Source of the DNA: Methanocaldococcus sp. 16A
GTDB lineage: Archaea; AGJL01; Methanococci; Methanococcales; Methanocaldococcaceae
DNA: 64,000 nt
Assembly (NCBI GenBank): GCA_049860595.1
Contig: CP187551.1
Strand: one strand, 5' to 3'
Shown here: one piece after another, positions 1 to 64,000 of the stretch
How positions within the stretch are numbered: the first letter of the stretch is position 1
How the letters are laid out: every line of letters begins with the position of its first letter
Translations under genes and position numbers: made by a program
The notes under the pieces: generated by a model
Database searches by the model: none
The model's input: only the letters and a program-made list of their open reading frames with translations
What the model was told of the DNA's origin: nothing

Positions 1-1
1 T

Positions 2-424
2 GGAGATGAAATTGATTTATCATCAACAATAGTTACAATATCAAATGGAAATAAAAAAGTATCTTTAGTATATTCTGGAATATTGGCAGATTGTGCAAAT
101 AATGGAACTAAGGATTTATTTGGGACAGACAGTTCTAATTTGCAAACATTCTGGAGCGATTTATCAAGTGCCCAATCAGACAATAATGTAACATTTGGAA
201 TAATTGTCTTGCAAGATGGAGATGGTTCAATGAATAATACTGCTCACCCAACAATGAACTTTGGAGATAAAGCTGTGATTGCAATTAATTTAACAGCTAT
301 TGGTATGCCTATAGGTCCAAGAGATAAAATTTATGGAGAAGTAATTCCAGAATATGGTGCTTCAGGAATTATTGATTTTATAGCTCCATCAACATTTACT
401 GAGCATGTAGTGCCACTTCAGTAA
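2..424 (+). CDS. flaB: Archaellin, 3' part (starts before the window); last archaellin before flaC, probably FlaB3
   Basis: Frame is open from nt 2 (GDEIDLSSTIVTISNG...). It carries archaellin C-terminal motifs FGIIVLQDGDGS, MNFGDKAVIAIN and GEVIPEYGASGIIDFIAPSTF...VVPLQ. Confidence 0.93.
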   Translation, partial: GDEIDLSSTIVTISNGNKKVSLVYSGILADCANNGTKDLFGTDSSNLQTFWSDLSSAQSDNNVTFGIIVLQDGDGSMNNTAHPTMNFGDKAVIAINLTAIGMPIGPRDKIYGEVIPEYGASGIIDFIAPSTFTEHVVPLQ

Positions 425-467
425 TTTGGCATTTTTTAAAACACTTAAATTTTTAAGGTGAATCCTT

Positions 468-1060
468 ATGGGGATAAAAGATATCATTGAATCAATAAAA
501 AGCAAGTTATCTAACTTAAAACTAAAAAAAAACAACAAATAGAAACAGATGAACTTTCTATTGATGAAGAAACTCTTGAAGATTTTGAAGATACTGATAG
601 ATATGATGAACTTGAACAAACAGTCAGACAGTTAATGGAAACTACTGAAGGTTTAATGACAAAAGTTAGTGATATTGAATCGAGATTACCAAGATTCGAA
701 TCTTCACTAAATAACTTAAGAAAAGAAAATGAAATGTTAAGGATAGAACTTAATAAAATTAATGAAAACCTACAGGATATAATGGCTCTTTATGAAGTTG
801 TATCAAATCAAATTAACCCGTTTATTGGAGTTTCAAAAATAACTGCGACAAGTTTAGAGAAACTTGAAAGATTAGAAACAGAATATAAAAGACTAAAAAA
901 AACTGTTGAAGAATTAACAAACGACTTAATAATATTAGGTTCATTATACTTAAATCAGCTTAATATTGACCTTGAGAAGATCATTGAGGATGTGTTAGAG
1001 GAGGAGCTTATAAAGTCAGTGTCCGGGGAGGATGCCCATGATACAAAAAACAGTGAATGA
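468..1060 (+). CDS. flaC: Archaellum accessory protein FlaC (ArlC); reading frame interrupted by a -1 frameshift at the A9 run 524-532
   Basis: GGTGA RBS (457-461) precedes ATG 468. Frame 0 stops at TAG 540-542. The -1 frame is open from 515 into ORF 635-1060 (coiled coil, LYEVVSNQINPF FlaC motif). Joined product is ~197 aa. Confidence 0.85.
522..542 (+). other. Candidate -1 frameshift/slippage signal CTA AAA AAA AAC ... TAG
   Basis: A9 run at the point where the two flaC frames overlap; same sequence and phase as the chlD site. Confidence 0.55.
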
Positions 1061-1985
1061 AATATCATCAATTCCTATACTTCCTGATGAAGAATTTCTT
1101 ACTGAGGATGAAATTGAAGAATATTTAGATAATCTCAAATCTAAACTACCTTCTTTCGTTATAATATTATTAAAAAATAATTTAAGAGGCAAGAGAGTTA
1201 CTAAAAAACAACTTGATAAAATTATTGAAAGGATTACTGAGGTTTTATCTAAAGGAAGAGAGGATAAAACAGAAGAGCTTAATAAAAAACTTCAAAATCT
1301 TGAGCAGAAACTTGACACTATAATGAAACTCACTACAATGGCTGCTTCAACTAAACTTTCAGAAGAAATAGAAAAAACTAAAACTGTTGAAGAACGTAAA
1401 GAAGAACTTAAAAAAGAGGAAGAAGATGTTGAAAAGACTATACAAATTGAAGAAAAAAGTGTGAAATCTGCAGAACATGAAAAAGAGGTAATAGAAAAAA
1501 CTGAGGAGGGTACTAAAGGAGAGACTAAGAAAGATAAAGTTGAAGAAAAAGAGGAGAAATCTGAGGTAGAATTATCTGAGGGGGAGAAGCCTATGATATC
1601 TACTAGTGAAGAAGAAAGACAATATAGATTAAATGATATTCCAGAAGATGCTGTATCTATGGCTTTAGTATTTAAATGGTTAGAGTTTTTAATAAGTAAA
1701 GTGGGGATTACAAATTTGCCTGATATCTTAGATTACTATAATAAAATTGGTTGGATTTCAAATAAAGTTATATTAAAATTATTAAGATTCACCAAAAATA
1801 TGAAAATAATATTAGATATGGAAAATATAAGACCAAGAGATAAATTATCTCCGAGTGACCACATAATGTCATTGTTATACATTGAAAAGCTTGCTGGTAG
1901 ACCAATAGACACTGAAGTTCTTGAAATGTTGGAAATAGAAATTAGAAGAATAAAAAAATGGGCTGAAGAACTACAATCAATTTAA
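1032..1985 (+). CDS. flaD: Archaellum accessory protein FlaD (ArlD)
   Basis: Acidic linker plus C-terminal FlaD/E domain (KWLEFL...YYNKIGWIS...DHIMSLLYIE); operon position. Confidence 0.9.
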   Translation: MPMIQKTVNEISSIPILPDEEFLTEDEIEEYLDNLKSKLPSFVIILLKNNLRGKRVTKKQLDKIIERITEVLSKGREDKTEELNKKLQNLEQKLDTIMKLTTMAASTKLSEEIEKTKTVEERKEELKKEEEDVEKTIQIEEKSVKSAEHEKEVIEKTEEGTKGETKKDKVEEKEEKSEVELSEGEKPMISTSEEERQYRLNDIPEDAVSMALVFKWLEFLISKVGITNLPDILDYYNKIGWISNKVILKLLRFTKNMKIILDMENIRPRDKLSPSDHIMSLLYIEKLAGRPIDTEVLEMLEIEIRRIKKWAEELQSI

Positions 1986-2060
1986 ATCCAAATTGGATTA
2001 TTCAGATTATTCCAAATATCCAAATTAAATAAATAATAATCAATGATGAGTATATAGGGG

Positions 2061-2471
2061 GTGTATGAAATGGATGCAATGACTTCTGCAATATTGGAAG
2101 TACACAAACCAGCCAAATTAGAAGACATTCCTGACGAGCCAATTGCAGTTATTTTAGCATTGAAGTGGTTAGAATACTTATGTGAAAGAGTAGGTTCTGA
2201 AAATGTACCTGATGTGTTGGAGTTTTATTACATGCTTGGATGGTTAGGTGATAAAGCATTAGCAAAATTATTAAAATTCCTGAAAGGAATTAAAGTTGAT
2301 GAAGAAAATGTTATTGAGGGTTCAGGAAAATTAAATATAGCAGACCATATAATATCATTATTATTCATTGAAAGATTGAATGGAAAGCAGATTTCTGCAG
2401 AACTACTTGATAAAATTGAATGGGAATTAAGAAAAATAAAGAAGGGGGCTGAACAGTTCTATGGGATTTAG
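2061..2471 (+). CDS. flaE: Archaellum accessory protein FlaE (ArlE); probable start ATG 2070
   Basis: FlaD/E domain (KWLEYL...FYYMLGWL...DHIISLLFIE); operon position. Confidence 0.9.
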   Translation: MYEMDAMTSAILEVHKPAKLEDIPDEPIAVILALKWLEYLCERVGSENVPDVLEFYYMLGWLGDKALAKLLKFLKGIKVDEENVIEGSGKLNIADHIISLLFIERLNGKQISAELLDKIEWELRKIKKGAEQFYGI

Positions 2472-2877
2472 TTCTGTAGTAGGAGCGACAGTAATGATTA
2501 TTGCATTGCTTATATGTGGAGCGTATCTTTATGTAACTATAGACAACCAATATGAAAGCATCAATAATGCATATAATGTATATTATGCTCATTTACATGA
2601 TAAGCTAAATGAAAAGCTGGTAATTACTGATGTTAAAACCAGTCCATCACAGACGAATATAACTATATACAATAATGGGTCGGTTGTTGTTGAGCCTGGG
2701 AAATTTACTATATTATTTGATGGTAGGGTAGTTCCAGACGAGAATATATCCTATTACCCATATCTAAAAAAATATCTTGTCCCACTTGATAATATAACAA
2801 TCATAGTAAATTGGACACAACCAAGTAGAATATGTATTGTATCAGATAATGGAAATAAGTATTTCTATCCACAATAA
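2461..2877 (+). CDS. flaF: Archaellum stator protein FlaF (ArlF)
   Basis: MGFSSV start, N-terminal TM helix, ITIYNNGS beta domain. Confidence 0.9.
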   Translation: MGFSSVVGATVMIIALLICGAYLYVTIDNQYESINNAYNVYYAHLHDKLNEKLVITDVKTSPSQTNITIYNNGSVVVEPGKFTILFDGRVVPDENISYYPYLKKYLVPLDNITIIVNWTQPSRICIVSDNGNKYFYPQ

Positions 2878-2997
2878 CTTGGCGACCCCTGCATGATTTA
2901 TTGTGAGTAGCATCAATATTATTAATTTTTAATTTTTATTGACTTTTTCATAAAATTTCATAAAATATTTACTTTATTTAAGATTAAGGTGATTTAA

Positions 2998-3453
2998 TTG
3001 GCGTCAAATGCAATGTCTGAAATCGTTATGTTTGTTGCTGTATTGTTAATCGCTGCATTTGTTGCAGGGATTTTAACAACATCCACTTATAAAATTTCTA
3101 TAAATATTGGAAAAAAAGGTGATGCATTAGCTACTAAGCTATCACAAGATTTTGAGATTATAAATGACCCAGGTAACATAACGAGAAATGCTTCAGCAGG
3201 TACAACTTTACTTTATATTAAAAATACAGGTAAAGACCCGATAATATTTACGAATAGTTCATTTACGGTAATTATCGATGGAAATATTGTAAAAATTAAT
3301 ACAACAAATCAGCTAACGACTCCTGGAATTAATGTGTTATATCCGGGAGATGTTGGGGAGATTGTTGTAAATTACAATGAAACTGGATATCATAGAATAA
3401 AAGTTATTTCAGATTCTGGAATTTCGAGAATTATTAAGGGTCGTATTTCCTAA
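2998..3453 (+). CDS. flaG: Archaellum stator protein FlaG (ArlG)
   Basis: SEIVMFVAVLLIAA N-terminus, FEIINDP and YIKNTG motifs; GGTGA RBS. Confidence 0.92.
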   Translation: MASNAMSEIVMFVAVLLIAAFVAGILTTSTYKISINIGKKGDALATKLSQDFEIINDPGNITRNASAGTTLLYIKNTGKDPIIFTNSSFTVIIDGNIVKINTTNQLTTPGINVLYPGDVGEIVVNYNETGYHRIKVISDSGISRIIKGRIS

Positions 3454-3463
3454 GTTTTCTTAG

Positions 3464-4165
3464 GTGGGGATTATGGAACTGGCAAGAATTGATTTGAGTA
3501 GAGATGATTTAGATAAAAGAATTGGAGGTGGTATTCCGTATGGTAGTTTAATAATAATTGAGGGAGAGGAAAGTACAGGTAAATCTGTATTATGTCAAAG
3601 ATTGACTTATGGATTTTTACAGAATAGATATTCAGTAACTTACGTATCTACCCAACTTACAACATTAGAATTTATAAAACAAATGAACTCTTTGGATTAT
3701 TCTATTAATAAAAAATTATTATCTGGAGCTTTATTGTATATTCCAGTCTATCCATTAATTGCTGATAATAAAAAAAAGGATGGATTTTTAAAAAAAGTTA
3801 TGGAAACAAGGGCATTTTATGAAAAAGATGTTATTATATTTGATTCTTTATCTGCATTGATAGCAAATGATGCAAGTGAGGTTAATGTTAATGATTTAAT
3901 GGCTTTTTTTAAGAGAATTACAGCTTTAAAGAAAATAATAATTTGCACAATAAACCCAAAAGAGCTACCAGAATCAGTTTTAACAGTAATAAGAACTTCT
4001 GCAACAATATTAATAAAAACAGAAATATTTTCATTTGCTGGAAATTTAAAAAACTTAGCTAAGATATTGAAGTATAATATGGCTCCTGGACCATATCAGA
4101 AAACCATAGTGTTTAGAGTAGAACCTAAGATTGGTATTGCTGTTGAGATTGCATCTGTTGCATAA
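3464..4165 (+). CDS. flaH: Archaellum KaiC-like ATP-binding protein FlaH (ArlH)
   Basis: RIGGGIP, Walker A GEESTGKS, C-terminal FRVEPKIG. Confidence 0.95.
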   Translation: MGIMELARIDLSRDDLDKRIGGGIPYGSLIIIEGEESTGKSVLCQRLTYGFLQNRYSVTYVSTQLTTLEFIKQMNSLDYSINKKLLSGALLYIPVYPLIADNKKKDGFLKKVMETRAFYEKDVIIFDSLSALIANDASEVNVNDLMAFFKRITALKKIIICTINPKELPESVLTVIRTSATILIKTEIFSFAGNLKNLAKILKYNMAPGPYQKTIVFRVEPKIGIAVEIASVA

Positions 4166-4175
4166 TTTTTAAGTT

Positions 4176-5831
4176 TTGGTGATAATAATGAGTGAAGCAG
4201 AATTAAGAGAAGCAATGAATAGAAATCCACATTTACGAAAATATATTGAAAACTTTAAGAGAATCTATATGAGGATTCCAGATTTTATGGTATCACTTTC
4301 GAGAGAATTAAAAGAACTAAAATACCCAAATATTATTTATCCAATTGGAGATCCAATATTTATTCATATCTTTGGAACTCCGGAAACTAAAACAAAATAT
4401 ATAGTTATTGAACCTAAATTGGAAACTCCAGAAGAGAAATTAAAATATAAAATGATATTAAATAGAATTTTAGAACTAGCACCATATGAAGAAACTCCTA
4501 AAAGTGTGGAGGAATTTGAAGAAGTTTTAGTGAGATTATTTGATGCATGTACAAAGGTTACTGAAACACAAAAGGAAGAAGGATTTCTTAAAAGAGTTTT
4601 TAGATTTGTAGATAATAAAATTAGAATCACTCCAGAAGAAAGGGAAAAGTATATTTATATTTTAAAGAGAGACTTAATAGGTTTGGGTAATCTTGAACCT
4701 ATTGCTAGAGACCCATACTTAGAAGATATTCACGTTATTGGTCCAAAAAATTGTCATGTTGTTCATAAGATTTTTGGAATGTTGCCTACCAATATTACAT
4801 GGGATGATGAAATTGAGCTTGCAGATTATTTAAAAAATATTGGAGAACGAATGGGGAGACCAGTTTCAGATGCTCATCCAATAGTTGATGGAGCATTACC
4901 AGACGGTTCAAGAATTAACATCGTTTACTCTACAGATGTTTCTCCAAAGGGACCATCATTTACAATTAGGAAATTTACAGATGTCCCTATTAGTGTTACA
5001 CAGCTTATTAGTTGGGGAACGTTCTCTACTGAAATTGCGGCATATTTATGGCTGTGTTTGGAATATGGTATGAGTATATTTATTTGTGGGGAAACAGCAT
5101 CAGGTAAAACTACAACATTAAATGCAATTTTACCATTTATAAAACCAAATTCAAAAATATTCTCTTGTGAAGATACTCCAGAAGTTAAACCACCTCATCC
5201 TGTATGGCAGCAGCTGATAACAAGAGAAAGGGGTCCAGAAGAGAGTAGAGTTACACTTTTTGATTTGTTGAGAGCTGCATTGAGGTCAAGACCTAATTAT
5301 ATTATTGTTGGAGAGATTAGGAGTGTTGAAGCGGCAGTTGCTTTTCAAGCTATGCAGACTGGGCACCCAGTTCTTTCAACATTCCACGCAGCTAATGTTA
5401 GAAAGATGATACAGAGATTGAACGGAGACCCTATTAATGTTCCATTAACATTTATGGATAACCTAAACGTTGCACTATTCCAATTGGCGGTTTATCAGAG
5501 AGGTAAGGTTTTGAGAAGAGTTGTTACTATTGAAGAAATTGAAGGATATTATAAGGAAGTAGATGGAGTAATTACAAGAGCTGTGTTCCAATGGGAGCCA
5601 GATAAGGATAGACACGTATTTACAGGTAGAAATAACAGTTATGTTTTAGAGGAGAAGATAGCTAAAGCAGCAGGTTATGAAGACCCGAGAGATATTTATA
5701 ATGAGTTAGAATTGAGAGCAAGAATATTAGAAGAGATGATTGCAAGAGAAATTTTCGATTATTACCAAGTTAGAGATATAATATGGTCGTTTTACGAAAA
5801 AGGTTTGGAAGGGCTTCCATTTCCAATTTGA
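4176..5831 (+). CDS. flaI: Archaellum assembly/motor ATPase FlaI (ArlI); probable start ATG 4188
   Basis: Walker A GETASGKTT, Walker B IIVGEIR, MQTGH...STFHA His box. Confidence 0.96.
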   Translation: MVIIMSEAELREAMNRNPHLRKYIENFKRIYMRIPDFMVSLSRELKELKYPNIIYPIGDPIFIHIFGTPETKTKYIVIEPKLETPEEKLKYKMILNRILELAPYEETPKSVEEFEEVLVRLFDACTKVTETQKEEGFLKRVFRFVDNKIRITPEEREKYIYILKRDLIGLGNLEPIARDPYLEDIHVIGPKNCHVVHKIFGMLPTNITWDDEIELADYLKNIGERMGRPVSDAHPIVDGALPDGSRINIVYSTDVSPKGPSFTIRKFTDVPISVTQLISWGTFSTEIAAYLWLCLEYGMSIFICGETASGKTTTLNAILPFIKPNSKIFSCEDTPEVKPPHPVWQQLITRERGPEESRVTLFDLLRAALRSRPNYIIVGEIRSVEAAVAFQAMQTGHPVLSTFHAANVRKMIQRLNGDPINVPLTFMDNLNVALFQLAVYQRGKVLRRVVTIEEIEGYYKEVDGVITRAVFQWEPDKDRHVFTGRNNSYVLEEKIAKAAGYEDPRDIYNELELRARILEEMIAREIFDYYQVRDIIWSFYEKGLEGLPFPI

Positions 5832-5832
5832 G

Positions 5833-7521
5833 GTGGTTATTGTGGTATTAGATTTACTACCGAGAATTGGGCTTAAGCCCAAAGATTATTTATTAAAAAT
5901 TTTATTGCCTGCTGTTATTACTTCTATTGTTTTAACTGTATTAGGTTTTATGCTGTTCAGTGGAATTATTTTATATATATATTTAACCTTACCAATAATA
6001 ATACTTGCCAGTGCAATTGGTTATCCTTATATTGTTTTAGACTCTCAAAAAAATAAAATAAATGAGAGACTTCATATTTTTATTACAAAATTTGGAACCT
6101 TATCTATAACTGATTTAAATAGAAAAGATTTATTAAAAATACTTTCAGAAGAGAGAGAAGAACTTGGAGAGTTGGCGAAAGAATCGGAAAAATTATATGT
6201 TTTGACAGATAAGTGGGGACGTTCATTAGCCGAAGCTTGTAGATTTTTATCTCAAAGGACTCCAAGTAGTGAGTTTGCAGATTTTTTAGATAGATTGGCT
6301 TATGCATTAGATAGTGGGGAAGAACTTAAAGAATTTTTAATAAAAGAGCAAGATATTGTTATGGATGATTATGCCGCATTTTACAGAAGAATGTTATATT
6401 CACTTGATATGTATAAAGAGCTGTATGTTAGTGCGATGACATCCGTAGCGTTTTTCTTAGCTTTTTCAATTTTAGTTCCATTCTTGCTACCTTATAATTT
6501 CGTATTTATGGCAACAGTGTCACTGTTTGCGTTTTTTGGTATTGAATTACTTATAGTTATTGCAATAAAAAGTAGGATACCATTTGATAGATTATGGCAT
6601 ACTGGAGAAAAACCTACAGAAACTGATATAAAACTTAGAAAATGGTTAATATTATCAATTATACTTACTATAGTATTGTTGCCATTTCTTATATGGGCTA
6701 AATATATAATAGGGTTATCTCCATTTTATAAAATTCCTTATATGATATTGATAGCCTTAGGATTTTCACCACTTGCTATAGCGGGGATTATTGCATTGAG
6801 AGAAGAGAATAAAGTAAAGAGAAAAGAATTTGTATTCCCTGATTTTTTAAGGTCTTTGGGGGATTCAGTAAGTGCTAAAGGAGGGGGAATGGTAGATTCT
6901 TTAGAATATTTATCAAATCACGATTTTGGTCCGTTAACTGAAGATATTAAGAGGTTATATAAGAGATTGGCTTTAAATATCGATTCAAATAGGTCTTGGA
7001 GATTATTTGGTTTTGATTCATGTAGTTATTTAATACAATTATTTTCAGATATATTTTCGAGATGTATATACTTTGGAGGAGACCCAAAAATAGCAGCTGA
7101 AATAATAAGTAAGAATTTTAGAAAAATTGTTCAATTAAGAAAATCTAAGTATCAGAATATACAGCAATTTGTTGGAGTAGTTTACGGTCTTGGAGGTGGT
7201 TTGGCATTAGCATTATTTGCTTCATTAGGAGTAGCTAAGATGATTAATGAGTTGTATTCATCATTAAATATTCCTGAAACTGTTATTCAAATTTTGCATA
7301 TAATGCCAATAAATGATTCAGGACTTATTGAGTACATAATATTTGGTTCTCTTGTAATTTACTCAGCAATTTCAGGAATATTAATTAAAATAATGGATGG
7401 GGGGCATAAATATGTATCATTATTACACTTTGTTGCAATACTTTGGATATGTGCTATAGTGGCATATATAACAAAGTTAATAGTTTCACAGATTTTGGGA
7501 GTTTCAGCTCCAGTATACTAA
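5833..7521 (+). CDS. flaJ: Archaellum membrane platform protein FlaJ (ArlJ)
   Basis: Polytopic membrane protein with two T2SS-F domains (DFLDRLAYA, FPDFLRSLG), following flaI. Confidence 0.95.
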   Translation: MVIVVLDLLPRIGLKPKDYLLKILLPAVITSIVLTVLGFMLFSGIILYIYLTLPIIILASAIGYPYIVLDSQKNKINERLHIFITKFGTLSITDLNRKDLLKILSEEREELGELAKESEKLYVLTDKWGRSLAEACRFLSQRTPSSEFADFLDRLAYALDSGEELKEFLIKEQDIVMDDYAAFYRRMLYSLDMYKELYVSAMTSVAFFLAFSILVPFLLPYNFVFMATVSLFAFFGIELLIVIAIKSRIPFDRLWHTGEKPTETDIKLRKWLILSIILTIVLLPFLIWAKYIIGLSPFYKIPYMILIALGFSPLAIAGIIALREENKVKRKEFVFPDFLRSLGDSVSAKGGGMVDSLEYLSNHDFGPLTEDIKRLYKRLALNIDSNRSWRLFGFDSCSYLIQLFSDIFSRCIYFGGDPKIAAEIISKNFRKIVQLRKSKYQNIQQFVGVVYGLGGGLALALFASLGVAKMINELYSSLNIPETVIQILHIMPINDSGLIEYIIFGSLVIYSAISGILIKIMDGGHKYVSLLHFVAILWICAIVAYITKLIVSQILGVSAPVY

Positions 7522-7544
7522 AAATAAATTTTTAAAATAAATTT

Positions 7545-8252
7545 TTATAGTTTAAAAAGTGATAAAAATAGGTCAATAATTTTATCACCTATAATTGGTG
7601 TTAATATATAGGATAAAAATATTGGCACAACAAACGGTATAGCAGGAGTCACCCAAATTTTTTCATTTTTATCAAAATTTGAAAAATCAAAATCTTTTTC
7701 GGCACTTGGTAGTAGTTTTAGATTTGTCTGATTACCAAGAATTAACCTCTCTTTTTTCATAGCTTCAGAAACTTTCATTTTTTCGCCAATAAACATACAT
7801 ATAAATTCTTTTTTTGTTTTTGGTTTAACTCCCCTAATAATATTTTTTAAAAATATGATGACTGGAAGAAATATAGAGAAAAATATTGCGTTGATAGTTA
7901 CCATTATTGGAAAAGATGGAATGTAGGGATGATAATTTAAGATTATACCTAATGGTGTATATATTGGCATATTATATTTTGGAATTAATGCTCCGAGTCC
8001 CATTAATAGTTTTCCATCGCCTCCTCCTGCACCTAATAGAAACATAAAAAATCCTAAAAAGAAACAAACAATAAATCCAACAAATGATTGAATAAGGTAT
8101 GATATATTGTAAGATATTAATGATAGGTAAATACTATATAGAAATCCAAAAATAGCTAATGAAATCCAAATATAATCTTTAATCTCTCTACACTTTAAAT
8201 CATGAATTGAAGCTATTAATAATCCTATCGCCCCAATAACAAAATTTATCAT
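7545..8252 (-). CDS. flaK: Prearchaellin peptidase FlaK (ArlK), family A24
   Basis: ASIHD and GGGDGK catalytic aspartates; C-terminal IWVTPAIPF. Confidence 0.92.
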   Translation of the reverse strand: MINFVIGAIGLLIASIHDLKCREIKDYIWISLAIFGFLYSIYLSLISYNISYLIQSFVGFIVCFFLGFFMFLLGAGGGDGKLLMGLGALIPKYNMPIYTPLGIILNYHPYIPSFPIMVTINAIFFSIFLPVIIFLKNIIRGVKPKTKKEFICMFIGEKMKVSEAMKKERLILGNQTNLKLLPSAEKDFDFSNFDKNEKIWVTPAIPFVVPIFLSYILTPIIGDKIIDLFLSLFKL

Positions 8253-8415
8253 TCTTTCCCCCTATTTTTAGATATTTCTTATCTAAAAATTTGAATTTCG
8301 ATAAATGTAGAAATTAATTTGTGCTAACAAATTTATATAGCTATTTTATTATTATATTTTAAAAATTATAATAACACTAAAAAATAAAACTATAAGCCAA
8401 TAGATAAACTAAAAT

Positions 8416-8434
8416 ATGTATATATAATATACAT
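8416..8434. promoter_or_regulatory. Palindrome ATGTATAT-N3-ATATACAT overlapping TATA-like sequence in the divergent flaK / secreted-protein intergenic region
   Basis: 8-bp inverted repeat; overlaps TATGTA (8415-8420), the reverse complement of the EarA-type box TACATA. Confidence 0.3.
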
Positions 8435-8493
8435 TTAATATAGGGAGGGGTAATCTTAAGATAGTTCATAACTGTTTAGTAAGGGGGAGGGTT

Positions 8494-11073
8494 ATGAAAA
8501 AAATAACATTGGTAATTTTGCTCTTACTATTGCCCACTGTATGTGCAGATGTTAGTGTATATAAAGTTTGGTCGCCCTACGACCCACCAAATTCACCAAT
8601 AATGCATGTAGATATTAGTGAGCAAGTTCTGTATATAGGTATTGTAAATAAAGATGAATATGAGCATGATGTTATAGTTGAAGTAGAATGTAATGGAAAA
8701 ATTTGGAAATCTGGATTAATACCCCTACCACCAAATAGTCATGTAGAAAAAATTGTAGAAGTGAGAGTTCCAATTAGTGACGATAAAGAACATAATGCTA
8801 AGATATCATTAATTGAAAATGGAAAAACTATAGCTTCAACAACAGTTAAAGTGAGACAGTATTTTCCAGTAGATGTTAAGAATGTGACTTGTCAAGGTTC
8901 ATATAATATTGGAAACTCTGAAGTTTGCTATTCTAATTGGTTTGATGTAATTTTAAAAAGCAACCCTACAGCAAAGAGCGATTATATTGCCAAAGTTTGG
9001 ATAAATTTAAAAGATGGAAATAACATAATTTACGATGGTAAAAACGATTTTAAAACAGTATATATACCTTTTGGGCAGGAAGTAAAAGTATCTTTTAAAG
9101 TGCCTAAAATTATTCTTGATAAAGAAAAATTTACAGTTGAGACAAATGTAGAGACAATGAACGTTACTCACACTATTGATGGTATTGAAGAAACTATTCA
9201 AAGGAGAGATGATTCTGGAATATACTACGACTATAAAAGTATAGTAAAATATTATTATCTTCCAGTTGTTGTGAAGAATGTAGAACTTTATAGAAAGGTT
9301 GATGAAAACACTTCAGATATTGTGAAAAATTTTTATGAATCAGCAGATATTTTAGATAATGAGATAAGAAAAGTGTTGTCAGACAAATATTTACAAAAAG
9401 ATGATGAATTACCAAGATATTATGTTGAAGACGACCCAATACTATCTATTTTAAAAATTACAGTAGAGAACAAATATGATAGAGACATTGTAGCCAAATT
9501 GATAGTTAAATACAACAATAGGTCATTTAGTAAAGTAATTAATATTGACAAAAAAGATACAAAGGATATTATAGTTCCAATATACACAAAGAAAGGTAAT
9601 AAAAATATAGAAATAACCATAAATCCTATAGATGCTGATAGTTTAATCTTTAAAAAGTCTTACAATATTAATATAAATCCAAAACCTATACCTCCAGTAA
9701 TTATTGAAAAAATAATTTTACCAAATGATGAAAAAATTAATAAATGGTCGAATATTAGCGGATATATATTGGTTGGGAAGACATATAATATGACCATTGT
9801 TATAAAAAATATATATAATAGAACATTATCCGGTAAAATTACTATAGATGATAATTTTAATGAAGGGATTGCGAATTACTCTAAGGAAATTCCATTTACT
9901 ATAAAACCTCATAGAACTAAAGAAATAAATGTTCCAATAGTATTTTACAAGGAAATAAATGGTGATTTAAAAATTACAGTTTCAGCTAAAGGAAGCGCTA
10001 AAGATTATACATGTCTTGCTCATTTTTATGCAGTGTTGCCAGTAGATATTGTAGAAGTACAATACAATAACACATTATTATTGGGAAAAATAAATGTAAT
10101 AAAAGGATGTGGGGGAGTATACTCAGCCAAACCTATTGCAGGATTTAACAACACTTGTGTAGTTAAGATTAGAAACAAGTTAAATTCTAAAGTTGAATGT
10201 AATGTGTGGATTGAGGTTATTGACAAAGATGGAAATGTTAGGGCAAAAAGTGATATTAAAACAGTTAAATTAGACAAATATTCAGAATCTGAAGTGATAT
10301 TTCCAATCTTTTTCGATGAGGGATTTGAAGGATATACTATAGCTCATGTAATTCCAAAATCTGTGGAGAATGTTGATATTATATATACAGAAGGTTATGG
10401 AATTCATTTAGTTAAAATGTCAGATTACTACAGGGTTGGAAGATATTCAGCAATTGATATATTAGGAAATAAAATACCTACAGGGACGCATGTAGTTACA
10501 GAAGTTATTTCTCCAGTGAATATTGAGAATTTAAACTATAACCATAACAATAGCGTATTAAATGTAAAAATTAGGAATGACAAGTTTCCAGTGAATTTAA
10601 CGGTACAGTATTGGGTTGAGATTAGTAGAGGTTCAAATATCTACTACAAAAGTCCCGTTTTCCAAACAGATGTTTATCCAAAATCTGAGAAAGAATTGAC
10701 AATTCCTTTAAAACTGAAGGATTTAGAAAGTGGGGAATATAATGTAACGTTATATGTTAGAATTAATGACTTTGCTCTTGTTAATTATCAAAAAGTTCCT
10801 GTAGTTTTGAAAAAATCAATATCTATTGAAATAAATAAAAGTATTAGGGAGGGAGAATATGGATTTTCTAAGAATGAAAAAATTAGCGATTCTTTGGAGT
10901 CATATGAAAATATGACAAAATCTTCTTCTAATATTAAAACAAAAGATAACAGTAGTGATATAGACAATATCCAAAATACAAATAATGTTAATTCTCAAAA
11001 TAGTTCAATATTTAGTAAAGTTGCTGGAGTGATAGGTAGTATTGTTTCAACAATTCTTGGATTGTTTGGATGA
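8494..11073 (+). CDS. Large secreted/surface protein of unknown function (859 aa; probable tandem beta-sandwich domains, C-terminal hydrophobic helix)
   Basis: Signal peptide MKKITLVILLLLLPTVCA, repeated alternating-hydrophobic beta strands, S/N-rich linker, C-terminal IFSKVAGVIGSIVSTILGLFG. Confidence 0.8.
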   Translation: MKKITLVILLLLLPTVCADVSVYKVWSPYDPPNSPIMHVDISEQVLYIGIVNKDEYEHDVIVEVECNGKIWKSGLIPLPPNSHVEKIVEVRVPISDDKEHNAKISLIENGKTIASTTVKVRQYFPVDVKNVTCQGSYNIGNSEVCYSNWFDVILKSNPTAKSDYIAKVWINLKDGNNIIYDGKNDFKTVYIPFGQEVKVSFKVPKIILDKEKFTVETNVETMNVTHTIDGIEETIQRRDDSGIYYDYKSIVKYYYLPVVVKNVELYRKVDENTSDIVKNFYESADILDNEIRKVLSDKYLQKDDELPRYYVEDDPILSILKITVENKYDRDIVAKLIVKYNNRSFSKVINIDKKDTKDIIVPIYTKKGNKNIEITINPIDADSLIFKKSYNININPKPIPPVIIEKIILPNDEKINKWSNISGYILVGKTYNMTIVIKNIYNRTLSGKITIDDNFNEGIANYSKEIPFTIKPHRTKEINVPIVFYKEINGDLKITVSAKGSAKDYTCLAHFYAVLPVDIVEVQYNNTLLLGKINVIKGCGGVYSAKPIAGFNNTCVVKIRNKLNSKVECNVWIEVIDKDGNVRAKSDIKTVKLDKYSESEVIFPIFFDEGFEGYTIAHVIPKSVENVDIIYTEGYGIHLVKMSDYYRVGRYSAIDILGNKIPTGTHVVTEVISPVNIENLNYNHNNSVLNVKIRNDKFPVNLTVQYWVEISRGSNIYYKSPVFQTDVYPKSEKELTIPLKLKDLESGEYNVTLYVRINDFALVNYQKVPVVLKKSISIEINKSIREGEYGFSKNEKISDSLESYENMTKSSSNIKTKDNSSDIDNIQNTNNVNSQNSSIFSKVAGVIGSIVSTILGLFG

Positions 11074-11143
11074 TTGTTTCAACCTTTGAACAATAAAATG
11101 AGAAGGTATTATCGCTGTGACACTTATGTAGGGGAGGGGTAAC

Positions 11144-11479
11144 ATGAGCTTGGCATTTATCGACCCAATGATTATTAGGTCGTTAAATAAAAGTAAGTTA
11201 AGGAAGAAAATATTATATCTGCTATATAGAATATATCCCTATGGTATTTATCTCTCAGAAATATCGAGAAGAGTTAAATCTGACCCAAGTAATGTGCTTG
11301 GATGTTTAAAAGGTATGAATGGTAGGTATAATGGCCACTTTTCACTTATAGAGTTAGGTTTAGTTGAATGTGTAGAAAGGGGAGGAATGAAATTATACAG
11401 ACTAACAGATTATGGAAAAAAAATTGTAGAAATATTAAAAGATCAAGATAGTGACTTTATAGAATCCTTAAGGTGGTGA
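11144..11479 (+). CDS. earA: Archaellum operon transcriptional activator EarA (wHTH)
   Basis: IDPMIIRSLNKSKLRKKIL...YLSEISRRVKSDPSNVLGCLKG...SLIELGLVE...YRLTDYG signature; located next to the fla cluster. Confidence 0.8.
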   Translation: MSLAFIDPMIIRSLNKSKLRKKILYLLYRIYPYGIYLSEISRRVKSDPSNVLGCLKGMNGRYNGHFSLIELGLVECVERGGMKLYRLTDYGKKIVEILKDQDSDFIESLRW

Positions 11480-12579
11480 TTATGAAATTCGATTCAACAA
11501 AAATTGAAAATTTAGTTGGGGGAGGGTCATTTGATGTCGGTGAGGATTCAAAAATATTAGAGGAGATTATTAGTGAGGTCGTAAATGACATAATACCATC
11601 TGAAATAAAATTAAAAAAGAAAATAGAAATGATTGATAGTACTATAGAGTATTTAAGTTATGAGTTACTTGTTACATTTATAAAACAGGGTGTAGAATTT
11701 GGTATATTTCCAATAATTGCAAAGTATCACCCAAAAATTGATGAAGTTCCTTTATTAGTTAAGTATCCAAATAAACAGTTTATCCTTGAGTATATTAAAA
11801 CTGCTCTAAAATTGGAAATTTTAAAATATAATGATGATAAAATTGAGATAAATGAGGATTTTGAATTAAACTTAAAAATGCCAAAATTTGATAAAATTAT
11901 TAGTGATTATGTAATGAAATATAACTTTATAACTCACGTATCAAGATATGCGCTAATAAGTTACAGCCACCCAAAGATTGCTATAAGCTTTAAAAAAGAC
12001 CCTGACATTTGGGATATGATATTGAGTAGTCCATACTATACATTGTGCAGAGAGATAGCTAGTGATTATTTAAAGATTAGTGATGATAGCTATATATTGG
12101 ATGTAGGATGTGGTTCAAGGTCGCCAAGATACTTTGTAGATATTATATATCCGAAAGGATACTATATGGGAGTTGATATCTCTAAGGGGCTTTTACAGAT
12201 TGCGGAATGTAGAAATAAGAGATTATATTGTGATTCCTATGAACTAAAAAATATAGACTTTGCTGAGATAATTCCTAAAGAAAAATATGATTATGTTATA
12301 TGCTCTCATACTATGAAATATGCTCCGTCATTAAAGCAGTTTTTAAATAATATGATGTCTTCTATATATAGTGGGGGTAAAATATTCATTTCCGAAGAGT
12401 TTATATTGGATAAAAATGAAAATATTTGTAAGGAAGTGTTTGAGTTCTATAATAGGTTAAATAATAGATTTAGAGGGTATTATTCAGAAAAGGATATTGT
12501 TAACATTCTTGAATCGTTAGGATATGATTTCAAAATTGAAAGCTTAGGAAATGGAATATTGGTTATTGAAAAGATTTAA
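11473..12579 (+). CDS. Class I SAM-dependent methyltransferase with N-terminal extension; probable start ATG 11482
   Basis: ILDVGCGS motif I, GVDIS motif II, YDYVIC, GGKIFISE. Confidence 0.85.
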   Translation: MVIMKFDSTKIENLVGGGSFDVGEDSKILEEIISEVVNDIIPSEIKLKKKIEMIDSTIEYLSYELLVTFIKQGVEFGIFPIIAKYHPKIDEVPLLVKYPNKQFILEYIKTALKLEILKYNDDKIEINEDFELNLKMPKFDKIISDYVMKYNFITHVSRYALISYSHPKIAISFKKDPDIWDMILSSPYYTLCREIASDYLKISDDSYILDVGCGSRSPRYFVDIIYPKGYYMGVDISKGLLQIAECRNKRLYCDSYELKNIDFAEIIPKEKYDYVICSHTMKYAPSLKQFLNNMMSSIYSGGKIFISEEFILDKNENICKEVFEFYNRLNNRFRGYYSEKDIVNILESLGYDFKIESLGNGILVIEKI

Positions 12580-12602
12580 AATTTTAATTATTTTTTATTT
12601 AT

Positions 12603-13580
12603 TTAAGCTATCACAAAATCTTTACAAATATCTAAAATTTTATCCTTGGTTAATTCATCCATTTTATAATATTTAAATCCAAATCTATCAGCAATTTGTT
12701 TTCCAATTCCGATCTTTATAAATGATTGTGGCTCTGTATCAATTAATATAACATTAATTCCCTTCTCAGATATTTTCTCACACGCATCGAAAACCTCTTT
12801 AATATAATCTTTTTTAACAGCCACATTAGGCTTGAAATCACTAATTACAATCATTATAGGTATAATATTTGGATTTTTTCTAAGTTCTCTATCAAAGACA
12901 TCATAGCTTTTAATAAATGCATCAGCCAAAGGAGTTTTTCCTCCAGTTGGTAAATCTTTCAATAGTTTCTCTCCAAGCTCTACTGAGGATGTAAATGGCA
13001 AAATAACTTCTGCTTTATCTTTTCTAAATGCAATCATCCCTATCTTATTCCTCTTTTGATATGCATCTAAAAGCAGGGATATTATAGCCCCCTTAGCAGC
13101 TTCCATTCTTCTCATAGCTCCCATCGAACCACTTGCATCAACAACAAATAATATATGGGATGATATTTTCCTCTGTCTTACCTTTTCTACAATATCCTCC
13201 TTTTCTAAATAAATGGCTAATTTTTTATTGGCTTTTTCCCTTCTCTCTTTTTGTTTTATAGCTGCCCTTCTAAATGTTGCATCAAAAGCAATATCAGCAG
13301 TTTTATCTTTTGGGAGCTTAAATTTAATGTATCTACCTCTCTTACTATAACTCTTAATATGCCTTCCAGAGCCATATCTATGGATATTATCTTTAATTTT
13401 AAATTGTATTAGTTTTGGGTTAATTTTAATATTATCATCTACACCAAAAGTCTTTTCAAAGTCATCATGATTGGATTCATCTTTATTTTCATTTTCATCA
13501 TTGTTATTATTATTTTTTTGATTATTATTTGAATTAGTTTCTTCATCAGTCTCATTCTTTATTTCATCATGTTTTTTTTT
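12603..13580 (-). CDS. chlD: C-terminal half (acidic linker + vWA domain) of a ChlD/CobT-type chelatase medium subunit, reached by -1 frameshift
   Basis: Frame is open without stops from the A9 run ([12 protein letters not shown]...) through [12 protein letters not shown] to [14 protein letters not shown]. The listed ORF 12603-13124 starts at the end of the MIDAS motif, so it is not the real start. Confidence 0.88.
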
Positions 13581-13582
13581 AC
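13559..13582 (-). other. -1 frameshift signal GTA AAA AAA AAC ATG ATG AAA TAA in chlD
   Basis: A9 run (T9 at 13572-13580 on +) joining the AAA+ and vWA frames. Confidence 0.8.
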
Positions 13583-14656
13583 GTCATCATTTTCATGTTT
13601 CTTTTTTTCTTCTTCATTATTATTTTTTTGCTCTTTGAATTCATTAATCATTTGCTCCAATTTCTCTTTATTTAATTGTGGAGGTTCAAATGGTTTTCTT
13701 CTCATTCTGTGTGGTAGAGCTAATTCCATAGCTTCTTTAACATCATCTAAAGTTACTTTTGTTCTTCCATTGTAAGCGGCTAAAGCTTTAGCTGTTCTAA
13801 CAACAGTTATATCAGCCCTATTTGTTTGAATTCCCAATTCAATACAAACTTTTGATATAAATTCTAAGAGTTCATCATCTATCATAACTTCTTTTAAAAT
13901 TTCTCTTGCTTTAATTATTTTTTCTCTCAATTTTTTCTGTTCGTCTTCAAATTTTTTATAAAATTCTTCTGGATTGTTGTTGAACTCTTCAACTCTCTTT
14001 ATAACTTCTACTCTATCTTTAATATTGTTTAATCCTTCAACATCAACCATTAAACCAAATCTATCTAAGATTTGAGGTCTTAACTCTCCCTCTTCTGGAT
14101 TCATAGTTCCCACTAATATAAATCTTGAAGGATGTTTTATCTTAACTCCTTCTCTCTCAATAATATTCCATCCCATTGCTGCAGCATCTAACAACACATC
14201 AATTATATGGTCATCTAATAAATTAACTTCATCAATGTATAGGATGTTTCTATTTGCCTCTGCTAAAATTCCTGGTTCTAACGCTTTAATTCCTTCTTTT
14301 ATTGCTTTTTCTATATCTAATGTACCAATAACCCTATCTTCAGTAGCGCCTATTGGAAGATTAACAACCTTCATTTTCTTTTTTGTTATTTTTAGCTCTC
14401 CACTCTTTTTCTTTTCTTTACATATATCGCACAACTCTCCTTTTGGGTCGCAGTTGAATGGACAGCCCTCAACAACTTCAATTTCTGGTAATAAGTCAGC
14501 TAAAGCTCTAACTGCAGTAGATTTTGCTGTCCCCTTCTCTCCTCTAATTAAAACCCCACCAATCTTTGGATTTATTGCATTTAAAATTAAAGCTTTCTTC
14601 ATCTTTTCTTGCCCAACGATAGCAGTGAATGGATAAATATATTGCATAATTATCAC
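13559..14656 (-). CDS. chlD: Chelatase AAA+ ATPase (ChlI/BchI-like); short product of the frameshifted chlD gene; probable start ATG 14647
   Basis: [55 protein letters not shown]. Confidence 0.93.
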
Positions 14657-14778
14657 ACATTTTAATACTAATTTTTGATTTTTATGATAAAAATAATACT
14701 TTTTATGTTATTTTAGATAGTTGGTATAACATATATTTAAATGTTGCTGAAATAAAGTTAATTTTAATAGGTTATAAA

Positions 14779-15507
14779 GTGGTTGGCATGATAGCTATAA
14801 TTAGTGATATACACTCCAACTTAGAGGCATTGAAGGCAGTTTTAGAAGATATAAAAAATAGAGACATTAAAAAAATTGTGTGTTTAGGAGATATTGTTGG
14901 CTATGGGGCTAATCCAAATGAATGCATAGAATTAATAAAAGAGCATAACTGCATAAGTGTTGCAGGAAACCATGATTATGGTGTTTTGGGAAAGGAGAGT
15001 TTAGATTATTTCAACACCTATGGAGTTATAGCAATACTATGGACTAAAAAAGTTATTAAAGATGAAAATTTAAAATTTTTAGATTCTTTGCCACTGGTTA
15101 TTGAAGAAAAGATAAAGAATAAAAAGGTTATATTTTCTCATGCAAATCCTAAATATCCAGAGATTTGGGAATATCTATTTCCAGATTATGTGGATGATGT
15201 ATTTGATTGTGGAGATTTGATATTTGTTGGACATTCTCACATACCATTCGTAAATTCTGAAGAAGGAAATTTATTGGTTCATGAAGGCTCTATAAAATTA
15301 GATGAAAATAAAAGATATCTAATAAACCCTGGAAGTGTAGGACAACCAAGGGATGGAATAAATAAAGCAAGCTATTGCATATTTGATGAAAAAGATTTCA
15401 AAATAGAGATTGTTAGAGTTGAATATAATATTAGAAAAGCTTATGAAAAAATTTTAAAGAATGGATTACCAGAATGGCTTGGAGAGAGGTTATTTTTAGG
15501 AAAATAA
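14779..15507 (+). CDS. Calcineurin-like metallophosphoesterase (MJ0912-like)
   Basis: SDIHSN, GDIVGYG, GNHD, GHSH, NPGSVGQPRDG motifs. Confidence 0.92.
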   Translation: MVGMIAIISDIHSNLEALKAVLEDIKNRDIKKIVCLGDIVGYGANPNECIELIKEHNCISVAGNHDYGVLGKESLDYFNTYGVIAILWTKKVIKDENLKFLDSLPLVIEEKIKNKKVIFSHANPKYPEIWEYLFPDYVDDVFDCGDLIFVGHSHIPFVNSEEGNLLVHEGSIKLDENKRYLINPGSVGQPRDGINKASYCIFDEKDFKIEIVRVEYNIRKAYEKILKNGLPEWLGERLFLGK

Positions 15508-15669
15508 TTAGAGGAATCTTCCATAAGTTAAAATTGCCTCAATAACAACAAATGCAACAGTAATTCCAATAACATGCTCTGGTTTAACTTTAACCTTTGA
15601 GAAAGACTCATCCATATATCTTATTAAACCTGCACTTGTTGCCAATCCAGTTTCCTCCCTTTTACTCAT
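15508..15669 (-). CDS. secG: Protein translocase subunit Sec-beta (SecG/Sec61beta), 53 aa; absent from the ORF track
   Basis: Translates to [53 protein letters not shown] (AGLIRY...KP + TM helix); ATG overlaps the coaBC stop. Confidence 0.93.
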
Positions 15670-16862
15670 GATTTCACCAATTCTTTAACTTTTTCTACAA
15701 TCTTTTCAGCAATTTCTTTCTTAGAGCCAGAAATTTTTTCAATTTCAGATTTTGTTATAATATAAACTTCACTATAATCATTACCAAAGTAATGCTTACT
15801 TAAATCATTGGCAATAATCATATTTAAATTGTATTTATTTAATCTCTCCTTAGCCTTATTTATAAGCTCTTTCTCATTTAAATTGTATTCTGCTTTAAAA
15901 CCAATAATTATTTTATCTTTATAAATTTTCCTCAATTCTTCTAAAACCTTTGGATTTCTCTTTAACTTTAATGTTATCTCTTCTTCAGAACTTAACTTTC
16001 CCTCAAATGATTCAACAGTAAAATCAGAGATGGCTGCTGATGAGATGATGATATCAAAGTCCTTAGCTAACTCTATAGCTTTATTTAGCATATCTTTTGC
16101 AGTTAAAACCTTATGATTCTTTATGTAATATGGAGGTTCTAATCCCATAGCTGTTATAACCTCAACATAAAATCCTTCTCTGCAGAATGCTTCAGCTAAA
16201 GCAACGCCCATCTTTCCAGAAGATAAATTAGATATAACTCTAACTTTATCAATAAACTCAACAGTTCCCCCATTTAATATTAAAACTCTATTTCTTTCTT
16301 TTTTTAGATTATTACCAATTTTTTCAATAACTGATTTAACAACATCCTCTACACTTGCAACTTTTGCCTTACCTTCTTCAAACTTTGGAGATATAATATA
16401 TACATTATCTTTTTCTTTAAGCTCATCTATATGCCTTTTAATAGCATTGAACATATTTTCATGCATTGCTGGGACAATAAATATTGGTTTTTTTCCAATA
16501 AACATTAAAGCAGTAGTATTTACAATATTATTTGCAATTCCTAAATTTATTTTTGAGATTATGTTGGCAGTTGCTGGATATATTAAAAGGCAATCGCATT
16601 CATTGTATAGTAGGATATGCTCTATATCCCCAGTTATTTCCTCATAAACTTCATTTCCACAACCAAATTTTAAAGCCTCTTTGCCAATGATTTTTTTAGT
16701 TTCCTCTGTAATGATGCAATAAACTTCTGCCCCATGCCTTATTAATTCTCTCATCAACTTTGGAGTTTCAATTGCTGCTATTGATGAAGTTACAGCAACT
16801 AATATCTTTTTCCCTTCTAATAGTTTTGATTTAGAGCCTTTTAATAACTTAGTTGGATGCAT
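15666..16862 (-). CDS. coaBC: Bifunctional phosphopantothenoylcysteine decarboxylase/synthetase
   Basis: [53 protein letters not shown]. Confidence 0.95.
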
Positions 16863-16869
16863 ATTCTCA

Positions 16870-17055
16870 CTATTTTAAATCTCTCTTTAAATCTATAATC
16901 ATTTTACATTTTGGACAAATAACTCTTTCTCCAACACATTTAAATTCATAAGAACACTTTGGACATCTAATATTTTTTATAAAATCATCTAAATTATCTA
17001 AATTAATAACTGTAAATTTTTCTATCTCTTCCATGTTCTCCCTATTAAGTCCCAA
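16870..17055 (-). CDS. Small zinc-ribbon protein; probable start near 17034
   Basis: CPKC-x12-CPKC pattern; in operon between nadX and coaBC. Confidence 0.7.
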
Positions 17056-17848
17056 CTTTTACTGGCTCAGCTAAATCTCTAATTAATCTAACAGCTGAAT
17101 AAGCCGCTAATGCTGAAGTTCTTGGATTTTCTTCAAATGGAACATTTTCAATACTAACCTTCAATGTCCCTATAGAGCTTTTAACAAATATTTCATGTTT
17201 ATTTAGCTTTGCATTTGGGTCTGCGACAATAACAACCTTTGCTGGAAATTCTGCTGCTATTGATAAAGTTACTGAAACGTTTATATTCATTGGAAATTCT
17301 TTTATTGCTTCAAAAACATCCCCTTCAAATACAACAACAGGATTTTTTATATCATTTAGCTTATAACCAAGATTTTTTAAAGCTTCTTCTAAGGCATTAA
17401 CTGGTTTTGTTGTTTTTAAAATTACTTTCTCTATTTTACCTAATCTCATAGCTTTTATAGCATCTAAACCACCAATAGCTCCAGATGGAAGATAAATTTT
17501 TTTCCCTATATTTTTAGCTAAATTTTGAAGTTTTAAAAATAATTCTTTATTTGCCAAAGCACCAACGCTCATTATTAAAACATCTTTGTTATTTTTTAGA
17601 GATTTTTCAGCAACTTCTTCAACTGCTTTTATCGAAGCACATTCAATAACCAAATCTAAATCTTCTTTAACTAATTCATCAATACTACTACATATTTTAG
17701 CCCCAGTCAATTCTGAAAGTGTTTTTGCCTTATCCAAATTTCTATCATAGATGGCAACTACCTTAGTATCTTTTATAGTTCCATCAATAACTTTTTTTGA
17801 AATAAAACTGCCAATAGCTCCACAACCAACAATACCAATTTTAAACAT
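17045..17848 (-). CDS. nadX: L-aspartate dehydrogenase
   Basis: GCGAIG Rossmann motif, [31 protein letters not shown]. Confidence 0.93.
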
Positions 17849-17939
17849 TTTCTGTTCACCTCATAAAAATAGAAATCAATAAAATAAAATCTTATAATGA
17901 GAAATATTCAAAAAATTTTTCTTTAATAATAAAATAAAT

Positions 17940-18218
17940 TTATTTCTTTAGAAATCCATAGCCAGAATCTGCAGGAGGTTTAATCAATATTATATTTCCA
18001 ATTGCAGTAATTAAATTATATGGTAAAACAACTTTCTTAGTAGGGTCGGTAACATATTCCCTTAAACATCCATTTTGAATGTCTGAGACAATTAAGCCAC
18101 TAATAGCTCCTTTATTCAAATCGAGCATCACGTCATAAACCTTACCAACGTATATTGCAGTTGTTGTGTATATTGGTTTATCTAATATATCACTAACTCT
18201 AATTGCCATACCATCCAC
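17940..18218 (-). CDS. PRC-barrel domain protein (CdpB-like); probable start ATG 18209
   Basis: DKPIYT...[11 protein letters not shown]...[19 protein letters not shown]-barrel pattern. Confidence 0.8.
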
Positions 18219-18285
18219 CTAACTTTTTATAATCCTTAAACTTAAAAAAATTCTATTTAACTAATCTTTATTTATATATTTTTGT

Positions 18286-20010
18286 GTGGTAATTATGGAA
18301 GGATTTAAAATTGCAATGAAAGTTATCGATGAGATTGATAAAAAGATAAAACCTTTAATTGGCTGGGAAAAGGCTGATGAAGTGGTTAAAATAGGCGCTG
18401 ATGGAACACCAACAAAAAGAATAGATGTGATAGCTGAAAATATAGCCCTAAATATATTAGAAAAATTTAGTGGGGGAATCTTAATAAGTGAAGAGATTGG
18501 ATTAAAAGTTGTAGGTAAAGATTTAGAACATATATTTATTTTAGACCCAATAGATGGGACATATAATGCTTTGAAATCTATTCCGATATATTCAACTTCA
18601 ATAGCGGTAGCAAAAATTAAAAGTGAAGATAAAAAGCTAATTAGAGAAAATATTAACAACTTAGATTGGATTAAAAATTTTATAGCTAATAAATATACAA
18701 TAAATGATTTATATGTTGGAATTGTGAAGAATTTAGCTACTGAGGATTTGTATTATGCTATTAAAGGAGAGGGGAGTTTCTTAGAAAAAGATGGAGAAAA
18801 AATTAGGATAGAAGCAAAAGATACAAAAAATTTAAATGAGGCATCTGTTGGATTGTTTGTTTATGGATTATCCAATGATTTATTGGAATTTTTAAAAGAA
18901 AGAAAGATTAGAAGAGTTAGATTATTTGGTTCTATGGCTTTGGAAATGTGTTATGTTGTCAGTGGGGCTTTAGATGCTTATATAAATGTAAATGAAAATT
19001 CTCGGCTGTGTGATATAGCTGGGGCTTATGTTATTTGTAAAGAAGGAAATGCAATAATTACAAACAAAAATGGGAAAGAATTAGAGATGAAATTACATTT
19101 AATGGAAAAAACATCATTAATTATTAGTAATAAATACTTACATAAAAAACTCATAGCTTTATTTGGAAATAAATGGGCAATAAAGCCAGCAAAATTTGGA
19201 ATAGTTGTTAGAGAGGATAAAGAAGATGCCATTAACTTAGCTATAGAGATTTGTAAATATCTAAGAGATAAAAATATTCCTTACTGTGTTGAAAACTTTT
19301 TGAAAGATAAAGTTGGTGGAGAACCATTTGATATTTCGACGATTTCTCATATTATTGCTATAGGAGGAGATGGAACAATACTTAGAGCTTCGAGATTAGT
19401 TAATGGGGAGACAATACCAATAATAGCAGTAAATATGGGAAAATTGGGATTTTTAGCTGAGTTTTATAAAGATGAAGTTTTTAGAATAATTGATAAAGTA
19501 ATATATGGAGAGTATGAGATAGAAAAAAGAAGTAAATTATCTTGCAAAATAATAAAAAATAATAAAATAATAAAAACTCCTTCAGCATTAAATGAAATGG
19601 TAGTTATTACAAAAAACCCTGCAAAGATTTTAGAATTTGATGTGTATGTTAATGATACGCTTGTTGAAAATGTTAGGGCTGATGGAATAATTATTTCAAC
19701 ACCTACTGGTTCAACCGCCTATTCTTTAAGTGCTGGAGGACCTATAGTTGAACCAAATGTTGACTGCTTTATAATATCTCCAATATGCCCGTTTAAATTA
19801 TCTTCAAGACCTTTAGTTGTTTCTGGTTCAAATAAAATTAAGTTAAAGCTTAAATTGGAAAAACCAGCTTTATTAGTAATTGATGGAAGCGTTGAATATG
19901 AAATTAATAAAGATGATGAGCTAATTTTTGAAAAATCTGACAGCTATGCTTATTTTGTAAAAGGGCAAAGTTTTTATGATAAGTTGAATAGATGCTTTGG
20001 AGTAAAATAA
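18286..20010 (+). CDS. Bifunctional NADP phosphatase (IMPase-like) / NAD kinase
   Basis: N-terminal SEE...LDPIDGTYN; C-terminal GGDGT, LNE, ADGIIISTPTGSTAYSLSAGGP. Confidence 0.94.
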   Translation: MVIMEGFKIAMKVIDEIDKKIKPLIGWEKADEVVKIGADGTPTKRIDVIAENIALNILEKFSGGILISEEIGLKVVGKDLEHIFILDPIDGTYNALKSIPIYSTSIAVAKIKSEDKKLIRENINNLDWIKNFIANKYTINDLYVGIVKNLATEDLYYAIKGEGSFLEKDGEKIRIEAKDTKNLNEASVGLFVYGLSNDLLEFLKERKIRRVRLFGSMALEMCYVVSGALDAYINVNENSRLCDIAGAYVICKEGNAIITNKNGKELEMKLHLMEKTSLIISNKYLHKKLIALFGNKWAIKPAKFGIVVREDKEDAINLAIEICKYLRDKNIPYCVENFLKDKVGGEPFDISTISHIIAIGGDGTILRASRLVNGETIPIIAVNMGKLGFLAEFYKDEVFRIIDKVIYGEYEIEKRSKLSCKIIKNNKIIKTPSALNEMVVITKNPAKILEFDVYVNDTLVENVRADGIIISTPTGSTAYSLSAGGPIVEPNVDCFIISPICPFKLSSRPLVVSGSNKIKLKLKLEKPALLVIDGSVEYEINKDDELIFEKSDSYAYFVKGQSFYDKLNRCFGVK

Positions 20011-20026
20011 AATAATATTATTTAAG

Positions 20027-20641
20027 TTATTCTTTATTTTCTAATGTTTTTAAAACTTCTAAACCAAATAATCTTGCGTAGTCAGGAGATTTTGCAGTTA
20101 TGATATTGTTATCAACTACAACTCCTTTATCTTCATAAATAGCTCCAGCTTTTTTTAGCTCTTCTATGGCTTCTGGAGCTGGGAATATAGTAGCTTTTTT
20201 ATCCTTTAAGATTCCAGCCCTTGCTAAAACTACAGGAGATAAACAAATTGCTGAAACAACCTTATTTTTATTATAAAACTCTCTAACTAATTCTATTAAT
20301 TTTGTATTATTCCATAAATATTCTTTTGACCCAATTCCCCCAACTATAACTATTGCATCGTATTCATCAGGATTTACATCATAAATAGTTTTATTAACAG
20401 TTATTTTATGTCCCAACATCCCCATACATTCTCCTTTTGTTGTTGAGACTACATCAACCTTTAACCCATTAGATTCAAATACAGCCATAGGTTCAAAAAG
20501 TTCTTCATCTCTAAAATCTTTTGGAGCAATAACCATTAAAACCTTTTTATTTTCCATATTTACCACTTTTTCGTTATTTATACACATTGAAGATATTGAG
20601 ATTAATATTATAGATGTTAGAATTATTATTCTTTTTTTCAT
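20027..20641 (-). CDS. DJ-1/PfpI family protein with N-terminal signal or lipoprotein peptide
   Basis: FRDEEL, YDAIVIVGG, AICLSP nucleophile; MKKRIIILTSIILISISSMC leader. Confidence 0.88.
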   Translation of the reverse strand: MKKRIIILTSIILISISSMCINNEKVVNMENKKVLMVIAPKDFRDEELFEPMAVFESNGLKVDVVSTTKGECMGMLGHKITVNKTIYDVNPDEYDAIVIVGGIGSKEYLWNNTKLIELVREFYNKNKVVSAICLSPVVLARAGILKDKKATIFPAPEAIEELKKAGAIYEDKGVVVDNNIITAKSPDYARLFGLEVLKTLENKE

Positions 20642-20797
20642 ACTATCACAATGTGTCTATCCTAATTATAAACGATATTAAATAATAGCTTCATTAGTAA
20701 TATTAGTAATATTAAGAATCTCTAATCTTTTGTTCATATACTTCCTATATGTTAAGTTCTTTATATCTGAACATATATATTAAAGTTATGTGAGATT

Positions 20798-21601
20798 ATG
20801 AAAGTGGCAGTTGTTTTTGACAGTGCTGGGACACTTGTGAAGATAATTAGAGTTATTAAAGATTTAAAGAAAAATAAGTTTATCTGTAATAGGCAGACAG
20901 TTGATATTGTAGATGAAAAAAAGGGTAGAGCATTAGTCATAATTAAAGAAGACCCATTAAAAGTTGTTGATAAGGAAAATCCAGAAAAATTAATATCTGA
21001 TTTATTAAAAGAAGTAGAAATTGGTATCTCTTATTGTAACCCTCCAATAAATAAGGATGGAATTTTTAAAGACAAAAAAGCTAAAGTTAAAGAACTACAA
21101 GAGCCACTAAATATTTTAAAGAAATACGATGTAGAAACAGGATATGGAAGTGCTTTAATAATAGATACTTATTCTGGAGAAGTTGAATACACAATCGCTA
21201 CTGCTGGCTGTTTATTTAAAGAAGTTAAAGAAACAATTAAACAATTAAAAGGTTTGGGGATTAAAGTTTTTATTGCATCTGGAGATAGAAAAGGATTTAT
21301 AAAAAGGCTGGCTGAACTTACAGGAGTTAGTGAGAAATATATAATGGCTGAAGCTCATCAGGAGCAAAAGAGAGATTTAATCATCAATCTAAAAAAAGAG
21401 GGGTATTTTACAATAATGGTGGGAGATGGAGCTAATGATGTTCCGGCAATGATTGAAAGTAATTTGGCTGTTGTAACTTTGCAGAATGGAAGTGTTTCAA
21501 AAAAAGCATTAGAAACTGCTGATATAAGAATTTACAACATAAAAGAGATTGTAGATATTTGTAAGAAGGTTATAAGTGGTGAAATTAAGCATGATAATTG
21601 A
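20798..21601 (+). CDS. Soluble P-type ATPase-like HAD phosphatase
   Basis: FDSAGT, ASGD and MVGDGANDVPAM motifs, with no TM segments. Confidence 0.9.
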   Translation: MKVAVVFDSAGTLVKIIRVIKDLKKNKFICNRQTVDIVDEKKGRALVIIKEDPLKVVDKENPEKLISDLLKEVEIGISYCNPPINKDGIFKDKKAKVKELQEPLNILKKYDVETGYGSALIIDTYSGEVEYTIATAGCLFKEVKETIKQLKGLGIKVFIASGDRKGFIKRLAELTGVSEKYIMAEAHQEQKRDLIINLKKEGYFTIMVGDGANDVPAMIESNLAVVTLQNGSVSKKALETADIRIYNIKEIVDICKKVISGEIKHDN

Positions 21602-22184
21602 GATTGAAGGTATTAAACTAAAGCTACACCCTGAAGTTTATGAGCCAGCTGAAGATTCAATTTTATTATTAAGAAACCTTGTTGATGTTAAAAATAAAGA
21701 GGTTTTGGAAATAGGGGTAGGAACTGGTTTAATTTCAATAGCTTGTGCAAAAAAGGGAGCTAAAAAAGTAGTAGGTGTTGATATAAATCCATATGCTGTA
21801 AAATTAGCAAAAGAAAATGCCAAACTAAATAATGTTGATATTATATGTTTAGAGAGTGATTTATTTGAAAATGTTACTGGAAAGTTTGATGTTATTCTCT
21901 TTAATCCTCCATATTTACCAACATCTGATGAGGATAAAATAGACAGCTATTTAAATTATGCTTTTGATGGAGGAAAAAATGGTAGAGAAATTTTAGATAG
22001 ATTTATTGACAATTTACCAAATTACTTAAAAAAAGGAGGTGTTGTTCAAATACTACAGAGCTCATTAACTGGAGAAAAAGAAACAATAAACAAATTAAAA
22101 TCTTTAGGTTTTAAAGTTGATAAAGTAGCATCTTTAAAGGTTCCTTTTGAAGAACTTATGGTTATAAATGGATGGAGGTTATAG
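21576..22184 (+). CDS. HemK2/PrmC-family N5-glutamine methyltransferase; probable start near 21591
   Basis: VYEPAEDS, LEIGVGTG, FNPPY. Confidence 0.9.
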   Translation: MVKLSMIIEIEGIKLKLHPEVYEPAEDSILLLRNLVDVKNKEVLEIGVGTGLISIACAKKGAKKVVGVDINPYAVKLAKENAKLNNVDIICLESDLFENVTGKFDVILFNPPYLPTSDEDKIDSYLNYAFDGGKNGREILDRFIDNLPNYLKKGGVVQILQSSLTGEKETINKLKSLGFKVDKVASLKVPFEELMVINGWRL

Positions 22185-22185
22185 C

Positions 22186-22920
22186 ATGAAAGCTAAAGAG
22201 ATTATAGAGTTTATTGAAAGCTTTGCCCCTAAAGATTTAGCTATTGAAGGAGATAACGTTGGATTGCAGGTTGGAGATAACTTAGATAAAGAAGTGAAAA
22301 AGTTAGGCATTGCCTTAGACCCATCGTTATCTGTTATTAAAAAAGCAAAAGAAAAAGGAGTAGATTTTTTATTTACCCACCACCCATTATTAAAGGACCC
22401 AATAAGAAACTTCACTGGTGTTATTTACAAAAAACTAAAAATATTAATGGAAAATGACATTATTTTATACTCTGCTCATACAAACTTAGATATCTGTAAA
22501 AATGGATTGAATGATGCCTTAGCTGAAGTTTATAATTTGGAGAATGTTGAGCCTCTATATGATAGTGGACTTGGGAGAATAGGTATTTTTAAGGGAACAT
22601 TTGAAGAATTTTTAGAAATAACAAAAAAATATATTCACAAAAATCCTATTGTTGTTAAGAGTAAAGAAGTAAAGGATAACTTTAAATTAGCTGTTTTATC
22701 TGGCTATGGTTTATCTCAATCCTCTATAAAATATGTTGCTGAAAGAGCAGAGGTTTATCTTTCTGGAGATTTAACTCACCACTCAAAAATTTTAGCTGAA
22801 GAGCTTGGTTTAGTTGTTGTTGACGCTACACACTATTCAACTGAAGTCTATGGATTGAAGAAATTTAAAGAATATTTATCTTCAAATTTAGATTTGGAGA
22901 TAGTTAGCTTAGATTTTTAA
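22186..22920 (+). CDS. Nif3-family dinuclear metal protein (HcgD-like)
   Basis: DNVGLQVG, THHPL, SAHTNLD, GDLTHH, HYSTE; GGAGG RBS before ATG 22186. Confidence 0.9.
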   Translation: MKAKEIIEFIESFAPKDLAIEGDNVGLQVGDNLDKEVKKLGIALDPSLSVIKKAKEKGVDFLFTHHPLLKDPIRNFTGVIYKKLKILMENDIILYSAHTNLDICKNGLNDALAEVYNLENVEPLYDSGLGRIGIFKGTFEEFLEITKKYIHKNPIVVKSKEVKDNFKLAVLSGYGLSQSSIKYVAERAEVYLSGDLTHHSKILAEELGLVVVDATHYSTEVYGLKKFKEYLSSNLDLEIVSLDF

Positions 22921-22925
22921 AATGA

Positions 22926-23696
22926 TTAATACAACCTAAAGCTAACTTTGTATTCTAAATTGTAAGGTTTAGAATTTAATATGTCCAATATTCTCTTTTT
23001 AATAGGTTCAGTTTTTATAGGTTTTTTGATGATTCCTAAAGATTTTTTCTGTATGATTATAACATCACAATCACAAACATATTTATCATTAAACTTCTCA
23101 ATTTTAACTTTTAAAATATAATCTTCAATCAAATCTTGGTCTTTTAAAATTGACAATACATTTTTATCTATTTCATTTTCTATCTCTAACCCTATATCTT
23201 TTATTTCATCTTCAGTAAGTGTATTTTTATCATAATCTCCAAATGTTTCTTTCAATATATTTTCTATGAAATCTTCATCCGGCTCTTTAATCCCCAACTG
23301 TTTTAAAAGTTCATCTCTTGATAATATTCCACTCTCAATGTTACTTATATTTACGTTACTACTTTTTGATACTTTTTTCATTTTCTTAACTCTTGGAACA
23401 GTATCTATAACATCATAAACAATTATTTTCTCAATATTGCTTCCAGATTTCAATATATCGCATAAATGCTCTATAACCTCATCAACTTTATCCTCATCTA
23501 CAATTGCTTCAATCTTCGTAAATTCCTCTAAAGTTTCTGTTTCATACTTTTGCCCTCTATATTCTATAACAATTTTTTTATTACATTTTTCTTTTACCTC
23601 TGAAACAACATATTCGTCTATAATTGTATATCTTTTTAAAATATTCAAACATTGAAAAATTTTATCCTGCTGTAAATATACTTCTATTTTTTTCAT
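22926..23696 (-). CDS. Divergent PII-like domain fused to a ~150-aa C-terminal domain
   Basis: MKKIE start, T-loop-like EYRGQKY, KIEAIVDEDKVDEVIE, KIIVYDV; 256 aa versus ~112 aa for canonical PII. Confidence 0.75.
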   Translation of the reverse strand: MKKIEVYLQQDKIFQCLNILKRYTIIDEYVVSEVKEKCNKKIVIEYRGQKYETETLEEFTKIEAIVDEDKVDEVIEHLCDILKSGSNIEKIIVYDVIDTVPRVKKMKKVSKSSNVNISNIESGILSRDELLKQLGIKEPDEDFIENILKETFGDYDKNTLTEDEIKDIGLEIENEIDKNVLSILKDQDLIEDYILKVKIEKFNDKYVCDCDVIIIQKKSLGIIKKPIKTEPIKKRILDILNSKPYNLEYKVSFRLY

Positions 23697-23721
23697 TCCA
23701 CCACCATTTAAATAATATTAC

Positions 23722-23735
23722 GGAAGGAAATTTCC
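23722..23735. promoter_or_regulatory. NrpR-type nitrogen operator GGAA-N6-TTCC
   Basis: cGGAAggaaatTTCC lies 25 bp upstream of the PII-like start and downstream of a minus-strand TATA box (~23766-23774). Confidence 0.7.
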
Positions 23736-23830
23736 TTCTGACCTATGGCATTATATACCAAACCCATATAAAAAGATAACCTATTGAAAATAGACATCAG
23801 AATAAAAATTTCCCACTATTTGTTATACAC

Positions 23831-23933
23831 TTTAATAGGACTTTCACAGGAATAAATACCAATATGGAAAGTTGATGCCATTTGGGCAACTAAATTCCTT
23901 GAAAAATTTATAAATTGCGAAAGTCCTATTAAA
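23831..23933. repeat. ~95-bp palindromic intergenic element, copy 1
   Basis: TAGGACTTTCACAG...TTGCGAAAGTCCTA terminal inverted repeats with central GTTGATGCC/GGCAAC hairpin. Confidence 0.85.
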
Positions 23934-24051
23934 AATAACTGGTAAAAATAACTAGAAAGTTTTATATATTATTTAAAATTTAATAAACTATTAATTTATA
24001 AATTTTAAAAAATTTAATAAATTTTTATTAAAATAAATTTAGCGTGAGAAT

Positions 24052-24372
24052 ATGTCAATCTTCTACGTACTTGGAAAGAAAGGGACGATAGAGATTCTAT
24101 ACAAAATTAAAGATGGAGTAAATTCTTTCACGAACATAAAAAATGCTTTAGATATAGAAGGTTGTGGAGTAAGCACGAGAACGTTAGCAGAGAGATTAAA
24201 TGAATTAGAAGATGAAAACTTAATACAAAAAGATGGAAGTAAATATTATCTAACAAAGAAAGGACAAGAAGCTATAGAAATTATTGAAAATATTATGAAA
24301 TGGGAAGCTAAGTGGAAAGAAGCAAAGATTCCAAAGATTATAATAGGAATGCTTGGTGATAAGGAGAGATAA
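24052..24372 (+). CDS. HxlR-family winged-helix transcriptional regulator
   Basis: LGKKGTIEIL...VSTRTLAERLNELEDENLI...YYLTKKG. Confidence 0.85.
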   Translation: MSIFYVLGKKGTIEILYKIKDGVNSFTNIKNALDIEGCGVSTRTLAERLNELEDENLIQKDGSKYYLTKKGQEAIEIIENIMKWEAKWKEAKIPKIIIGMLGDKER

Positions 24373-24456
24373 TTATTTCTTAGTAGGGCTTTTGTGGAAA
24401 TATATATTCTATTTAATTTGATGAAACTTTCTAAAAATTTCAAAGAGAAATAATAG

Positions 24457-25236
24457 GTGAATATTATGAAAGTAATCACATTTTCTATTGCAAAAGGAGG
24501 TACTGGAAAAACTATTATTACTGCAAATGTTGCAGCAGCTTTAGCTAAAAGAGGTAAAAAAATTTTATTAATTGATGGTGATATAGGTTCAAAATCTCTT
24601 TCTCATCTTTTAAATATAAAATCAAATATATTTTTAGCAGATGTTATAGAAGAAGAACGCCCAATAAAAGATGCTATTGTAGAAACATCAATTGAAAATA
24701 TTGAGCTATTAGCCGTTGGAAAATCACTTGCTGATTATCTAAAATTTGATGTGAGCTCTTTAAAAAAATTCAAAGAATTAGGTAACTACGATTATGTGTT
24801 TATAGATGCCCCATCAACATCAAGTGGTGTTGAAACATACTTAGCTTTAGGTCTTTCCGACTACTTCATCCCTGTCTTAGATTACACAACTTTTGGTCCA
24901 AGTTTGCAGGGAGCTATAAATACAATAGTCATTGGAAAGAACTACTTAGAGAGCATACCTGCAGGATTTATAATAAATAAAGCCGAAGATTTGCCAGATA
25001 GTGTAATTAATGATGTCAAAAAAATCTTAGGATTGGAATGCTTCTCTATAGTACACAAAAACCCTATTGTAGAACAATCCTATGCAAAAAAAGAAATTGT
25101 TTATTTAAAATCTTTAGACAAGAAATTTGTTGAAGAAATTGACAAAATTGTTGATGCTTTAGAAAAATTAGAAGCGGTAAAAGAAAGAGATATCCCAAAG
25201 GTTATTGAAAAAATAAAAGAAAGTACTTTATTGTAA
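24457..25236 (+). CDS. MinD/ParA-family ATPase
   Basis: Deviant Walker A KGGTGKT, IDGD, YDYVFIDAP, IINK. Confidence 0.9.
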   Translation: MNIMKVITFSIAKGGTGKTIITANVAAALAKRGKKILLIDGDIGSKSLSHLLNIKSNIFLADVIEEERPIKDAIVETSIENIELLAVGKSLADYLKFDVSSLKKFKELGNYDYVFIDAPSTSSGVETYLALGLSDYFIPVLDYTTFGPSLQGAINTIVIGKNYLESIPAGFIINKAEDLPDSVINDVKKILGLECFSIVHKNPIVEQSYAKKEIVYLKSLDKKFVEEIDKIVDALEKLEAVKERDIPKVIEKIKESTLL

Positions 25237-25249
25237 TATAATAAAATCT

Positions 25250-26143
25250 TTATTTCTTTTTCTCTTTATCATTATTTAATACCATTACTTCCACAAGTGT
25301 TTTTAAAACTTCTTTTTGTTCCTCTTCTGATGGTATTCTAACATTATATTTTTTTAATAACTCTTCATCTACATTTAATGTGTTTCTACACTTTGTTTTT
25401 ACTACTTCATCAATATGACTTTTTAATAATTTCTCTTTTAATTTTGTAGCATGTTTTAAGAAACATTTAGTAATTTCCACAGCAAAAATTACGAAAAACG
25501 CCCCTATTGCAGTCATTATTAACCTCTCTTTAATAAGAATTGGTATTGCATTAATATAATCATCAGCTGTTAAATTTAAATATAATATTCCTAAAATTGA
25601 GCCATATAGGTGGTCTGTCATTATTGATGCAAATGATAAAATTAACGCCCCCATAATGACTTTTTTACAATCTTTGTTAAATAATAATTTACTTATTTTC
25701 TCCCTAAAAATTATAACAAACAATAAAGCAAGAATTGAAAGACAGGGATAATAAAAAGCCACTCTACCTACATCTGTTAAATAAAATATCAATAAACCTA
25801 TAGTCAAAATTATAGCCGGATACTTCCATTTTCCTTCAGATAATGTTCCTGCAGATATAACCGCTGATGCTGGTGGAATTAAAGAATAAATCCAAAAATA
25901 AAATGCTTTTGGATTTAAAAAGAAGTAGATTAACATTACCAACACAACCGCAAAAAATCCGCAAATAGGACCTAACAATAGACCACATAATGCTGATAAG
26001 CTTGGATAAGCATTTATTTTATGGTCTAACCCTACCATATTAAATGTAAGAAATCGAATAAATATAAACATAAAAGTAACTGTTCCAATAAATATTAAAA
26101 ACAAGGCTCTTTTATCTTTTCTAATAAATTTGAATATATTCAT
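25250..26143 (-). CDS. Integral membrane protein, possible ECF transporter S-component, with soluble C-terminal tail
   Basis: Multiple TM helices, GLLLGPICG motif. Confidence 0.65.
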   Translation of the reverse strand: MNIFKFIRKDKRALFLIFIGTVTFMFIFIRFLTFNMVGLDHKINAYPSLSALCGLLLGPICGFFAVVLVMLIYFFLNPKAFYFWIYSLIPPASAVISAGTLSEGKWKYPAIILTIGLLIFYLTDVGRVAFYYPCLSILALLFVIIFREKISKLLFNKDCKKVIMGALILSFASIMTDHLYGSILGILYLNLTADDYINAIPILIKERLIMTAIGAFFVIFAVEITKCFLKHATKLKEKLLKSHIDEVVKTKCRNTLNVDEELLKKYNVRIPSEEEQKEVLKTLVEVMVLNNDKEKKK

Positions 26144-26297
26144 AACAATCCCTATTAATATAAATTATAAGTGAAAGATTTCCATTTTTATTTTTTATTT
26201 TATAAATATATTTCTATTTTATTTTTAACCATTCTAAATTATATACATTTTTTATAAAATATTACCCATTACTAAAAATTTTCCTTAGGTGTTATAA

Positions 26298-26732
26298 ATG
26301 ATTGATATTCTTAAAAATATAAAAGTAAAAGATATAATGACAAAAAATGTTATAACTGCAAAAAAGGATGAAGGGGTTGTAGAAGCTTTTGAAAAAATGT
26401 TAAAACATAAGATTAGTTCTCTGCCAGTGATTGATGATGAAAATAAAGTTATTGGAATAGTAACAACAACCGATATAGGATATAATTTAATAAGGGATAA
26501 ATACACTTTAGAAACAACAATTGAAGAAGTAATGACAAAAGATGTAATTACAATAGATAAAAATGCAAATATATTGGAAGCTATTAAAAAAATGGACATT
26601 AGTGGAAAAAAAGAAGAAATTATCAACCAATTACCTGTAGTTGATGAGGATAATAAGTTAGTTGGGATAGTTTCTGATGGAGACATAATTAGAGCAATTT
26701 CAAAGATTATTATAGAACTTTCGCAGGATTAA
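26298..26732 (+). CDS. CBS-domain pair protein
   Basis: [11 protein letters not shown]...LPVIDD...GIVTTTD and LPVVD...GIVSDGD. Confidence 0.92.
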
Positions 26733-26808
26733 ATGTTTTAAGGAATTTTTAATGCTAAAAGCATCTAATGTTTTCATTAATAAATATATAAACTGCGAAA
26801 GTCCTATA
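26711..26808. repeat. Palindromic element, copy 2 (overlaps the CBS gene 3' end)
   Basis: TATAGAACTTTCGCAGG...AACTGCGAAAGTCCTATA. Confidence 0.85.
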
Positions 26809-26888
26809 TTATTGACATCATCTAAAAATTACATAAACTTAATAAATAATATCACAACTATTTTATCTTATTACCTTATTTAATTAAG

Positions 26889-27821
26889 GTGATAGGTGAT
26901 TTTATGTCAGTTAATTATAAGAGAGTTATTGCCATGGTAGATGATGCTTTAAACCTCGTTGAGATAGTTGAAGAGCATCCCTGTCCAAATGGTAGTGAGT
27001 GGGTTATCTATCAATATCAAAGAACTTCTCCTCTAATTTTATCAGCGTGGAGAGAAGGGAATAAACACCACTTTGTAACAAGAATTGGTAAAGAGAAATT
27101 AAATTTAGTTCCTTCACTATCAGCAGCAGGAATTGAAGAGGTTTATATAGAAAATAATAGGGTTCATATTGTCTATGCGGGATTAGCTGGAGGAGGAGTA
27201 GGAACTGAACTAAGGAAGGGAGCTAAAAATGTCCTTGAAGTAAATATTTTAGAGAAGGGAGGTGGTTCAAAACTTGGAAGAGCAGAGGTTGTAACTCCAA
27301 AAATGGAAAAGGTTATTATTGGTATTGATGATACTGACACAAAAGAAGAGGGGGCTACATGGGTTTTAGCACACGAAATTGGTTTAGAAGTTGAAAAAAA
27401 TAACTTGGGCTATTATTTAGACCACACAATTGTTCAACTCTACCCTGGCAACCCAAACAAAACTCAGAATTGCGTATCTATCGCTTTAAGTTTTGCTGTT
27501 TATCCAGAATATAAGTATGAAATTGACAAATTCGTTAAAAAATTATTGAAGGAGAAAAGTTTATCAGATAATACTGCAATGGCTGTATATTATGGTCTCT
27601 TTCCTTCTAAGAGCATGAAATTATTTACAATGAAGGCTAAAAAGAGAATGGTTACATTAGAAGAAGCAAAATCTATTGCATTAAGAAATAATATAAAAAT
27701 AATTCCTGTTAATGGAGAAGGTGGCGTTATAGGAGCTGTAGCTGCCTTAGGTTTAGCTGAACATCATAACTTAGCTCCTAAGTTATGTGAAGATATAGAA
27801 ACCACTGAAATAAAGAATTAA
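26889..27821 (+). CDS. mmp11: Methanogenesis marker protein 11 (TiaS-related); probable start ATG 26904
   Basis: YAGLAGGGVG, IGIDDTD, GATW, KTQNCVS, GVIGAVAALG. Confidence 0.82.
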   Translation: MIGDFMSVNYKRVIAMVDDALNLVEIVEEHPCPNGSEWVIYQYQRTSPLILSAWREGNKHHFVTRIGKEKLNLVPSLSAAGIEEVYIENNRVHIVYAGLAGGGVGTELRKGAKNVLEVNILEKGGGSKLGRAEVVTPKMEKVIIGIDDTDTKEEGATWVLAHEIGLEVEKNNLGYYLDHTIVQLYPGNPNKTQNCVSIALSFAVYPEYKYEIDKFVKKLLKEKSLSDNTAMAVYYGLFPSKSMKLFTMKAKKRMVTLEEAKSIALRNNIKIIPVNGEGGVIGAVAALGLAEHHNLAPKLCEDIETTEIKN

Positions 27822-27934
27822 AATAAAATATAATATTGAACAATATTTTACTTAAATTCTTCTTTAAAACTTTTAATTTTTTGACATTTAACTAAAAGAA
27901 ATTTGATAGCTTATAATGACAAATATTAGTAATA

Positions 27935-28027
27935 TAGGACTTCCGCAGTTTATGTTAATTAAATAAGGAACTTTGAGCCCTTTGGGAATCTATGTTCAAT
28001 AAAAAATTTATTCCTGCAAAAGTCCTA
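27935..28027. repeat. Palindromic element, copy 3
   Basis: TAGGACTTCCGCAGTTTAT...TTTATTCCTGCAAAAGTCCTA. Confidence 0.8.
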
Positions 28028-28046
28028 AAATAAATATTGTGATAAT

Positions 28047-28604
28047 ATGGAAGATAGAGAGTTTAAAATAGCCATTATTGGCCCTGAAAATGCTGGAAAA
28101 TCATCAATAATGAACGCATTGTTTGGAAAATATGTTTCATTGGTTTCTGAAGTTGGAGGAACTACAAAAATGCCAATAAAAAGATATTGGGGAAAATTAA
28201 AGATTGGGAGGATTAGAGAAGAACCAGAATTTGTAAATTTAGTTTTTGTTGATTTAGGTGGTTTATATACAACAACTGACAAACAATCTCCTATTATGAC
28301 CCCCAAAGTTTTAGAAAAGACATTTGAAGAGATTAACGATTCAGATATGATTATACATGTAATTGATGGTAGTGTTGGATTATTGAGAAGTTTTGAGAAA
28401 CTCCACCACTTATTAAAGTTTAGATACCAAAAACCTATTATAGTAGTAATTAATAAATGTGATTTATTAAATGATATTGATAAGGAAAATTTAAAGAACT
28501 ATGTTGAAAGTAGAATAAAAAATACACCGATATTTGTATCTGCAAAAACTTTTGAAGGAATTCCTGAATTGTTAGAGATAATTATTAGATACCTGAAAAG
28601 GTGA
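28047..28604 (+). CDS. Small Era/TrmE-like GTP-binding protein
   Basis: G1 GPENAGKSS, G2 GTT, G3 DLGG, G4 NKCD, G5 VSAK. Confidence 0.9.
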   Translation: MEDREFKIAIIGPENAGKSSIMNALFGKYVSLVSEVGGTTKMPIKRYWGKLKIGRIREEPEFVNLVFVDLGGLYTTTDKQSPIMTPKVLEKTFEEINDSDMIIHVIDGSVGLLRSFEKLHHLLKFRYQKPIIVVINKCDLLNDIDKENLKNYVESRIKNTPIFVSAKTFEGIPELLEIIIRYLKR

Positions 28605-28608
28605 TTTA

Positions 28609-29052
28609 ATGTTAGAAAAATTAAAAAAGCTTTTAGGCAAGAAAGATAATTTTTCCACTCCAGCTCCAGTATCTATAGACGATTATTTAGGAGAAATTGA
28701 GGAGATTCCAATAACTCCAGTTGAAGAAGAAAAAGTGACAATAAAAGTTTGTAGTATTGAAGATGATAAAGATGCTGTAAATGCCATAGTAATGGCTGAG
28801 GCAGGATATATTGTTATAGCAAAGACCCCTAACTTAGAAAAAGAGATTGATGATGAATTTATTGAAATTATTAAAAAGATAAAAAATGAGACAATAAAAT
28901 TTGGAGGAAACTTAATTATTTTAGGAGATGAGCATTTATTAATAACTCCAAAAAATGTTGTTATAGAAAAACTTCTTAAAGAAAAGAAAGAAGCTAATGC
29001 CACAATAGATAATAAAGAAACAAATGAAGAAAAAGAGAAAGATAAAAAATAA
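28609..29052 (+). CDS. sepF: Cell division protein SepF (archaeal DUF552 family)
   Basis: N-terminal amphipathic helix, GYIVIA, FGGNLIILGDEHLLITPKNV. Confidence 0.7.
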   Translation: MLEKLKKLLGKKDNFSTPAPVSIDDYLGEIEEIPITPVEEEKVTIKVCSIEDDKDAVNAIVMAEAGYIVIAKTPNLEKEIDDEFIEIIKKIKNETIKFGGNLIILGDEHLLITPKNVVIEKLLKEKKEANATIDNKETNEEKEKDKK

Positions 29053-29095
29053 GCTATTATTTTTTTATGTTTTTTTAATGCTCATTGTCTTAATA

Positions 29096-29194
29096 TAATA
29101 GAACTTTCGCATGTTATATATTCATTAATGAAAATATAATGCCTTTGGCATCAAAAATTCCTTAAAAAAATTTATTTCTGCGAAAATCTTATTA
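29096..29194. repeat. Palindromic element, copy 4
   Basis: TAATAGAACTTTCGCA...ATGCCTTTGGCAT...CTGCGAAAATCTTATTA. Confidence 0.82.
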
Positions 29195-29221
29195 TAAAAT
29201 CTCTTTTCTAAATGTGATATT

Positions 29222-30022
29222 ATGAAAGTTTTAGATGAAATCGTCACTAATAGAAAAAAATTAATTGAAATAGAAAAAAGAAAAGATATAATTAAAGAGT
29301 TAAGAGATTTTATTGACAAACTAAATATAGATGTAGAAAAAAAGAGAAAATTAAAGCTTTCAAAGGCAATAAAAAAATCTAAAGAAACAAAAAATCCAAT
29401 AATTACTGAGATTAAGCCATCATCTCCTTCAAAAGGAAATATTAGAGAAATAAATCTTGAAGATGTTAAAAATATAGCCAAAGAAATGGTAGAAGGTGGA
29501 GCTACCGCTTTATCTATATTGACAGAACCAAAATACTTCAATGGAAGCTATAAAAATTTAATTATTGCAAGAAATGAAAATGTTCCAATATTAATGAAAG
29601 ATTTTATTGTTGATTTTTATCAAATTGACATAGCAAGTGAGATTGGGGCTAATGTAGTTTTATTAATTGTCTCCACACTTGGAGAAGATATAGGAGAATT
29701 CTTAGATTATGCTAAAGAACATGATTTGGAGTGTTTGGTTGAGACACATAGCGAAAATGAGATAGAAATTGCTTTAGATGCTGGAGCTAAGATTATTGGC
29801 ATAAATAATAGAGATTTAAAAACTTTAAAAATAGATTTATCTACTACTGAGAAATTAGCTCCATTAATCCCAAAAAATAAAATAAAAGTTGGAGAAAGTG
29901 GGATTTATACAAAAGAGCAGTTAAATTATGTGTTAAAATTCACAGACGCTGCTTTGATTGGTTCATCAATAATGGAAAGTGAAAATATAAAATATAAAGT
30001 CAGAGAACTTGTAGAAAGATAA
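29222..30022 (+). CDS. trpC: Indole-3-glycerol phosphate synthase
   Basis: EIKPSSPSKG, SILTEPKYF, MKDFI, GINNRDL, ESGI. Confidence 0.96.
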   Translation: MKVLDEIVTNRKKLIEIEKRKDIIKELRDFIDKLNIDVEKKRKLKLSKAIKKSKETKNPIITEIKPSSPSKGNIREINLEDVKNIAKEMVEGGATALSILTEPKYFNGSYKNLIIARNENVPILMKDFIVDFYQIDIASEIGANVVLLIVSTLGEDIGEFLDYAKEHDLECLVETHSENEIEIALDAGAKIIGINNRDLKTLKIDLSTTEKLAPLIPKNKIKVGESGIYTKEQLNYVLKFTDAALIGSSIMESENIKYKVRELVER

Positions 30023-30044
30023 AACTATCTCTTTCCAGCTAACT

Positions 30045-30085
30045 TATAGAACTTTTTTAATATATAAACTGCGAAAGCCCTGTAT
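30045..30085. repeat. Palindromic element, internally deleted copy 5
   Basis: TATAGAACTTT...AATATATAAACTGCGAAAGCCCT. Confidence 0.65.
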
Positions 30086-30087
30086 AG

Positions 30088-30768
30088 TTATTCTTGGGCT
30101 TCTTCATTGACTTCTTCTACAGTTTCTTCAGCTTCCTTTATAAATCCTTCTGTTTCTTCTTTCTTAGCTAATGATAAGACTTCTGATTTGTAGATAATAA
30201 CATTTTTAATTGGGAATATTTTCTTACACTCTTCTTTTATTTTCTCAGCCATTTCTCCAAATAACATTGCTTGCACATATAATGGGAATGTTTTCTCTTT
30301 AGCTATTGTTTTAATAATTTCTTCCATCTTTTTTCTAATGTCTGATTTTTGTTTTGTGTTTGCTCTATAAGCTGTTAAAACCATTGCCTTTGTTCTTATC
30401 TTATAGCCATCTTGAGTTGTAACATCAAGGATAGCGTCAATTCTACTTCTTCTTCTTCTTATTTGTGACTTCATGAATTCCCTTGTTGTATCATGTCCAT
30501 AAAATTGAGCAATTGCCTTGTTTCCTGTAACTCCAAAGATTTTGAAGTAAACTCTGTGCATGTGTTTTGTTGGGTCCCCTGTTAAATCTCTTAAGCTTGT
30601 CTCAGCAACTCTTCCTAAAACTAAGCTTGGGTCATTTGCTGGAGTGTAGCCAATAAATACTCCTCCAAATTCTGGAGTGGCATAGATTTCATACCATACT
30701 TTCTCTTTCCATTTATCTCTTACTTTTCTTACTTTCCTTCTTGCTCTTGCAGTTCTTGCGGTAGCCAT
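30088..30768 (-). CDS. rps3ae: 30S ribosomal protein S3Ae (eS1)
   Basis: RKVRDKWKEKVWY, GRVAETSLRDLTGD, KKIFPI...KSEV. Confidence 0.96.
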   Translation of the reverse strand: MATARTARARRKVRKVRDKWKEKVWYEIYATPEFGGVFIGYTPANDPSLVLGRVAETSLRDLTGDPTKHMHRVYFKIFGVTGNKAIAQFYGHDTTREFMKSQIRRRRSRIDAILDVTTQDGYKIRTKAMVLTAYRANTKQKSDIRKKMEEIIKTIAKEKTFPLYVQAMLFGEMAEKIKEECKKIFPIKNVIIYKSEVLSLAKKEETEGFIKEAEETVEEVNEEAQE

Positions 30769-30809
30769 TTTTTCACCTTAAAAAATTTAATTATGGTTTT
30801 AGGAATTAT

Positions 30810-31421
30810 TCACTCCTTATAAAATTCAGATAAATCAACATAATTTCTTACAGGTCTTGTTACATCTCCATACAATCTTTTTATATCCTTAGCTTTTGCT
30901 TTTTTAGCAGTTCCTTTTTCAGTTTTTATCTTCTTTAACCTAAAGAATCCATCGTTTATTCTATAAACTTTTTCTACTTCAAATTCAAAATCATTTGGGA
31001 CATAAATGTATATTCCATAAGTTTTACTTTTATCATTAATTGATATTCCCAACTTTTTTGGAATTGATAGTGATTTACCCCAAATAAACTTAATATCTTT
31101 ACCTAAAGCAGATTTTACTGGTTCAGGAGTTTCAATTTTTGTTATCTCAATCTTTTCTCCATCAACTTCAATTGTATCTCCAACTTTGTATGTTTCATCC
31201 TCTGGGATATTAATTATTTTAGATTCTGATATATCATATCTACTTATAATTAGCTTTGCCTGGCTTAATTTAACCTTATCAACAATCTCTCTTACAGCTC
31301 CACAGTTAGGACATCTAACTAAGTAATAGGCAGATTTGTTATAAATTTTTTTCTTTAATACTTCTTGCTCTTCAAACCCACAATTCTCGCATTCTATGTA
31401 GATTTTTTCAGTCATCTTCAA
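30810..31421 (-). CDS. Zinc-finger protein (HVO_0476-like)
   Basis: CENC...CPNCG, ISRYDIS, KAKDIKRLY. Confidence 0.75.
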   Translation of the reverse strand: MKMTEKIYIECENCGFEEQEVLKKKIYNKSAYYLVRCPNCGAVREIVDKVKLSQAKLIISRYDISESKIINIPEDETYKVGDTIEVDGEKIEITKIETPEPVKSALGKDIKFIWGKSLSIPKKLGISINDKSKTYGIYIYVPNDFEFEVEKVYRINDGFFRLKKIKTEKGTAKKAKAKDIKRLYGDVTRPVRNYVDLSEFYKE

Positions 31422-31451
31422 AAACCTCTAAGTATTTTATTTATTTTTTAT

Positions 31452-32129
31452 TTATTTTCTTCTTCTCCTTCTTCTTCTCTTGTCTTTTGGTTGAATGATT
31501 ATTCTGTATTTTGGATTTGCAGCTTTCTCTAAGAACTCTTCATAAGTAAATGGTAACTTTGTATCGTCAGTTATAACTCCTCTGTTTTTGAGGTATTCTC
31601 TTGTTAATAAGTAGTAGATTAAAGCAACTGCTTTCTTACCTTTGTTGTTTGTTGGAATTACCAAGTCGATGAATGATGTTAAGTGCTCTGTATCACATAG
31701 ACCAACAATTGGAACTCCAACCTCTGTAGCTTCTTTCAATGCTTGTCTATCAACTCTTGGGTCGCTGATAAATACAACCTCTGGCTCCATAAAGCCCTTG
31801 TATGCAGGGTTTGTTAATGTTCCAGGAACGAATCTTCCTGGAATTGTCCTAATCCCAGTGTATTTTCCAAATTCTTCTAATGGGCCCATAGTATAGATTC
31901 TTCTTGAAACAGCTAATATATCTTCTGGTTCATATTTTGCTAAGAATTTAGCAGCTATTCTTAATCTCTCATCTGTTTTTCTAACATCCAAAACATATAA
32001 TCCATCGCTTCTTACTCTGTAAATAAATTTCTCCATATCCTTTGTTTTCTGCTGAGTCCCAATGTGGATACCTGAAGCTAAGTATGTATCTAATGGCACT
32101 AACAATTCTTTCTCACTCATATTTTCCAC
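31452..32129 (-). CDS. rps2: 30S ribosomal protein S2 (uS2)
   Basis: [32 protein letters not shown]. Confidence 0.97.
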
Positions 32130-32245
32130 CTTAAAATAGTTGTTGTTTTTTAGAAACTTTCGGGGGTATAAAAATTAGTGGTTGTTTCCCCTAAGAAGAT
32201 AGAAAATGTAATAATGATATATAAAGATTTTCCTATTTACCTAAT

Positions 32246-32830
32246 TTATTTACCTCTTCTTCCGTGAGCCCTTATACTTGGTCTAACCTTCTCAGCACCT
32301 ATTCCTTTATTTCTTAATCCTCTACCTTTCTTACCAGCTGATGTTAAACCTCTGAATGCCCTTCCTCTGTGTTTTCCTGTGCATAACCAGTTGAGTTGTG
32401 GATCTGCTTTAATAGCTGGGTGGTATGGGTCTACCAATATAACCTCATACCACTTGTATTTTCCATCTTCTCCAACCCAGTAACTGTTTAAAACTTCCAT
32501 GTTTGGATATTTTCTTGCTGCTCTCTCTTCAGCAATTCTTTGAATTGATTTACCCATTGTTATCTTATTAACCCCTAATGTAGCAGGTTTCTTTGAGTTC
32601 TTTGGTCTTGATTTTCTTAAACCTCCTCTTCTAACTCTTACTCTAACAACAATGATTCCTTGTTTTGGTTTGTATCCTAAAGCTCTTGCTCTATCTAATC
32701 TTGTTGGTCTTTCAATTCTTACAACAGCCGGTTCTCTTCTCCACTGCTGTAATCTTTCCCATAATAACTGTCTTACATAGCTCTCTTTTGGTCTTTTCCA
32801 AGCCTCTCTTATATACTTGTAGATTCCCAT
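32246..32830 (-). CDS. rpl15e: 50S ribosomal protein L15e (eL15)
   Basis: [37 protein letters not shown]. Confidence 0.97.
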
Positions 32831-32846
32831 TTTATCCCTCTTTTAT

Positions 32847-32872
32847 GGGTTCAGCATTGCCGCCACATCCCC
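32847..32872 (-). promoter_or_regulatory. Putative eL15 ribosomal-protein leader RNA
   Basis: GC-rich island GGGGAUGUGGCGGCAAUGCUGAACCC in the AT-rich rpl15e 5' UTR; forms a GGG/CCC outer stem and a CGGC/GCUG inner stem. Confidence 0.55.
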
Positions 32873-33070
32873 TCTATAATATTAAAGCTTTAGAGTAAAT
32901 AACTATTAACAACTATTATATTAATTTAACGGTTATGTAATGTGAAATCAAAAATAGCTAAAAATAAAAATAAATAATATTGCAAGCTAAAAATTCTGCT
33001 AATCTAAGAGGAAAAGATTTTTATATTATTGTTTAATTATTTTACTACTAACAAATAATTAGCTTAAGAG

Positions 33071-33421
33071 GTGACTGTTATGGAATTACCACCACAAATT
33101 CAAGCTCAATTAATGCAGTTACAACAACTACAGCAACAATTACAAATGATTTTAATGCAAAAGCAAAGTGTTGAAGCTGAATTAAAAGAAAGTAAAAAAG
33201 CTTTAGAAGAATTGGAAAAATCTACAAGTGATGAGGTTTATAAATTAGTTGGGGGATTATTTATTAAAAGAAAAAAAGATGAAGTTAAAAAAGAACTTGA
33301 AGAGAAAGTAGAAACATTAGAGTTGAGAGTAAAAACATTAGAGAAACAAGAGGAGAAATTACAATCAAGATTAAAAGAATTGCAGGAAAAATTACAAAAA
33401 ATGGTGCCTGCAGCACAGTAA
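33071..33421 (+). CDS. pfdB: Prefoldin subunit beta; probable start ATG 33080
   Basis: [30 protein letters not shown], coiled coils. Confidence 0.95.
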
Positions 33422-33495
33422 ATTAATTTTTTCTTTATTTTCCTTTTTAATTTTATTATTTTTGGATTTTTAAGCTTTAAATTATGATTATTTTT

Positions 33496-33587
33496 AATAG
33501 GACTTTCGCAGGAATAAATTTTTAAAGGAAAATTGACCAAAGGCATCATATTTTTCCCTTATTAAATATATAAAGTGCGAAAGTCCT
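33496..33587. repeat. Palindromic element, copy 6
   Basis: AATAGGACTTTCGCAGGAATAAA...TATATAAAGTGCGAAAGTCCT. Confidence 0.85.
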
Positions 33588-33600
33588 TTTAATTTTATTT

Positions 33601-34602
33601 ATGGTGAGCAAAATGAAGTTATTAGATTATTTAAAAAGAGATGAGATTCTTTTTTTATGCCATCATAATGCAGACCCTGATGCAATAGGCAGCTGTGTAG
33701 CTTTAAAATATTTGGCATCTCAATTAAATCCAAATGGAAAGTTTAGAATTTCAGCAGATTCTGTTAGTAAGATTTCAAGAAATATTCTAAATGAGATAGG
33801 GGAGAATGTTGATATAGAGCTTTATCCTAAATTACCAAAAACAGTATTTATTGTAGATACGGCCTCAATAAATCAATTAAAGGTTAATTTTGATGAGTTA
33901 AAAGAGAGAGAGGTTATTTTAATAGACCACCATAAAAAAACTGATTTGGCTGATATCTGCAAATACTACATAATTAGAGAAGATTATCCATCAACATCTG
34001 AAATTATAGCTGAAATTTTTAAAGAATTAAATATCTTTCCACCAAAAAATATTAGAATTGCCCTATTGTGTGGAATTGTATATGATACAAAGCATTTAAA
34101 GTTAGCCACTCCAAAAACTTTTGAATTGATAAGTTATCTAATAAAAGATATAAGTTTTCAGAAAATTCTCTACCTATTGTCTCAAGAGAGTGATTTTAGT
34201 AAGAGAACAGCCCATTTAAAGGCATGTAGTAGAATGGAAATAAGAGAGTTTGATAAGCTCAAAATAGCTTTATCTCATGTTAGCTCTCATGAAGCTTCTT
34301 GTGCAAAAACTATAGTGAGTATAGGGGCAGATATAGCTTTTGTTGTAGCTGTTAGAAAAAAAGAGAGAGAGATTAGAGTTAGTGCAAGATGTAGAAAACA
34401 TGTTTCTAAATATGTACATTTGGGTAATTTGATGGAAAAGATTGGGAAAGAGTTGGGGGGTAGTGGAGGAGGGCATAGTGAAGCTGGGGGATTAAATGCC
34501 CCTTATGATAATAATAAAAGTAAAGATAAAGTTATAAAAGAGGTTTTAGACCTCTGCTATAAAAGATTTGTAGAAGAGTATAAAAAAGCAAAAAATAAAT
34601 AA
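33601..34602 (+). CDS. DHH/DHHA1 family phosphoesterase
   Basis: HHNADPDA, VD, IDHH, YDT, GGSGGGHSEAGG. Confidence 0.92.
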   Translation: MVSKMKLLDYLKRDEILFLCHHNADPDAIGSCVALKYLASQLNPNGKFRISADSVSKISRNILNEIGENVDIELYPKLPKTVFIVDTASINQLKVNFDELKEREVILIDHHKKTDLADICKYYIIREDYPSTSEIIAEIFKELNIFPPKNIRIALLCGIVYDTKHLKLATPKTFELISYLIKDISFQKILYLLSQESDFSKRTAHLKACSRMEIREFDKLKIALSHVSSHEASCAKTIVSIGADIAFVVAVRKKEREIRVSARCRKHVSKYVHLGNLMEKIGKELGGSGGGHSEAGGLNAPYDNNKSKDKVIKEVLDLCYKRFVEEYKKAKNK

Positions 34603-34603
34603 T

Positions 34604-34948
34604 TTAGAATGTAACAACGTTATCACTTTCTTTAACAAAAGCTATTAAATCATGCATTGTAGCTAATTGAACTCCTTCAATTAAATCTTCTTCTTTTAAA
34701 CCTCTTGCTTTACAACAAGGTCCGCAAACCTTGACTGTAGCTCCAAGTTCAATAGCATTTTTCAACAACTCTAAATAATTAGGCATTTCTGATGGGTTTT
34801 GTTCTTTTTTAGCAACATAAACTCCATTTTCAATCAAGAAGATATTTACTTCAATCCCCTCTAATAGAGCTGTTAATGCAAATCTTAATGCTGAATAAGC
34901 TCTCTCCTTACCATAAGGCGCTTCTGTAATAATTACAGTAAATTTCAT
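34604..34948 (-). CDS. DsrE/DsrF-like sulfur relay protein
   Basis: APYGKER...ALRFA, FLIENGV, CGPCCKARG. Confidence 0.88.
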   Translation of the reverse strand: MKFTVIITEAPYGKERAYSALRFALTALLEGIEVNIFLIENGVYVAKKEQNPSEMPNYLELLKNAIELGATVKVCGPCCKARGLKEEDLIEGVQLATMHDLIAFVKESDNVVTF

Positions 34949-34963
34949 ACTTTCACCAACTAT

Positions 34964-35191
34964 TTATTTTTTAATAACAATTCTAAATCCATTTTCTGTT
35001 TCTTCAGCAGAAACTACTGTATATCCATTATTTTCAGCAAATCTTTTTATATTTTCTAATGCTGGTTTGTAATCCCCAACAACTTCTAACTCTTCTCCTT
35101 CATTTAATTCTTCTAAAGCTTTTTTTGTTTTTAAAACTGGAACTGGGCAGATGTCTCCAGTAACATCAAGTTTTCTCATACCCTTCACCAT
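34964..35191 (-). CDS. TusA/SirA-family sulfurtransferase
   Basis: LDVTGDICPVPVLKTKKAL (CPxP). Confidence 0.92.
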   Translation of the reverse strand: MVKGMRKLDVTGDICPVPVLKTKKALEELNEGEELEVVGDYKPALENIKRFAENNGYTVVSAEETENGFRIVIKK

Positions 35192-35373
35192 GAAATTTTT
35201 AATAAAATTGATATTAATAAATGTATAAAAAATTAATCTAAAAAAATTTTAATTGCTTATTAGGTTATTAGATTTTTTAATACTAAAGTTTGTAATGATA
35301 AATCATGACAATTTTATCTATAAAAATAGTCCAAACTACTCTCTTTTTTTTATGTCTGTAAATTTTCGTTAAT

Positions 35374-35544
35374 TTAAAATAAAATAGGTGCAATTGCAGA
35401 GATTATAATTAATCCAGCTAATACATACCCCATGATTTTTGTAACTTCACTACCAGTATATGACCTTGTCAAATCTTTCTTTATGTTATTTAATTCTTCA
35501 AATTCTTTATCATTCACATGTAAATATTGCATCTTTGCATTCAT
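35374..35544 (-). CDS. Small 56-aa membrane protein; absent from the ORF track
   Basis: Strong GAGGTGA RBS, then MNAKMQYLHVNDKEFEELNNIKKDLTRSYTGSEVTKIMGYVLAGLIIISAIAPILF; upstream TATA-like element. Confidence 0.7.
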   Translation of the reverse strand: MNAKMQYLHVNDKEFEELNNIKKDLTRSYTGSEVTKIMGYVLAGLIIISAIAPILF

Positions 35545-35749
35545 AATTTCACCTCACGTTACATGTTTTTCTCACTTATATAATTGAAAAAAGTAGTATA
35601 TATCCTTTTTTGCTCATGAACAATCATGACAAATGTTTTTAATGAAAAATAATGACAGATTGTTTTTAATCTATAATGATAAATCATGATAAATTCAATA
35701 ATAAAAAATTAACATTTCATAACATTCTCTTGTTAGTTTTTGGATTATC

Positions 35750-36108
35750 ACGTTAAAAGATTTTATTTTTTAATTTAAAGATTTTTAAATAGTTATTTTT
35801 TTATTTTAAGGATTTTTATGGAATTTCTAAGGGTAGTTTATTTTTAATATTTTATTTATTTGGATATATTAAATTAATTGGATTTTTTTAGAAATTTTGG
35901 ATTATTGTTTTTAGATTTTGATTTCTCCAATAGGTAAGTTAATTTTTTAGTTAAGAAGTTTTATTTTTTCTTTTATTTTCGAGCCGTAAAGTATTTATAT
36001 AAGAAGAGGGTTTATAAACAGACCAAGTAATTGAGGGGTTGTAATATACTACTAATAAAATAAAGACCTAAAAATGCTTAATTTTTGTTAATCTGAAATT
36101 AGTCTCCT
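35750..36108 (+). promoter_or_regulatory. CRISPR leader (left boundary approximate)
   Basis: Non-coding, T-rich, TATA-like TTTATATA at ~35994-36001; next to the first intact repeat and opposite the degenerate end. Confidence 0.7.
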
Positions 36109-39100
36109 ATTAAAATCAGACCGATTCGGTATGGAAACATCATGATATTACTTGAGATAGTTATAGATAGATTAAAATCAGACCGATTCGGTATGGAAAC
36201 GTAATGTTACATCAGAATTTGAAATTAATTAAAATCAGACCGATTCGGTATGGAAACTTGAACGTTAGAGATAGCTGCAGCTATAATGATAATTAAAATC
36301 AGACCGATTCGGTATGGAAACGCTGAAAGTCTTAAAAGAGCTTCTAATTGTCTTGCAGTTATAGATATGATTAAAATCAGACCGATTCGGTATGGAAACG
36401 TTTGGGGAGTTGCAAATGCTGTATTGTATGCTATGCTTTCCATACCGAATCATTAAAATCAGACCGATTCGGTATGGAAACGATTTTAATTCAGACATAA
36501 AATACTATCCGGATTATACTAATTAAAATCAGACCGATTCGGTATGGAAACCTCAAAAACTCATCACTATATTTTTTAATTAAATCTATTAAAATCAGAC
36601 CGATTCGGTATGGAAACTATAAAAGAGTTCTTAAAAGAGCATCCTGACTTAGATTAAAATCAGACCGATTCGGTATGGAAACGACAATCAGATAACATAA
36701 GCTCTTCAAACTATACTAATTAAAATCAGACCGATTCGGTATGGAAACATCCAATCAATATGAATATTGAAGTAGTTAAAAGGTATTAAAATCAGACCGA
36801 TTCGGTATGGAAACCAAATTCTTTAGTTCCTTTTTCAATTGACCATTTTTTCATATTAAAATCAGACCGATTCGGTATGGAAACGGAGCTAAAGTTGCAT
36901 TAGAGGGATAAGTTATGGAATTAAAATCAGACCGATTCGGTATGGAAACTTAGTTATGATTGCTGTAGTGGTTAAATTCAAAAACCATTAAAATCAGACC
37001 GATTCGGTATGGAAACTAAATTAGACTTGGTAGACCTCCAACAATTACCGACGCATTAAAATCAGACCGATTCGGTATGGAAACTTTATCTAAATACTCA
37101 AACGAAGAAATTATGCATTTTCTCATTCATTAAAATCAGACCGATTCGGTATGGAAACTCAACGAGGTCTGGAAGCTCTTTACAGAAGTTTCTATTAAAA
37201 TCAGACCGATTCGGTATGGAAACGGAAGCTCTGGATTTTTATTATCTATAACAAATATGTATATTAAAATCAGACCGATTCGGTATGGAAACTACGCTAA
37301 AGGAAGATTAGATGACTATTCAAGATTTTTATTAAAATCAGACCGATTCGGTATGGAAACTTGATAGAAGAGAAACGTACTATATTGCAGGCTGGAAACT
37401 AATTAAAATCAGACCGATTCGGTATGGAAACGAAGGAAGGTATTTCATTTTTTCCATATTGTTAATTTTAGATTAAAATCAGACCGATTCGGTATGGAAA
37501 CAGAATTTGATAAATTTGGCAGTTCTAATATTGATAATGTATTATTAAAATCAGACCGATTCGGTATGGAAACCTTGCAGTTCATCTAAAATAGCAACAA
37601 TCTCATCTTTATTAAAATCAGACCGATTCGGTATGGAAACACTTACGAGCCAAATTTGATTCTAACGCAACAAATCTATTAAAATCAGACCGATTCGGTA
37701 TGGAAACTCAGGATATCTCTTTTTTGAACATACGCCCATAAATCTACCTTATTAAAATCAGACCGATTCGGTATGGAAACTTTATTACTGCATATATTGG
37801 TATGGTGGTGTTATTTATTAAATTAAAATCAGACCGATTCGGTATGGAAACGAACTTTCATCTTTAGCGTAGATTATAGTTTCTTGCTTTAATTAAAATC
37901 AGACCGATTCGGTATGGAAACTGAAAAAAGCAATATTACTTTTATTTATTTTAGGCATTGTATTAAAATCAGACCGATTCGGTATGGAAACAAGTATATG
38001 TTTAGCAATTTCTTTATCCTTTCCTTTTTCATTAAAATCAGACCGATTCGGTATGGAAACACGATAAACATCACTGGAGAATACCACCACGATATCATTA
38101 AAATCAGACCGATTCGGTATGGAAACAGGATTAAGATAAAATACTTCGATAAGCTCGAAGGAATTAAAATCAGACCGATTCGGTATGGAAACAGCACTCA
38201 TAGCAGAATTGCAGAAGAACATTACAAATTAAAATCAGACCGATTCGGTATGGAAACGGAAATGTTAGGATTGCTATGAATTTTCCAGGAATGAACAATT
38301 AAAATCAGACCGATTCGGTATGGAAACTTGTTAAGAAATTCATGGCAGACGAGAATGAGAAAAGAATTAAAATCAGACCGATTCGGTATGGAAACAGTAA
38401 GGATTCCAGGGCTTGGTTTGGCAAAAAATGATTAAAATCAGACCGATTCGGTATGGAAACATTTTATGGTTATTAGTTTGGATAGTGATTTTAATTATTA
38501 AAATCAGACCGATTCGGTATGGAAACGACAATGTTGTCATTGGCTGGAACTGTAGTTCCTGAATTAAAATCAGACCGATTCGGTATGGAAACGTAAAAAA
38601 CATACTAATGTCAAACATGCAGTTAAAAATTAAAATCAGACCGATTCGGTATGGAAACATAATAGCCGCAGTTGTAATAATAGCAATATGCTTCAATTAA
38701 AATCAGACCGATTCGGTATGGAAACGAATATTCAGTTTCTGAAGTTTATGAAGCTGTCAATAAATTAAAATCAGACCGATTCGGTATGGAAACATGCAAC
38801 CAATGCAACAATTTCAACCTCAACAACAATCACAACAATTAAAATCAGACCGATTCGGTATGGAAACTTGTTAACACCCTCCGACACTAACATAATTGTA
38901 GCTAATCAACCATATTGATTAAAATCAGACCGATTCGGTATGGAAACTGCTTTAGACTAAACCATCTAAGTCCAACTTTAGTTAGAGCATTAAAATCAGA
39001 CCGATTCGGTATGGAAACTCTTCATCTTGCTTAGTCCATTTTTTATATTTTACAATTAAAATCAGACCGATTCGGTATGGAAACCAAATCTTCTTTTAAG

Positions 39101-39363
39101 TGGTTTATTATGTCTTCCTTATTAAAATCAGACCGATTCGGTATGGAAACGGTGTTAATTTTTCTGCTGTCTTTTTAGCAGTCTCTTTTGATTAAAATCA
39201 GACCGATTCGGTATGGAAACGAATTAATAAAGTTGTTGTTTGAAGACAAGTTTAAGATTAAAATCAGACCGATTCGGTATGGAAACTTGTCCCTCATACT
39301 TATTCTATTATCTCCAATACTAATTGTATAAACATTAAAATTAGACTTTTTCGGTAAAAAAAC
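36109..39363 (+). CRISPR. CRISPR array: 48 repeats (47 intact + degenerate terminal) of ATTAAAATCAGACCGATTCGGTATGGAAAC (30 bp), 47 spacers
   Basis: Counted by hand. Terminal repeat ATTAAAATTAGACTTTTTCGGTAAAAAAAC at 39334-39363. The 3' GAAAC end and leader position indicate + strand transcription. Confidence 0.98.
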
Positions 39364-39406
39364 GTAAATTTATTTTTCAAAATATTATAAAAAAATAGAA
39401 TATTTT

Positions 39407-40501
39407 TTAAATTCTTCTATACTTATAAAATATTCTACATGTTCCTTCATCAGAAACCATACAACTACCAATTGGATTTAATGGTGTGCAAACCTTACCA
39501 AACAATGGGCAATCAGTAGGAAGTTTTTCCCCTCTCAAAATTTTATCACATATACAACCCTTAGGAATCTTTTCTTTAATCTCTGGAATATCCTCATGTT
39601 CATAGATGTCAAATTTCTTATATTCTTCTCTCAACCCAAATCCACCATTTTTAATAACTGGAAATCCTCTCCAAGGAATATCTACACTTTCAAAAACTTC
39701 ATTTATTATTTTTTGAGCTAAAACATTTCCTTCAGGTTTAACAGCTCTTATATACTCATTCTCAACCTTTGCCTCTCCATTGATAATTTGTTTTAAAATC
39801 ATAATTATTGCCATTAAAACATCTATTGGCTCAAAGCCAGCAACAACCATTGGGGCGTTGTATTTTTTGCATGGCTCATAGTATGGCTTTAAACCTGTAA
39901 TTGTTGAAACATGTCCTGGGCATATAAAGGCATCTAAATAAACTTCCTCATTTAATAAAAAATCCATAATTGGAGGGGTTTGTCTGTGACAGTTTAAAAT
40001 GAAAAAGTTATCTATATCTTTATTTTTTAAGCTTATTAACTCAGCTCCAGTTGTAGGAGCTGTAGTTTCAAAACCTATTGCTACAAAAACAAACTTCTTA
40101 TCTTTTTCTTTTTTAGCCATTTTTACAGCTTCACTTATACTATAAACAATTCTAACATCACAACCTTCAGATTGCTTCTCCATTAATGATTTTTCACTTC
40201 CCGGCACTCTATACATATCTCCAAGAGTTGTTATAACATATCCATTATCAGCTAAATATATGGCTGTATCTATTTCTTTTTGTGTAGTAACACAAACTGG
40301 ACAGCCTGGACCTGGAACAACGGTTATATTTTTTGGCAATATATCCCTAATTCCATATTTACAAATAGTATGTTCATGACTACCACAAACGTGCATAATC
40401 TTTATGTTATCTATTTTTTCAGAGAGTTTGTTTATCTTCTCTATAGCTTTCTTTATTAAGGTTCTGTCATTTATGTTAATCATCTTATTACCTCTCTTCA
40501 T
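39407..40501 (-). CDS. hypD: Hydrogenase maturation protein HypD; probable start ~40483
   Basis: MHVCGSH, GPGCPVC, GFETT, PGHVS, GSCMVSDEGTC. Confidence 0.96.
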   Translation of the reverse strand: MKRGNKMININDRTLIKKAIEKINKLSEKIDNIKIMHVCGSHEHTICKYGIRDILPKNITVVPGPGCPVCVTTQKEIDTAIYLADNGYVITTLGDMYRVPGSEKSLMEKQSEGCDVRIVYSISEAVKMAKKEKDKKFVFVAIGFETTAPTTGAELISLKNKDIDNFFILNCHRQTPPIMDFLLNEEVYLDAFICPGHVSTITGLKPYYEPCKKYNAPMVVAGFEPIDVLMAIIMILKQIINGEAKVENEYIRAVKPEGNVLAQKIINEVFESVDIPWRGFPVIKNGGFGLREEYKKFDIYEHEDIPEIKEKIPKGCICDKILRGEKLPTDCPLFGKVCTPLNPIGSCMVSDEGTCRIFYKYRRI

Positions 40502-41220
40502 TATTCGATTAATTTTTTAATAACTTCTAACATTCCTTCAATTGTATATATTTTTGGAATTAATGGTTTAAAACCAAATTCTTCAATAACTTTGGCTGTT
40601 ATTGGTCCTATGGCAACTATATAATTATCTTTTATAATATTGGCAAATTCATCATCAACATATTTAAAAAAGTTTTTAGCTGTTAATCCACTTGTAAATG
40701 TTAAAATAAATTTTTCATTCTTTATTTCTTCTTTTAATCTTTCAATCTCTTCTTTTAAGTTTTCTGGCTCAACAGATTTATACACAAACAACAAATCAGC
40801 ATTTAAGTTATTTTTTAAAACATCTCTTGTTGATGGAGTTGTAGGGATTAAAAATTTATCATCTTTATTGGAAACTTTTTTTATCTCTTCTAAAAGAGAT
40901 TCTGCAGTGTATTCTTTTGGTATTATATCTGGCTCTCTACCAAAATATTTTTTAAAGGTTTTTGCTGTTTTTTCACCAATAACTGCAATTTTTTTATTTT
41001 TTACCTCTTTCCTTTTATTTTCATCTATTATGTTATATAATCCAATAACACCACTTGGTGAGGTAAATACTAACCAATTATAATTATATAAATCAACATT
41101 TACATCTTTGTTATAAACGAGCTCTAAAGTTGGAAATATTATTGGTTCAAAGCCCTCTTTTTTTAATAGTTCAGCAAATACATCGGCTCTTTCCTTAGGT
41201 CTTGTTATTATAACCTTCAT
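40501..41220 (-). CDS. hemD: Uroporphyrinogen-III synthase
   Basis: VIITRP, VFTSPSGV, VIGEKT, FTSG, AIGPITA. Confidence 0.92.
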   Translation of the reverse strand: MKVIITRPKERADVFAELLKKEGFEPIIFPTLELVYNKDVNVDLYNYNWLVFTSPSGVIGLYNIIDENKRKEVKNKKIAVIGEKTAKTFKKYFGREPDIIPKEYTAESLLEEIKKVSNKDDKFLIPTTPSTRDVLKNNLNADLLFVYKSVEPENLKEEIERLKEEIKNEKFILTFTSGLTAKNFFKYVDDEFANIIKDNYIVAIGPITAKVIEEFGFKPLIPKIYTIEGMLEVIKKLIE

Positions 41221-41885
41221 AATATCCCACTGTTTATTAAATTTAAATTTATTCCATTAAATTCTTGATAAACATAAATTTCATTTCCCATGTCAATTAC
41301 CTTACAATCTACTACATCTGTTTTTTGTAATAATTCATTTTTAAGTTTTTCAGTATCAATTTCTCCACTGTTATTTGGTTTTTTAAATATATATACAAGA
41401 TAGGTTTTATTTGAGTTTAAATCATAGTATATGCCCATTAAGTAATCTTTTTTATATATAAAAATGTCTTTATAATTTGATGGGATTGTGTTGATTAAAT
41501 CATTTATCTCAGCTTTGCCTAAATCAGATTCATTTGGATTTTTTATTAAAACCCCATTATAGTACTCAAAATTTCCTATTGGAATGTATTTGATTAAAAA
41601 TCCAAGTGGCACTTTTATTCCAACACTTCCATGATTTCCTATATAAATACCGTTAATAAAAATCAGAGATCCTTTGTATATTTCTGGAATATTTTGGATA
41701 TTGTTGTCTTTAAGTATCATAAGTGTTTTATGGTCTATATAAATAAATTCTTTGAACGGTGAGTTTTCTATAACTTCTTTAACATCTTCTGCTCCTCCTA
41801 TATTTGTATATAAATATAGCCCTAAGATTACAATTGGTAGTATATTTATTATCAAAAATAACACTACCTTTTTCAATATAACCAC
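41217..41885 (-). CDS. Hypothetical protein with N-terminal membrane anchor
   Basis: 222-aa ORF, single N-terminal TM helix, overlaps the hemD start. Confidence 0.7.
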   Translation of the reverse strand: MVILKKVVLFLIINILPIVILGLYLYTNIGGAEDVKEVIENSPFKEFIYIDHKTLMILKDNNIQNIPEIYKGSLIFINGIYIGNHGSVGIKVPLGFLIKYIPIGNFEYYNGVLIKNPNESDLGKAEINDLINTIPSNYKDIFIYKKDYLMGIYYDLNSNKTYLVYIFKKPNNSGEIDTEKLKNELLQKTDVVDCKVIDMGNEIYVYQEFNGINLNLINSGIL

Positions 41886-41945
41886 CTTTTATTATTATAA
41901 TAAATAAAATATCTTAAAATCAACATTTATGTCTTTGGTGATAGC

Positions 41946-43301
41946 ATGCTTAACTTAGAAAAAATAGAAAAATTGTTAGAAGTTGGAGATTATGCAGATA
42001 TAAGAATAAACTTTGGAGAAAGCAACTCCATAACATTAAAAGATGGTAAAATAGAGGAAATTTCTTCAGGTTTTGGAAATGGTGTAGCGGTTAGAGTCCT
42101 ATACAAAAATGGCTGGGGGTTTGTTACATCAAACATAGTAAATGAAGAGGAGATTGAAAAACTAATAAATAAGGCATATAGGATGGCTAAAATCTCAAAT
42201 GAATATTCAGAAAAAGAGGTTATATTGAAAGATTATAAAGCAATAACTGATAACTATACAATGATTGGAAAAATAAATCCTACTGATGTTGATATTGAAG
42301 AAAAGAAAGAGATTATTATGGATACTTACAAAAATATGATTGATGAAAAGATTAAAAGTATTTCTGTTAGCTATTCTGATGTTTTTAGCAAAAGAATATT
42401 TTTAAACAGCGAGGGTTCAAGAATTGAAGGAAAAATAACAAGATGCATAATGTATATGAACTGTGTTGCTAAAGAAAATGGAAACTTGCAATATGGAGCA
42501 GAGAGAACTGGTGGCTTTGGATTTGAGAAAATAAAAGATAATTATTTAAATTTAGCTTTAGAAGCAAAAAATAGAGCTTTAAGATTGCTGAAAGCAAAAC
42601 CTTGTCCAAAAGGCAAATTTAAAGTGATTTTAGACCCTGAATTAGCAGGAGTGTTTATACATGAAGCTGTTGGACATGCTTCAGAGGCAGATTTGGTTTT
42701 ACAAAATGATAGTGTATTTAAAGATAAATTAGGAGAAAGAGTTGGGAGCGAGTATGTTACAGTTATAGATGACGCTACAGTTAAAGATGCATTCGGCTCT
42801 TACAAATATGATGATGAGGGAGTTGAAGGAAAAAGAACAGTTATCATTGAGAATGGAATTTTAAAAACATATTTACATTCAAGAGAAACCGCTGGAAGAA
42901 TGGATGCTGAGCTAACAGGAAATGGTAGGGCTGAAGGTTTAAACAAACCAATTGTAAGGATGAGCAATACTTTCATAAAACCAGGAGATTGGAGCTTTGA
43001 AGAGCTTTTGGAAGATACAAAAGAGGGAATATTTTTGAAAGGTTCAAGAGGAGGACAGGTTGATACTGGTAAAGGTTTATTCCAATTTAGTGCTGTTGAA
43101 GCTTATTTAATTGAAAATGGGGAGCTAACTCAAGTTTTAAAAGATGCTGGATTAAGTGGTGAGATTTTAGATATATTATTTAAAGTGGATGCTGTTACAA
43201 AGGATTTCGAGCTGAGTGTTGGTTACTGTGGAAAATATGGGCAGAGTGTTCCAGTTGGAGATGGAGGAGGATGTGTTAGGACAATAGCTACTGTTTCCTA
43301 A
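41946..43301 (+). CDS. tldD: TldD/PmbA-family metalloprotease
   Basis: FIHEAVGHASEAD (HExxxH), YDDEGV, RMSNT, CGK. Confidence 0.92.
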   Translation: MLNLEKIEKLLEVGDYADIRINFGESNSITLKDGKIEEISSGFGNGVAVRVLYKNGWGFVTSNIVNEEEIEKLINKAYRMAKISNEYSEKEVILKDYKAITDNYTMIGKINPTDVDIEEKKEIIMDTYKNMIDEKIKSISVSYSDVFSKRIFLNSEGSRIEGKITRCIMYMNCVAKENGNLQYGAERTGGFGFEKIKDNYLNLALEAKNRALRLLKAKPCPKGKFKVILDPELAGVFIHEAVGHASEADLVLQNDSVFKDKLGERVGSEYVTVIDDATVKDAFGSYKYDDEGVEGKRTVIIENGILKTYLHSRETAGRMDAELTGNGRAEGLNKPIVRMSNTFIKPGDWSFEELLEDTKEGIFLKGSRGGQVDTGKGLFQFSAVEAYLIENGELTQVLKDAGLSGEILDILFKVDAVTKDFELSVGYCGKYGQSVPVGDGGGCVRTIATVS

Positions 43302-43502
43302 CCATAGTGGTGGGTGTTTTTCTATTTATCCCTCTAATCATCCATTTATTATTTAAAAAAATTAATTTATACCATTGTTTTAATGGATTAAGTATTTAAA
43401 TTTGTTACTACTATACTTTAAATTTATTAATTTAAATTTATAGATTTTAAGTAAAATAAAAAAATAAAAATTTAGAAATTAAGGGTTATTTATTCGGAGG
43501 AG

Positions 43503-45140
43503 TTAAAATTCATCACCTCCCATGTCTCCGCCTTCTCCGCCTTTCTCGTCTCCTTTAACTTTCTCAGCAGCAATGACATCGTCAATTCTTAAGAGCATGA
43601 CTGATGCTTCTGTAGCAGAGTCAATTGCTTGTGTTTTAACTTTTAATGGTTCAACAACTCCTTTTTCTAACATGTTAACAACTTCTCCTTCGAAGACATC
43701 TAATCCGCAAACTTCTCCTCCTTCTTTCTCGTGAGCAGCTCTTAACTTAACGAGCATGTCAATTGGGTCTAATCCTGAGTTCTCAGCTAATGTTCTTGGA
43801 ATGACTTCTAAAGCATCAGCAAATGCTTTAACTGCTAATTGCTCTCTTCCAGCAACAGTCTCTGCGTATTTTCTTAATCTCTTAGCTAATTCTATTTCAG
43901 TAGCTCCTCCACCAGCAACAATCTTACCTTCTTCTAATGCACACTTAACAACTCCAATTGCATCATCTAAAGCTCTTGCAACTTCTTCAACGACATGCTC
44001 TGTTGAACCTCTTGCTAAGATTGTTACAGCTTTTGGATGCTTGCACTGCTCAACGAATATCATTGCATCTCCAGCAACTTTTCTCTCTTCAACTAATCCA
44101 GCTTCTCCTAAGTCTTCTGGTGTTAAGTCATCAATCTTTGTAACGATTCTTGCTCCTGTTGCTTTAGCTAATTTCTCCATGTCTGATTTCTTAACTCTTC
44201 TTACTGCTAAGATTCCCTTCTTAGCTAAGTAGTGCTGAGCTAAGTCATCAATTCCTTTCTGACAGAAGACAACATTAGCTCCTGTAGCAGCAATCTTCTC
44301 AACCATGTCTTTAATCATTTTCTCTTCTTGCTCAATGAACTCCATTAACTTAGATGGGTCAGTAATTCTTATTTCAGCATCTGTTTCTGTCTCTTTGACT
44401 TCAATTGGGCAGTTTAATAATGCAATCTTAGCGTTTTCAACTTTCTTTGGCATTTGTGGGTTGACTCTCTCTTTGTCAATGACGACTCCTCTTATTAATG
44501 TAGTTTCTTCAATTGGAGCTCCTTCTTTCTTCTCAACTTTAATTAAGTCTTTGTCAACTTTTCCTGTTTCTTCATCAACAACTGCTCTAACAGCTTCAAC
44601 AACAATTTCAGCTAACTGTTCTCTTGCTTTCTCTGCTCCTTTTCCAGTAATTGATGTCATTGCAATTTTCTTTAACATTTCTGTATCATCAGCTTTTATT
44701 TCTTTAGCTATAGCTTTTAATTCTTCAACTGCCTTGTTTCTTGCCATTTCGTATCCATTGATGATGACTGATGGGTGGATGTTTTGGTCTAATAACTCTT
44801 CAGCCTTTCTTAATAACTCTCCAGCAATAACAACTGCTGTTGTTGTACCATCTCCAACTTCTTTCTCTTGTGTTTTAGCAACTTCTATTAACATCTTAGC
44901 AGCTGGGTGCTCAACACTCATTTCTTTTAATATTGTAACTCCATCGTTTGTAACAACAATGTCTCCTAACTCATCAACTAACATTTTGTCCATTCCTTTT
45001 GGACCTAATGTTGTTCTAACTGTCTCAGCGATAATTCTACCTGCTAATATGTTCATTCTTTGAGCGTCTCTCCCGACGTATCTCTTAACATTTTGTGGTA
45101 ATACTACTATTGGGGTTCCTGCCATTGCCATGTGTCTCAC
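43503..45140 (-). CDS. ths: Thermosome (group II chaperonin); probable start ATG 45131
   Basis: [26 protein letters not shown]. Confidence 0.97.
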
Positions 45141-45264
45141 CTCAGGTTGTTACCTTATTCGGTATATACATGATAATGAAATTCTATATAAATTTTTTGG
45201 TTATGTTCATGATTATGACAAAAACATTAAATCTATATATTTAAAAAATAATAAAAAATAAAAA

Positions 45265-45768
45265 TTAGCATAATTTTTTCAATCTGCCATTATCTAAAAC
45301 AAAGAGTTCAAAACCATACATTTTGGCTTTATTTATAATTTTGCTATCTGCAGATAATAAGCAAAATATTACTTTAACATCTCTATTTGTTGCAATAGGA
45401 TGTTTTTTTATATTATCTATTAAATTTGCTATTTTTCTCATTTTGTTTATTGCTCTTTTTTTATCTGTTTCTATTTCTGCAATTATAACCTCTTTATCAT
45501 TTATAATTACTAAATCTGGTCTAAAACCTAAATTAGAAAGTTTAGTTCCAGAGGATTCTATATATTGATTACCTTTAAATATCTCCAATAATTTCTCCCT
45601 AATATAGCTATGATAGAAACCTTCAGCTCCTACTTTGTCCCCATATATGGCTATTTTTAAATTTTCTATAGCTTTATCTATTGCCTTATTGTTTAATTTT
45701 TCATTTATATCTTCGAGCTCTTTTATTATATTCAATATTCTATTTTTTAATGCTTCATTTCCTTGCAT
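45265..45768 (-). CDS. Putative PD-(D/E)XK-fold endonuclease with N-terminal helical hairpin
   Basis: EGFYHSYI (motif I-like), FRPDLVI (motif II), IIAEIET (motif III, ExE variant); overlaps the mutS 3' end by 22 bp. Confidence 0.62.
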   Translation of the reverse strand: MQGNEALKNRILNIIKELEDINEKLNNKAIDKAIENLKIAIYGDKVGAEGFYHSYIREKLLEIFKGNQYIESSGTKLSNLGFRPDLVIINDKEVIIAEIETDKKRAINKMRKIANLIDNIKKHPIATNRDVKVIFCLLSADSKIINKAKMYGFELFVLDNGRLKKLC

Positions 45769-48212
45769 TTTTTCACTATTCTATCTAACTCTATAAGAGC
45801 CTGTATTGGAGTTAAATTATTTGTATCTATATTGGCAATTTCTTTGATTAGGCTATTATCTACCTTAGTATCTAAGGTTTTATATATTTCATAAGCTCTA
45901 TCAACAACTTCTTTAGGTAGAACTAATTCAGCTATCTTTATTCCATAGCTCTCCTTACTAACTCCTCTCCTTATCTTTCTATCAAACTCTAATGTTTCTC
46001 CCTCAATAATTCTAAAGTGGTAATTCTTAACTCCCTCTAATAAGCTCTCAAGCTCTGCTAATTCATGATAATGAGTAGCAAATAATGTCTTAGCTCCTAT
46101 TTTGTGTATATATTCTACAATAGCCCAAGCCAAACTTGTACCATCTCTACTACCTGTACTTTTACCAACTTCATCCAATAGTATTAAGCTCTTACTCGTT
46201 GCATTTCTTAATATTTGTCCTACTTCAGCAATCTCTACCATAAAACTACTATAACCTCTTGTAATATCATCTACAGTTCCAATTCTTGTGAATATCCTAT
46301 CTACAACCCCTATAACTGCATATTTTGCAGGAACAAAACATCCAATTTGTGCCATAATTGTTATTAGTGCTGTCATTCTTAAATATGTAGATTTACCAGC
46401 CATATTTGGACCAGTTATTAATATTATCCTACTATCTCTCGTTAATGTAACATCATTTGGAGTAAATTTAACTGTTAATTCAACGGTAGGATGTCTTCCA
46501 TCCTTTATAATTATATCATATCCATTATTTACTTTTGGTCTTTTGTAATTGTAAAGAACAGAAACTTCTGCAAATGTAGATAATACATCAAGTTCAGCTA
46601 TTTTTAAAGCACAATCTCTTATCTCATCAACTCTCTCAGCTATTTTATTTCTAATATTTATAAAGAGTTCATACTCTAAATTTTTTATCTTTTCTTCACA
46701 TGCTAATATTTTAGTTTCCATTGACTCAAGCTCATCTATAGTATATCTCTCAGAGTTTGCCAAAGTTTGCTTTCTCTTATAATGTTTTGGAACAAACTTA
46801 ATTTTTGATTTTGGCACCTCTATGTAGTATCCCATAACTGAATTATAACTAATCTTTAATTTTTCAATGCCTGTTGCTTTTCTTTCTCTTTCTTCAAGCT
46901 CTTTAATGAATTTCTCATGATTATTTTTAAGTTCTCTTAACTCATCCAATTCAGCTGAAAATCCTTCTTTAATTATCCCTCCATCCTTTATACTTAATGG
47001 AGGGTCTTCCACTATAGCACTATCTATAAGCTCTACAATGTCATTTAATGTTTTTAGTTCTTCAACAATTATATTTAATTTTGTAGAAGTAAAGTTAAAG
47101 TTTTTTATTTCTTCAATAGCTTTTAAAGAATTTTTTAAAGCTATTAAATCCTTTGGTGTGGCTTTTTTATACTCTATTCTACTTACTATTCTCTCAAGGT
47201 CATAAACATCTTTTAAAATCTCTCTAAGATTTTGCCTTAAAAAACTCTTTTCATAGAGTTCTTCAACAGCCTCCAATCTTTTATCTATCTCATCTACATT
47301 TATTAAAGGTCTTTGTAGCCATCTTTTTAATAACCTACTTCCCATTGCAGTCATTGTTTTATCTAAAACTTCAATTAAAGAGCCTCTTCTACTATTATCA
47401 ATTAAGTTTTTAAATATCTCAAGATTTTTCAAAGTAGTGGAGTCTAATATCATATATTCTTTGCTAATATATTTCTGCAATCTAAATTTAAGCTCCTTTA
47501 CCAATAAAGATTCTTTAATGTACTTCAATGCAGCACCACAAGCTATTATAGATTCATTCTCAAGTTCCAAGCTTTTAAGATTTGCAATGCATTCCTCAAG
47601 TAAATTTAAACAGTCCTCTTTTTTGTAATAATCTTCACTTAGAGGATGAACTACAGGAATATGTTTCTTTATTTCTTCCAAATTCTCAAAATCTTTTGGT
47701 AAAATACATTCAACTGGAGTAAATTTTAATATTTCAGCTATAACTTCCTCAAAACTATCTACAGTTGTAGTTAAAAATTCCCCAGTAGATACATCAATTA
47801 ATGCAATCCCAAACTTACAGCCTTTATATATAGAGATGAGATAGTTGTTCTCTTTAGTTAATAGCTCTTCCTCAATTAATGTTCCTGGAGTTATAACTCT
47901 AACAACTTCTCTTTTAACTAAACCCTTAGCTTTTGAAGGGTCCTCAACCTGCTCACATATAGCTACAGTATAACCTCTCTCTATCAACCTCTTTATATAT
48001 GGGAATACTGCATGATGAGGAACACCAGCCATTGGGTGCTTTTTATCCCTTGATGTTAAAACAATACCGAGCTCTTTAGAGGCGATTTTTGCATCTTCAT
48101 CAAAAAGCTCGTAGAAATCTCCAACTCTGAAAAATAGTAATGCATCTTTATATCTCTCCTTAATCCTATAATATTGCCTCATCATTGGAGTTAAGTTGGC
48201 CATAATAATCAC
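45747..48212 (-). CDS. mutS: DNA mismatch recognition protein MutS1 (full length); probable start ATG 48203
   Basis: LTPMMRQY...GDFYELF mismatch-binding domain, PMAGVP, Walker A GPNMAGKSTY, SFMVE, FATHYHEL, C-terminal LTPIQAL oligomerisation motif. Confidence 0.95.
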   Translation of the reverse strand: MIIMANLTPMMRQYYRIKERYKDALLFFRVGDFYELFDEDAKIASKELGIVLTSRDKKHPMAGVPHHAVFPYIKRLIERGYTVAICEQVEDPSKAKGLVKREVVRVITPGTLIEEELLTKENNYLISIYKGCKFGIALIDVSTGEFLTTTVDSFEEVIAEILKFTPVECILPKDFENLEEIKKHIPVVHPLSEDYYKKEDCLNLLEECIANLKSLELENESIIACGAALKYIKESLLVKELKFRLQKYISKEYMILDSTTLKNLEIFKNLIDNSRRGSLIEVLDKTMTAMGSRLLKRWLQRPLINVDEIDKRLEAVEELYEKSFLRQNLREILKDVYDLERIVSRIEYKKATPKDLIALKNSLKAIEEIKNFNFTSTKLNIIVEELKTLNDIVELIDSAIVEDPPLSIKDGGIIKEGFSAELDELRELKNNHEKFIKELEERERKATGIEKLKISYNSVMGYYIEVPKSKIKFVPKHYKRKQTLANSERYTIDELESMETKILACEEKIKNLEYELFINIRNKIAERVDEIRDCALKIAELDVLSTFAEVSVLYNYKRPKVNNGYDIIIKDGRHPTVELTVKFTPNDVTLTRDSRIILITGPNMAGKSTYLRMTALITIMAQIGCFVPAKYAVIGVVDRIFTRIGTVDDITRGYSSFMVEIAEVGQILRNATSKSLILLDEVGKSTGSRDGTSLAWAIVEYIHKIGAKTLFATHYHELAELESLLEGVKNYHFRIIEGETLEFDRKIRRGVSKESYGIKIAELVLPKEVVDRAYEIYKTLDTKVDNSLIKEIANIDTNNLTPIQALIELDRIVKKCKEMKH

Positions 48213-48370
48213 TTCTTTAAATTTTTTTAAATTTTATTTAATATTATGTGAAAAATAGAATTATCCATACATTAAAGCCCAAATATTTGCAAATTTTCAA
48301 AATAAAACTAATTAAATCAATTCTTTAATCCATATCGACAAATTAACATATATTAAAAAGGTTTATTTAA

Positions 48371-48442
48371 TATAGGACTTTCGCAGTTTATATATTAGTT
48401 TAGTGTATTTATGATGCATTATGTTTATTCCTTCACGCTATA
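48371..48442. repeat. Palindromic element, copy 7 (right end degenerate)
   Basis: TATAGGACTTTCGCAGTTTATATATT...TTTATTCCT. Confidence 0.7.
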
Positions 48443-48461
48443 AAAATTTGATGGGCTGATA

Positions 48462-49706
48462 GTGATGTTCCAAAAACCGAGAGGAACAAGGGATTTTTTA
48501 CCAGAAGAAATGAAAAAAAGGAGATTTATTGAAAATAAGTTGAGAGAAGTTTTTGAGAGATATGGATATAAGGAGATATTAACACCAACCTTTGAAAGTT
48601 TTGAGTTAATTGCTAAAAAAACAGGAGAAGAAATTAGAAAACAACTTTATGTTTTTAAAGATCATGGTGGAAGAGAAATGGCTTTAAGACCTGAAATGAC
48701 GTCTCCAGTTGTAAGATTCTATTTAAATGAATTAAAGAATTTACAGAAACCTTTAAGATTATATTATTTTGCTAATTGCTTTAGATATGAGAGACCTCAA
48801 GCTGGAAGATTTAGAGAGTTTTGGCAGATGGGTTGTGAGTTAATAGGTTGTAAAGAACCGTTAGCAGATGCTGAAGTTTTAAATTTAGCGATGGATGGTT
48901 TAATAAATATTGGTTTAGATTTTGATGTTCATATTGGTCATTTGGGAGTTTTGAAGGGTGTTTTAGAGAAGTTTAATGTTAGTGAGGAAGAAGAGGTTAA
49001 AATAAGAAGGTTGATAGATAAAGAGGATTATGAAAATTTAGAGAAATACTTAACTCAAATCTTAGGGGAAGAAAAGAAGGAGCTAATATTTGATATATTA
49101 AAATTTAAAGGAGGAAAAGAGATTTTAGATGAACTAAAAGAGATATTGAAAGATTTCCCAAAATCTATAGAGGCAATAAATAACTTAGAAGAGATTTTAG
49201 AGTATGTTATTCATGATAGATATACAATAAACCTTGGAATTGCAAGAGGTTTGGATTATTATACAGGAATGGTATTTGAGATATATGGAAAGAAAGGAGC
49301 TAAGCAGATATGTGGTGGAGGGAGATATGACAATTTAATAGAAACATTTGGAGGAGAGCCAACACCAGCAGTTGGTTTTGCCTATGGATTTGATAGAATT
49401 ATGATGAATATTGATGACCTAAATATTGAAGAAGAAAATATTTTAATAATCCCAGTAAAAAAAGATAAGGAATTAATTAAAAAATCTCTAATTATAGCTG
49501 ATAAGTTAAGAAAAGCTGGAAAAATTGTAGAACTTGAAATTATGGGTAGAAAGTTAAGAAAAGCTTTGGATTATGCAAATTCGAGAGGATTTAAGAAAGT
49601 AGTTATTGTCGGAGAGAAAGAGCTTAATGAAAATAAAGTAACTTTAAAGGATATGGTTACAGGAGAGCAGAAATTAATCAACATAGATGAATTAACAAAT
49701 CTCTAA
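48462..49706 (+). CDS. hisS: Histidine--tRNA ligase
   Basis: [38 protein letters not shown]. Confidence 0.97.
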
Positions 49707-49751
49707 GCAGTTTATATATTTAAGGCTTCAAAATTCTGCGAAATCTCTATT
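49707..49751. repeat. Palindromic element, partial copy 8
   Basis: GCAGTTTATATATT...TTCTGCGAAATCTCTAT. Confidence 0.55.
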
Positions 49752-49784
49752 CTAATTCTATAATTTTATTCTTAGGAGATATTT

Positions 49785-50651
49785 ATGGTGAAGATAACAA
49801 TTTTATCTCCAGAAGGTAAAAGCTGTAGTGTTTGGAATCTAAAGAGAGAGATTGAGAAATTAGGGGCTAATTGTGAAATATTTTTATTATCACACCCAGA
49901 AACATTAATGAGTTATGATTTTAAATTAGAGACTGATTTAATTCACTCAAGATGTGGAATAGGAGATTATGAAGATAAATTAACTCTCTACTCTTGGCAA
50001 TTCATAAATGCATTGGAAGTTGAGAATTGTAGATTTATAAATCCAATTAAAACACTCTATCTCACATCAGATAAATTTAAATGTATAAAATTACTTGCAA
50101 AAAATAAAATAATAACACCAAAAACAGCATTAATTAGGGATTATGAAGATGCTATAAAATTCATAAAAAAATACAATTTAAAATTTCCAGTAGTTATAAA
50201 AAATTCCTTCTCAAAGTGTGGTTTGAAGGTATTTATGGCAAAAAATTTTGAAGAATTGAAGGAACTTACAAAAAATGCAATATGGGAAGGGAAGATTATT
50301 CAAGAATTTATTGATTTTAAAGAAAATGGCTTATATAAGGATATGAGAATATTAGTTGTTGATGGAGAGGTTGTAGGTGGATATAGGAGAGTCAGTAAAG
50401 ATTTTAGAACAAACCTTTATTTGGGAAATGTCGTTGAAAAATTAAATATAGATGAAGAACTTGAGGAGTTAGCTTTAAAATGTGCTGATTTATCTGAAGC
50501 TGTAATTTTGGGAGTAGATATTCTACCAACAAAAGATAGCTATTATGTTATTGAACTCAACTCCTCCCCGGGAACTAAGGGCTTTAGAGATATAGGAATA
50601 AATGCAGACAAAAAAATAGCAGAAGCTTTAATTAGATATGCAAAATCCTAA
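49785..50651 (+). CDS. cofF: RimK-family ATP-grasp ligase, probably coenzyme F420-2:alpha-L-glutamate ligase
   Basis: IQEFI, DMRILVV, FRTNL, GVDI, IELNSSPG; position after hisS as recalled for M. jannaschii MJ1001. Confidence 0.75.
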   Translation: MVKITILSPEGKSCSVWNLKREIEKLGANCEIFLLSHPETLMSYDFKLETDLIHSRCGIGDYEDKLTLYSWQFINALEVENCRFINPIKTLYLTSDKFKCIKLLAKNKIITPKTALIRDYEDAIKFIKKYNLKFPVVIKNSFSKCGLKVFMAKNFEELKELTKNAIWEGKIIQEFIDFKENGLYKDMRILVVDGEVVGGYRRVSKDFRTNLYLGNVVEKLNIDEELEELALKCADLSEAVILGVDILPTKDSYYVIELNSSPGTKGFRDIGINADKKIAEALIRYAKS

Positions 50652-50690
50652 ATGTCTTCCTTTTGGGAGACATTCAAATTTTCCTTTTTA
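50651..50690 (+). terminator. 10-bp stem-loop followed by T-rich tract after cofF
   Basis: AATGTCTTCC-TTTT-GGGAGACATT, then TTTTCCTTTTT. Confidence 0.35.
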
Positions 50691-50733
50691 AAGTTTAGTT
50701 TATTTTGCACAAAACTATAAATTCTCATTTCTA

Positions 50734-51672
50734 ATGGTGGAGTTAATGATAGCAAAGCATATAATAAAGCATGGATTGGAATTAGCTTATGATATTAAGG
50801 CAGATGCATTTATGATTTTTACAGAGACAGGAAAATCTTATGAATTATTAAAATCATTAAAAAAAGATAACAACTCAAAAATCTTGAAGATATTTGATAA
50901 AATGATACATAAAAACTTGAAGATAATTGTTGCCACACCAAATGAGATAACTTATAAAAAAATTACTCATGAAAATGAAGAAAATATCTACCCTGTATTT
51001 ATTAAGCATAGAGAAGATAATAGATGCATGATAATAAGTAGTGGTATTGTTCATGCTCTAAAAAGAAAGATATTAAAAGAAAATCATAGAATTGTTGCAG
51101 TAGTTGGAGAACCAAAAACCCCTGGGAAGTTGGATACAATAATGGTTGTTAATGTAAAAGACTATGTAAAGACCTTAACTTTATATAAGCTCTTTGAAAC
51201 ATTAGATGAAAAACAGAGAAGAACTTTAAAAGAGGTTATAAAATTAGCTATGGAAATTGGGAGAGAGGGAAGAGAAGGAGAATGTGTTGGAACAATATTT
51301 GTTATTGGAGATACACTAAATGTTATGAATATGTCCAAACCTTTAATATTAAATCCATTTGCTGGACACAATGCAAGCATATTTGATAAAAATGTAAAAG
51401 GAACTATAAAGGAGCTATCTTCTATTGATGGAGCATTTATAGTTACTGATGAAGGAAAAGTAGTTTCAGCAGGTAGATTCTTAGAGACAAAAGGAGATGT
51501 TGATATACCAAAAGGTTTAGGAGCGAGGCACATGGCAGCTGCAAGTATAACAAAAAATACAAATGCCATAGCTGTAACTGTTTCACAAAGTGGTGGAGTG
51601 GTTAGGGTATTTAAAGATGGGAAAATAGTGTTTGAAACTGACCCAAGAGCAAATATAATATTCTTTGATTAG
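50734..51672 (+). CDS. dacZ: Diadenylate cyclase (DisA_N domain; archaeal DacZ type)
   Basis: EGREGECVGTIF, ELSSIDGAF (DGA), GLGARHMAAA, VSQSGG. Confidence 0.85.
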   Translation: MVELMIAKHIIKHGLELAYDIKADAFMIFTETGKSYELLKSLKKDNNSKILKIFDKMIHKNLKIIVATPNEITYKKITHENEENIYPVFIKHREDNRCMIISSGIVHALKRKILKENHRIVAVVGEPKTPGKLDTIMVVNVKDYVKTLTLYKLFETLDEKQRRTLKEVIKLAMEIGREGREGECVGTIFVIGDTLNVMNMSKPLILNPFAGHNASIFDKNVKGTIKELSSIDGAFIVTDEGKVVSAGRFLETKGDVDIPKGLGARHMAAASITKNTNAIAVTVSQSGGVVRVFKDGKIVFETDPRANIIFFD

Positions 51673-51690
51673 ATATGGCTAGGTGATAAA

Positions 51691-52953
51691 TTGACACTGG
51701 TAGAGAAGATATTATCAAAAAAAGTTGGTTATAAGGTCTATGAAGGAGATAGCATAGAGGTTGAGGTAGATTTGGCAATGACGCATGATGGAACTACACC
51801 ATTAGCTTATAAAGCTTTAAAAGAGATGAGCGATAGCGTTTGGAATCCAGATAAAATAGTTGTTGCCTTCGACCACAATGTTCCAGCAAATACAGTTAAA
51901 GCTGCTGAAATGCAAAAATTGGCTTTAGAGTTTGTTAAGAGATTTGGCATAAAAAATTTCCATAAAGGTGGGGAAGGTATTTGCCATCAAATCTTAGCTG
52001 AGAATTATGTTCTTCCTAATATGTTTGTAGCTGGTGGAGACAGCCATACATGCACTCATGGAGCTTTTGGAGCTTTTGCCACTGGCTTTGGGGCTACTGA
52101 TATGGCTTATATTTATGCAACAGGGGAAACATGGATTAAAGTACCAAAAACTATTAGGGTTGATATTGTTGGAAAAAATGAGAATATTTCTGCTAAAGAT
52201 ATTGTTCTGAGAGTTTGTAGGGAGATAGGTAGGAGAGGAGCTACATACATGGCTATTGAATATGGCGGAGAAGTTGTAAAAAATATGGATATGGATGGGA
52301 GATTAACATTATGTAATATGGCAATAGAAATGGGAGGAAAAACAGGAGTTATAGAGGCAGATGAAATAACTTACAACTATTTAAAGAAAGAGAGGAATCT
52401 AAGTGATGAAGAAATTGCAAAATTAAAAAAAGAAAGAATAACAGTAAATAGGGAAGAGGAGAGTTATTATAAAGAAATTGAGATTGACATAACAGATATG
52501 GAAGAGCAAATAGCAGTTCCACACCATCCTGATAATGTAAAGCCAGTTAGTGAAGTTGAAGGAATTGAAATTGATCAAGTTTTTATAGGTAGTTGTACAA
52601 ATGGAAGATTGAGTGATTTAAGGGAAGCAGCTAAATACTTAAAGGGTAGAGAGGTTCATAAAGATGTTAAATTAATTATCATCCCTGCATCAAAAAAGGT
52701 TTTTATGCAAGCGTTAAAAGAGGGGCTTATTGATATATTTGTTAAAGCTGGGGCAATGATTTGCACACCTGGATGCGGCCCATGCTTAGGGGCTCATCAA
52801 GGAGTTTTAGCTGAGGGGGAAGTTTGTTTATCAACAACAAACAGAAACTTTAGAGGAAGAATGGGACATATAAATAGCTATATTTATTTGGCATCACCAA
52901 AAGTTGCTGCAATAAGTGCAATTAAAGGATACATAACTAATAAATTAGATTAA
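51691..52953 (+). CDS. aksD: Homoaconitase large subunit (aconitase / IPM isomerase family)
   Basis: HDGT, FDH, GICHQ, DSHTCT, GSCTNGR, CGPCLG, STTNRNF; homoaconitase assignment from recalled similarity to MJ1003. Confidence 0.8.
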   Translation: MTLVEKILSKKVGYKVYEGDSIEVEVDLAMTHDGTTPLAYKALKEMSDSVWNPDKIVVAFDHNVPANTVKAAEMQKLALEFVKRFGIKNFHKGGEGICHQILAENYVLPNMFVAGGDSHTCTHGAFGAFATGFGATDMAYIYATGETWIKVPKTIRVDIVGKNENISAKDIVLRVCREIGRRGATYMAIEYGGEVVKNMDMDGRLTLCNMAIEMGGKTGVIEADEITYNYLKKERNLSDEEIAKLKKERITVNREEESYYKEIEIDITDMEEQIAVPHHPDNVKPVSEVEGIEIDQVFIGSCTNGRLSDLREAAKYLKGREVHKDVKLIIIPASKKVFMQALKEGLIDIFVKAGAMICTPGCGPCLGAHQGVLAEGEVCLSTTNRNFRGRMGHINSYIYLASPKVAAISAIKGYITNKLD

Positions 52954-53059
52954 AATAAAATAAATTAGATTTTAGTTAAAATCAATTTTAAAAAGATAAA
53001 GATAAAAAGATAAAAAGTTCAAATGCTATAATTATTTTTATAAATTTTTCCGTGATACT

Positions 53060-53704
53060 ATGAAAGTTAGAGACTTGATGGACAAGAATTTTGCTAAAGT
53101 ATATATAGATGAGACTGTTGAAAATGCTATAAACTTATTAAAAAAGAAAAAGAGATTTTCTGCGCCTATAGTTGATAAAGAAGATAAGTTAGTTGGTTGG
53201 ATAACAACCTTGGAGTTGTTAGGGATTTCAGAGAAAGATTTCAAAAAACCAATAACTGAGTTTATGCGTAATAAAGAAGAAGTTATTACTGTTTATGAAG
53301 ATGATGAGGCAAGAGATGTGGTTTTAAAATTCGTTAAATATAAGGTTGTTAGTATTCCAGTTTTAACAAGAGATGGTAGAGTTGTGGGGATGGTTAGAAA
53401 CTGTGATGTTGTTAAAACCTTAGCTAAGTTATATGAAATTCCAGTATATAAGATATTTAAGGAATTACACAATCATATTGGAGATATAAGCTGGGAAGAG
53501 TTGATGGAAGCAGCAGCAGTTGTAACAAAAAGAATGACTGGAGAGGATATAACGCCAAAAGAGTATGAAGAGAGAATTAAAAAAACAACATTTGGAAAGG
53601 CTATATGGGCATGTGGAGGTTTAGAAAAGTTTTTTGTAGGACTTATTGAGATAGGAATGGTTGCATTAGCGAGAAGACTGGCAAAGATAAGGGGGGTTAA
53701 ATGA
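53060..53704 (+). CDS. CBS-domain protein with C-terminal helical domain
   Basis: MKVRDLMD...APIVD...VGWIT and IPVL...VGMVR. Confidence 0.88.
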   Translation: MKVRDLMDKNFAKVYIDETVENAINLLKKKKRFSAPIVDKEDKLVGWITTLELLGISEKDFKKPITEFMRNKEEVITVYEDDEARDVVLKFVKYKVVSIPVLTRDGRVVGMVRNCDVVKTLAKLYEIPVYKIFKELHNHIGDISWEELMEAAAVVTKRMTGEDITPKEYEERIKKTTFGKAIWACGGLEKFFVGLIEIGMVALARRLAKIRGVK

Positions 53705-54096
53705 GGATAGAGGATGAGATAAAAAATATAGTAGAGAGAAAAGATTATGATTTTTGGGAATTTTTAAAAAAGGCCTATGAGAATAATATAAAATTGGATA
53801 TTGGACATTTCATCCTTTTAAATATTCTTATTGGTGTTAATGATTTATACAAAAAATTAGCAGAAAAGTTTGGAGAGGAAGAGGCGAGAAAAATATTGGA
53901 GAGGAATAAAATATTTGCAAAAAACTCTGATTTTATATCTGGTGAGTTTTTAAAGGATTATATTGATAGAAAAAGTAGAGTGGCAGTTCATAATAGGATA
54001 AAAGATTTAAAAACTATTGGATTTAAAATAGAGAGTAAGTCAGGACCTTTTGGTGGGTATAAAATAGTTGATTATCCAGAATGGTTTAAGAAATAA
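53701..54096 (+). CDS. Hypothetical protein, probable C-terminal winged helix
   Basis: ISGEFL...SRVAVHNRIKDLKTIGFKIES...GGY resembles a BirA-type HTH; overlaps the upstream CBS gene. Confidence 0.65.
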   Translation: MRIEDEIKNIVERKDYDFWEFLKKAYENNIKLDIGHFILLNILIGVNDLYKKLAEKFGEEEARKILERNKIFAKNSDFISGEFLKDYIDRKSRVAVHNRIKDLKTIGFKIESKSGPFGGYKIVDYPEWFKK

Positions 54097-54100
54097 TTAA

Positions 54101-54180
54101 TATTAGGACTTTCGCACTTTATATATTCATTAATGAAAAAATGATGGCAAAAAATTTATTCCTGTGAAAGTTCTATAATA
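54101..54180. repeat. Palindromic element, copy 9
   Basis: TAGGACTTTCGCACTTTATATATTCATTAATG...TTTATTCCTGTGAAAGTTCTA. Confidence 0.82.
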
Positions 54181-54292
54181 GGTCTTTTTTTATATACAAC
54201 TATAACTACTTAAACAGTAAATATTTTATACTCTAAGCTTTTTCAAAAAAGATTATAATCTTTATTATAAAAAAGTATGTCTGGTGAGTTGA

Positions 54293-56929
54293 ATGGAGAT
54301 GCCAAAGGATTACAATATAGAGATTGAGAAACAGATACAAAAAAAGTGGGAAGAAAGTAAAATTTACAAATTTGATGAAGAGAGCAAAAAACCACCATAT
54401 ATTATTGATACTCCTCCTCCATACCCAACTGGTAGATTACACTTAGGACATGCTTTAAACTGGACTTACATGGATATAATAGCGAGATACAAGAGAATGA
54501 AAGGATTTAATGTTTTATTCCCACAAGGATGGGATTGTCATGGATTGCCAACAGAGGTTAAGGTTGAAGAGATACATGGCATAACAAAGTCAGATGTTGA
54601 TAGACACAAATTTAGAGAGTTATGTATTGAATTAACAAAGGAAAACATTGAAAAAATGAGAAGACAGATAAAATCCTTAGGAATTTCTATTGATTGGGAT
54701 AGAGAATATATAACAATGACTCCTGACTATATTAGAAAGTCTCAAACAGCCTTTGTTAGAATGTATAAAGATGGTTTAATTTATAGAGGTAAGTTCCCAG
54801 TAAATTGGTGTCCAAGATGTCAAACAGCTATTGCGTTTGCTGAAGTTGAATATAAAGAGAGAGAAAGTAAGCTAAACTATATAAAATTCCCTGCTACTGA
54901 TGGAGAAGGGCATTTGTTGATAGCTACAACAAGACCTGAACTTATGGCTGCGTGTGTTGCTATATTAGTTCATCCAGAGGATGAGAGATATAAGCACTTA
55001 ATTGGAAAAGAGTTTATAGTTCCATTATTTGGGCATAAGGTTAAGTTATTAGCTGATGAAGATGTAGAGAAAGAGTTTGGGACTGGAGCGGTTATGGTCT
55101 GTACATTTGGGGATAAGACAGACATTTTGTGGGTAAATAGGCATAAATTAGAGATTAAGAAAGCAATTGATGAGAAAGGAACTCTAACAGAAATTGCTGG
55201 CAAATATAAGGGATTAAAGACAGAGGAAGCAAGGGAGAAGATTATTGAAGATTTAAAGAAAGAAGGTTATTTAGTTAAGCAAGAGCCTATAAAACAGAAT
55301 GTTGGAGTTTGTTGGAGATGTAAAACTCCTATTGAAATTATTGTTACTGAGCAGTGGTTCGTCAATGTAAAAAAACTAATTCCAAAAATTAGAGAAATTG
55401 CTGAAGAGATTAAATGGGTTCCAGAGCACATGAAAATTAGATTGTTAAATTGGATTGAAGACATGGATTGGGATTGGGTTATAAGTAGGCAAAGAATCTT
55501 TGCTACACCAATACCAGTATGGTATTGCAAAAAATGTGGAAATGTAGTAGTTGCTAAAGAAGAGGATTTACCAATAGACCCAACTAAAACAGGTTATGTA
55601 TGTGATAAGTGTGGAAACACTGACTTAATTCCAGAAACTGATGTTTTAGATACATGGATGGACTCATCTATAACTCCGATGGTTATAACTAAGTGGTTAG
55701 ATGATGATAAATTCTTTGAGAAGCATTATCCTGTCCAACTAAGACCACAGGGGCATGATATAATTAGAACTTGGGCTTTCTATACTATAGTTAAGTCAAT
55801 AGCTTTAACTGGCAAAAAACCATGGGATGAGATAGTTATAAACGGAATGGTGTTTGGAGAAGATGGGCATAAGATGAGTAAGAGTAGAGGAAATGTCGTA
55901 GAGCCAGATGAAATTATTGCAAAGTATGGAGCAGATGCTTTAAGATTGTGGGCAAGTAATAGCGTTGTTGGAGATGATGTCCAATTCTTATGGAAAGAGG
56001 TTGATTACGGTTATAGATTCTTAAGGAAGTTTTGGAATGCTTGTAGATTTGCTAAGATGCATATATCTGATGACATAATAGATGAGCTAAAGAAACCTTT
56101 AGATGTAAAGAATCCAATAGATTTATGGATTTTAAGTAAGTTGCAGAAATTAATTGAGAGAGTTGATAGAGATTTAGAGAATTATAGATTCAATACAATA
56201 GTAGAGATTTATAAGTTTGTATGGCATGAGTTCTGTGACAATTACATAGAGATGGTTAAATATAGGTTGTATGGAGATGATGAGGAGGCTAAGAAAGAAG
56301 CAAGATGGACATTGTACTATGCAATAGATAAATTGATAAGGTTGTTAGCTCCATTTGCTCCACACTTCGCTGACTATGTAGCTGATATCTATAAAATAGA
56401 TAACTTGCATTTCTCATTCCCAAAGGTAGATAAGAAATTTATAAATGAAGTGGCAGAGAGATTTGGAGAAATTGCTAAAAATACAGTTATCTCAATTAGA
56501 AGATTCAAATCAAATAAAGGTATGCCTTTAAATGCTCCATTAAAGTATGTTGAGATTTATACAGAGGATGAAGAGGCTTACAATGCATTAATTAAAACAG
56601 CTGAGGACATTAAAGGAACTTTGAAGATTGAAGAATTCAAAATAATTAAAGGAAAACCAGCTTTAGAATCAAAGATAATTGAAGTTATTCCAGACAAATC
56701 AAAGATAGGGCCAGAATTTAAAAAGAATGCAAAATACGTTATGGATTTAATTAAGAATGCTGATGAGGAGACATTAAATAAGATAATTAATGAAGGTTTA
56801 GAAACAGAATATGGAGTTATTAGGAAAGAACATATAAAAGATGTCAAAAGAGCTTTATTCTGTGAAGGAGAAGAAGTAGATTCAGTTGATATTGAAGGAG
56901 TTTTAGCAGTAGCAATAATTAGAAAATAA
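54293..56929 (+). CDS. valS: Valine--tRNA ligase
   Basis: [34 protein letters not shown]. Confidence 0.97.
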
Positions 56930-56960
56930 AAAATAAAATAAATTTTTAACTTTTTTATTT

Positions 56961-57827
56961 TTATTCATCATAAACTTTTATTCCCCATTTTGTTCTAATC
57001 TCTTTAAATCTCTCTTTTAATTTCTTAGTAATTTCTCCAACTTTTTTATCATTTATTATTCTTCCATCAATTTCAAAGACAGGCACAATCTCAGCAGCTG
57101 TTCCTGTGATAAAGAGCTCATCAGCTGTATATAAATCATGTAAAGTTAATGGTTCTTCAACAACTTCAATACCTTCTTCTTTAGCTAATTTTATAACAAC
57201 ATCCCTTGTAATTCCTTTTAATATACTTGCATAGACTGGAGGAGTCTTTAAGATTCCATTTTTAACTACAAATATGTTATCTCCAGTTCCTTCAACAACA
57301 AACCCTTTATCATCCAATAAAAATGCCTCATCAACTCCAGCATAATTAGCTTGAATCTTTGCCAATATACTGTTTAAATAATTTAGAGATTTAACAGCTG
57401 GATTTAAAACATCTACTGGCAATCTTCTAACTGAGACAGTTATGACTCTAATTCCATCTTCTCCTAATAAAGGTGGCATAGGAATAGCTATACAGAAAAT
57501 AGTTGGTTCTTTACACTTTCTTGGGTCTAAACCTAAATCACCAATTCCCCTTGTAACAACTAATCTTATATATGCATCCCTCAAATTATTAACTCTCAAT
57601 GTCTCTAAAACAACATCAATCATCTCTTCTTTTGTTAATGGAATATCTATACAGAGAGATTTTGCTGAATCATACAACCTATCTATATGCTCCTTCAACA
57701 TGAAAACAACGCCATCATAAGCCCTAATTCCTTCAAAAACTCCATCTCCATATAATAAACCATGGTCAAACACAGAAACCTTTGCATCCTTTTCATCAAC
57801 AAATTTTCCGTTTAAGTAGATTTTCAT
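56961..57827 (-). CDS. ilvE: Branched-chain amino acid aminotransferase
   Basis: [43 protein letters not shown]. Confidence 0.95.
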
Positions 57828-57949
57828 AACCTCACCTTTGATAGTAATAATAAAAGGTATAATAAAGATAGAACTATTAGATGTAAAAAATAACTATAAT
57901 ATAAAATTTTTTGTTTTTTTAAAATTAATACTTAAATATTTCAAAAAAG

Positions 57950-58621
57950 TTATTGATTCATTTTTTCTTCTAATTCTTCCTCTTTTATTCTCTCTCCAGT
58001 AATCATATAAACAACTCTATCCCCTATCGAAGCAACTATATTACCACTCCTCTCTAAATATTTCGCTGCAAAGATTATTTCAGTAGCTAATGTTAAATTT
58101 TTTGGGTCTTCTAAAATTTTGCTTATCATACTCCTATATAGTTGCTCATATAAATCATCCAACCTTTTATCCATATCATAAACTTCTCTTGCTAACTTTT
58201 CATCTCTATTTTTAAATGAAATCATTGCATTTCTTAGCATATTAACTAAATAATCTTTCATAACTATTAATAATTCATTTTTCCTCTTCCCCTCCATATT
58301 GGATTTTAGCAATATCTTACATATCTTTGATGCATTATCTCCAACTTTCTCTAACTTTGATGATATTTTGATGGCTGTCATAATCTCTCTTAAATCTCCA
58401 GATACTGGATGATATAAGGCAATAGCTTTAACACACTTATCTTCAATCTCAATTTCCATTAAATCAATATCATTATCTCTTATTCTAACTTGTTTTGCAA
58501 GCTCTCTATCTCCCTCTGTAAATGCTTTTATAGCATTTTCTATTTGCTCAATACACAAATCAGCCATCTTCATTAAATCTTCTTCTATCTCTTTTAATAC
58601 TTCATCAAATTTTTTTACCAT
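57950..58621 (-). CDS. phoU: Phosphate transport regulator PhoU
   Basis: Two PhoU repeats (LEKVGD, LERSGN), PVSGDLR. Confidence 0.93.
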
Positions 58622-58643
58622 AAGTATTCACCAATCAAAAGTT

Positions 58644-59399
58644 TTAACCAAATCTACCACTAATATAGTCATCTGTTTCCTTCTTTTGAGGATTTAAGAA
58701 TATTTGTTCTGTTTCTCCAAACTCAATTAACTTACCCATTAAGAAAAATGCTGTATAATCTGAAACTCTACTAGCTTGTTGCATGTTGTGGGTAACAACA
58801 ACTATTGTGTAATCCTTAGCTAATTCTACCATTAACTCCTCAATCTTTAATGTTGAAATAGGGTCTAAGGCAGATGTTGGCTCATCCATTAAAATTACTT
58901 CTGGCTTCACAGCTATAGTTCTCGCTATACACAACCTCTGCTGCTGCCCTCCAGATAAACTTAAAGCTGATTTATCTAAGTTATCTTTAACTTCATCCCA
59001 AAGAGCTGCTTTTTTTAGAGCCCACTTAACAATCTTATCTAACTCTTTCTTATCTTTAATTCCATGAATTCTTGGGCCATAAGCAACATTGTCATAGATA
59101 CTCATTGGAAATGGGTTTGGTTTTTGGAAAACCATTCCTACTCTCTTCCTTAGTTCAACAACATCAACATCCTTATCATATATGTTTTTTCCATCCAATA
59201 AAACTTCTCCTTCTATTCTAACTCCTTTAATTAAATCATTCATTCTATTTAAGCATCTCAAAAATGTTGATTTTCCACAACCACTCGGACCAATTAAAGC
59301 AGTTATCTTATTCTCATAGATTGGCATATTTATGTTAAATAATGCTTGTTTTTCACCATACCAAAGGTTTAGGTTTTTAGCTTCCATTTTTACTTTCAT
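58644..59399 (-). CDS. pstB: Phosphate ABC transporter ATPase
   Basis: [41 protein letters not shown]. Confidence 0.97.
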
Positions 59400-59429
59400 T
59401 TTATTCCCCCTGACTATATTTTGTAAATT

Positions 59430-60287
59430 TTAGTATTTTATTGTGTATCTCTTTCTTACATAACTTGCAATTCCAAATATAAAGAACATCATAACCACCA
59501 AAATGAAAGCTACTCCATAAGCCATCTGTAATTCTTGTTGGGAAGTGTATTCAGTTGCTAAGATATACAATGTGTAAGGCAAAGCTTCAACTTGGTCAAA
59601 TAAACCTATTGAATACGAAAATGCAGTTGCAGCAGTGAACATAATTGCCGCTGTTTCTTCAGCACTTCTACCAATTCCTAAGATAATTCCAGTTATTATT
59701 TGAGGTAGAGCAGCAGGCAAAACAACATGCCTTATTGTCTGCCACTTTGTAGCTCCTAATGCTAAACTACCCTCTCTTAATCCTGGTGGGATAGATTTTA
59801 ATCCCTCTTCCGTGGTTCTCATTATAATAGGAAGAATCATAAATGATAGAGTTAAACCCCCAACCAATAAGCAAGGGCCGATTTTTGTAGCAATTGCAAT
59901 TGAAAAACCAAACAAACCAAACACTATTGAAGGTAAACCAGCTAAGCAATCTGTTGAAAATCTTATAATTCTTGCGAGTTTGCTGTCTCCAGCATATTCG
60001 TGGAGATAGATAGCCCCCAATATTCCAAACGGTATGGAAAACAAAACTGCCAATGTAACTAAAGCAAATGTCCCCAATATTGCATACCAAATTCCATCAT
60101 AGGCTATCTCTTTACCAATTATAACATTTATAGGATTAGCGTCTCCAAAGAATAATTCAAGATTTATAGCTCCAATTCCTTTTATAAATAAATATCCTAC
60201 CATAATAAACAAAATTGAAATTACTACAAGTCCACAAGCCCTTAATAGAGCAAACGCAATTTTTTCTTCTAACTTAGGATTAATCAT
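59430..60287 (-). CDS. pstA: Phosphate ABC transporter permease PstA
   Basis: AIYLHEY, LAGLPSIVFGLFG, EGSLALGATKWQTI, GRSAEETA. Confidence 0.94.
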   Translation of the reverse strand: MINPKLEEKIAFALLRACGLVVISILFIMVGYLFIKGIGAINLELFFGDANPINVIIGKEIAYDGIWYAILGTFALVTLAVLFSIPFGILGAIYLHEYAGDSKLARIIRFSTDCLAGLPSIVFGLFGFSIAIATKIGPCLLVGGLTLSFMILPIIMRTTEEGLKSIPPGLREGSLALGATKWQTIRHVVLPAALPQIITGIILGIGRSAEETAAIMFTAATAFSYSIGLFDQVEALPYTLYILATEYTSQQELQMAYGVAFILVVMMFFIFGIASYVRKRYTIKY

Positions 60288-60300
60288 AAGTTATCCCCAT

Positions 60301-61170
60301 TTATTCCCATTTTATTCTGTATTTTTTCTCTAAGTATTGTGATATGATATTTAATCCAACGACTATTACAAATAGAACAATTCCACAGGCAAACATAGCG
60401 TAGTAGATAGGGCTTCCTACAACAGCTTCTTTTATATGTAAGATAATGTGTGATGTTAGAGGTCTTACAGGGTCGAATATTGATTTTGGAATTAATGGCC
60501 AGTTTCCAGCAACCATTAAAACAGCCATCGTCTCTCCTATAGCCCTACCCATTCCTAAGATAATCCCTGCTAAAATCCCACTTAAAGAACTTGGAATTAT
60601 GACATTCTTTATTGTTTGCCAATGAGTGGCTCCTAAAGCTAAGCTTCCTTCCTTTATACTCTGCGGAACACTTCTTATAGCATCTTCAGAGATTGATGTA
60701 ATTGTTGGAAGAATCATAATTGCTAAGATTATAGATGCTGCAAACCAACTAAATCCTGGATTCACATTAAATGTCTCTCTAATCCAAGGAACTAATAAGA
60801 CCATCCCAATGAAACCATAAACAACTGATGGGATAGCAGTTAATATTTCAATTGCTGGTTTTAAAATATCCCTAACTCTTTCAGGGGCTATTTCAGCTAA
60901 ATATATTGCACATCCAACACCTAATGGAACAGCAAACAATAATGCCAAAATAGTTACGCAAAAACTACCAACAATCATTGGAAATATTCCAAACTCTCCA
61001 GCGTATGGATTCCAATTCATACCAAATACAAAGCTTACAGGGTCTATGTAGTTAAAGACAGGTAATCCATTAGTTAGTAAAAAAATAACAATTCCAAGAA
61101 CTATAAAGCTTGAAAATGCTGCAAATATCTTAATGATATTTTCTATAATTATCTCGCTTACTCTTTTCAT
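60301..61170 (-). CDS. pstC: Phosphate ABC transporter permease PstC
   Basis: AIYLAE, AIPSVVYG, SEDAIRSVP, GRAIGETMAV. Confidence 0.95.
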   Translation of the reverse strand: MKRVSEIIIENIIKIFAAFSSFIVLGIVIFLLTNGLPVFNYIDPVSFVFGMNWNPYAGEFGIFPMIVGSFCVTILALLFAVPLGVGCAIYLAEIAPERVRDILKPAIEILTAIPSVVYGFIGMVLLVPWIRETFNVNPGFSWFAASIILAIMILPTITSISEDAIRSVPQSIKEGSLALGATHWQTIKNVIIPSSLSGILAGIILGMGRAIGETMAVLMVAGNWPLIPKSIFDPVRPLTSHIILHIKEAVVGSPIYYAMFACGIVLFVIVVGLNIISQYLEKKYRIKWE

Positions 61171-61202
61171 AAACCCACCGTGAGATTAGCTTCAGTTCTT
61201 AG

Positions 61203-61277
61203 TAGGATTTTCGAACTTTATATATTTATTAAGGAAAACATTGAAGCCTTTCAATATTTATACCTGCGAAAGTCATA
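61203..61277. repeat. Palindromic element, copy 10 (inside the pst operon)
   Basis: TAGGATTTTCGAACTTTATATATT...TTTATACCTGCGAAAGTCATA. Confidence 0.72.
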
Positions 61278-61375
61278 TTAATTAAACTAATACTATAAAC
61301 AAATTTATTTAAAATTTATCATTACAATCTCTAAATTATTGATACAATGAAAAATAAAAAAATAAAAGAGTAATG

Positions 61376-62284
61376 TTACTGTCCTAACACTTGCCCCCAG
61401 CTTGTTATCTCTCCAGCAAATATTTTTTTAACTAGTTCTTTGTTTAAGTTGTCTATTGGGTTTGCTGGATTTACAATAATAGCAACTCCATCCATTCCAA
61501 TAACGTGGTCTTCTAAGGTATATCTTTGAAGTTCCTCTGGGGTAGCGTCTCTTGAAGCCATACCTATATCAACCAACCCTTCCCCAACCTGCTTAATTCC
61601 AAACCCTGAGCCTCCACCACTTACAGTTATTTTAACATTTGGATACATTTGCATAAATCTCTTAGCACATTCGGCAGCTATTGGTTCTACAGTAGTTGAA
61701 CCAGAAATTTTGATTTCTCCCTTAAGCCCTTCTTTCTTTTGGTATGGTTGTGGGTTTGGTAATGGGATGTATCCTTCTTTCTTAACAATTTCCTGTCCTT
61801 CTTTACTTTGTATAAATTTTATAAATTCCATAACAAGCTCATATTTGTTAGGGTCTTTTTCTTTTAGCTCTTTATTTATATACATATGAAGTTTTCTTGA
61901 GATTGGGTATTTGCCATTTTTAACATTCTCCTCTGTAGGTTCTATGCCCTCAAATTTAACAGCTTTAACTGAACTATCTAAATAACCAATTGACAAATAA
62001 CCAATTCCATACTTATCTTGAGCAATAGCACTCTTCATTGCTCCATTTGAAGGAACAACAACTGCTTTTTTAGTTATTTCTCCTTTATCTAAAGCTTTTT
62101 CCCAGAAAACTTCTCTTGTTCCACTTTCTGGATCTCTTGTATATACGTTTATAGATGCTTTAGTCCAATCATCAACTGAATTTTCTGAATTACCTCCAAC
62201 ACATCCACTTATACATAGAGCTGGGACAATTAAAAGTATCCCAAATAGTAGAGCTATAAATCTCTTCACAACACCACCTTCCAA
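61376..62284 (-). CDS. pstS: Phosphate-binding lipoprotein PstS, circularly permuted; probable start GTG 62269
   Basis: Lipobox ISGC. The TRDPESGTR...YPISR...GYIPL half comes before the GSTTVEP...GGGSG...DIGMASR...IFAGEITSW half. Confidence 0.9.
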   Translation of the reverse strand: MEGGVVKRFIALLFGILLIVPALCISGCVGGNSENSVDDWTKASINVYTRDPESGTREVFWEKALDKGEITKKAVVVPSNGAMKSAIAQDKYGIGYLSIGYLDSSVKAVKFEGIEPTEENVKNGKYPISRKLHMYINKELKEKDPNKYELVMEFIKFIQSKEGQEIVKKEGYIPLPNPQPYQKKEGLKGEIKISGSTTVEPIAAECAKRFMQMYPNVKITVSGGGSGFGIKQVGEGLVDIGMASRDATPEELQRYTLEDHVIGMDGVAIIVNPANPIDNLNKELVKKIFAGEITSWGQVLGQ

Positions 62285-62342
62285 CTTTGTTATCTAAAAC
62301 CTATACATTTGTGGTATATAAAGTTTTTCATTTTGAATTAAA

Positions 62343-62359
62343 GTTCATATTTTATGAAC
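62343..62359. promoter_or_regulatory. Perfect palindrome GTTCATA-TTT-TATGAAC between the divergent pstS and cheR promoters
   Basis: 7-bp inverted repeat just upstream of the pstS TATA box. Confidence 0.35.
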
Positions 62360-62502
62360 ATTCAATTTTAATAAACATAGAATATATAAATATTTTAATA
62401 AAAATTGGTTTTTAAATTTTTTCTTTAATAAGAAGTTATATATATTAACTCTAACAAAAATATAAATTGTCTAATGGTTGTTTTAAAAGAAAATGGGATA
62501 GC

Positions 62503-63354
62503 ATGGTAATAGGAGTAAATAGTAACACTGAGAAACTCGATACTATAGAACAAATGTATTTCAAAAGAATATTAAGTCATATCAAAAATGTATTAAAAAT
62601 AGATGTTACTCAATATAAAGATAGCTATGTTATGAGAAGGATTAGAGTACGAATGAAAGCCGCTAAATGCAAAACATTCAAAGAGTATTATGAATACTTA
62701 AAAAGCCATAGTGATGAAAATGAAAAATTGGCTGAGACTTTAACAGTTAATGTTACAGAATTTTGGAGAGATATTACTGTATATAATGAAATACAAAAAA
62801 TCATAGATGAGTGGGTAGCTGATAGAAAAATACGAAAGATAAGAATATGGAGTGCGGGATGTTCTTCAGGGGAAGAACCTTACGGTGTAGCAATTATTTT
62901 AAGTGAAGCAATGGAAAAACATAAAAGAAAATTACTAAATGTTTCAATAACTGCTACGGATATTGATAAAGAAGTTCTTGCTAAAGCAAGAAGGGGAGTT
63001 TATCAGGCAAAACAACTAAAAAATTTACCTCCTCAAATTATAGAAAAATATTTTATAAAGCTCAATGATGAGGAATATATGATAAAAAATACAATAAAAA
63101 AATTTGTGAGATTTCAATATCATGACCTTATAAAAGACCCTCCATTAAAAAATATGGACATGATATTATGTAGAAATGTTATTATTTATTTTGATAAAAA
63201 GATTCAGGAGGATATTTTTTTGAAATTTTATGAAGCATTAAATCCGGGAGGATTTTTGATACTTGGAAAAACTGAAATACTTCATGGAGAAGCAAAAAAA
63301 TTATTTAAAACGTATAATGCGAGAGAAAGAATTTACCAAAAACCAATAGAATAA
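62503..63354 (+). CDS. cheR: Chemotaxis protein-glutamate methyltransferase CheR
   Basis: LTVNVTEFWRD, IWSAGCSSGEEPY, ATDID, ILCRNVIIYF, LGKTE. Confidence 0.95.
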   Translation: MVIGVNSNTEKLDTIEQMYFKRILSHIKNVLKIDVTQYKDSYVMRRIRVRMKAAKCKTFKEYYEYLKSHSDENEKLAETLTVNVTEFWRDITVYNEIQKIIDEWVADRKIRKIRIWSAGCSSGEEPYGVAIILSEAMEKHKRKLLNVSITATDIDKEVLAKARRGVYQAKQLKNLPPQIIEKYFIKLNDEEYMIKNTIKKFVRFQYHDLIKDPPLKNMDMILCRNVIIYFDKKIQEDIFLKFYEALNPGGFLILGKTEILHGEAKKLFKTYNARERIYQKPIE

Positions 63355-63370
63355 AAACTATCATGTTTAT

Positions 63371-63988
63371 TTAGATAACACTATCTAATTTTTTAATTGA
63401 ATCAGGGTCAATTACAATTATTAAGTAACATTTTATTGGAAATCTCCCAACTATTTCGACCTTTGTGTCAAATAACATAACCACATCAGTTTTTTCAGCT
63501 ATTTCTGCTATTAATGACTCAACTATTGTAAAACCCATTTCTTTTATGAATGTTGGGGGCGTTATATCAATAACTCCATTAAGTTCATTTGCAAAAACAT
63601 TTAGAAATGAAGATATAACTATATTCCCCACTTCTCCAATTAAAGCTTTTTCCATTTCTTCATAATCTGGAAGGTCTGATTTACTTACCATACTGTCCCA
63701 AAGAATGTCAATAAGCATTAGCTTTTCAAGTTTTACGGAATCTTTTTCTGGTAACAAAATTAACCCATTACCACTAAGAACCCCATTAAAATCAATTCTT
63801 ACAGCTTTATATGGTTCATCTCCGAACTGTTCGGGAACAAACTCCACTAAAGCAAACCTTAAACCTAAAAAATATACTTCTACATTTTCTCCTGTTAATT
63901 CCATAAATGACTTTGCCATATTTTCAGTAGCTTCTTTACCAAGCTCTATTAACTTATTGATGGGTTTTATTAAACTCATAATTATCAC
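63371..63988 (-). CDS. cheC: Chemotaxis phosphatase CheC; probable start ATG 63979
   Basis: ELGK...AKSFMELTG and ALIGEVGNIVISSFLN...ITPP (ExxN). Confidence 0.88.
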   Translation of the reverse strand: MIIMSLIKPINKLIELGKEATENMAKSFMELTGENVEVYFLGLRFALVEFVPEQFGDEPYKAVRIDFNGVLSGNGLILLPEKDSVKLEKLMLIDILWDSMVSKSDLPDYEEMEKALIGEVGNIVISSFLNVFANELNGVIDITPPTFIKEMGFTIVESLIAEIAEKTDVVMLFDTKVEIVGRFPIKCYLIIVIDPDSIKKLDSVI

Positions 63989-64000
63989 ATTATTGAATTG

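Follow-up and report, generated by a model that had tools for sequence, protein, structure and literature searches.

MutS1 and MutL were found in a systematic study to co-occur strictly (PMC2190696), and according to reviews, MutS/MutL are lacking from hyperthermophilic archaea (PMC7343888). MutH, the nuclease of the E. coli pathway, is a PD-(D/E)XK enzyme. NucS, also called EndoMS, senses the mismatch itself and binds PCNA, according to published abstracts. MutS–nuclease fusions are also on record, such as plant MSH1 (GIY-YIG), octocoral mtMutS/MutS7 (HNH), and MutS2 (Smr), and a MutS that carries its own nuclease and works without MutL has been called 'self-contained' repair (PMC3166940, PMC12292046). 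MSH1-dependent double-strand breaks are described in a 2026 bioRxiv abstract.

The gene pair analyzed here, found in a 64,000-nt stretch of Methanocaldococcus sp. 16A DNA (contig CP187551.1; hereafter the window), resembles each of these systems in part. As in MutS1–MutL repair, the sensor is an orthodox MutS1 and its gene is immediately followed by that of the partner, an arrangement matched by mutL in the Archaeoglobi genome G117, but MutL is missing, the partner is a protein of only 158–181 aa across its family without the GHKL ATPase, and the Qxx[LM]F linker is gone from the MutS. With NucS/EndoMS it shares a home in hyperthermophilic archaea devoid of MutS–MutL and a small, putatively restriction-fold nuclease; the differences are that MutS would be the sensor here, and that the small protein has neither a NucS_C match nor a significant match to a three-sequence NucS alignment from the genus (hhalign, E 0.47). 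Like MSH1, MutS7, and MutS2, it would equip MutS with its own nuclease in the absence of MutL, and a fused form of the pair exists; unlike them, it would involve another class of nuclease fold, and it has a full bacterial-type MutS1 in archaeal chromosomes. The best, though weak, sequence resemblance of the small protein is to Hjc and the AHJR-like family (PF18743), from which it differs in an additional conserved N-terminal region of 45 residues and in an E-x-E motif followed downstream by an invariant Lys. The clade to which this pair belongs contradicts both published statements cited at the outset, in that an intact MutS1 is present in hyperthermophiles, never together with MutL and always together with the small partner. 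A MutS1 with such a partner is undescribed in the open-access literature searched; it should be noted that the supplementary species tables of PMC2190696 may hold exceptions.

A first-pass annotation of the window, made without database searches, had reported a mutS1 overlapped by 22 bp by a 167-aa ORF and placed between the thermosome gene and hisS, all of which was borne out by ORF coordinates and domain matches. The features of the locus are as follows:

43503..45140, minus strand: thermosome gene (ths), Cpn60_TCP1 match 1e-194; one flank of the insertion site
45232..45264, minus strand: T-rich tract tttttattttttattatttttt, directly 3' of the small-gene TAA
45265..45768, minus strand: small gene, encoding the 167-aa MutS-associated protein (ORF call; 29-sequence alignment)
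45747..45768, minus strand: 22-nt overlap of mutS and the small gene, sequence read ATGCAAGGAAATGAAGCATTAA
45769..45777, minus strand: purine-rich stretch AGTGAAAAA, immediately 5' of the small-gene ATG
45747..48203 (ATG start) or 45747..48212 (GTG start), minus strand: mutS, encoding a five-domain MutS1 (ORF call and HMMs)
48213..48461, no strand: divergent intergenic region between mutS and hisS (ORF coordinates)
48462..49706, plus strand: hisS, histidyl-tRNA synthetase match 4.3e-74; the other flank of the insertion site

The mutS product comprises 818 aa when read from the ATG at 48203 and 821 aa from the GTG at 48212, the former (MANLTPMM...) being the likelier start. All five Pfam domains of MutS are recovered (I, 2.5e-45; II, 1.4e-18; III, 1.5e-57; IV, 8.2e-29; V, 5.4e-73), the scores exceed the cut-offs of both NF003810, the NCBI MutS equivalog (968.8 vs 480 bits), and TIGR01070, the mutS1 equivalog (912.9 vs 641.7 bits), and the E. 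coli MutS chains are matched with an E value of 1.2e-171. The translation carries GDFYELF with the Phe-x-Glu motif, GPNMAGKST (Walker A), and LLDEVG; across 26 clade members, no substitution occurs at D29, F30, E32, D677/E678, or the Walker A residues. In MutS1, the Phe-x-Glu motif serves in mismatch binding and the Walker A/B motifs belong to the ATPase. The window MutS1 keeps every sequence feature of the mismatch sensor and the ATPase, and the earlier description of it as intact, with the F-x-E motif and a full ATPase, is upheld by the domain matches, the equivalog scores, and the invariance of the motifs.

The C-terminal part of the protein is altered. The Qxx[LM]F motif, which we take to be of the sliding-clamp-binding type found in the linker, occurs in none of 43 clade MutS proteins vs 43 of 76 other MutS1, and the tail following SYG[IV] has a median length of 70 residues in the clade vs 95 in the others; the clade MutS has lost the C-terminal linker bearing this motif, leaving the linker shortened. 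The tail motif ...NNLTPIQAL... aligns with canonical MutS C-termini, whose tail helix we take to be the oligomerisation element; when the tail was searched against the PDB, the C-terminal domain of E. coli MutS was not among the matches. The 'C-terminal oligomerisation helix' of the first-pass annotation is accordingly only partly supported: the tail aligns with canonical MutS, and the oligomerisation role is assumed rather than observed.

Among the 29 small-protein sequences aligned, eleven positions are invariant, and this invariance spans sequences down to 25% identity. Residues 1–45 of the 167-aa protein form a conserved N-terminal region in which A33 is invariant, and residues 46–167 contain the invariant E49, H53, E71, R83-P84-D85, E98-x-E100, and K109. 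The E..H / PD / ExE motifs recognized earlier in the 167-aa ORF thus hold throughout the family; the third of them is E-x-E, not E-x-K, and K109 lies nine residues further on. Set against the PD-(D/E)XK signature of a Glu in helix 1 followed by (P)D and (D/E)-x-K on successive strands, E49, P84-D85, and E98-x-E100 are invariant, with Glu in place of the Lys. The dN/dS ratios of the small gene, 0.09–0.19 in nine pairs, are those of purifying selection.

The relationships of the small protein are weak and consistent. The AHJR-like REase family is matched by 22 of the 29 members at E ≤ 0.1 (best 5.4e-05) and PDDEXK_10 (PF07788) by 10 at the same cut-off, with every other family matched by no more than two members. 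No AHJR-like match is above the Pfam gathering threshold (16.4 bits for the window protein vs 26.1), and no similarity of the small protein passes any curated threshold. In hhalign comparisons with Hjc, D85 falls on the Hjc Asp and E98-x-E100 on the Hjc E-x-K (E 0.012–0.014; probability 3–4%). The 'named' neighbours in the ESM Atlas are PDDEXK_3, PDDEXK_11, AHJR-like, and MunI (0.87–0.90), which serve as leads only. Profile searches of the PDB yielded nothing at E ≤ 10 with the 29-sequence profile, and only matches with E ≥ 0.59 with profiles of 7 and 15 sequences (Cap12, Psu, and the R2 retrotransposon endonuclease region at E 1.7–2.5). Pfam scans of the small protein did not list MutH at E ≤ 1 and revealed no GHKL ATPase, DNA_mis_repair, or MutL_C domain, and no AHJR-like members were found in 61 related genomes. 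A search of representatives gave 23 matches, 13 of which were giant proteins with four to seven short stretches each and were treated as motif noise; the three of these that were scanned carry DUF7483 repeats. The small protein is best regarded as a candidate PD-(D/E)XK nuclease, with both its fold and DNA cleavage inferred from these sub-threshold similarities; the restriction-endonuclease fold, with its alpha-beta-beta-beta-alpha-beta core, remains an inference because no structure model of the small protein is available. The nuclease identity suggested in the first pass is thus backed by weak matches that all point to restriction-endonuclease-fold families, and activity is still inferred.

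Of the 17 genus genomes, 7 carry the pair, as do 20 of the 96 Archaeoglobi genomes. Within the genus, the seven genomes with the small ORF are precisely those with MutS_I. In Archaeoglobi, the small ORF is found in 20 genomes and MutS_I in 23; the two lie on one contig and strand in 19, and the contig of the twentieth small-ORF genome (G065) ends before the MutS N-terminus is complete. The MutS_I genomes without the small ORF comprise three in which a clade-type MutS (68–73% identity) is truncated by the contig end before its 3' end, and G117, in which a 45%-identical canonical MutS lies directly upstream of MutL_C with no small ORF. No clade MutS with an assembled 3' end was found to lack the small ORF. 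The small gene and mutS are always adjacent, overlapping by 19–25 nt at every locus measured with both ends assembled; for the divergent members P0132, P0152, and P0153, genomic context is not part of these counts. The overlap has been kept in two phyla although the small protein has diverged to 25–40% identity, and the distance matrices of MutS and the small protein are correlated across 21 loci (r = 0.87, a value reached in none of 2000 Mantel permutations). The small ORF is a genuine gene, co-evolving with MutS and always inherited with the clade MutS, and it occupies the place that mutL has in G117, the one canonical Archaeoglobi operon examined.

Of the 28 genomes found, 27, including the window genome, encode MutS and the small protein as separate overlapping genes. 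The exception, G335, has a single ORF of 1094 aa, with MutS domains I–V at residues 63–849 and the small-protein domain at residues 911–1094 (BLASTP to the window protein, 2e-08). The same fused ORF, at 98.6% identity and without stops, is present on an independent metagenome contig (L079), and only these two relatives combine MutS and the nuclease-like domain in one polypeptide. The MutS part of the fused ORF groups with the pair clade (SH-aLRT 98) on a long branch.

MutL and NucS were searched for in the entire window genome, which is 99.98% complete. HMM searches of this genome returned no MutL_C, no DNA_mis_repair domain, and no NucS_C, and the only TIGR00585 match (23.9 bits vs a cut-off of 180) lies within topoisomerase VI subunit B. 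The absence of mutL, noted earlier for the window, therefore extends to the whole genome, from which nucS is also absent. No MutL was found in any of the 17 genus genomes, and a survey of 113 genomes (17 of the genus and 96 Archaeoglobi, the latter of unreported completeness) found MutL_C only in G117. Nor was MutL found in the 20 pair-bearing Archaeoglobi genomes, or MutL_C in the fused-form genome. A cognate mutL elsewhere, or a small ORF not co-conserved with mutS, would have counted against the original proposal of a MutL-independent module; both points were checked, and neither is the case.

Strong NucS_C matches (E ≤ 3e-51) occur in six genus genomes and in none of the seven that bear the pair, and 4 of the 17 have neither. 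Within the genus, the pair alternates with NucS, a pattern drawn from related genomes without a test for independent events. Most Archaeoglobi genomes contain neither NucS nor the pair, and NucS_C-like domains were encountered in some pair-bearing genomes: as a 112-aa C-domain ORF (G063), in a 179-aa frame (G065), and in a different protein of 238 or 328 aa (G009/G011).

The horizontal acquisition of a two-gene cassette, proposed in the first pass, is supported by the insertion junction and the relationships of MutS. In four of the five cassette-less genus genomes examined at this position, the ths–hisS gap is about 200 bp, and the Methanocaldococcus MutS rows are nested in a set of rows where proteins with the labels Archaeoglobus sp. 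and Ferroglobus sp. also occur. A transfer of the cassette from one hyperthermophilic archaeon to another is inferred, with Archaeoglobi as the most likely donor, Methanocaldococcus as the recipient, and insertion here between ths and hisS. The neighbours of the pair loci are housekeeping genes, including those for ribosomal proteins, RpoD, and PheT, as well as ths and hisS.

The reading we favor, with moderate confidence, is that the locus constitutes a two-gene, MutL-independent mismatch-repair module of MutS plus nuclease, passed horizontally between hyperthermophiles. The expression of the two genes would be coupled, and the small one would encode a PD-(D/E)XK-fold nuclease with E49, E71, D85, E98, E100, and K109 as predicted active-site residues. 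Mismatch-loaded MutS would direct or activate this nuclease, resulting in a DNA cut nearby, so that the small protein would stand in for MutL and, where MutH is used, for MutH as well. The mismatch-provoked break may then be resected and mended through recombination with a further copy of the genome. Given that the Qxx[LM]F linker is lost and the pair alternates with NucS, it is likely that the cut is handled as in the NucS pathway or by plant MSH1. The genomic evidence supports a MutL-independent MutS with a dedicated, putative nuclease; contact between MutS and the small protein, recruitment of the nuclease, and DNA cleavage are all inferred, with no binding or cleavage data. A predicted complex of the two proteins scored 0.11 and 0.03 vs a mark of 0.32 and was counted neither way. 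Strand discrimination is left unexplained by the MutS-plus-nuclease reading.

A bolder reading, which is slightly more likely to prove wrong than right, is that the pair represents a third prokaryotic mismatch-repair architecture beside MutS–MutL and NucS, in which an orthodox MutS1 and a dedicated restriction-fold nuclease, without MutL or a clamp-binding motif, would convert mismatches into breaks that are repaired recombinationally in polyploid hyperthermophilic archaea. In this scheme, the cassette would spread horizontally and displace NucS, and the fused form would be the archaeal counterpart of plant MSH1. The pair points to a possible, as yet undescribed route for repairing DNA copying errors. 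If the partner is indeed a nuclease, the downstream requirements of MutS for initiating repair could be put to a direct test in a thermostable system reduced to two proteins, of which nature also supplies a single-chain version, and NucS would be replaceable by a MutS-based module.

Other explanations have been considered. The pair may serve anti-recombination, with MutS sensing mismatches in heteroduplexes with diverged incoming DNA and the nuclease destroying the intermediate, thereby limiting homeologous recombination among co-resident vent archaea. The same genomic facts underlie this view and the favored one, and an activity independent of the replication clamp would be in keeping with the missing Qxx[LM]F linker; moreover, the transfer of the cassette between phyla implies that these organisms do exchange DNA. 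Against it, the alternation with NucS in the genus suggests an overlap with a function in replication fidelity, and we consider it unlikely as the main role, although no data separate it from error repair and one pair could do both. It is similarly doubtful that the small protein is no nuclease and, with a degenerate scaffold of the restriction-endonuclease-like type, serves MutS as an adaptor or regulator, connecting it, for instance, with another nuclease, a helicase, or PCNA. In favor of this possibility, the canonical Lys of (D/E)xK is replaced by Glu (E100), all family matches are sub-threshold, and the conserved N-terminal 45 residues resemble an interaction element. On the other hand, the invariance of four acidic residues together with one His and one Lys, down to 25% identity, is the pattern expected of an active site, and E-x-E variants of the motif occur in restriction enzymes, such as BamHI.

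A role in defence against viruses or plasmids, in which the MutS-type ATPase would sense foreign or abnormal DNA and trigger a nuclease effector, had also been raised in the first pass. Defence systems are commonly built from an ATPase gene paired with a nuclease gene, and the cassette has a patchy distribution and a history of horizontal transfer. This view nevertheless finds little support and is regarded as very unlikely: the loci sit among housekeeping genes rather than in defence islands, no PADLOC model is matched consistently (none by more than 2 of 15 members) and PHROGs give no consistent family either, the MutS1 is orthodox with a conserved mismatch-binding motif, and the pair is exclusive with MutL. 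The remaining alternative, that the small ORF is an unrelated or selfish passenger travelling with mutS, can draw on the fact that linkage alone would give correlated distances, but it is made highly improbable by the persistence of the overlap in two phyla despite 25–40% identity of the small proteins, by purifying selection, by the in-frame fusion in two independent assemblies, and by the presence of the small ORF beside every clade MutS with an assembled 3' end.

With respect to expression of the module, the purine-rich stretch upstream of the small-gene ATG is inferred, from sequence alone, to be a Shine–Dalgarno-like site for coupled or independent initiation, and all 15 loci inspected have GTGA here or, in a single case, AGGAG. 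The T-rich tract at 45232..45264 may, on equally indirect grounds, mark the end of the two-gene transcript; a consensus scan found no stem-loop terminator there. The cassette promoter presumably lies within 48213..48461, where none has been shown. In the overlap, the 3' end of mutS encodes ...K-K-C-K-E-M-K-H-stop, the small gene opens with ATGCAA (Met-Gln), and its ATG straddles two codons of the MutS tail, for Lys/Arg and for Cys. The suggestion that an occasional fusion product arises by a −1 frameshift at GTG AAA AAA TGC failed and was rejected because the A-run is not conserved: it is confined to the Methanocaldococcus loci, and the Archaeoglobi loci read gtgagaagATG.

The MutS gene and its small companion lie between the thermosome gene (ths) and hisS, arranged as follows:

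43503..45140, minus strand, thermosome gene (ths), one flank of the pair
45265..45768, minus strand, small ORF, 167 aa
45747..48212, minus strand, mutS ORF, 821 aa from GTG, with an ATG at 48203 giving MANLTPMM...
48462..49706, plus strand, hisS, the other flank of the pair

The two ORFs overlap by 22 nt, with the small-gene ATG embedded in the ...K-K-C-K... tail of MutS, and the G+C content of the pair (0.27-0.31) is not distinct from that of the surrounding DNA. The large protein is an orthodox, intact MutS1, with strong matches to all five Pfam MutS domains, scores far above the cut-offs of the NCBI MutS equivalogs, and alignment of residues 5-789 to E. coli MutS chains (E 1.2e-171). Its Phe-x-Glu and Walker motifs are invariant in 26 members of the clade of pair-type MutS proteins, which forms a single well-supported group of 43 rows in a tree of the 120 best MutS matches.

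Among 61 related genomes, the small protein occurs in seven, all within the genus of the window (7/17), and MutS_I is found in the same seven plus one unrelated genome. The association recurs in a second phylum. A scan for the pattern in species-representative genomes yielded nine loci, in Archaeoglobaceae MAGs or MAGs named 'uncultured archaeon', at every one of which (9/9) a MutS of 67-76% identity ends where the small gene starts. Within the class Archaeoglobi (96 genomes), the small ORF is present in 20 and MutS_I in 23, and 19 genomes carry both on the same contig and strand. The contig of G065 does not reach the N-terminus of MutS, and in G084, G124, and G111 a clade-type MutS (68-73% identity) is truncated by the contig end short of its 3' end. 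G117 encodes a MutS at 45% identity, followed by the only MutL_C of the class, and has no small ORF. Since mutS is followed by MutL_C without the small ORF in this genome and by the small ORF in the pair-bearing ones, the place downstream of mutS is taken by either MutL or the small gene as alternative partners, and the pair and MutL are mutually exclusive.

The genome containing the window is 99.98% complete and encodes a single MutS, and whole-genome profile searches of it recovered no match to MutL_C, the DNA_mis_repair domain, or NucS_C. Its sole TIGR00585 match, at 23.9 bits versus a cut-off of 180, is topoisomerase VI subunit B. As controls, 11 of 14 reference genomes were positive with the MutL models, and Methanocaldococcus jannaschii, a genome with no MutS_I or MutS_V match, was positive with the NucS_C model. 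The first-pass annotation had read the locus as a MutS1 acting with a nuclease in the absence of MutL and had set two checks that bear on this, both of which held: neither mutL nor nucS was found in the window's whole genome, and recurrence of the pair outside its own genus, in genomes without mutL, is seen in Archaeoglobi. Across the genus, MutL_C is absent (0/17). Six of the 17 genomes match NucS_C strongly (E <= 3e-51), none of them carrying the pair, and four genomes have neither the pair nor NucS.

Several NucS-like sequences deserve a separate mention. In the cassette-less G006, one of these six genomes, a TGA falls within the NucS_C match (G006:C1:435165-435509), leaving an open frame of only 124 aa, and this nucS is possibly decaying or mis-sequenced. 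The pair-bearing G009 and G011 contain weak NucS_C matches (L040 500-1216 and L041 226-1212; E 5e-8 and 2e-7) in proteins of 238 and 328 aa that are built unlike the 262-aa NucS of the genus, the nuclease domain sitting behind a different N-terminal region, with no counterpart in the window's genome. In G063, an Archaeoglobaceae MAG with the pair, a 112-aa ORF (L042, G063:C34, 550-888) consists of the NucS C-terminal nuclease domain alone and might be a NucS remnant.

Pair-clade MutS proteins keep the C-terminal ...LTPxQAL... motif in 34 of 43 cases and have lost the linker that bears the Qxx[LM]F motif, which is present in 0/43 of them versus 43/76 of the other MutS1 proteins; the median tail length is 70 residues versus 95. 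The Qxx[LM]F motif of the MutS1 linker binds the sliding clamp. Joint loss of this linker and MutL fits a pathway without clamp-activated MutL incision.

The two genes overlap by 19-25 nt at every locus measured, an arrangement that imposes a conserved (K/R)-C-(K/R) in the MutS tail and a Met-Gln start of the small protein. They are the only genes shared by all loci, the neighbours being housekeeping in nature (ribosomal proteins S13/S4/S11, RpoD, PheT, Usp, and, once, DNA ligase). The small gene evolves with dN/dS of 0.09-0.19 (nine pairs); its product has roughly double the divergence rate of MutS, and over 21 loci the pairwise distances between the small proteins correlate with those between the MutS proteins at r = 0.87, a value not reached in any of 2000 permutations. 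The small gene is real, under selection, and obligately linked to and overlapping this MutS.

A few loci show individual peculiarities. The ligase, which is ATP-dependent, is encoded in one Archaeoglobi MAG (L030 6927-8591), some 420 bp beyond the downstream end of the pair and on its strand, and was seen at no other locus. In a genus MAG that is 85% complete (L009, G003:C26), the clade-type mutS matches in two pieces, with a frame change near residue 465 (about locus 3044-3062) that represents a frameshift or an assembly error, and the downstream small ORF is intact. The MAG G090 has two small-ORF copies on separate contigs, G090:C15 and G090:C204 (L057, L027), the second at a contig start and preceded by just the last 29 MutS residues; a mixture of strains in the bin could explain the two copies.

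The small-protein family is tiny and has no name. In 5.8 billion proteins, a word-indexed search picked up six members, or 14 with a 29-sequence profile as query, all 'hypothetical' or unnamed and without a precomputed Pfam domain; scanning 1.84 billion representatives in full with an HMM yielded 10. In the 29-sequence alignment, which spans identities down to 25%, 11 positions are invariant: M1, A33, E49, H53, E71, R83, P84, D85, E98, E100, and K109. When each of the 29 members was scanned against Pfam, 22 matched AHJR-like restriction endonuclease (best 5.4e-05) and 10 matched PDDEXK_10, with every remaining family matched by two members at most, and named neighbours in the Atlas belong to restriction-fold families only, with scores at lead level. 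Alignment with three Hjc sequences by hhalign (E 0.012-0.014, probability just 3-4%) places D85 on the Asp of Hjc and E98-x-E100 on its E-x-K. Run against the PDB, a 15-sequence profile gave weak matches to R2 retrotransposon proteins (E 1.7-2.5), with the RPD strand lying on their KPD strand, and the 29-sequence profile gave no match. In the small protein, a conserved N-terminal region of 45 residues leads into what is inferred to be a domain of PD-(D/E)XK fold whose motif is the variant E-x-E, neither fold nor activity having been demonstrated. Giant proteins (P0133-P0147, 815-3995 aa) match the profile around the G-[FY]-R-P-D strand in four to seven short stretches each, with DUF7483 repeats in the three of 13 that were scanned, and were treated as motif noise.

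One further match in 401 genomes of the phylum of Archaeoglobi is a fused form. G335 has a 1133-aa open frame (1094 aa from the first start codon) in which MutS domains I-V (residues 63-849) are followed by a low-complexity linker and then the whole small-protein domain, the latter 28% identical to residues 10-122 of the window protein (E 2e-08). Its profile E-value is inflated because the alignment already included this domain (P0141), which was first detected with a profile built solely from Methanocaldococcus-type sequences (E 1.9e-05 in 1.84 billion proteins). The fusion cannot be put down to faulty assembly, since its ORF recurs, likewise unbroken and at 98.6% protein identity, on an independent metagenome contig. 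Its MutS part clusters with the pair clade (SH-aLRT 98), a placement that is provisional because of the long branch. No MutL_C was found in G335, and its NucS_C match is sub-threshold only. The linker (L078 6760-6870) is a Gly/Val/Ala repeat, and the two assemblies differ by gaps in it (six gap openings in the nucleotide alignment).

As a putative mechanism, the small protein would be a nuclease directed by MutS, and this directed cleavage would start mismatch repair; as NucS and plant MSH1 suggest by analogy, conversion of a mismatch into a break that is resolved by recombination would be the likely route in these archaea. This MutS-nuclease reading does not account for strand choice, nor for the lack of both systems in four genus genomes and most Archaeoglobi. 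The first-pass annotation had also raised, as speculation, a -1 frameshift fusion of the two genes, and this idea is not supported. The A-run is confined to Methanocaldococcus loci, those of Archaeoglobi reading gtgagaagATG, and since it is not conserved, comparison of the loci lends no support to a programmed -1 fusion. The element that the loci do share ahead of the small-gene ATG is GTGA/AGGAG, compatible with separate initiation of the small gene. Searches of open-access literature turned up no description of MutS1 with such a partner module, and published expectations are the opposite, namely that hyperthermophilic archaea lack MutS/MutL (PMC7343888) and that MutS1 and MutL occur strictly together (PMC2190696). 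MutS proteins with a dedicated nuclease are already known; the partner family here, whose nuclease activity is inferred, has no name.

With respect to origin, eight Methanocaldococcus rows are nested in the MutS tree among rows that include proteins labelled Archaeoglobus sp. and Ferroglobus sp., which makes transfer of the cassette from Archaeoglobi likely, given a tree that is midpoint-rooted only. In four of five cassette-less genus genomes, ths and hisS are divergent and about 200 bp apart, and therefore the 3.3-kb cassette was inserted at this site. The nearest relative carries it at the same ths-hisS site, and in G016 the cassette adjoins hisS; other genomes showed neither ths nor hisS within the flank of about 1.5 kb per side.
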